A stretch of 64,000 nucleotides of DNA from Macrostomum lignano (GCA_002269645.1 NIVC01001936.1:22763-86762), one strand, 5' to 3'; counted from the first letter of the stretch, positions 1 through 64,000 are shown. Notes: generated from the letters alone by a model not told the origin. Made by a program: numbers and translations.

Positions 1-506
1 CCACACCTGCAAGACCCTCTTTCCTCGAGCTCGATCTGCTCTAGTCATTCTACCCCCATTCTATCCTCACTCTACCCCAGCTAATCTGCCCAGTTAATCC
101 ACTCAGCTAATCAGGGGAGCCTCTGATGTGCCAGCGGCCCAGGCTCGATTCCAAGCGCAGTCAGATTAATTTGGGGGCTAAATTGGAATCTCGGCTTGGC
201 TCTGCTCGTGCAATTCACGCCCAGCTTTAGGGCCAACCCCCAAGACACAGTGAAGTGTACATGCCTAACGATAATAAAGCCAGGGCCGCTGTACTCTCCT
301 GTGTGAGTGTGCTCCTGTGCGTATGACTGCGTACGTATCCTTGCGCTTGTGTGCCTGCTCAGGAGAGTCGGCGGAATGGGTTGTGTGCCAAAGTGCGCCA
401 GGGTGCACACAGCCCCCTGCCTCTAATAAAAAACTCCAATTAGCTAATCTATGCATCCGCCAAAGACAAAAAGCCTCCAATCAAGGAGCCTCAATCGAAT
501 TATTAC

Positions 507-1921
507 CTTAGTAAACAGGTTGCAGGCCTCCTGGTACTTGCCCTCCTGATACAGCAGGCACCCATTATTAACAAGTGTGTCCGCATCGTCAGCAGGACAG
601 CGGTCCACCAGAGCTTTGGCGCTGGCGTAATCTTCGGAAGCATACTGAATGGCGGCCTGCAGCTTCAGCGAGCGGTCTTCGAAAGCTGGAGCCTCGATCT
701 GAGCGGCTACCTGAATATACGAGAGTTAGCAGCATGGATTATGTTGTACCATGGATTAACAGCAACGACAACCAACCGTGAGGCACGACTTCGCTATCCC
801 CCAAACCTCACAATCCCCAAAACTTCACAATTCCCAAAACTTCCAAATCCCCAAATTTCACGATCCCCAAAGTTCACAACTTCAAAACTTCATAATCCCC
901 CCAAACTTCATAATCCCGCAAATTTGACCATCCCCCCAAATTTCACAATCCCCCCAAACTTCACAATCCCCAAACTTCACAATCCTCAAAGTTCACGATC
1001 CCCAAAGTTCACAACTTCAAAACTTCATAATCCCCCAAACTTGACCATCCCCCCAAATTTCACAATCCCCAAACTTCACAATCCTCAAAGTTCACAATCC
1101 CCAAAGTTCATAATCCTCACACAGTAAAATCCAGAAACTTCACAATCCCTAAAACTTTACAATCCCCCAAACTTCACAATCCCCCAAACTTCACAATCCC
1201 CCAAACTTCACAATCCCCCAAACTTCACAATCCCCAAACTTCACAATCCTCAAAGTTCACGATCCCCAAAGTTCACAACTTCAAAACTTCATAATCCCCC
1301 AAACTTGACCATCCCCCCAAATTTCACAATCCCCCCAAACTTCACAATCCTCAAAGTTCACAATCCCCAAAGTTCATAATCCTCACACAGTAAAATCCAG
1401 AAACTTCACAATCCCCCAAACTTCACAATCCCCCAAACTTCACAATCCCCCAAACTTCACAATCCCCCAAACTTCACAATCCCCCAAACTTCACAATCCC
1501 CCAAACTTCACAATCCCCCAAACTTCACAATCCCCCAAACTTCACAATCCCCCAAACTTCACAATCCCCCAAACTTCACAATTCTAGGTTGAGATATTAG
1601 TTACTTAGAATTCTATAAACCCACCTTCATGGCTTGAGTGTACAGCCCAGCCTGATAAAGGCACTGGGCAAAATACAGCTGATAATCGACATTCTCTGGG
1701 TAGAGTTCGAGCAGTTGCTCATAGCAGTCGCTTGCCGAGGTGAAGTCCTGCAGCTGATAGTGGCAGTAGCCTAGCAGAGACAGGGCCGCCCTGGAGTTTG
1801 GATGTCGATTCAGCTGCTGATTAAGAATCGCTAGTGCCTCCTTGTACTGCTTATCTTTAATGAGGCCATAGATGCTGGATGTGAACTGTCCGTCTTTAAT
1901 TGTGTGAGTGAGAGTAGTCAT
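507..1921 (-). CDS. TTC30: Tetratricopeptide repeat protein 30 / intraflagellar transport protein 70, 5' part (exons 1625-1921 and 507-710; gene continues off the window start)
   Basis: Exon 1 MTTLTHTIKDGQFTSSIYGLIKDKQYKEAL...SRAALSLLGYCHYQLQDF...YQLYFAQCLYQAGLY matches the IFT70 N-terminus. Donor AAG|GTGGGT at 1624 and acceptor CAG at 711 join in phase 0 to VAAQIEAPAFEDRSLKLQAAIQYASEDY...TLVNNGCLLYQEGKYQEAC, ending at donor AAG|GTAATA (506). Family assigned from recalled motifs. Confidence 0.95.
797..1582. repeat. About 17-bp minisatellite (CACAATCCCCCAAACTT) filling TTC30 intron 1
   Basis: Direct tandem copies. Confidence 0.95.
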
Positions 1922-3197
1922 GCTTCATGAAAAAGTATTGATGTAAGCAGAAAATTTACGGCTAGATTTAGTTAATCGGGAACATCGATGTTTCTGACTA
2001 CAATTATAAAACAAAAGAATTTAAGTCGATTCCATTGCTTTGTTTGGATGGAATTGAAAAAATAAAAGATCAAAACTGACTGCATAATACGCTCGTGTAC
2101 ATGCACTGACAAGCTGACTAAGCCCCAAAATGAAAAGAAAAAGCTCTGCCTTCTTTTTTCATCAGCAGTTACAGATGCAATTTTCAAATGAACGTATTTT
2201 TAGAAGAACTCGCGAGTCGTGATTCAAATGTAGTACTAAAACCTAATCCATACAAAAAATAATGAATATACTTCTGACTGGAAAACAAGTCATGGAAAAG
2301 TTTTTGTTCTAAACATGGATATTCTTGACTCTTTATTCTTAAGAAATGTGCATTGTAACACTGAATATTCCAAAAATTCAGATTAAGTGCATTTTATATG
2401 AATAAAACTATAGTAAGTTAAAAGCGTAAAAGGAAATAAATTCTTTATTGATTATCATAGATAGATCCTAATTCCTAAATTAATACTAAAGTGATTGAGT
2501 TTCTAACTTAAATTTGATTTTGATTCCTTACTAAACTAAACTTAAATATGAGTGGCTGAAAATGAATAAGGATAAGTCCGCATCGCCATGTCTATAATTC
2601 CTAATCATCATATACTAATTTAGTAATTTCCCTTATAATAAGCTAGGAAAGATTTATTCACAAGCAATGACCTATAGATAACAATAACCACATCATGAAA
2701 ATATCTTCATAGTTTTCATTTAAATCATGAAACGAAGCTTATCCTCTCCATGCATTGTAAGACGTCTTTGTATCTAATGAGAGTCTTTCCGTTTTAAAAT
2801 ACAGTTTTTAGCAGGAAAAGTATATTTACAAAGGCTTATTATTTAAAATAGCAAGTGATTAGCAAACTATTTTGTTATTATAGGCGTCACGGCATAATGT
2901 GAGTTTTTAAAATGCGAATTGTTGCGCTCCATTTTTTCGTCACGTCGGAGGACCGGTAAGCCGCGTAGTATAGGCCTATGACATGTATCGTGTTTTTTAA
3001 GCGAGCGCGTCTTATGTTAGTCTGATTCGTCAGCTGATGATTAGCTGCAACTGACCTAACATGCTTAACATTAATTGGATTCTTCATACATATGGATATA
3101 TATATGCTATACCAACCCAGACAGGCCAGACTCCCAGACTGACTGACCCTTCCTCTGGACTTGGAATGAGAAGTTGACATGTCGCTGTCGGCGCTGT

Positions 3198-3490
3198 GGT
3201 TTCCAAGCATTTCGGTGCCAGTGCTTTTCGGTGCTAGTGCTTTTCGGTGCCCGGAATTTTGGTGCCCCAGATTGCTTTTCGGTGCCCCAGTTTATGATGC
3301 CAAAATGATGATAATTAGCTTATGACAAAAGACAAAGCACTTACTGTTAAATTAGGGCTCAATCAATTTCTATACTTTTTGTGTCCAATTCTAAATCTAA
3401 TGTATAATTTGGGCACCAAAAAGCAAGCTGGGGCACAAAAATGCCAGGCACAGAAAAGCACAGGCACCAAAAAAGCATGTATACTGGTCC
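3198..3490. mobile_element. Degenerate MITE with inverted subterminal repeats (Mutator-like?)
   Basis: Left arm has repeated TTTTCGGTGCC and right arm repeated GGCACCAAAAAGC; the 9-bp flanks match at only 6/9. Confidence 0.4.
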
Positions 3491-5845
3491 TAGTGCTGTC
3501 ATGCTGTTGCCTGTTAGTCCACTTTTTTAGCTTCAAATTATTTGCAATGCAAAGCATTTAATAATCATTATTGCTTTTATGCTTGGCATATTTTCATATG
3601 AAAAGACCTAGATTTTTCATAGATAGGAATAGGATATTAATAAATATATCATAAATGTTAAATCAATAAACTATAAGAATATTAGTAATATATAGGGCCT
3701 ATATTGGGCCTATGAATTAATTTCTATTCTAGCTTAAATTTCTTTTGCAAATGTCACAAAGCAGAATATCTACCTGGCTTTATTTATTATATAGTAGGCT
3801 TATGTCTTGAAGCTTGAAGCTAGGCCTAGGTCATACCCTACCCCAATCATAGCCAATAGGAAATAAGGAAATATATAGACCTATTCCTATCCAAGCAGGA
3901 AGCAGCCATTCAGAGCTATGGCCATATTAGTATGTGGCCATCTTGGTCATACACCATTTTGATATCTAAATTAAAGAAGCAATCTCTTGGCATCAATAGC
4001 AAAGGGCTTTTTCTTTATAGATTATAGATTTACAGATTAAATGCATTATCCTATTTTTAACCTTTAGGCACTAGGCCTATGGGTTATATAAGCCTAACTA
4101 TAATAAATATATCCTTTCTTTAGCTTTGTACAATTGTAGCTATATGCCTAGTATCAAAACTAAGATTAAAGCTATTGCAAGCTCTCAACGAAACAAGATT
4201 CAAGACAAGATCTCAACATTTTTTCTTATCTCAAAAATCTCAATTTTTTTCAAGAAATTCAAGATAAAATTGAAAATTTCTCTAATATTTTTTCAAAAAT
4301 TTCAAGCCATAAGAAATAAAAAGGAGAGCAAATTTTCTTATAAATACAACTTTTTGTTATAACACACTTAGTAAAGCAATTTTGAAATAAAATCTAGTAA
4401 ATCTCAAGCAGTTTTAGTGTTATTTAACAAATATTGTTAAATATTATGAGCTTGCATATGCATTCTTTTAATTATTATTTCAGTTCTAAAGCAAGGCATA
4501 TCATAGTAGACTCAAGGACAATCTACAATCTATATACAATTTGCATCTTGTCAAGAAATTCAAGACAAGATAAGACAAGATGCAATTTTAATATCCATTT
4601 TTAGATTTTTGTCTAATCTTATCTTGTCTCAAATTTCTTGATTTATAAGCCTTTCTTGTCTCAAGTAAAATCTTAAATTTTTATAGCTCTAACTAAGACA
4701 TCTATATGTAAGCCTATATATAATTACATATAATTATTTTTCTATTGAATATAGCTAAACTAAGAATTTTAATTTTATTTTCTTATTCTTAGAAGTGCAC
4801 GGAACTATTATAAGTTGTAAAACATTTGTTTATTGGTTTTTTATACCTATAAATATAACTGTAAACTAGAAAATGAGTTTGTAGTTTAGTGTGTATATAG
4901 TTATAGATCAGTCATTACTAGTAATGATGATAGATCCAGTATTGGATATTAGCAAATGCTGCTTTTAGATCTCCATGCACACATTTCCAAATATGCTTAT
5001 AACTTGCTTTAGAAAAAATAGATCTAATAAAAATGCTTTCTGGTATTCCTCTCCCCCTACTCAGCAATTATTAGGCACCATCCCTTTGGGCCATTGATAA
5101 CTCACAGGGTAGACTTCTTTGCCATGTTAGCATTATCACTCAAATCATTGATTCAAATCCTTGGCACTGATGCAAATTTAAATGAAAAATATTTTTGTGA
5201 AATATTGCTAACCAATGTAACTATGACATTGAAATGTTGTCAGCATTATCAATCATCAAAACTGGCACAAAGTCAAAAGAAAAATAAATTTGCTAACAAA
5301 GCTGCACTAATATCTCCCAAATGCTAAGGAACTAAAAATAAATTTAGTTTTTATTGCTAGCTTTTAGTCTCTAAGGCCATCTAGCCTAGCCTAGGCCTAT
5401 TCTATTTAAAAACATCTTTTATCTCTAGTTTTAATATATTTCATTTAATACACTTTTAGCCTATTGCCTTATCTTCATAGGCTAGGCCTATCTAACATTA
5501 GGTTTGATTAGACCAATCTAATAAAAGGTCTAAACTAATATAGTATTTAATTTTTAATCTAAAACTTTCAAGTAGAATTTGTATTAAGCTAATTGAAATT
5601 GATTATAATACCTTTGTCTATGATGATATTTTAGCTAAAAGTAATGATATTATACTAAATATAATTTAATGAGTTTATAGTTATACATATTAAATATTTT
5701 TAGTAGAACATATAGATATAAATATGGTTATAGAAATACATTTCTTATATCTAGTAATATTGGCTATTTAATAACTAAGACTTGAAAGAGAATTTTCTAG
5801 GTAGGGGATAAAATAGCAAAAAGAAAGAATATTATCAGTTTCAAG

Positions 5846-6157
5846 CAGTAGCAGATCTAGAGTTTCATTTTGGGTGAGGAGGAGTGGTACAAGTTTGGGG
5901 CACCAACATGAGTATAAAAGGTGCCAATTTTGAATGTAAGGGGTAAAAATGCATATAAAAGGCAAAAAGTTAAGCTTAGAGATGCAAAAATGCATGTAGA
6001 AGGTGCAAAGTTGAGTTTAAGGGCACAAAAAATGTGTTTAGGGGCAAAAAATTAAGTTTAAAAGGCACAAACTTAGGTTTTTGGGCGGCACAAAATGTTT
6101 TATCAAGCTATTGGGAAGGGGGGGAGGGCAGTTGCCCCCTCCCTAAATCTGCCCCTG
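5846..6157. mobile_element. hAT-like MITE
   Basis: 15-bp imperfect TIRs CAGTAGCAGATCTAG / CAGGGGCAGATTTAG (reverse complement); 8-bp flanks GTTTCAAG and GTTTCAAA (7/8 match). Confidence 0.7.
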
Positions 6158-6898
6158 GTTTCAAAAAGTTTTTAGGAAAGCAACTCAAGTCCCTACCATC
6201 TATAGTAGGCATAGGTAGAGGCTTTTTGGCTAGATATACATAAAATATTTCTTAATAGAATATTATAAATTATATAGAATGGTATATGTAGAAATATTTC
6301 TTTGTATATTGCAGAACCAATTCTATAGGGCTTATTCATAAAATAGTTTAGATATAGGTAATATGACAAACCTAAAAGAATAAGACTATATCCTAGGAGA
6401 AAAATATTAGTCTAGAAAAGTGAAGTTAGTAGTCTAAACATAACCATACATATGCAACATCTAGCTAAGCCAGTTAATCTGACCAGCTAGCATGGTATCC
6501 AGACAAACTGCGAAGTAAGTCACAAAAAATTCCCACTAATCCCACCCAAAAATACCAATGTAGTAGACAATTTGTCCTGACTTATACAGTCATAGTTGCT
6601 CTTGCTTTTTATCCAAAATTATATACAGAATCAGAGAGGTTGCACAAAGTATGGACATGACTGCTAGACTGCGCTTCAAAAGGACAATTATCAAAAAAAA
6701 AGAAAAATAATTCTTGCATAATGCCATGTTGTGAGCAGTTTTAGACCTATTGGGCAAAGTACTTATTATTAGTGCTGCAAAGATTAACTTTTATTTTTGT
6801 TAGAATTTTTTTAGTATATGCGTATCTATAACTAATTGTCATTTAAAAATCACTTCAGAACCCTATTAGCTCTAAGAAGTTAAGAACGAAACCCAAAA

Positions 6899-9605
6899 AT
6901 GGACGCAAAAAAGTTTCTGGAACTGCAAGGCCAAATTAAGCAGAACAATCAGGATTACTTGGAGTTTGTCAGCGAGCTGGACTCTTGGAAGGCCGAGCTC
7001 GATAAGAGACGCGAAAAATCTCTGCTGAACTTGCAGCAGCAGCAGCAACAGCAACAGAATGGCTCCAGCGAGAATCTGCCCCCAGTCAGAAACAGTCTAA
7101 TGAAGAAAAAGTACAAGAAGAAGCCCAAAAGCAAGCAGGAAGCTGCTGAGCAGCAGCAACAACAGAAGAAGAAGATTGCAGCCTACGATTATAAAGCTTG
7201 GGATAAATTCGATGTTGACAAAGCTTGCGAAGAGGTTGACGCCGCGAAGCCAGCCTCCGATGAGGAATACGAAACTGATGAAGAATGGGAAGAGGAGCGA
7301 CGAAAGCAGCTGGCAGAGTCAAAGAAAGCTGCTGGCAATGAGGCTTTCAAAGCTGGCAAATTTGAAGACGCAGTTGAGTTGTACACCAAGGCGACTCAGT
7401 TGAACCCCGAGTCTGCTGTGTACTTTTGTAATCGAGCGATGGCGCTGTTGAAATTGGAGCGATTTGCAGCCGCTGAGGCCGACTGCTGCTCTGCCCTGGA
7501 ATTGGATGCCAAAATGGTTAAAGCTTATTACAGGTGGGCTTATTACATACTAAACATATTTAGTTACAAGAATTGCTAATTTGGTAGCTAAGCCTGTTTA
7601 GATATTTGGTAGCTAAGCCTGTTTAGATATTTGGTAGCTAAGCCTGTTTAGATATTTGGTAGCTAAGCCTGCTTAGATATTTGGTAGCTAAGCCTGCTTA
7701 GATATTTGGTAGCTAAGCCTGTTTAGATATTTGGTAGCTAAGCCTGCTTAGATATTTGGTAGCTAAGCCTGCTTAGATATTTGGTAGCTAAGCCTGCTTA
7801 GATATTTGGTAGCTAAGCCTGCTTAGATATTTGGTAGCTAAGCCTGTTTAGATATTTGGTAGCTAAGCCTGTTTAGAGATTGGTAGATAATCCAGGTATA
7901 TCACATACAAGGCTGACATATCCTTGTTAGCAAAAGCTCCATGGCCTTCAGCACCGAATTCTCTCCACAGACGCGGCCAGGCGCGCCAGAAACTCGGCAA
8001 GCTGCCAGACGCTCTGCGCGACTTAGAAGAAGCCCTGGCCCTAGAGCCCAACAACAAAGCGTTGCAATCGGAGGTGAAACAGCTTCGAATAGATTTGCAC
8101 CCGGAGAAATACGCCACCGGAGAGGTGGAACCAATATTTGATAAGCCAGTTAGCCAGAGATCTCAAAAGCCGCTAGTTCGTGTACCAATTCAAGAGGTGT
8201 CCGCGGTCAAAGCGGCCCAGGTAACACCTGTTGCTACGGCGACTTCAGAACGTACGGCAAAGGATGAATCGAAAACGGTTCAGACGGAGCAGCCAGTATT
8301 AACTGCTGCTGATCAAAGTTCAGCTCAGTCTGGAGTGACACAGTAAGCTGGATTATTTTCTTCAAGTTTCTCTCAAAACAGTTTTGTAGTCAGTGTTATA
8401 CAATCTACCAACAGTATTTCTCTGTAGAATAAGCTTCCAGCTTCCACTGTAGTATAATTAGCTTCCACTGTAGTAGAATAAGCTTCCACTGTAGTAGAAT
8501 AAGCTTCCACTGTAGTAGAATAAGCTTCCACTGTAGTAGAATAAGCTTCCACTGTAGTAGAATAGGCTTCCACTGTAGTAGAATAAGCTTCCACTGTAGT
8601 AGAATAAGCTTCCACTGTAGTAGAATAAGCTTCCACTGTAGTAGAATAGGCTTCCACTGTAGTAGAATAAGCTTCCACTGTAGTAGAATAAGCTTCCACT
8701 GTAGTAGAATAAGCTTCCACTGTAGTAGAATAGGCTTCCACTGTAGTAGAATAACCTTCCACTGTAGTAGAATAACCTTCCAGCTTCCATTGTAGTAGAA
8801 TAAGCTTCCACTGTAGTAGAATAACCTTCCAGCTTCCACTGTAGTAGAATAAGCTTCCACTGTAGTAGAATAAGCTTCCACTGTAGTAGAATAGGCTTCC
8901 ACTGTAGTAGAATAAGCTTCCACTGTAGTAGAATAAGCTTCCAGCTTCCATTGTAGTAGAAGAAACTTCCACTGTAGTAGAATAAGCTTCCAGTTTCCAC
9001 TATCGAAGGCTTCCACTATGGAATCAAAGCTTTGATCTTCCATCTGTGAAAAAGTGTTCAGTGCAAGAATTATGTTTTCATTCCAAAAGAGAGATTTTTA
9101 CCTTAATTTACTTTGCTTACCCTCGCCAATTTCCAGCTCGTCATCCAGCAAGCCGCCAGCTGCCCAGCAGACTCAGCCGGAGCCGCTGCCGGCGCCCCCG
9201 GAGACGCCCTACCAGTTCAAGTCGGCCTACCGCAGCCTGGGCCGCCGCGATCCGCTAGCATTCTGCACCAGCGTGCTGTGCGCCGTGCCTCCAGACCGGC
9301 TGCCGGCTCTGATCGGCGAATCCTTGGAATCCGACGCCCTGCTGGACATGGCCGGCGCGTTCCAGGCTGGCCTGAGCGCCGATCCGGCTATCGCGCCCAG
9401 GGTCTACCAGTGCCTGCGGCTCATCGCTGACAGGGTCAGGCGGTTCGCCACCTGCGTTGCATTTCTCAGCTCCGGCGAGCTGGGTCAGCTGGCCCAGCTG
9501 ATCAGTCAGCTGACTGGCCTGCTGCAGCCTCTGACCGCTGCTGGCGATGCTCAGTACGATTTGACACGGCTGGCCGCTGCCTATGGCGTTCCCCATGCTG
9601 TTTGA
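6899..9605 (+). CDS. RPAP3: RNA polymerase II-associated protein 3 (R2TP co-chaperone, Spaghetti-like), about 491 aa; exons 6899-7533, 7971-8342, 9137-9605
   Basis: N-terminal LELQGQIKQN..LDSW and IAAYDYKAWDKFDVD motifs; TPR triplet (KAAGNEAFKAGKFEDAVELYT...YFCNRAMALLKL...KAYYRRGQARQKLG...ALALEPNN); RPAP3_C-like PETPYQFKSAYRSL...LIGESLESD...RRFATCVAFLS. GT-AG junctions are phase-consistent (2/2, 2/2). Confidence 0.92.
7578..7878. repeat. 25-bp minisatellite (ATTTGGTAGCTAAGCCTG(T/C)TTAGAT), RPAP3 intron 1
   Basis: About 12 tandem copies. Confidence 0.95.
8422..9000. repeat. 21-bp minisatellite (TAGTAGAATAAGCTTCCACTG), RPAP3 intron 2
   Basis: Tandem copies; source of the AYSTTVE/LILLQWK ORFs. 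Confidence 0.95.
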
Positions 9606-9647
9606 CTCACGCCCGGCTTCTGATTGGCTGACTGTGTAGCCCTGCTG

Positions 9648-10165
9648 TCCCTCTCCTCTCCCGTGTCTCTCTTCTGTCTCTCTCCTCTCCCGTCTCTCTC
9701 CTCTCCCGTCTCTCTCCTCTCCCTTCTCTCTCCTCTCCCGTCTCTCTCCTCTCCCTTCTCTCTCCTCTCCCGTCTCTCTATTCTGTCTCTCTCCTCTCCC
9801 GTCTCTCTCTTCTGTCTCTCTCCTCTCCCGTCTTTCTCTTCTGTCTCTCTCCTCTCCCGTCTCTCTCCTCTCCCGTCTCTCTCCTCTCCCGTCTCTCTCC
9901 TCTCCCGTCTCTCTCCTCTCCCGTCTCTCTCCTCTCCCGTCTCTCTCCTCTCCCGTCTCTCTCTGCCTCTCCCTCTCCTCTCCCTCTCCCGTCTCTCTCC
10001 TCTCCCGTCTCTCTCCTCTCCCGTCTCTCTCTGCCTCTCCCTCTCCTCTCCCTCTCCCGTCTCTCTCCTCTCCCGTCTCTCTGCCTCTCCCTCTCCTCTC
10101 CCTCTCCCGTCTCTCTCCTCTCCCGTCTCTCTATTCTCCCTCTTCTCTCCCATCTCTCCTGTATG
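9648..10165. repeat. CT-rich about 14-bp repeat (TCTCTCCTCTCCCG) after the RPAP3 stop
   Basis: Polypyrimidine tandem repeat. Confidence 0.95.
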
Positions 10166-10514
10166 CCTCTCCCTCTCGTTTTCAACTATTGGAAACTTCT
10201 TTTTTCCTTTCTGTTTCATCTGATCTGATTTGACATTGCCAACGAGTTTGCTATTTATATCGTAATTTTATTACAAAATACAACAATAAATTTAAGTACT
10301 CCTGTGTGCCTTTTAATAATGCCCAGTTTTTATACGGTTATTTCAGCAAATTTTCATTTCTATATTTACTACTGATAGGCGCCTGTACTTTTAACTTCAA
10401 ACAGCTAAGCGCCAATTCTTTACCAATTTCAGTGATATTGGCAACTGGCATCATTGAGCACAGTGCGATAATTGATTTAATATCAGTAACAAAGAACATT
10501 TTGCAACCACGCAG

Positions 10515-11483
10515 ATGCCTAAATCTTCCAAACCCAATTCTGTCGAGTCAAACGCCAAAGATAATAACAAAAAAGTGACCAGTGAAAGCCTCGTTGGTGG
10601 AGAAGCTATTTCTGACTCTACTACTAGTTACAGTAGTAGTAGAAGACGTACCTTCGGCGTGACGCCTCGCGATCCAATTCATTCCGAGCCAGCCGATGAA
10701 GCAAACAGTTCGGCTGCAGCTTCAGCTGCGTACGTCTATAGAAAGGGCGACACTCGCAGAGCTGTCCTGTGGCTTGGGGCCATCTTTTCCATGGCCTTGC
10801 TACTCATGTACATCCTCTATTTAAACATGCCGCCATTCACAGCCGAGGAGAGCCAATTGCTTCGATTGCCGGCAACGCTTGACGATGCCAAACAATTAGG
10901 CAATCTGTTGTACAAGTACAAGAGTACTTACTTTGCTCAGGTGCTAATTGGCCTGGCTATTACCTACGTGTTTCTGCAGACATTTGCTATACCCGGGTCA
11001 ATCTTTCTAAGCATATTGTCTGGTTATTTGTTTCCTCTGCCGCTGGCTTTGACTCTAGTTTGCACCTGTTCAGCTATTGGCGCTTCGTTCTGCTATCTAC
11101 TGTCTTACCTGGCATTGAGACCGCTGCTTCACAAACATGTTGCTAATAGAATATCCAGTTGGGCAACCGAGGTAGCTGAGCATCGCGAGCACCTATTCAA
11201 CTATATATTGTTTCTAAGAATAACTCCTTTCCTGCCTAATTGGTTTATTAATTTGGCCTCGCCTATAGTCGGCGTGTCGCTAGTGCCATTTTTTATCGGC
11301 ACATTCTTTGGCGTAATGCCGCCATCTGTCTTTGCTATTCAAGGTGGGCAGACTTTGCAAAAATTGGCGTCAACATCTGAGACAGTCACGTGGCGCAGTG
11401 TCTCCATACTTGCTGTACTGGCTCTGCTGGCCATTGCTCCGGCTGTGTTTAAAAACCGATTGAAGCAGAGGCTAAAGTTTTGA
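10515..11483 (+). CDS. TMEM41B: Transmembrane protein 41B (DedA/VTT family scramblase), single coding exon, 322 aa
   Basis: YVFLQTFAIPGSIFLSILSGYLFP, VCTCSAIGASFCY and FLRITPFLPNWFINLASP motifs, plus C-terminal KQRLKF; multiple hydrophobic helices. Confidence 0.96.
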   Translation: MPKSSKPNSVESNAKDNNKKVTSESLVGGEAISDSTTSYSSSRRRTFGVTPRDPIHSEPADEANSSAAASAAYVYRKGDTRRAVLWLGAIFSMALLLMYILYLNMPPFTAEESQLLRLPATLDDAKQLGNLLYKYKSTYFAQVLIGLAITYVFLQTFAIPGSIFLSILSGYLFPLPLALTLVCTCSAIGASFCYLLSYLALRPLLHKHVANRISSWATEVAEHREHLFNYILFLRITPFLPNWFINLASPIVGVSLVPFFIGTFFGVMPPSVFAIQGGQTLQKLASTSETVTWRSVSILAVLALLAIAPAVFKNRLKQRLKF

Positions 11484-11571
11484 TTTGGTCCTGTTGTCCG
11501 CCTTGATTCGACTCTGATATTGATTATGTCGTAACTTTCTGTCAACGTAGTTTAAATGCTTTCAATTTTGA

Positions 11572-13952
11572 AGAGGACAGTCCCGTCTCTTGAAATTGAC
11601 AATTGTGTCTTTAAACTTGACAGTCCCGTCTCTTGAAATTGGCAATTGTGTCTTTAAACTTGACAGTCCCGTCTCTTGAAATTGGCAATTGTGTCTTTAA
11701 ACTTGACAGTCCCGTCTCTTGAAATTGGCAATTGTGTCTTTAAACTTGACAGTCCCGTCTCTTGAAATTGGCAATTGTGTCTTTAAACTTGACAGTCCCG
11801 TCTCTTGAAATTGGCAATTGTGTCTTTAAACTTGACAGTCCCGTCTCTTGAAATTGGCAATTGTGTCTTTAAACTTGACAGTCCCGTCTCTTGAAATTGG
11901 CAATTGTGTCTTTAAACTTGACAGTCCCGTCTCTTGAAATTGGCAATTGTGTCTTTAAACTTGACAGTCCCGTCTCTTGAAATTGGCAATTGTGTCTTTA
12001 AACTTGACAGTCCCGTCTCTTGAAATTGGCAATTGTGTCTTTAAACTTGACAGTCCCGTCTCTTGAAATGAACAATTGTGTCTTTAAACTTGACAGTCCC
12101 GTCTCTTGAAATGGACAATTGTGTCTTTAAACTTGACAGTCCCGTCTCTTGAAATGAACAATTGTGTCTTTAAACTTGACAGTCCCGTCTCTTGAAATGA
12201 ACAATTGTGTCTTTAAACTTGACAGTCCCGTCTCTTGAAATGGACAATTGTGTCTTTAAACTTGACAGTCCCGTCTCTTGAAATGAACAATTGTGTCTTT
12301 AAACTTGACAGTCCCGTCTCTTGAAATTGGCAATTGTGTCTTTAAACTTGACAGTCCCGTCTCTTGAAATGGACAATTGTGTCTTTAAACTTGACAGTCC
12401 CGTCTCTTGAAATTGACAATTGTGTCTTTAAACTTGACAGTCCCGTCTCTTGAAATGGACAATTGTGTCTTTAAACTTGACAGTCCCGTCTCTTGAAATT
12501 GGCAATTGTGTCTTTAAACTTGACAGTCCCGTCTCTTGAAATTGGCAATTGTGTCTTTAAACTTGACAGTCCCGTCTCTTGAAATTGGCAATTGTGTCTT
12601 TAAACTTGACAGTCCCGTCTCTTGAAATTGGCAATTGTGTCTTTAAACTTGACAGTCCCGTCTCTTGAAATTGGCAATTGTGTCTTTAAACTTGACAGTC
12701 CCGTCTCTTGAAATTGGCAATTGTGTCTTTAAACTTGACAGTCCCGTCTCTTGAAATTGGCAATTGTGTCTTTAAACTTGACAGTCCCGTCTCTTGAAAT
12801 TGGCAATTGTGTCTTTAAACTTGACAGTCCCGTCTCTTGAAATTGGCAATTGTGTCTTTAAACTTGACAGTCCCGTCTCTTGAAATTGGCAATTGTGTCT
12901 TTAAACTTGACAGTCCCGTCTCTTGAAATTGGCAATTGTGTCTTTAAACTTGACAGTCCCGTCTCTTGAAATGAACAATTGTGTCTTTAAACTTGACAGT
13001 CCCGTCTCTTGAAATGGACAATTGTGTCTTTAAACTTGACAGTCCCGTCTCTTGAAATGAACAATTGTGTCTTTAAACTTGACAGTCCCGTCTCTTGAAA
13101 TGAACAATTGTGTCTTTAAACTTGACAGTCCCGTCTCTTGAAATGGACAATTGTGTCTTTAAACTTGACAGTCCCGTCTCTTGAAATGAACAATTGTGTC
13201 TTTAAACTTGACAGTCCCGTCTCTTGAAATTGGCAATTGTGTCTTTAAACTTGACAGTCCCGTCTCTTGAAATGGACAATTGTGTCTTTAAACTTGACAG
13301 TCCCGTCTCTTGAAATTGACAATTGTGTCTTTAAACTTGACAGTCCCGTCTCTTGAAATTGGCAATTGTGTCTTTAAACTTGACAGTCCCGTCTCTTGAA
13401 ATTGGCAATTGTGTCTTTAAACTTGACAGTCCCGTCTCTTGAAATTGGCAATTGTGTCTTTAAACTTGACAGTCCCGTCTCTTGAAATTGGCAATTGTGT
13501 CTTTAAACTTGACAGTCCCGTCTCTTGAAATTGGCAATTGTGTCTTTAAACTTGACAGTCCCGTCTCTTGAAATGAACAATTGTGTCTTTAAACTTGACA
13601 GTCCCGTCTCTTGAAATTGGCAATTGTGTCTTTAAACTTGACAGTCCCGTCTCTTGAAATTGGCAATTGTGTCTTTAAACTTGACAGTCCCGTCTCTTGA
13701 AATTGGCAATTGTGTCTTTAAACTTGACAGTCCCGTCTCTTGAAATTGGCAATTGTGTCTTTAAACTTGACAGTCCCGTCTCTTGAAATTGGCAATTGTG
13801 TCTTTAAACTTGACAGTCCCGTCTCTGAACTGGACAGTCCCGTCTCTGAACTGGATAGTCCCGTCTCTGAACTGGACAGTCCCGTCTCTGAACTGGATAG
13901 TCCGTCTCTGAACTGGACAGTCCCGTCTCTGAACTAGACAGTCCCGTCTTTG
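11572..13952. repeat. 43-bp minisatellite (about 52 copies) ending in a 21-bp sub-repeat, after the TMEM41B stop
   Basis: GACAGTCCCGTCTCTTGAAATTGGCAATTGTGTCTTTAAACTT; period checked (11701 vs 11744). Confidence 0.97.
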
Positions 13953-14940
13953 AATTTGATCTTTTCTGAATTCCAAATTTAAGAATGGTTAGTGTGTCTT
14001 TAAATTTACCGTAGCAGTAGAAAGCTTTTTGAAAAAAACAGCCATGAAAAGGGCCGTTTTTAATATAAAAATTCATTAGCAAAACCCCAAAAAATTAATG
14101 TTTTAGCATTTTATAAAAGTTACTTTTTTCTGATGAATTTATAGTTCAATCTTATTCGTTTTGGCAGAACAAAAGTTTTATGTAAAAAATTATTATCTAC
14201 TTATTTTGGGGCCAACAAAAGTGTTCTGTATGCTATATATTAAAACGGTGTAGATTTGTTGCGCTAAAAATTCGATAGAAGCTGCTGCCAAGTCTTGTTT
14301 TTTTCTTTAAATTACAATTCATATTAAATTTGATTGCCTAGAACTGATTGATTGATTATTTATAATTTCTTGCTGTTTTTTTCTTACTTGCGTCTGTCAG
14401 CTCTCAACATTATGCTACTTATTAGCAGTAGTGCGTAGAGAGAATTAAAGCCTAGTTGTTATTTCTTATATCGATTTTAGCCTTTGTGATTTCATTCTAA
14501 ATATTTGAAAATAATTTCTGTCTTGGAAATGCGAAAATAAACAAAGCAAATTTGTTCTTACTTGGTCTGTTGTCAATTTGTTTTAATGCTAAATATATTT
14601 TCATGGCGTTAGAATATCTGAACTTCAATCAATTAATAATCAGTTGGTGTCCAGATGAGTAGACAACTGCTGCTGTAGGCTAGATGAGTTCTATTTCCTA
14701 GAATAGGATGATTAAGCCATAAAACTGTTCAATTATTTATGTTACCAACCGGTTCATCGACCGGAGGAGCTACCCAGCAGGGACTAAACTTTTGAAGTTG
14801 TGAACCAAATTTATTGAATAAGTAAGTTCTCGTCTTATTACTATACTGTTTGTCCATTATACACATTCGACATTCCAGTTCTTTAATTATTGAACTAACG
14901 GAAATGACCAACGGAAGTTTTCAACAAGGTGAAGTGAAAT

Positions 14941-16446
14941 TTCGAGCTTGCGAAGCTTCGAGCTTGTATGAAGCTTCGAGCTTGTGTGAAGCTTCGAGCT
15001 TTTGTGAAGCTTCGAGCTTGCTTGTGTGAAGCTTCGAGCTTTTGTGAAGCTTCGAGCTTGCTTGTGTGAAGCTTCGAGCTTTTGTGAAGCTTCGAGCTTT
15101 TGTGAAGCTTCGAGCTTGCCTGTGTGAAGCTTCGAGCTTTTGTGAAGCTTCGAGCTTTTGTGAAGCTTCGAGCTTGCTTGTGTGAAGCTTCGAGCTTTTG
15201 TGAAGCTTCGAGCTTGCCTGTGTGAAGCTTCGAGCTTTTGTGAAGCTTCGAGCTTTTGTGAAGCTTCGAGCTTGCTTGTGTGAAGCTTCGAGCTTTTGTG
15301 AAGCTTCGAGCTTGCCTGTGTGAAGCTTCGAGCTTTTGTGAAGCTTCGAGCTTTTGTGAAGCTTCGAGCTTGCTTGTGTGAAGCTTCGAGCTTTTGTGAA
15401 GCTTCGAGCTTGCTTGTGTGAAGCTTCGAGCTTTTGTGACGCTTCGAGCTTGCCTGTGTGAAGCTTCGAGCTTGCTTGTGTGAAGCTTCGAGCTTTTGTG
15501 AAGCTTCGAGCTTGCCTGTGTGAAGCTTCGAGCTTGCCTGTGTGAAGCTTCGAGCTTTTGTGAAGCTTCGAGCTTTTGTGAAGCTTCGAGCTTGCTTGTG
15601 TGAAGCTTCAAGCTTGTATGAAGCTTCGAGCTTGTGTAAAGCTTCGAGCTTTCTTGTGTGAAGCTTCGAGCTTTTGTGAAGCTTCGAGCTTGCTTGTGTG
15701 AAGCTTCGAGCTTTTGTGACGCTTCGAGCTTGCCTGTGTGAAGCTTCGAGCTTGCTTGTGTGAAGCTTCGAGCTTTTGTGAAGCTTCGAGCTTGCCTGTG
15801 TGAAGCTTCGAGCTTGCCTGTGTGAAGCTTCGAGCTTGCCTGTGTGAAGCTTCGAGCTTTTGTGAAGCTTCGAGCTTGCTTGTGTGAAGCTTCAAGCTTG
15901 TATGAAGCTTCGAGCTTGTGTAAAGCTTCGAGCTTTCTTGTGTGAAGCTTCGAGCTTTTGTGAAGCTTCGAGCTTGCCTGTGTGAAGCTTCGAGCTTGCC
16001 TGTGTGAAGCTTCGAGCTTTTGTGAAGCTTCGAGCTTGCTTGTGTGAAGCTTCAAGCTTGTATGAAGCTTCGAGCTTGTGTAAAGCTTCGAGCTTTCTTG
16101 TGTGAAGCTTCGAGCTTTCTTGTGTGAAGCTTCGAGCTTGTGTGAAGCTTCGAGCTTGTGTGAAGCTTTGAGCTTGTGTGAAGCTTTGAGCTTGTGTGAA
16201 GCTTTGAGCTTGTGTGAAGCTTTGAGCTTGTGTGAAGCTTTGAGATTGTGTGAAGCTTTGAGCTTGTGTGAAGCTTCGAGCTTGTGTGAAGCTTTGAGCT
16301 TGTGTGAAGCTTTGAGATTGTGTGAAGCTTTGAGCTTGTGTGAAGCTTCGAGCTTGTGTGAAGCTTCGAGCTTGTGTGAAGCTTCGAGCTTGTAAAACTT
16401 TGAGCTTGTAAAACTTCGAGCTTGTGTGAAGCTTCGAGCTTGTAAA
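14941..16446. repeat. 18/22-bp near-palindromic minisatellite (GAAGCTTCGAGCTT core)
   Basis: A HindIII site in almost every unit; spacers TTGT/GCTTGTGT/GCCTGTGT/GTGT. Confidence 0.95.
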
Positions 16447-16495
16447 ACGGCCAGTTAATCCTACTTACAGTAGTTTCAATAAATTTTAATTCCAG

Positions 16496-17076
16496 TGTCA
16501 GCCGGCTCAGACTTCAGCGTCTCGGCCGTCAGTTTAAAAGCGCAAAAGAAATTAGCCAGCAGGTTTTCCACCCGAAAATGCGCCCGAGTGGTGCTGGACG
16601 ATCTGGCCAGCGGCTTGCTGGACCGGCTGCACAAGCTCGTGTCTCTCTGCCTCAACTCGCGCAGAGACGCGGATAAAACGGTTAAAAATCTCATCAAAGT
16701 GGCAGTTAAAGCCGCCCTGTTGGCCAAGAATGAGCAGTTTAACGACGCCGAATTGGCTATTGGCCGGCAGCTCAATGCCCGACTGCGCCACCTGCTAATG
16801 ACCCTGATTAGTTTCCACCGGGTAGATTTCACCTACGATCGGCAGCATCTGATCGGACTGCTGAACGAGTTCCGCGATCTGCTGGACCGGCTGTTAGGCG
16901 ATCACGTGACCCAGAAGTCGCACGACCGTCTGGCCGATGCGTTTCAATGCCTGACTAAGCCGGAGCTGTTGGACGAGTTGTACGGCGGAGCGGCGCCGGG
17001 GAGTCGGGTTCACTCTGAGATGCAGCTGTTGTGCAGAGACGCCGATCTGTTTCTTGAGCAGCGCTGGTCTGCTTGA
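16496..17076 (+). CDS. TNFAIP8: TNFAIP8/TIPE family protein, main coding exon (first base(s) of the CDS must come from an upstream exon)
   Basis: SLKAQKKL...LDDLASGLLDRL...KNLIKVAVKAALLAKNEQFN...ISFHRVDFTYDR...TQKSHDRL match the TIPE fold. The ORF opens at the acceptor TTTTAATTCCAG (16494-16495); the ORF-track GTG start overlaps that acceptor. Confidence 0.93.
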
Positions 17077-17289
17077 TGACGTCATTAGAGACTTGGGGAA
17101 AACTCAATCTCAACTCTTCTCATGTCCGTCATTTTGTGTCCGCATTGTCCGAGCTTAACAAAACTGCTACTCACATGAAAGATTGTTCGTATTATAAATT
17201 TGCGGTATTGTTTTACAAGTAATTGTATATCAATCTGTTTTTAACTGAAGTCTCTTTCCAGCACTGTACTGAACTTTTTGACTTAATGA

Positions 17290-18990
17290 TGATTTTGTGT
17301 CGGGTTGACTTTGTGTCCGAGTGACTGTGTTTAAATTATTTTGTGTCCGAGTGACTGTGTTTAAATTATTTTGTGTCCGAGTGACTGTGTTTAAATTTTT
17401 TTGTGTCCGAGTGACTGTGTTTAAATGACTTTGTTTCCGGTCGACTTTGTGTCCGAGTGATTGTGTTCAAATGACTGTGCCCAAGTGACATTATGTTCAA
17501 ATGACTTTGTGTCCGAGTGACTTTGTGTCCGAGTGACTTTGTGTCCGAGTAACTTTGTGTCCGAGTGACTGTGTCCGTGTGACTTTGTGTCCGAGTGACT
17601 TTGTGTCCGAGTGACTTTATGTCCGAGTGACTTTGTGTCCGAGTGACTTTGTGTTTAAATGACTTTTTGTCCGAGTGACTGTTTTTAAATTATTATGTGT
17701 CCGAGTGACTGTGTTTAAATTATTTTGTGTCCGAGTGACTGTGTTTAAATTATTTTGTGTCTGAGTGACTGTGTTTAAATTATTTTGTGTCCGAGTGACT
17801 GTGTTTAAATTATTTTGTGTCCGAGTGATTGCGTTTAAATGACTTTGTTTCCGGTCGACTTTGTGTCCGAGTGATTGTGTTCAAATGACTGTGCCCAAGT
17901 GACATTATGTTCAAATGACTTTGTGTCCGAGTGACTTTGTGTCCGAGTGACTTTGTGTCCGAATGACTTTGTGTCCGAGTAACTTTTTGTCCGACTGACT
18001 GTGTCCGTGTGACTTTGTGTCCGAGTAATTTTGTGTCCGAGTAACTTTGTGTCCGAGTGACTTTGTGTCCGAGTGACTTTGTGTCCGAGTGACTGTGTTT
18101 AAATTATTTTGTGTCCGAGTGACTGTGTTTAAATTATTTTGTGTCTGAGTGACTGTTTAAATTATTTTGTGTCCGAGTGACTGTGTTTAAATTATTTTGT
18201 GTCCGAGTGACTGTGTTTAAATGACTTTTTTTCCGGTCGACTTTGTGTCCGAGTGATTGTGTTTAAATGACTTTGTTTCCGGTCGACTTTGTGTCCGAGT
18301 GATTGTGTTCAAATGACTGTGCCCAACTGACATTATGTTCAAATGACTTTGTGTCCGAGTGACTTTGTGTCCGAGTAACTTTGTGTCCGAGTGACTTTGT
18401 GTCCGTGTGACTTTGTGTCCGAGTAACTTTGTGTCCGAGTGACTTTGTGTCCGAGTGACTTTGTGTCCGAGTGACTTTGTGTCCGAGTGACTTTGTGTCC
18501 GAGTGACTGTGTTTAAATTATTTTGTGTCCGAGTGACTGTGTTTAAATTATTTTGTGTCCGAGTGACTGTTTTTAAATTATTTTGTGTCCGAGTGACTGT
18601 GTTTAAATTATTTTGTGTCCGAGTGACTGTGTTTAAATTATTTTGTGTCCGAGTGACTGTTTTTAAATTATTTTGTGTCCGAGTGACTGTGTTTAAATTA
18701 TTTTGTGTCCGAGTGACTGTTTTTAAATTATTTTGTGTCCGAGTGACTGTGTTTAAATTATTTTGTGTCCGAGTGACTGTGTTTAAATGACTTTTTTTCC
18801 GGTCGACTTTGTGTCCCAGTGATTGTGTTTAAATGACTTTGTTTCCGGTCGACTTTGTGTCCGAGTGATTGTGTTCAAATGACTGTGCCCAAGTGACATT
18901 ATGTTCAAATATGACTTTGTGTCCGAGTGACTTTGTGTTTAAGTGACTTTTTTCTTGAGTGACTTTGTGTCTAAATAAATTCGTGTCCGA
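17290..18990. repeat. 16/30-bp compound minisatellite (TTTGTGTCCGAGTGAC) with higher-order blocks, after the TNFAIP8 stop
   Basis: Tandem units plus a recurring block (CCGGTCGAC...GTGCCCAAGTGACATTATGTTCAAAT) present four times. Confidence 0.95.
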
Positions 18991-19664
18991 GTGACCTTAA
19001 GTCCTCAGATTTATCTCAGCTTGATTTTCTGCAACTATGAAAATCAGTGCCATGCTCCAACAATGTTTTTCCATTTCTACTATCTATTCAGTCTGCCAAT
19101 GATGCACGCAGCGATTTTATTTCAAATATTGGTGCCAATGCAAATTGATCACATATATATGATATTTTATAAATGCGTTTGTTTCTTCCATGGCCTTTTT
19201 ATGGTTAGGGATATATGGTTGCCTCTCAAATGTTTAACATGTTGAGCATGTAAAGTTTCCTTTGCTTTATTTTTATAATATAAATTTATATTGTCGCTAA
19301 TGGCTTCTATATTGTGGTGCGTTTTAAAAACATAATCCATGCCCAGCTCTGAATCCAGTATTTTATCATCTAATATCATTTGTAATTGCTTGCGTCAATT
19401 GTAAAATAGTTTACTGCTACGAGTAAATGGAACATTCAAATACTACATAAATTTTGTTTTACTAAATCACGATCGTAAATATATGTTGCCGCTGCGTTAA
19501 TTTTCCGCGGCAGCGGTTATTGCGGTATTTCTGGCCAATTCGAGCGATTTTTTAAGTCGAATTGCCCAGACCAGTTTTTATCTCTGATAGCTCGTAATTA
19601 TAAACTTTCTCGTTTGTTTCTTGATCTTTTCAATTTGGTTGGCGGGGCAAAGGATTGGTGTGTT

Positions 19665-20960
19665 AAAGTAAGGGAGTGAGGTGGTGGGTAAAGTAGTGAG
19701 GTTGTTGGTAAGGGAGTAAGGTGGTGGGTAAGGGAGTGAGGTGGTGGGTAAAGTAGTGAGGTGGTGGGTAAAGTAGTGAGGTTGTTGGTAAGGGAGTGAG
19801 GTTGTTGGTAAGGGAGTGAGGTGGTGGGTAAAATAGTGAGGTTGTTGGTAAGGGAGTGAGGTGGTGGGTAAAGTAGTGAGGTGGTGGGTAAAGTAGTGAG
19901 GTTGTTGGTAAGGGAGTGAGGTGGTGGGTAAAGTAGTGAGGTTGTTGGTAAGGGAGTGAGGTGGTGGGTAAAGTAGTGAGGTGGTGGGTAAAGTAGTGAG
20001 GTTGTTGGTAAGGGAGTAAGGTGGTGGGTAAGGGAGTGAGGTGGTGGGTAAAGTAGTGAGGTGGTGGGTAAAGTAGTGAGGTTGTTGGTAAGGGAGTGAG
20101 TTTGTTGGTAAGGGAGTGAGGTGGTGGGTAAAGGAGTGAGGTGGTGGGTAAAGTAGTGAGGTGGTGGGTAAAGTAGTGAGGTTGTTGGTAAGGGAGTGAG
20201 GTGGTGGGTAAAGTTAAAGTAGTGAGGTGGTGGGTAAAGTAGTGAGGTTGTTGGTAAGGGAGTGAGGTGGTGGGTAAAGTAGTGAGGTGGTGGGTAAAGT
20301 AGTGAGGTTGTTGGTAAGGGAGTGAGGTGGTGGGTAAAATAGTGAGGTTGTTGGTAAGGGAGTGAGGTGGTGGGTAAAGTAGTGAGGTGGTGGGTAAAGT
20401 AGTGAGGTTGTTGGTAAGGGAGTGAGGTGGTGGGTAAAGTAGTGAGGTTGTTGGTAAGGGAGTGAGGTGGTGGGTAAAGTAGTGAGGTGGTGGGTAAAGT
20501 AGTGAGGTTGTTGGTAAGGGAGTAAGGTGGTGGGTAAGGGAGTGAGGTGGTGGGTAAAGTAGTGAGGTGGTGGGTAAAGTAGTGAGGTTGTTGGTAAGGG
20601 AGTGAGGTTGTTGGTAAGGGAGTGAGGTGGTGGGTAAAGGAGTGAGGTGGTGGGTAAAGTAGTGAGGTGGTGGGTAAAGTAGTGAGGTTGTTGGTAAGGG
20701 AGTGAGGTGGTGGGTAAAGTTAAAGTAGTGAGGTGGTGGGTAAAGTAGTGAGGTTGTTGGTAAGGGAGTGAGGTGGTGGGTAAAGTAGTGAGGTGGTGGG
20801 TAAAGTAGTGAGGTTGTTGGTAAGGGAGTGAGGTGGTGGGTAAAATAGTGAGGTTGTTGGTAAGGGAGTGAGGTGGTGGGTAAAGTAGTGAGGTGGTGGG
20901 TAAAGTAGTGAGGTTGTTGGTAAGGGAGTGAGGTGGTGGGTAAAGTAGTGAGGTGGTGGG
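19665..20960. repeat. 21-bp G-rich minisatellite (GTGAGGTGGTGGGTAAAGTA / GTGAGGTTGTTGGTAAGGGA)
   Basis: Alternating variants; source of the 444-aa repetitive ORF. Confidence 0.95.
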
Positions 20961-21497
20961 GCATGGGAAACATTTTAGGCATGGAGTAAGGTGGCAAACA
21001 TAATTAATGACTGTTATAATTCTATGTACATGAAGTACGAGGGTAAATTTTACTCCTAGTTGTACACATATTTTGAATGTTTGGTACCGTATAATGTTTT
21101 CAACTTATGTATAGATATTACTTTTATGCTTGTGTAATACGGTGTAACTTTTATTCACGAATCCTCTGATCCATGTCTAAATGATTGTTTTTTTACTTCG
21201 AGCTCATACGAGCATTTTACGAGTTTTCGACCGGCTGCACAAATAGCTACAAGTACTATAGCGAATACGCCCATACAAATAACACAGCGATTTAGTTGTC
21301 ACGCCTCTGTGACGTATGAAAGATTTCTCCATTTATTAAAATACGCGACAGAACAGGAAAGCAATAATAGAAACCACATGTGGAAAGTGTGCGCATTCTT
21401 GTGGCTGGTGAGGCTGAGGTTCCCACGAGGTTGGGGCTATAAAACTGTTTCCTCTCTGTGAAAATGGCACATGCATGCAGGCCAGTAATAAGTAGCC

Positions 21498-24059
21498 ATG
21501 GCTCGCAGGAACTCCATCGTAGACAACAGAAGCGGCAATCTGATAGTCACCGGGCCAAGACTTCGTCATGATCAGCATCAACAACAACAACATCGCCTGC
21601 GCGACGGGGTCAGGCCGGGACACGTCAGCTCTCAGGTGAACATGTTCTCCCAGATGATTCGCTCAGCTGGCGAGCTGAGAAGTCCTCGAGTAGCCGGGGG
21701 TAAGCGGCAGCAGCAGAGGTCCAGGAGACCCAGCAGTTCAACTGTGATCGGTTTTGCCGAAGTCGGCCGGCCCGCTAAGCTGCAGGTCGTCAATAGCGAC
21801 TTGTCGATGGGGTCGAAGGGAACCGGCGATCGGGGGGTCTATGCTGCCGACGAGTGGGCGGTGTACGCCGAGGGGACGGAGCCCAAGAAATCCAAGCAGG
21901 AAAGAGGAAGTTCCGATCGAAGGTTTGTGTAAAAATGGACACTGCTATTTTTTAAAGTGCACAATGTACTGTATCATCGGCAAGCTTTTTAATTCGACAG
22001 ATATCTTTCATGCGACTCCTTTGCTCAACACCCACTCCACAACACGCAATATCAGTTCACACCCGAAATATCTTACTCCACGCCAACTACCTCTCTCCAC
22101 GGCCACGCCAACCACCTCACTCCACGGCCACGCCAACCACCTCACTCCACGCTAATCATCTCCACACCCAGTGGTGCAAGCAGGAATGCAAGCGTCAATA
22201 TTTGGTGTCGTTGAGCGATTGGAGCGTGCGCCCCCTGCCCCCGTCTGCGTATGCCACTGACCACACCCACCACCTCACTCCGCACCCACCACCTCACTCC
22301 GCACCCACCACCTCACTCCACACCCACCACCTCACTCCGCACCCACCACCTCACTTAACACCCACCTCCTCACTCAACACCCACCACCTCGCTCAACACC
22401 CACCACCTCACTTAACACCCACCACCTCACTGAAAACCCACCACCTCGCTCAACACCCACCACCTCACTTAACACCCACCACCTCACTGAAAACCCACCA
22501 CCTCACTCATCACCCAACACCTCAGTCCAGACCCACACCAACACACCTTCGCCCAAATTTAATTCTAGTCCATTTGAGTCTAGGGCGCATAATCTCAGTC
22601 TAGTCGATTCACCACTAAACTGTTTATTAAAAAATTCTTTAACCGGCAGTCACCACCAGCAGCAGCAGCAATCTGAACGCTACAAAGCCGACGAGTGGGC
22701 AGTTTACGCAGAGGAGCCGGAGCCCAAGAAATCCAAGCAGGAGAGAGGAAGTTCCGATCGAAGGTTTGAGTAAAAATGTGCCGAAGTATAGGTGTATAAG
22801 TCCATTGTAACATCCGCAAGCCTTTTAATTGAACGCATCCCTTTCATACAACTCCCAAGCCTAACATCCACCCACCACCACGCCACATCATTTTGCATCC
22901 TCCCTCTGACGCCATCAGCCACCTAATTTCACGCCAACCATCTCACTTCACACCCACCACCTGACTCAACACCCACCACCTCACTTCACACCCACCCCCT
23001 CACTCCAGACTCACCACCTCACTTCGCACCCACCCCCTCACTCCAGACCCACCATCTCACTTCGCACCCACCCCCTCACTCCAGACCCACCATCTCACTT
23101 CACACCCACCCCCTCACTTCACACCCACCCCCTCACTCCTGACCCACCCCCTCACTCCAGACCCACCCCCTCACTTCACACCCACCCCCTCACTCCAGAC
23201 CCACCCTACCATCCCATCGCCTGAATATGTCCATAAAGTCTAGTTGATCCATCACTAAACTGTATATTAAAAACCTTCAACCGGCAGTCAGCACCAGCAG
23301 CAATCTGAACTCTACAAAGCCGACGAGTGGGCCGTTTACGCCGAGACGCCTCCATCCCAGACGCCCGACCGCACCGTCCTTCTGCCAGAGCCAGTAGGCC
23401 CCGCTGTTGCCAGGGCTACAACCAAAACAAGCGCCGCAAGAGCAACAACAACATCTTCAGCAGCTTTTGCCCGTCAGCAGCTCTACTCTGAACAGCGACT
23501 CAGACGAGAAGCCATGGAATCGACGGATGGCCGGCCGTCAGTGCTCAATAAATCTTCCTCAGACTACAAAACAGAAGATGACAATAAATTTCTCAAAGAA
23601 GAATGGACAGTCTACGAGACAATTCCGTTGGTAACTGCAGCTGCAGACTCTGGGTTGGACAGAGGCGTCAATGAAGAATTCGACGGAGTAGTTGGTTACA
23701 GAAGATACTTAGCGGACGATGGTGCTCAGTTGAGCTCGAGGAAGACAATGCAGTCTGCTTCTACTCGCGCCAGGACAGCAGGAACTGCGGCTTCGAATCT
23801 CGATGCGGCGAAGGAGTTTGCCGAGCGGAAGTCGCGAGACGGCCTGTCCAGGAGGCGGGTGACGACGCCAGTTCGGCTGCAGAAGTGGACCGAGGTGCGC
23901 GAGCTTGAGACGGTTGAAGAAGTCGACGCTAAGCCTGAATTGCCTACGCCCCGGATGTCGGGCTATGAAGCTGAGGGCTTCATCGTCTGGAGCAGCGGCA
24001 GCGCGTTGAGTCGCATCGCTCTCAGACTCAATCTCCGCTTGGCTACAAGCGCTATCTGA
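21498..24059 (+). CDS. Unrecognised 436-aa protein with repeated (Y/F)x(A/K)(D/E)EW(A/T)VY motif; exons 21498-21922, 22650-22763, 23288-24059
   Basis: ATG in GCCATGG context. Donors GAAG|GTTTGT (21923) and GAAG|GTTTGA (22764); acceptors AACCGGCAG (22649, 23287). All junctions are phase 2 and give one open frame of 1311 nt. No family recognised. Confidence 0.72.
22040..22560. repeat. CCCACCACCTCACT repeats in intron 1 of the orphan gene
   Basis: Reverse complement of the 19.7-21.0 kb repeat core. Confidence 0.85.
22935..23210. repeat. CCCACC(A/C)CCTCACT repeats in intron 2 of the orphan gene
   Basis: Same core as 22040-22560. Confidence 0.85.
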
Positions 24060-24509
24060 CAATGGACGAGATCGATTACCGTAGGACAAACAGTTCGACT
24101 GGAAATATTGTGCATGGTGAGCAGCAACTCTGGCTCGTGTAGGAGCTCAGATGAAGATGGATTTAGACCTATATACAAACTTTATCTAGCATGGAGGCAA
24201 GGTGCGGGTTGGCCCTATTGAGCGCATCTCCGAGCCACTCTACCCCTGAAGGATAGAGAGTTATTAAGCGATTGAAATTGGTAAACTATTATAATCCTGT
24301 GCCTCTTTCACATTCCTGACAGCTTCCTACCAGAGGAGTCCTGACGCGTATTACTACTTCTACTCTGACGAGACTGAGAAACGCCGCGGTCACCGTCGAG
24401 ATCAGAAAACTCCGAAGAGTCGCGTCTACAAGCGAGCTAATTTGAGAAGCTACGAGTTTACTAAATAGATAGTTATATTTGTATTCTGTTGCTGTACTTA
24501 AGTTAATGA

Positions 24510-25292
24510 GTGCGGCTGGGATCGAGGTGGTAAGTGCGGAGTGAGGTGGTGGGTACGGCGTTAGGTGGTAAGTGCGGAGTGAGGTGGTGGGTACGGCGTT
24601 AGGTGGTGGGTGCGGAGTGAGATGGTGGGTACGGCGTTAGGTGGTGGGTGCGGAGTGAGATGGTGGGTACGGCGTTAGGTGGTGGGTGCGGAGTGAGGTG
24701 GTGGGTGCGGAGTGGGGTGGCAAGGACTACTCAAGTAACATATACGAGTATATAGGAAGCTACACTCGAAATCGATGGTAATGTTTTGAAGGCAACTTTT
24801 CGCCGAAAAATACACTACAGAGATCGGAGGTTTTAATTTTTTCAGCACAAAAATTGTTACTGCTTTTGATAGGAGGCAGATCCAGTGTTCATCTTTTGAT
24901 ATGTTGTGCCTTTCTTATTGCTTTATCGATATTCATAAAGCTTTTCGTTCAGAAATAGTTTTAAAGGCAGGTTTCACCGGAAAAATACACTACGGAGATA
25001 GGAAATTTCACGATTTTCAACACGAAAACAGTTATTGGGTCTCTTAACAGTGTCAGAGAAAGTTGCGTCCTTCTACTTAAGTTGTCCTTGTGAGGTGGTG
25101 GGTACGGCGTTAGGTGGCGGGTGCGGAGTGAGGTGGTGGGTGCAGAGTGAGGTGGTGGGTGCGGAGTGAGGTGGCGGGTGCGGAGTGAGGTGGTGGGTGC
25201 GGAGTGAGGTGGTGAGTGCGGAGTGAGGTGGCGGGTGCGGAGTGAGGTGGTGGGTGCGGAGTGAGGTGGCGGGTGCGGAGTGAGGGGGTGGG
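24510..25292. repeat. Two short arrays of GCGGAGTGAGGTGGTGGGT (24510-24720, 25090-25292)
   Basis: Same core family, plus orientation. Confidence 0.85.
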
Positions 25293-26207
25293 TGCGCGAT
25301 TGCTTCACGCTTCCTTTCTCTTTACTGAAGTACTTAATAAAGCAATCATTACAGCAGCAATATTTTACGATATAATACGCGCGCCCGTATATCACCACAG
25401 CACGAAAACTGTGACTTATAACATGTTAATAATGTTTTACTTGCGAAAGCATATATGCTCGTACATGTAAATGTAGTTACATGCTAATTATTATGTCATA
25501 CATTTTTACAATTAGCGTAATGTTAAGTTCTCTCTGGATAATAAATATATCGAAAGTAAATATAATATTTAATATGATATTTGTTTTCATAGTTTTATAT
25601 CACACGAACGACTTTCTTTCAAATACTTTTATTTCTTATTGTTGTCGTACTACTTACAGTAGTAAGCTCAGATATTTAGCGTATCTGAAATTTTAAACTA
25701 CATTCGAATTCTGTGTTTGACCATGTATAAAGAAAGCAAGCGCGTTATTTAGTGTATACAAAATAGTTTATAAAACTGTTTTATAAATTTCTTCAGGTGA
25801 GTATATTTATCTGAATGGCAAAAGTGCACAAATATATTAGTATGACGAAACATGCCAAACCTAAATTTCAGTCTGCACAATGTTTTCATATCACACTTGT
25901 CCATGTTTAAAAATAATAAATAATTACGTTTTTGATATTCCGTATGCTGTTGTAAAACAGTTAAAACTCAATTCTTTGCAATCTCTAAAAAACAACTTTT
26001 ACATGTTTTGTTTAAATCTTCAATGGCAAGTTTCTAATAGTTAGAGGAGGCGGAGCCTTCCAGGGCGCATAAATAGATGACAAACAATAATTTGTTCATG
26101 AAACCACGTGGAGTTCGTCGCTAAGGTTAATGTATTCAAATTAAGCAAGCAAAATTCACCATGCAAAAGCAAAAAAGTGTACAAAATCTGTGTAGGTTCT
26201 TTCAGTT

Positions 26208-27476
26208 TGATCCCCTTCCAGTCTGATCCCCTCCAGTCTGATCCCCTCCAGTCTGATCCCCTCCAGTCTGATCCCCTCCAGTCTGATCCCCTCCAGTCTG
26301 ATCCCCTCCAGTCTGATCCCCTCCAGTCTGATCCCCTCCAGTCTGATCCCCTCCAGTCTGATCCCCTCCAGTCTGATCCCCTCCAGTCTGATCCCCTCCA
26401 GTCTGATCCTCTCCAGTCTGATCCCCTCCAGTCTGATCCCCTTCGGTCTGATCCCCTCCAGTCTGATCCCCTCCAGTCTGATCCCCTTCGGTCTGATCCC
26501 CTTCGGTCTGATCCCCTCCAGTCTGATCCCCTCCAGTCTGATCCCCTCCAGTCTGATCCCCTCCAGTCTGATCCCCTCCAGTCTGATCCCCTCCAGTCTG
26601 ATCCCCTCCAGTCTGATCCCTTCCAGTCTGATCCCCTCCAGTCTGATCCCCTCCAGTCTGATCCCCTCCAGTCTGATCCCCTCCAGTCTGATCCCCTCCA
26701 GTCTGATCCCCTCCAGTCTGATCCTCTCCAGTCTGATCCCCTCCAGTCTGATCCCCTTCGGTCTGATCCCCTCCAGTCTGATCCCCTCCAGTCTGATCCC
26801 CTTCGGTCTGATCCCCTCCAGTCTGATCCCCTCCAGTCTGATCCCCTCCAGTCTGATCCCCTCCAGTCTGATCCCCTCCAGTCTGATCCCCTCCAGTCTG
26901 ATCCCCTCCAGTCTGATCCCCTCCAGTCTGATCCCCTCCAGTCTGATCCTCTCCAGTCTGATCCCCTCCAGTCTGATCCCCTCCAGTCTGATCCCCTCCA
27001 GTCTGATCCCCTTCAGTCTGATCCCCTCCAGTCTGATCCCCTCCAGTCTGATCCCCTTCAGTCTGATCCCCTCCAGTCTGATCCCCTCCAGTCTGATCCA
27101 CTCCAGTCTGATCCCCTCCAGTCTGATCCCCTCCAGTCTGATCCCCTCCAGTCTGATCCCCTCCAGTCTGATCCCCTCCAGTCTGATCCCCTTCAGTCTG
27201 ATCCCCTCCAGTCTGATCCCCTCCAGTCTGATCCCCTGAAGTCTGGACCCCTCCAGTCTGATCCACTTCAGTCTGATCCCTCCAGTCTGATCCCCTGAAG
27301 TCTGGACCCCTTCAGTCTGATCCACTTCAGTCTGATCCCCTTCAGTCTGATCCCCTCCAGTCTGGACCCCTTCAGTCTGATCCCCTCCAGTCTGATCCCC
27401 TCCAGTCTGATCCCTTTAAGTCTGGACCCCTTCAGTCTGATCGCCTCTAGTCTGATCCCCTCCAGTCTGATCCCCA
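26208..27476. repeat. 15-bp minisatellite (GTCTGATCCCCTCCA) downstream of ARHGEF17
   Basis: About 84 copies; source of the [15 protein letters not shown] ORFs. Confidence 0.97.
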
Positions 27477-27631
27477 TAAATCTTATTTAATTAAATTAAA
27501 TTTTTTTTATATTTGGTTTGAGAATGAAATAGGCATCCCATACTTATCTGATCTAAAAAAAGGATTTTTCACACAACAGAAGTTTTATACAGGTATTAAA
27601 AGTTATAGTCAAACTAAGCTAGCGTAAAAAC

Positions 27632-52251
<24,620 letters not shown>

Positions 52252-53036
52252 AACACAGAATGTTGATTGGGGATTTGTTTGTTCGACGAAGGTCCGGTAA
52301 GTCTATGATTTCAAACTGTATGGAGGAATTCCAGTGTCCAGCTCTCCTATTTATGCAATATGCGATTCGAACCTCGGGGCGAGGAAATGCCTCATTGGCT
52401 GACTGAAAAAGGCAGAGGTCCGCAAACTGCATTCCATTCTTCCACTCTCTTTCTCTCCCTATCTTCTTCTGCCAGTTTGCTAACAAGATAACGTCTTTAG
52501 AAGCTGCCCGCTGCTATAGGCTTTAGGGCATCGGGTTCAGCAAGATATAGCAACATAAATATATACGCTCGTATATGATACTACTGCATACAGCATACCA
52601 TATAAGTATTAGATGAAATTTTAGCCAAGGTACGGCCAGGGCATCAGGTTTTGGCAGCTGAAAGATTGAAGGATAGAGCTGGGAAAAGAAATCCCTATAG
52701 ACCTTTTCTTATCCTTTGCTAAAGCTGTTTGCCATTTCTATATTGGTTTAGTGCCAGGGACCTCTGATTGGCACCTGGACCGCACAAGGAGCCGCCTCGG
52801 TAGTAAGAGAACGTTTCACTTTATTTTATTGATTTTGTTACACACTGCAGCAGCGGCCATAGACAATATAATCAAGCTTATAGTAATTCAATCTAAAAAT
52901 CAACTCCAAGTCAAGGACGTCTTAATCACTCAGGACGGGAAATTCACAAATCATGGTGAAAACTATGCGGCTCAACCTCACTTTGTGACCCGTTATGGAT
53001 ATCAATAAATTTGCTTCAGGGCTCCAAAATGAGTGC

Positions 53037-53182
53037 CTGCGGCACGAAAATGAGTGCCTGTCTGCGGCACCAAAATGAGTGAATGCCTGCGGCACCAAAA
53101 TGAGTGCCTGTCTGCGGCACCAAAATGAGTGAATGCCTGCGGCACCAAAATGAGTGAATACCTTCGGCGTCAAAATGAGTGA
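53037..53182. repeat. Short array of GCGGCACCAAAATGAGTG
   Basis: About 6 units; motif resembles the subterminal repeat of the 3198-3490 element. Confidence 0.8.
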
Positions 53183-54249
53183 CTTTTAATTGCTGCTTAA
53201 ACTTTGCAATCGTTTTTTTTCACTTTCAAACGAAAAAAATGAGAGCGAGAAGTCATGGCGTGTTGTGTTGCCAAATATTTTGATGGCTAGTTTTCAATTC
53301 GGTCTCACAGTGATTTGCGAGTTTCCCGTCCTGAGTGATTTAGAAGTCCTTGCACCAAATTATATATAGAGTTCGTGTTAAACAGTTCGTGTGGCAGGCA
53401 AAGAAACAAACAAATGCGCTTAATTTCGTAGCCTCACAACACCAACAAGTTGATTGGTGAAATAATGCAGAAAATATCCGAAAGTCTTAGATGAGTTTGT
53501 CCTTGACCATAAACAAAAACTGTCCTTATTCGAGAAGTCCATGGATAGGTTTCAAATTAACTTCTAATGGTTATTTATCGTCAATATAATTTTGTTATAA
53601 TTTGTTGCATTCTGTTTTGAAATTAGCCAATCCAGAGGTATCTAAACGTCCCTGGCATAGTCAAACTGAAATAGCGGGAGCGAATATCTAATATATAGCC
53701 ATAGCCATAGGTGAAGAAAATCGCAGGGCCACAGAGAGAAGTTACAAAAGTCTACTTAGTTGGGTTCTTTGCTTTCCGCATATAAGTTGTATAGGCCTCT
53801 ATATAAAGCACGCGTGATTGATGGCATCGCTAAAACCCCATTGCATGCAACTTTTCCGGAGAGAGGGGGCGGCCGAGTTTTTTTTCGAATTTTCAGGCCC
53901 ATTTGGCCAGGTAAGGCCTGTCCGTCTCTTATCTCTCATGGCTTAGCCGGGGCCTAATCTCTCTCTGCAGTCACTTCCGTGATTCCTTTGGCTTAGTTCT
54001 GATCTGCAGCGACAGGTATACATCTACTATTCACCTAAACTACAGTAAGGTATATATAATAATTAATATAATTGTTTATGTTTACGGTCAATTTATTATA
54101 AGCAAAGGCTCGATCTTTTTCGCAAATTTGGCAAACGCGCATTGTGTAAAGCAGATAAACCAAAGGCCTCGTTAATTTGGGCTACTCGTGCCAAAATAAC
54201 TGGGCAAACCCCATAGGCACAGAGCGTGCACGTGCCTGACGGTTGAAAT

Positions 54250-54365
54250 GGGGGGGGGGTCGCCACACACCCTCAATTACCCCCAGCTAATGCTGGCACC
54301 CTTTACAGCTGGGTGAACTAAAGCAATGCAGAGTTAAGCGTCTTGCTAAAGGACGTGCACAAACA
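54250..54365 (-). mobile_element. 5'-truncated second copy of the CORE-type SINE
   Basis: Reverse complement reads GCAAGACGCTTAAC...TAGTTCACCCAGCTGTAAAGGGTGCCAGCATTAGCTGGGGGTAATTGAGGGTGTGTGGCGACCCCCCCCCC, closely matching 31295-31399. Confidence 0.8.
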
Positions 54366-55307
54366 GTTCAGTCGTGTAAAATTAGTAAAATCTATCTACT
54401 TTTTACTAATGTCCAGTAATTTAATTAGTCTCTTAATGAGCAGACTTCTTAGACAATTAAAAATGCGTTTTTGTTTAAATAAAATAAACACTTCCGGTTT
54501 TTAATGTCGTGCATTTGTTTTTAACAAAAAAACAAGTTACATGTAGTCTATTAACAAAAAGTGAGCCATATGATTTTAACAAGCAAAAATACTAGAGTAA
54601 AAACGCAAACTTTAACAGGACCAAAACGTCATAGCAAAGATTAAAACAAACAATTTATTCAAATCAAAGCGAGCATAAGAGAATAAAATCAACTATCTGG
54701 TGGAAGTGCTACTTTTCTACAATTTTTTGAAAAATACAATCTCGTGCGATGCTTTTCAATACTGCAAGTATTTTTTCTAAGAAAGGTGAGGCATTTTCCG
54801 GATTTTTTCGCCCTAATGCTTCGGACAGAAAAAAAGTGTATAAATTTTGAGGCGGATTTCTCTGATTACTTTTATTAGCTAAATGGTTAGTCTGTTAATA
54901 TGATTTATAAAGTCTAAATAGCTACACGTTGTGATATGCTTTTGACAATATTAAAACAAGTTTTATAGTAGCCAAATATGCTCAGAGAAATATTAGGCTG
55001 AATAAAATATTTATATGACACGCGAAAACAGTTTAAAATATGATAATTGCAATACTTGCTTATGGTGTTCTTTAGAAACCATTTGTTTAAATTAAGTTAA
55101 GAAAGAAAAAAGCATATTTAATTTGTCTTCTTACTTATGGTGCTAAACAGGAAACAGTGAAATGCTTGAGAGAAAACACGTACAAAAACAAAATAAGTCT
55201 TTTGACTTTCATCTGGTACATGTGTACTTTCTCCACTAGTGACATACATGTACTAGAAATCAGTTACAAGTTGATTTCTACGTGTACATGCATGTAAATC
55301 ATTGGCA

Positions 55308-55485
55308 GTCCCAATCCAATCCCAATGATGCAGTCACCCCATCCAATCCCAATGATGCAGTCACCCCATCCAATCCCACTGACGCAGTCACCCCATCCAA
55401 TCCCAATGATGCAGTCACCCCATCCAATCCCACTGACGCAGTCACCCCATCCAATCCCAATGACGCAGTCACCCCATCCAATCCC
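55308..55485. repeat. 30-bp minisatellite immediately after the STAC-like stop codon
   Basis: CCAATCCCAATGATGCAGTCACCCCAT units, about 6 copies. Confidence 0.95.
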
Positions 55486-55491
55486 CAGCTG

Positions 55492-58400
55492 TCACTCCAC
55501 CAGCCGTTCCAGAGCCTGAATCGGGCACTCCGCCTCCCGCCCGTCCTTAAGCCGCACTGGCACGAAGCCAACCTGACTCGGTCGCCGCTGCGCCGGCTGC
55601 ACCAGGATCTGGCCTCGGTAGAATCTCACCGCGGCGGCGCCCGATGGCACGGATTCAGCAGCCTCGCCAACACGCTGACCAGCCGGCGCCAGAGTGTGGC
55701 AGGTCTGCGTGTGAATCACTCGCCAGATGGCGTCGCCCTCGCCGATGCGCTGAACGTAGGAGCTGGGGAACAGGCCGATGCGGCCCATGCACTTGCCGTG
55801 CCACCAGTCCTGATCGGTCATGTCGATGCAGCTCAATTTGAAGCCGGCGCTGGCAAAACGGGGATGATGAGACGAGGGTTTGGGAATTTCTAGTTGCCAT
55901 GCAGTTATTTGAGCAGAAATTCCTATGCAACTCACCGGAGATCCATCTCGTCCCTGTGCCGAGCTCTGAAGTCGTACAGAACCACAAATAAATTCCCGGA
56001 GATGCGGCTGTCGCGTAGCTGAAGGGAAACAATTCATTTGAGATTTGTATGACTCTGAGGGGAGGAAGAGTGGAAAAGGGCGGATAAGAGCGGAGAAGAG
56101 TGGAGAAGAGCGGAGAAGAGCGGAGAAGGGGAGTACGACGTTTGCTTGCGGGAAGTTTGCTTGCCGAATTTTGCTTGCCGAACTTTGGGTATCCGAGCGT
56201 TGGGTATACTTACGAGTCATGATATGTAGCAATTCACAGATCGGTGGCACATTCATTCGCAAAAAATCTATTCTGTACAGTTCGCTGCCTAAATCATTCG
56301 ATATGTGCAGTGTTCGAAATTGTGTCCAATTTTTTGTTGAAAATATTCCCAGTAAAAAACTAAATTACTCCATTTCTGCGTTAGGACTTTTCAAATCCGT
56401 CATATCCTCATAAAAAATCATAACACTATATAGGTGACTTCCACGAATCTTAGAAAATGAAAATTAGAAATACACAAGAGCTCAAAAATAGGTTCTTTAA
56501 GGTTCCGCAAGAAAACTTTGGCTGGCAAACCTGGGCAAGCAAAATTTCTGCAAGAAAAGTTCGGCAAGCTTATGTGCAGCAAGCAAATTTCCGCAAGCAA
56601 ACTTCGGCAAGCAAATTTCATAGACCCGCGGAGAAGAGCGGAGAAGAGAGCGGAGAAGAGCGGAGAGGAGCGGAGAGGAGCGGAGAAGAGAGCGGAGAAG
56701 AGAGCGGAGAAGAGCGGAGAGGAGCGGAAGAGAGAAGAGCGGAGAAGAGCGGAGAGGAGCGGAGGAGAAAAGAGCGGAGAAGAGAGCGGAGAGGAGCGGA
56801 GAGGAGCGGAGAAGGGCGGAGAGGAGCGGAGAAGAGAGCGGAGAGGAGCGGAGAGGAGCGGAGAAGGGCGGAGAGGAGCGGAGAAGAGAGCGGAGAGGAG
56901 CGGAGAAGAGCGGAGAAGAGAGCGGAGAGGAGCGGAGAGGAGCGGAGAAGGGCGGAGAGGAGCGGAGAAGAGAGCGGAGAGGAGCGGAGAAGAGCGGAGA
57001 AGAGAGCGGAGAGGAGCGGAGAGGAGCGGAGAAGGGCGGAGAGGAGCGGAGAAGAGAGCGGAGAGGAGCGGAGAGGAGCGGAGAAGGGCGGAGAGGAGCG
57101 GAGAAGAGAGCGGAGAAGAGAGCGGAGAAGAGCGGAGAGGAGCGGAGGAGAGAAGAGCGGAGATGGTAGAGAGCAGAGGCACTGAAGAAGAGAAGAGCGG
57201 AGATGGTAGAGAGCAGAGGCACTGAAGAAGAGAAGAGCAGAGATGGTAGAGAGCAGAGGCAGTAAAGAAGAGAAGTCAGCTCTCGTACATGGCGCAGTCT
57301 GATCAACCAAAAATTGTATTTTTTATTTCTGTCTCAGCAGGCCAAAAGTCAATCACTCGGGCTGGCTAACCTACCATTCTGCGATGCCTTGGCGATCGTT
57401 GCAAAATAGAAGCAGCAAAACTGCTTCCAGCTGCGCTGGCCTCGGCGGCGGTGGCACCCGCCATCTCAGTGGAGGCGCTCAGTCCGGGTGAGGTGAAAGG
57501 GTCTGAAACAATGTAAATCTGCTTTGTCCATGCCAAGTTTGAAGGCTCTTCGAGTAATGTCATATTAATTTTACACTCACCAGTCTGACGTCGTATATGA
57601 TATTGGCCGCCAAAATTTCCACCGCTGCAATTGGCATCTTCTCGGGAAATCTGCTGCTGTGGCTGAGGTGGCTGAGGCACGTTTTTAGCCTCTCCCGTGT
57701 CTAACGAGAAACTCTTCATGGTCCATTGACGGCGCTGACGTGCGATCTTCTGATGCGGATCTGCCGATGCTGTAATTGATCCATGCTTGACAACTTTTCT
57801 GATGTGACTAAAGTATCTGACCCATCTCTATCATAATGAGTCAAGCTTCTCTGACCCATCTCTACCAAAGTGAGTCAAGCTTCTCCGACCTATCTTTACC
57901 ACAGTGAGTCAAGCTACTCTGACCCATCTCTACCAAAGTGAGTCAAGCTTCTCCGACCTAGCTTTACCACAGTGAGTCAAGCTTCTCTGACCCATCTCTA
58001 CCAAAGTGAGTCAAGCTTTTCTGACCTATCTTTACCACAGTGAGTCAAGCTACTCTGACCCATCTCTACCAAAGTGAGTCAAGCTACTCTGACCCATCTC
58101 TACCAAAGTGAGTCAAGCAACTCTGACCCATCTCTACTACAGTGAGTCAAGCTACTCTGACCCATCTCTACCACAGTGAGTCAAGCTTCTCTGACCCATC
58201 TCTACCAAAGTGAGTCAAGCTTCTCCGACCTATCTTTACCACAGTGAGTCAAGCTACTCTGACCCATCTCTACCAAAGTGAGTCAAGCTTCTCCGACCTA
58301 TCTTTACCACAGTGAGTCAAGCTACTCTGACCCATCTCTACCAAAGTGAGTCAAGCTACTCTGACCTATCTCTACCAAAGGGAGTCAAGCTTCTCTGACC

Positions 58401-61400
58401 CATCTCTACCAAAGTGAGTCAAGCTTCTCTGACCCATCTCTACCAAAGTGAGTCAAGCTTCTCCGACCTATCTTTACCACAGTGAGTCAAGCTACTCTGA
58501 CCCATCTCTACCAAAGTGAGTCAAGCTTTTCTGACCTATCTTTACCACAGTGAGTCAAGCTACTCTGACCCATCTCTACCAAAGTGAGTCAAGCTACTCT
58601 GACCCATCTCTACCAAAGTGAGTCAAGCTACTCTGACCTATCTCTACCAAAGGGAGTCAAGCTTCTCTGACCCATCTCTACCAAAGTGAGTCAAGCTTCT
58701 CTGACCCATCTCTACCAAAGTGAGTCAAGCTTCTCCGACCTATCTTTACCACAGTGAGTCAAGCTACTCTGACCCATCTCTACCAAAGTGAGTCAAGCTT
58801 CTCCGACCTATCTTTACCACAGTGAGTCAAGCTACTCTGACCCATCTCTACCAAAGTGAGTCAAGCTACTCTGACCCATCTCTACCAAAGTGAGTCAAGC
58901 AACTCTGACCCATCTCTACTACAGTGAGTCAAGCTACTCTGACCCATCTCTACCACAGTGAGTCAAGCTTCTCTGACCCATCTCTACCAAAGTGAGTCAA
59001 GCTTCTCCGACCTATCTTTACCACAGTGAGTCAAGCTACTCTGACCCATCTCTACCAAAGTGAGTCAAGCTTCTCCGACCTATCTTTACCACAGTGAGTC
59101 AAGCTACTCTGACCCATCTCTACCAAAGTGAGTCAAGCTACTCTGACCTATCTCTACCAAAGTGAGTCAAGCTTCTCTGACCCATCTCTACCAAAGTGAG
59201 TCAAGCTTCTCTGACCCATCTCTACCAAAGTGAGTCAAGTTTCTCCGACCTATCTTTACCACAGTGAGTCAAGCTACTCTGACCCATCTCTACCAAAGTG
59301 AGTCAAGCTTCTCCGACCTATCTCTACCACAGTGAGTCAAGCTTCTCTGACCCATTTCAATCATTATGAGTCAAGCAACTCTGACCCATCTCTACCAAAG
59401 TGAGTCAAGCTTCTCTGACCCATCTCTACCAAAGTGAGTCAAGCTTTTCTGACCTATCTTTACCACAGTGAGTCAAGCTACTCTGACCCATCTCTACCAC
59501 AGTGAGTCAAGCAACTCTGACCCATCTCTACCACAGTGAGTCAAGCAACTCTGACCCATCCTTCCCGAGTCCCCAGGAGACCCCAGCATGCGAGCCAGCT
59601 GCTCAGCTCACCTCGGCAGTGCTGTGGACTGCGCTCAGGTGAGTGCCCAACGGCCGGCAATCGCCTTGGCGACGAATGCGGCGAGTTACTCGATCGGCCG
59701 GCGGCGGAGCCCGCGATCCGATTGGCTGAGCCGACGGGGCTGTGCGGCGAGTGTCTCGGCGGAGATGGCTGCCCGAAGCTGGCTCCGCCACTGCGTCCTC
59801 GCCGATGCTGCTGATGGTGGTGCTGCAGGTGCTGCTGATGAAGCTGCTCCTCGCTGAGCACCAGCTGCAAGCCTGAGTTCTCCTGCTCAACTGAGAAACT
59901 CTTGTGCCGACCGTAGATTTGCTTCTTTCGCCGTGGACTCGGAGGCACTAAGGGGTTAGGATGTTTTTTCATGTACTTCAGCGGCAACATAAACTTAAGT
60001 AGTGGTTTATTCAGTGGCAAAAATAATTGGATAAATATTTTATAACAGTAAAAATAAGTTAAAAACAGCATCAACCTATTTCGAGTAGCAATTAAAGAAT
60101 GTAGCAGTTATTTTATCTGCGAGGAACAGTATTTCAAGTAGCTTGGATAGATAGTGGCTGGCTTGTTTATTTATAGAGAGGGACACTCGATATCAGCGGC
60201 TGTATCAACACAGGACTGGAATAAAAATGTACATTTATGCTAGAGACAAACAATGTACATATGGCCGCTCAAATCCTGGGACGAGAATATTGGCGCGGTT
60301 AGGCAATAAAATGGGGGTTGATTGACCTGAGCGATGCTGATTGGTTAAAATCCAATGAGCCAATAGCAAGTTACGATCACAGATACTAAAATAACTAGAT
60401 CGGGCCACTCAGGCAAATATACGAGCTACTTAGTAAAAAGGCTTTCTACTTTCAGTTCAGTAGCAAAGAATGCATAAACTATTTTTATAAAAATAAAGGC
60501 AGCTAAAATGATTTTGATAAGTTGAGAAGCCCAAGCTTACAGGCGTAAACAGCTTGCTAATTGGTTCAGCAAAAATGTACATTAGCCAGTCCAATGAAAT
60601 GTACATGGCAGCTTTAGGCTGGCAGGAAGTCCGAGAAAGGCAATAAAAGTTGGGGTGGGGCGAGGGGGGGGGTAGTGGGAAAGGCGCGGTTGGAGGGTCT
60701 AAGCTGGGGGGGGGGTAAGAGCCAATAGCTTATAGCCAATAAGACCCAATAGGGGTAAGAGCTAAGAGCCAATAAATGAGTCTTTGCTTTACAAAAACAT
60801 TAAAATGCTTTTGTCTAACCTACTACTGAACTGAAAGTAGCTTACACGCAAACGTGCTGAGCGGCCCATCTAGTTATTCTAGTTATCTGTGGTTACGGTC
60901 GATGATAGATATAGCTAATATATACGACGTCATATTGCTTGAAGTAGGGTAAAAGCATATAGCTCGTATATATACATGCATTTCCTAATAAATTATTACA
61001 CACAAAAGTTGAAGTTAAAATCAGAGTTAAAAAACTATCTCACCAAGCGACTCAATAAAATTGGTATTGGTAAATGACGAGCTCTTTTGTCTGACAGCTG
61101 TGTCCAGCCTTGTGTCCGCAGCTTCCTGCTGTTGAGTGGCTCGCTCAGGATTGTCAACTGAGACGCTTTTCATGCGAGAGTCCAACCGCCTGCGGTCCAT
61201 TGAGTCCAATCCTGATTGGGTGTGATATTTCAGAAGAGAGTACTCGTAGCTGACGTATAAATGTGTACCTGCGATTAACTATCTGGTATCCTCTAACTGA
61301 TTTGGAACCATCTGACACTCTCTCTTAACTGGGACTCTCTGACACTCTCTCTTAACTGGGACTCTCTGACACTCTCTCTTAACTGGGACTCTCTGACACT

Positions 61401-63811
61401 CTCTCTTAACTGGGACTCTCTGACACTCTCTCTTAACTGGGACTCTCTGACACTCTCTCTTAACTGGGACTCTCTGACACTCTCTCTTAACTGGGACTCT
61501 CTGACACTCTCTCTTAACTGGGACTCTCTGACACACTCTCTTAACTGGGACTCTCTGACACTCTCTCTTAACTGGGACTCTCTGACACTCTCTCTTAACT
61601 GGGACTCTCTGACACTCTCTCTTAACTGGGACTCTCTGACACTCTCTCTTAACTGGGACTCTCTGACACTCTCTCTTAACTGGGACTCTCTGACACTCTC
61701 TCTTAACTGGGACTCTCTGACACTCTCTCTTAACTGGGACTCTCTGACACTCTCTCTTAACTGGGACTCTCTGACACTCTCTCTTAACTGGGACTCTCTG
61801 ACACTCTCTCTTAACTGGGACTCTCTGACACTCTCTCTTAACTGGGACTCTCTGACACTCTCTCTTAACTGGGACTCTCTGACACTCTCTCTTAACTGGG
61901 ACTCTCTGACACTCTCTCTTAACTGGACTCTCTGACACTCTCTCTTAACTGGGACTCTCTGACACTCTCTCTTAACTGGGACTCTCTGACACTCTCTCTT
62001 AACTGGGACTCTCTGACACTCTCTCTTAACTGGGACTCTCTGACACTCTCTCTTAACTGGGACTCTCTGACACTCTCTCTTAACTGGGACTCTCTGACAC
62101 TCTCTCTTAACTGGGACTCTCTGACACTCTCTCTTAACTGGGACTCTCTGACACTCTCTCTTAACTGGGACTCTCTGACACTCTCTCTTAACTGGGACTC
62201 TCTGACACTCTCTCTTAACTGGGACTCTCTGACACTCTCTCTTAACTGGGACTCTCTGACACTCTCTCTTAACTGGGACTCTCTGCCACTGTCTCCAACT
62301 TGGGACCATCTGACACTGTCTCCAACTTGGGACCATCTGACACTTCTACGACTTGGGACCATCTGACACTTTCTACAACTTGGGACCATCTGACACTGTC
62401 TCCAACTTGGGACCATCTGACACTGTCTCCAACTTGGGACCATCTGACACTGTCTCCAACTTGGGACCATCTGACACTGTCTCCAACTTGGGACCATCTG
62501 ACACTGTCTCCAACTTGGGACCATCTGATACTGTCTCCAACTTGGGACCATCTGACACTGTCTCCAACTTGGGACCATCTGACACTGTCTCCAACTTGGA
62601 CCATCTGACACTGTCTCCAATCTGGGACTCTCTGACACTGTCTCCAGCTTGGGACCATCTAACAGAGGGTCTACACCTGAAACTGCTCAAACTGGGTTCA
62701 TCTTACATTGTTACTATTCCAGGGAAAACTTAGGAAACAATACAAAACGTGTCAAGCAAACAACACACGACAGGAGCAAAAGTGACAACTGGCAGGTGTA
62801 AAATTTTGGTAATTGGCACTTTAGAAAAGAAGCCGACTGCGTGAGACCTCTCGTACAAAGCAAACATGTGTAGTGTACTCCGAAACAGACACGACATGAA
62901 ATCTACGAGCACTTTGTAGACACGTCTTAGCTGTCTCTGCACGTGACACAGAGAGGCTGAACTACAGCTACAGAGTACTTGGGAAGTCTCTGGATCCGTC
63001 TCGCAAGCTATAAAAACCTCGTGTACCTCGAAGCTTCGCCTGCTTCGTCAACAATCTTGGCGAAGGTGTTGTCACTGCTGAAGACGTCGGATTGGCCGCC
63101 TCCGAGTGACCGCCGCTGCACCGCAGCTGCTCGCTGGCGAGGCGCCAGCGATTGTCAAGGACCGATCGAACCGGCCTGATTCGGACGATGGTTTCGTATT
63201 TCAATAAAAATAAGATATTCGTGAGAGGGTTCTGGGCAGTCTGGCAAAACGTCTTTGGCGACATCGTCCCTTGCCTCATCCGCTGACTCCTGAGCACATG
63301 CTCGTACAAGCGCGCCAATACTGTACGCAGGCACGCCCACACACACGCTCACACAGGGTGTACATGTCAGAGTGACAAGCAAGTCTTAAATGACACGTAG
63401 CTTTAAATGAGAGTGACTTTCGCTCAAAACGACACAAAATGACTCTTTGGCCAGCTATACTTGTAAAGTTGATGCGCAAAAGACGATCCAATCATGCACT
63501 AACCGTGCAGCGAGAGCTTCAACTCTGGCGGATATTCGTCCGGCACAGTCAGCATGTTGGAGCTCTGACGTTGAACTCGCTGTCGTTGCTGTTGCTGTTG
63601 TGGCTGATGCTGCGGCGACTGTTGCTGAGGAGGCACTGCTGCAGAATCAAACGCTTCATCAGTGCTCACAGATTTCAGTCGAAAAGTGTTCAACATGGCC
63701 TTTCTTCGAGCCCAATTCTGCTGCTGCTGCTGATGGTGATGATGGTGATGGTGTTGGCCAGCGCGGGGACTGGAGGGCAGGCTGGACACCCAGGAGTCAT
63801 CGCCGAGGTCC
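55492..63811 (-). CDS. STAC: STAC-like (SH3 and cysteine-rich domain) adaptor, 3' part with tandem SH3. Exons 63504-63811, 61044-61211, 59612-59947, 57581-57769, 57375-57502, 55936-56018, 55492-55849; possible extra exon near 63026-63176; 5' end outside the window
   Basis: Spliced SH3-1 FVVLYDFRARHRDEMDLRAGFKLSCIDMTDQDWWHGKCMGRIGLFPSSYVQRI is followed by GEGDAIWRV...FYRGQILV...GFVPVR...ECPIQALERL*, the C-terminal tandem SH3 layout of STAC proteins. Junction phases 1-1-1-1-0-2 are consistent. The C1 domain is not in the window. Confidence 0.8.
56129..56627. mobile_element. Mutator-like MITE inserted in a 10-bp minisatellite
   Basis: Termini GGGAGTACGACGTTTGCTTGC / GGGTCTATGAAATTTGCTTGC (reverse complement), with repeated TTTGCTTGCCGAA in inverted orientation; GCGGAGAAG on both flanks (9-bp TSD-like). 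Confidence 0.65.
56628..57170. repeat. 10-bp minisatellite (AGCGGAGA(A/G)G), same family as 47575-48772 in opposite orientation
   Basis: A few more units lie at 56080-56128, on the other side of the MITE. Confidence 0.95.
57825..59560. repeat. 34-bp minisatellite (GTGAGTCAAGCTTCTCTGACCCATCTCTACCAAA)
   Basis: About 50 units in a STAC-like intron. Confidence 0.97.
60378..60891. mobile_element. MITE family A, copy 2
   Basis: Same internal sequence and TIRs as 31889-32335; TIR extends to CACAGATA / TATCTGTG. Confidence 0.75.
61308..62660. repeat. 27-bp minisatellite in two related variants (CTCTCTCTTAACTGGGACTCTCTGACA then CTGTCTCCAACTTGGGACCATCTGACA)
   Basis: Switch point near 62285. Confidence 0.97.
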
Positions 63812-64000
63812 CTGCAATGAATGGAATGCGAGGAGGAGGGCTTTTGTCAGATACAAAGAAGTTTCGTTGATTTAAACAAGTCGGGTTGATTGCGCTACGC
63901 GAGATTGTAATTAATAAACGCATTGCAATTGATGAAGTTCATACAGTATGATAAAATAAATGAATTTTGCTGCATCAAATTTAACTAAAAATTAAGGTAA

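What the first reader, a model, noticed from the sequence alone, without database searches (positions are those of the whole stretch)
21498..24059. Orphan gene growing by tandem duplication of a symmetric exon carrying an EWxVY motif
Seen: three exons join in frame. The 114-nt phase 2-2 exon 2 (HHQQQQQSERYKADEWAVYAEEPEPKKSKQERGSSDR) is a composite copy of the end of exon 1 (VYAADEWAVYAEGTEPKKSKQERGSSDR) and the start of exon 3 (QHQQQSELYKADEWAVYAETPP). The flanking intron sequences are duplicated too (about 21923-22020 vs 22764-22860; 22596-22649 vs 23237-23287). A fourth, more diverged motif (FLKEEWTVYET) lies further into exon 3. Inference: the Trp/Tyr motif is kept while the spacers diverge, as expected for a repeated short linear binding motif in a disordered, possibly lineage-specific protein. 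I do not recognise the family. Exon 2 is skippable without frameshift, so motif number could vary by splicing.
Basis: partly seen in the sequence, partly recalled or inferred. Interest (0 to 1): 0.72.

Follow-up and report, generated by a model that had tools for sequence, protein, structure and literature searches.

The report
Tandem exon duplication in unannotated flatworm gene
An unannotated three-exon gene of the flatworm Macrostomum lignano gained its middle exon through one 0.84-kb tandem duplication between two copies of a short Trp/Tyr peptide motif; this is a clean example of a well-known way for repeat proteins to grow, in a gene family seen so far only in this species.

Summary
ATG 21498, exons 21498-21922, 22650-22763 and 23288-24059, GT..AG introns of phase 2, and in-frame joins with or without exon 2 are all confirmed. 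Exon 2 is the junction product of one tandem duplication: unit 21846-22686 (841 nt) aligns with unit 22687-23318 (632 nt) over its whole length, intron and 19-nt minisatellite included.

The window is Macrostomum lignano contig NIVC01001936.1. A second contig carries a 99.86% identical copy with the same three units. No gene is called at the locus on either contig in the listing returned for the NCBI assembly.

The repeat units differ by 6 synonymous and 3 non-synonymous changes (dN 0.03, dS 0.29, p about 0.003). Codon usage favours only the model frame.

The gene is not a strict orphan. It is collinear with the M. lignano protein Mlig023050g2 (709 aa), which has five EEWTVYE-type motifs and VGYRRYL motifs.

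Nothing else matched among 1.84 billion representative proteins, Pfam or PDB. The window copy lacks one base at 23977/23978. The other contig reads on to TAG at 24141-24143 and recovers a conserved LGYKRYL. Expression, exon skipping and motif function remain untested.

The parts
21438..21443 (+). TATAAA box (context GGGGCTATAAAACTG), 55 nt upstream of the ATG. In-frame TAA TAA lies at 21486-21491. The start context is GCCATGG.
   Evidence: read from the sequence; promoter activity not tested
21498..21922 (+). Exon 1 (425 nt, 141 codons + 2 nt). It holds the N-terminal family motifs GHVSSQVNMF and IGFAEVGRPAKLQVV and ends ...VYAADEWAVYAEGTEPKKSKQERGSSDR.
21846..21872 (+). Motif copy 1, ADEWAVYAE (27 nt). 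Left edge of duplication unit 1.
21846..22686 (+). Duplication unit 1 (841 nt): motif + exon-1 tail + intron 1 + exon-2 head.
21923..22649 (+). Intron 1 (727 nt, phase 2, GT..AG). It contains 25-nt x3 repeats (22078-22151) and a 19-nt minisatellite ACACCCACCACCTCACTCA x14 (22263-22536).
22650..22763 (+). Exon 2 (114 nt, phase 2-2), the junction product: head copied from exon 3, tail copied from exon 1.
22687..22713 (+). Motif copy 2, ADEWAVYAE. The inferred crossover point lies within it.
22687..23318 (+). Duplication unit 2 (632 nt): motif + exon-2 tail + intron 2 + exon-3 head.
22764..23287 (+). Intron 2 (524 nt, phase 2, GT..AG). It holds a minisatellite of the same family (22937-23206; 19/38-nt period).
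23288..24059 (+). Exon 3 as it reads in the window (stop TGA 24057-24059).
23319..23345 (+). Motif copy 3, ADEWAVYAE.
23589..23630 (+). Canonical family motif FLKEEWTVYETIPL.
23688..23711 (+). Partner segment VVGYRRYL.
23977..23978 (+). Site of a 1-nt difference: window GAGGG-CTTC, sister contig GAGGGACTTC. It shifts the frame of the last ~27 codons of the window model.
24038..24058 (+). LGYKRYL, a third family-type GY[KR]RYL segment. It is readable only in the frame used by the sister contig.
24141..24143 (+). TAG stop of the frame that is intact in the sister contig (464-aa product).

Best explanation
What it is. The region is a real but unannotated protein-coding gene of Macrostomum lignano (contig NIVC01001936.1, about 44,260-46,905). 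It is a diverged paralogue of the uncharacterised protein Mlig023050g2.

The family. It is built from an N-terminal GHVSS..F / GF..G+PA+..V region. This is followed by repeated modules with a strand-like motif (hydrophobic)-[FY]-x-x-[DE]-E-W-[TA]-V-Y-[EA], usually followed 25-50 residues later by [VIL]GY[RK]R[YL]L.

How exon 2 arose (shown). The ancestor of this gene had two exons, with a DEWAVYAE motif on each side of one phase-2 intron. An unequal crossover, or an equivalent tandem duplication, between the two 27-nt motif-coding stretches duplicated about 0.84 kb. The duplicated piece was motif, exon-1 tail, intron and exon-3 head. This made a new 114-nt symmetric exon whose head is a copy of exon 3 and whose tail is a copy of exon 1, with a copy of the intron on each side.

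Selection (shown). Since then the peptide has been under purifying selection, with dN/dS about 0.1.

How the protein works (inferred). The motif probably forms a short beta strand. In the old modules it pairs with the GYRRYL strand. The three young copies have no partner segment, so they would be free, multivalent docking strands in a region that AlphaFold models as low-confidence coil.

My confidence by part:
- Duplication mechanism: about 0.9.
- Gene functional and translated: about 0.65.
- Strand-docking function: about 0.25.
For: - Gene model and frames.
- Full-length homology of the two units, introns and minisatellite included: exon parts 92-94% identical, intron heads 72%, intron tails 88%.
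- Nucleotide homology of exon 1 with exons 2 and 3 starts exactly at GCCGACGAGTGG.
- Selection: 6 synonymous vs 3 non-synonymous changes over about 25 synonymous and 101 non-synonymous sites. Fisher p = 0.002, binomial p = 0.003. dS is 0.29, close to the intron-flank divergence of 0.27, and dN is 0.03.
- Codon-usage log-odds are positive only in the model frame of each exon and about 0 in the introns.
- Collinear similarity to P0001: pairwise E = 1e-10, library-wide E = 4.6e-5, shared N-terminal, EEWTVYE, VGYRRYL and EF.ERK..TP.R..WT segments.
- The same three-unit structure is present on a second contig that is 99.86% identical.
- TATA box, GCCATGG start context and an upstream in-frame double stop.
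- AlphaFold of the module places strands on KEEWTVYETIP and DGVVGYRRYL with pLDDT about 75. The whole protein has mean pLDDT 44.6 and the repeat region is coil.
Against: - No gene is called at this locus on either contig in the listing returned for the NCBI assembly.
- No protein from this locus exists among 1.84 billion representatives, so there is no evidence of a transcript.
- The window copy carries a frame-shifting 1-nt difference near the 3' end.
- No AATAAA or ATTAAA lies within 24000-24800, the stretch that holds both candidate stop codons.
- The selection test rests on only 9 substitutions.
- The structural hint comes from a 3-sequence alignment with pTM 0.32.
- The motif's binding partner is unknown.
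Confidence: 0.65

Rival explanations
1. The locus is a silent or decaying gene copy (pseudogene or unexpressed relic). The duplication is real but no longer matters for any protein.
For: It is not called as a gene on either contig. No product is found in the protein libraries. There is a frame-shifting indel in the window copy. No canonical poly(A) signal was found.
Against: About 1.3 kb of frame stays open across three exons. Synonymous changes exceed non-synonymous ones since the duplication. Codon bias is frame-specific. The sister contig has an intact frame that recovers a conserved LGYKRYL. A TATA box and a good start context are present.
Confidence: 0.22
2. The EEWTVYE-type motif is not a free linear binding motif. 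It is one strand of a small folded two-strand module with GYRRYL, and the three DEWAVYAE copies pair with each other into a small sheet within one chain. Their role would then be structural rather than docking.
For: The motif and GYRRYL occur together in three modules of the two paralogues. AlphaFold places strands on both segments.
Against: The three young copies have no GYRRYL partner. The full-length single-sequence model gives them as low-confidence coil. The module model itself is of modest confidence (pTM 0.32).
Confidence: 0.2
3. The high exon identity relative to the introns reflects gene conversion between the exon copies, not purifying selection on a protein.
For: Short, very similar tandem copies are good substrates for conversion. 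Exon identity (92-94%) exceeds intron-head identity (72%).
Against: Conversion does not favour synonymous over non-synonymous differences (6:3, against about 1.8:7.2 expected). The intron tail next to the exon is also 88% identical, and dS is close to the intron divergence.
Confidence: 0.08
4. The tandem duplication is an assembly artefact in a minisatellite-rich region.
For: The assembly shows single-base indel differences between the two contigs, and the locus is full of minisatellites.
Against: Two separate contigs show the same structure with the same spacing: 841 and 631 or 632 nt. The copies differ by 6-28%, which collapse or expansion errors do not produce.
Confidence: 0.02

Closest known systems
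Macrostomum lignano hypothetical protein BOX15_Mlig023050g2 (PAA52311.1; UniRef A0A267DSN6). Sister entries A0A1I8IV03 and A0A1I8I4B6 are labelled 'CCDC66 domain-containing'.
   Same: It has the same order of conserved segments: GHVSS..F, GF..G+PA+..V, EEWTVYE..P motifs, [VI]GYRR[YL]L and EF.ERK...TP.R..WT. It comes from the same species and has no known function.
   Different: Identity is only 26-33% over the aligned parts. The paralogue has five canonical EEWTVY motifs in one large exon, long ER-rich stretches and a single intron near the 3' end. The window gene has three derived DEWAVYAE copies separated by two introns and no ER-rich stretch.
Tandem exon duplication by unequal recombination, the general and well-described route by which symmetric exons and repeat proteins expand (own knowledge)
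   Same: Adjacent similar exons, duplicated flanking intron, identical intron phase, length a multiple of three.
   Different: Here the breakpoints can be placed inside a 27-nt motif-coding repeat on either side of the intron. The new exon is therefore a head/tail chimera rather than a copy of a pre-existing exon.
Xin actin-binding repeat (Pfam PF08043; consensus recalled from memory as ..WLFET.PL.)
   Same: A short repeated Trp/aromatic-Glu-Thr-x-Pro-Leu type motif in a protein that is otherwise largely low-complexity.
   Different: The spacing differs by one residue. Pfam gave no Xin match for the model or for P0001 even at E <= 10. This is a resemblance only.

Membership tests
Mlig023050-like EEWTVYE/GYRRYL repeat proteins (undescribed, Macrostomum) | Significant sequence similarity to the only known member | tested here: met
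   The pairwise BLASTP E-value is 1e-10. The phmmer E-value is 4.6e-5 against 1.84 billion representatives, with 6 matched stretches.
Mlig023050-like EEWTVYE/GYRRYL repeat proteins (undescribed, Macrostomum) | N-terminal GHVSS..F and GF..G[RK]PA[KR] segments in the same order | tested here: met
   The invariant columns are G41-S45, F50, G85, F86, G90, P92 and A93.
Mlig023050-like EEWTVYE/GYRRYL repeat proteins (undescribed, Macrostomum) | At least one F.[KR]EEWTVY[ED]..P motif followed by [VI]GYRR[YL]L | tested here: met
   FLKEEWTVYETIPL lies at 23589-23630 and VVGYRRYL at 23688-23711. A second LGYKRYL is readable in the sister-contig frame.
Tandemly duplicated exon | Neighbouring exons and their flanking introns are homologous | tested here: met
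   Units 21846-22686 and 22687-23318 align end to end.
Tandemly duplicated exon | Symmetric phase and a length divisible by 3 | tested here: met
   The exon is 114 nt and phase 2-2, and skipping it keeps the frame.
Tandemly duplicated exon | The exon is included in mature mRNA, constitutively or alternatively | not testable with these tools
   There is no RNA-seq access.
CCDC66 domain proteins (Pfam PF15236) | Match to the Pfam CCDC66 model | tested here: not met
   Pfam gave no family at E <= 10 for the model or P0001, and none at E <= 1 for P0002 or P0003. The UniRef label is carried only by the entries with four ER-rich units.
Xin repeat proteins (Pfam PF08043) | Match to the Pfam Xin repeat model | tested here: not met
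   There was no match at E <= 10.
Intron created by a mobile element (introner) | Other copies of the intron ends elsewhere in the genome | tested here: not met
   The intron heads and tails match only each other in the window and not L001. Only 64 kb plus one locus were searched.

The most novel reading that the evidence does not exclude
The paired EEWTVYE / VGYRRYL segments define a previously undescribed small beta module restricted to Macrostomum. The window gene is caught in the act of amplifying the free 'half module' by exon duplication. Motif valency would then be tunable both by unequal recombination and by in-frame skipping of exon 2.
Probability: 0.15. Interest if true: 0.5.

Novelty: new member of a known kind. 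Interest (0 to 1): 0.3.

Why it matters
- It is a very clean natural example of how a repeat-bearing protein modelled as largely unstructured gains a motif. One unequal crossover between two short motif-coding repeats on either side of an intron makes a new symmetric exon. Breakpoints, intron copies and subsequent purifying selection are all readable from the sequence.
- It adds an unannotated gene and a corrected 3' end to the M. lignano gene set.
- It defines a two-segment motif family of unknown function that could be tested in a tractable flatworm model.
- It does not change any general picture. Exon duplication and repeat expansion in disordered proteins are well established.

Tried and rejected
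- Pfam on the model, P0001, P0002 and P0003 gave nothing usable. The only line was DUF512 at E 0.39, which is noise.
- Full HMMER over 1.84 billion representatives found only P0001.
- A word-indexed search with the module profile A4 found 4 candidates and none scored.
- PDB sequence searches gave only chance hits: Liprin-beta at E 1.8, and protein A fusions at E about 1.
- Literature searches for 'Mlig023050' and 'EWTVY' returned 0 papers.
The exon-3 ORF is not on record.
- Introner or transposon origin of the intron was rejected, because there are no further copies of the intron ends.
- Rfam on 19000-26000 found nothing.
- BLASTP of either alternative C-terminal tail against the P0001 tail could not discriminate them. 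Both align only over the shared 29 residues. The choice of frame rests on the LGYKRYL motif.
- The CCDC66 and Xin labels were rejected (see the membership tests).
- Fold search was not run. The only model with usable confidence is a two-strand unit, which would match anything.

Full report
**1. The observation**

The sequence was read at 21200-24400 and spliced in silico.
- The ATG is at 21498. It sits in the context GCCATGG, six bases after an in-frame TAA TAA, with a TATAAA box at 21438.
- Exon 1 is 21498-21922 (425 nt), exon 2 is 22650-22763 (114 nt) and exon 3 is 23288-24059 (772 nt).
- Both introns are phase 2. The donors read AAG|GTTTGTG and AAG|GTTTGAG, and both acceptors read AACCGGCAG|T.
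- The three exons give an open 436-aa frame, and omitting exon 2 keeps the frame (398 aa).
- Unspliced read-through stops three codons after the first donor.
- A log-odds score was trained on three neighbouring genes of the window. It is positive only in the model frame for each exon (0.18, 0.53 and 0.16 bits per codon) and about zero in all frames of both introns.

**2. Where the window comes from**

The 322-aa VTT-domain ORF at 10515-11483 is found exactly in Macrostomum lignano assembly GCA_002269645.1, on two contigs.
- The window is identical to NIVC01001936.1, where window position + 22,762 gives the contig position.
- The contig listings show RPAP3-like, VTT-domain and TNFAIP8 genes upstream.
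- No gene is called over the locus studied here, on either contig.

**3. The duplication**

The core GACGAGTGGGC occurs three times, at 21849, 22690 and 23322. A global alignment of 21846-22686 (841 nt) with 22687-23318 (632 nt) is collinear from end to end.

| Part of the unit | Identity |
|---|---|
| Exon tail | 92% (71/77) |
| Intron head | 72% |
| 19-nt CACCCACCACCTCACTC minisatellite | about 78-90% |
| Intron tail | 88% |
| Exon head | 94% (48/51) |

- The main length difference between the units is a stretch of roughly 135 nt (about 22125-22260) that is absent from intron 2.
- Upstream of GCCGAC, exon 1 is unrelated at the nucleotide level to exons 2 and 3. Downstream of GCCGAG, exon 3 is unrelated to exons 1 and 2.
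- The simplest history is therefore a two-exon ancestor with a DEWAVYAE-coding stretch on each side of one intron.
- One unequal exchange between those two 27-nt stretches would follow. This explains why exon 2 is a chimera (head of exon 3 + tail of exon 1) flanked by two copies of the intron.
- The head and tail divergences (5.9% and 7.8%) are compatible with a single event.

**4. Age and selection**

- The copies differ by 6 synonymous and 3 non-synonymous substitutions over about 25 synonymous and 101 non-synonymous sites. This gives dS 0.29 and dN 0.03 (Fisher p = 0.002, binomial p = 0.003).
- The intron flanks have diverged by 0.27, the same as dS.
- All four differences among the three 27-nt cores are synonymous.
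- A second contig, NIVC01001767.1 (L003 17147 onward), carries a copy with the same three units and nearly the same spacing: 841 and 631 nt, against 841 and 632 nt.
- That copy shows only four differences in 2.8 kb. The duplication is therefore much older than the split of these two copies. It is not an assembly artefact.

**5. A correction to the 3' end**

One of the four differences is a single base. The window reads GAGGG-CTTC at 23977/23978 and the sister contig reads GAGGGACTTC.
- With that base the frame continues to the TAG at window 24141-24143.
- The tail then reads ...GYEAEGLHRLEQRQRVESHRSQTQSPLGYKRYLTMDEIDYRRTNSSTGNIVHGEQQLWLV, for a 464-aa product.
- This tail contains LGYKRYL, a further instance of the family segment [VIL]GY[RK]R[YL]L. 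Chance is very unlikely to produce that in a wrong frame.
- BLASTP of the tails alone could not discriminate between the two frames.
- I conclude that the last ~27 residues of the window model (FIVWSSGSALSRIALRLNLRLATSAI) are out of frame.
- Whether this is an assembly error or a real allele cannot be decided here.

**6. Relatives**

- Pfam gives nothing for the model.
- The word-indexed search of 5.8 billion clusters and the exhaustive HMMER search of 1.84 billion representatives both return a single protein. It is P0001, M. lignano BOX15_Mlig023050g2, 709 aa.
- The two proteins are collinear: GHVSS..F, then GF..G[RK]PA[KR], then EEWTVYE-type motifs, then [VI]GYRR[YL]L, then EF.ERK...TP.R..WT.
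- P0001 carries EQWTVYETLP, EEWTVYDTVP, EEWTVYERIP, EEWTVYH and EEWTVTRQIP. EEWTVYE is therefore the family's canonical form, and DEWAVYAE x3 is a young derived variant.
- The P0001 gene has one large exon and a single 3' intron. The intron that was duplicated here is not shared with it.
- Sister entries of P0001 are called 'CCDC66 domain-containing' in UniRef, but Pfam finds no such domain at E <= 1. The label is carried only by the entries with four copies of a 19-aa ER-rich unit, whereas P0001 has two copies and is called 'Uncharacterized protein'. I read it as a low-complexity artefact.
- A profile of the EEWTVYE..VGYRRYL module found only four word-sharing candidates in the whole database, and none scored.
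- PDB and the literature gave nothing.

**7. Structure and likely mode of action**

- AlphaFold on the single sequence gives mean pLDDT 44.6, with the whole repeat region as coil. This is compatible with disorder but is weak evidence.
- With the three-sequence module alignment, it places strands on KEEWTVYETIP and DGVVGYRRYL, with pLDDT about 75 there and pTM 0.32.
- My inference is that the motif is a short amphipathic strand. In old modules it can pair with GYRRYL. The three young copies lack a partner, so they are candidates for intermolecular strand docking, with valency set by copy number.
- This is the least secure part of the account, at about 0.25.

**8. Verdict**

- The duplication and its mechanism are solid.
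- The gene is probably functional, but no transcript evidence could be obtained and no gene is called there in the listings returned for the assembly.
- It is lineage-restricted as far as these libraries go, but it is not an orphan.
- The finding is a neat new instance of a known evolutionary process, in an undescribed family.

Noticed in passing
window 23977-23978 vs L003 about 19627: There is a single-base difference between the two M. lignano contigs. It shifts the frame of the last part of the gene in the window copy. The sister copy reads on to the TAG at 24141-24143 and recovers an LGYKRYL segment.
   Followed up: yes
window 19663-20960, 24524-24724, 25090-25296, 28054-28496: Arrays of the same minisatellite family as in the two introns (core CACCCACCACCTCACTC; 88 matches in the window against 0 expected) flank the gene in the opposite orientation. 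The upstream array has at least 47 copies in the window but 16 in the sister contig, while the two intronic arrays have the same copy number in both contigs.
   Followed up: partly
window 21498-24143; L003 17147-19792: No gene is called at the locus on either contig of GCA_002269645.1, and it has no product in the protein libraries.
   Followed up: yes
window 21774 (L003 about 17423): There is a G/T difference between the contigs inside the conserved GRPAK segment (Ala93 to Ser).
   Followed up: no
L001 3081-5234 vs P0001, P0002: The paralogue Mlig023050 varies in the copy number of a 19-aa unit EDSERRRLAEAEERERRRR. There are 2 copies in P0001 and 4 in the genomic ORF of L001 and in P0002. The UniRef name 'CCDC66 domain-containing' is carried only by the 4-copy entries and is not reproduced by Pfam.
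   Followed up: partly
window 26203-27475: A 15-nt minisatellite (CAGTCTGATCCCCTC x85) produces long ORFs on both strands. One of them scores as 'Extensin-like' in Pfam, which is an artefact of the repeat.
   Followed up: partly
window 43105-47094 (-): An uninterrupted 1329-aa ORF has reverse transcriptase, RNase H, integrase zinc-binding and integrase core domains. This is the pol of an LTR retrotransposon of the Ty3/gypsy type. LTRs and gag were not examined.
   Followed up: no
window 6899-7579, 10515-11483, 16495-17076: The neighbouring genes are an RPAP3-like TPR protein, a VTT-domain (TMEM41/SNARE-associated type) protein and a TNFAIP8-family protein. They occur in the same order on both contigs.
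   Followed up: partly
window 21464-21497: Three upstream ATGs (21464, 21471, 21475) lie between the TATA box and the main ATG. Those at 21471 and 21475 open very short ORFs that stop before the main ATG. The one at 21464 opens a longer out-of-frame ORF that runs past it. Whether any of them is in the mRNA depends on the unknown transcription start or on a trans-splice site.
   Followed up: no
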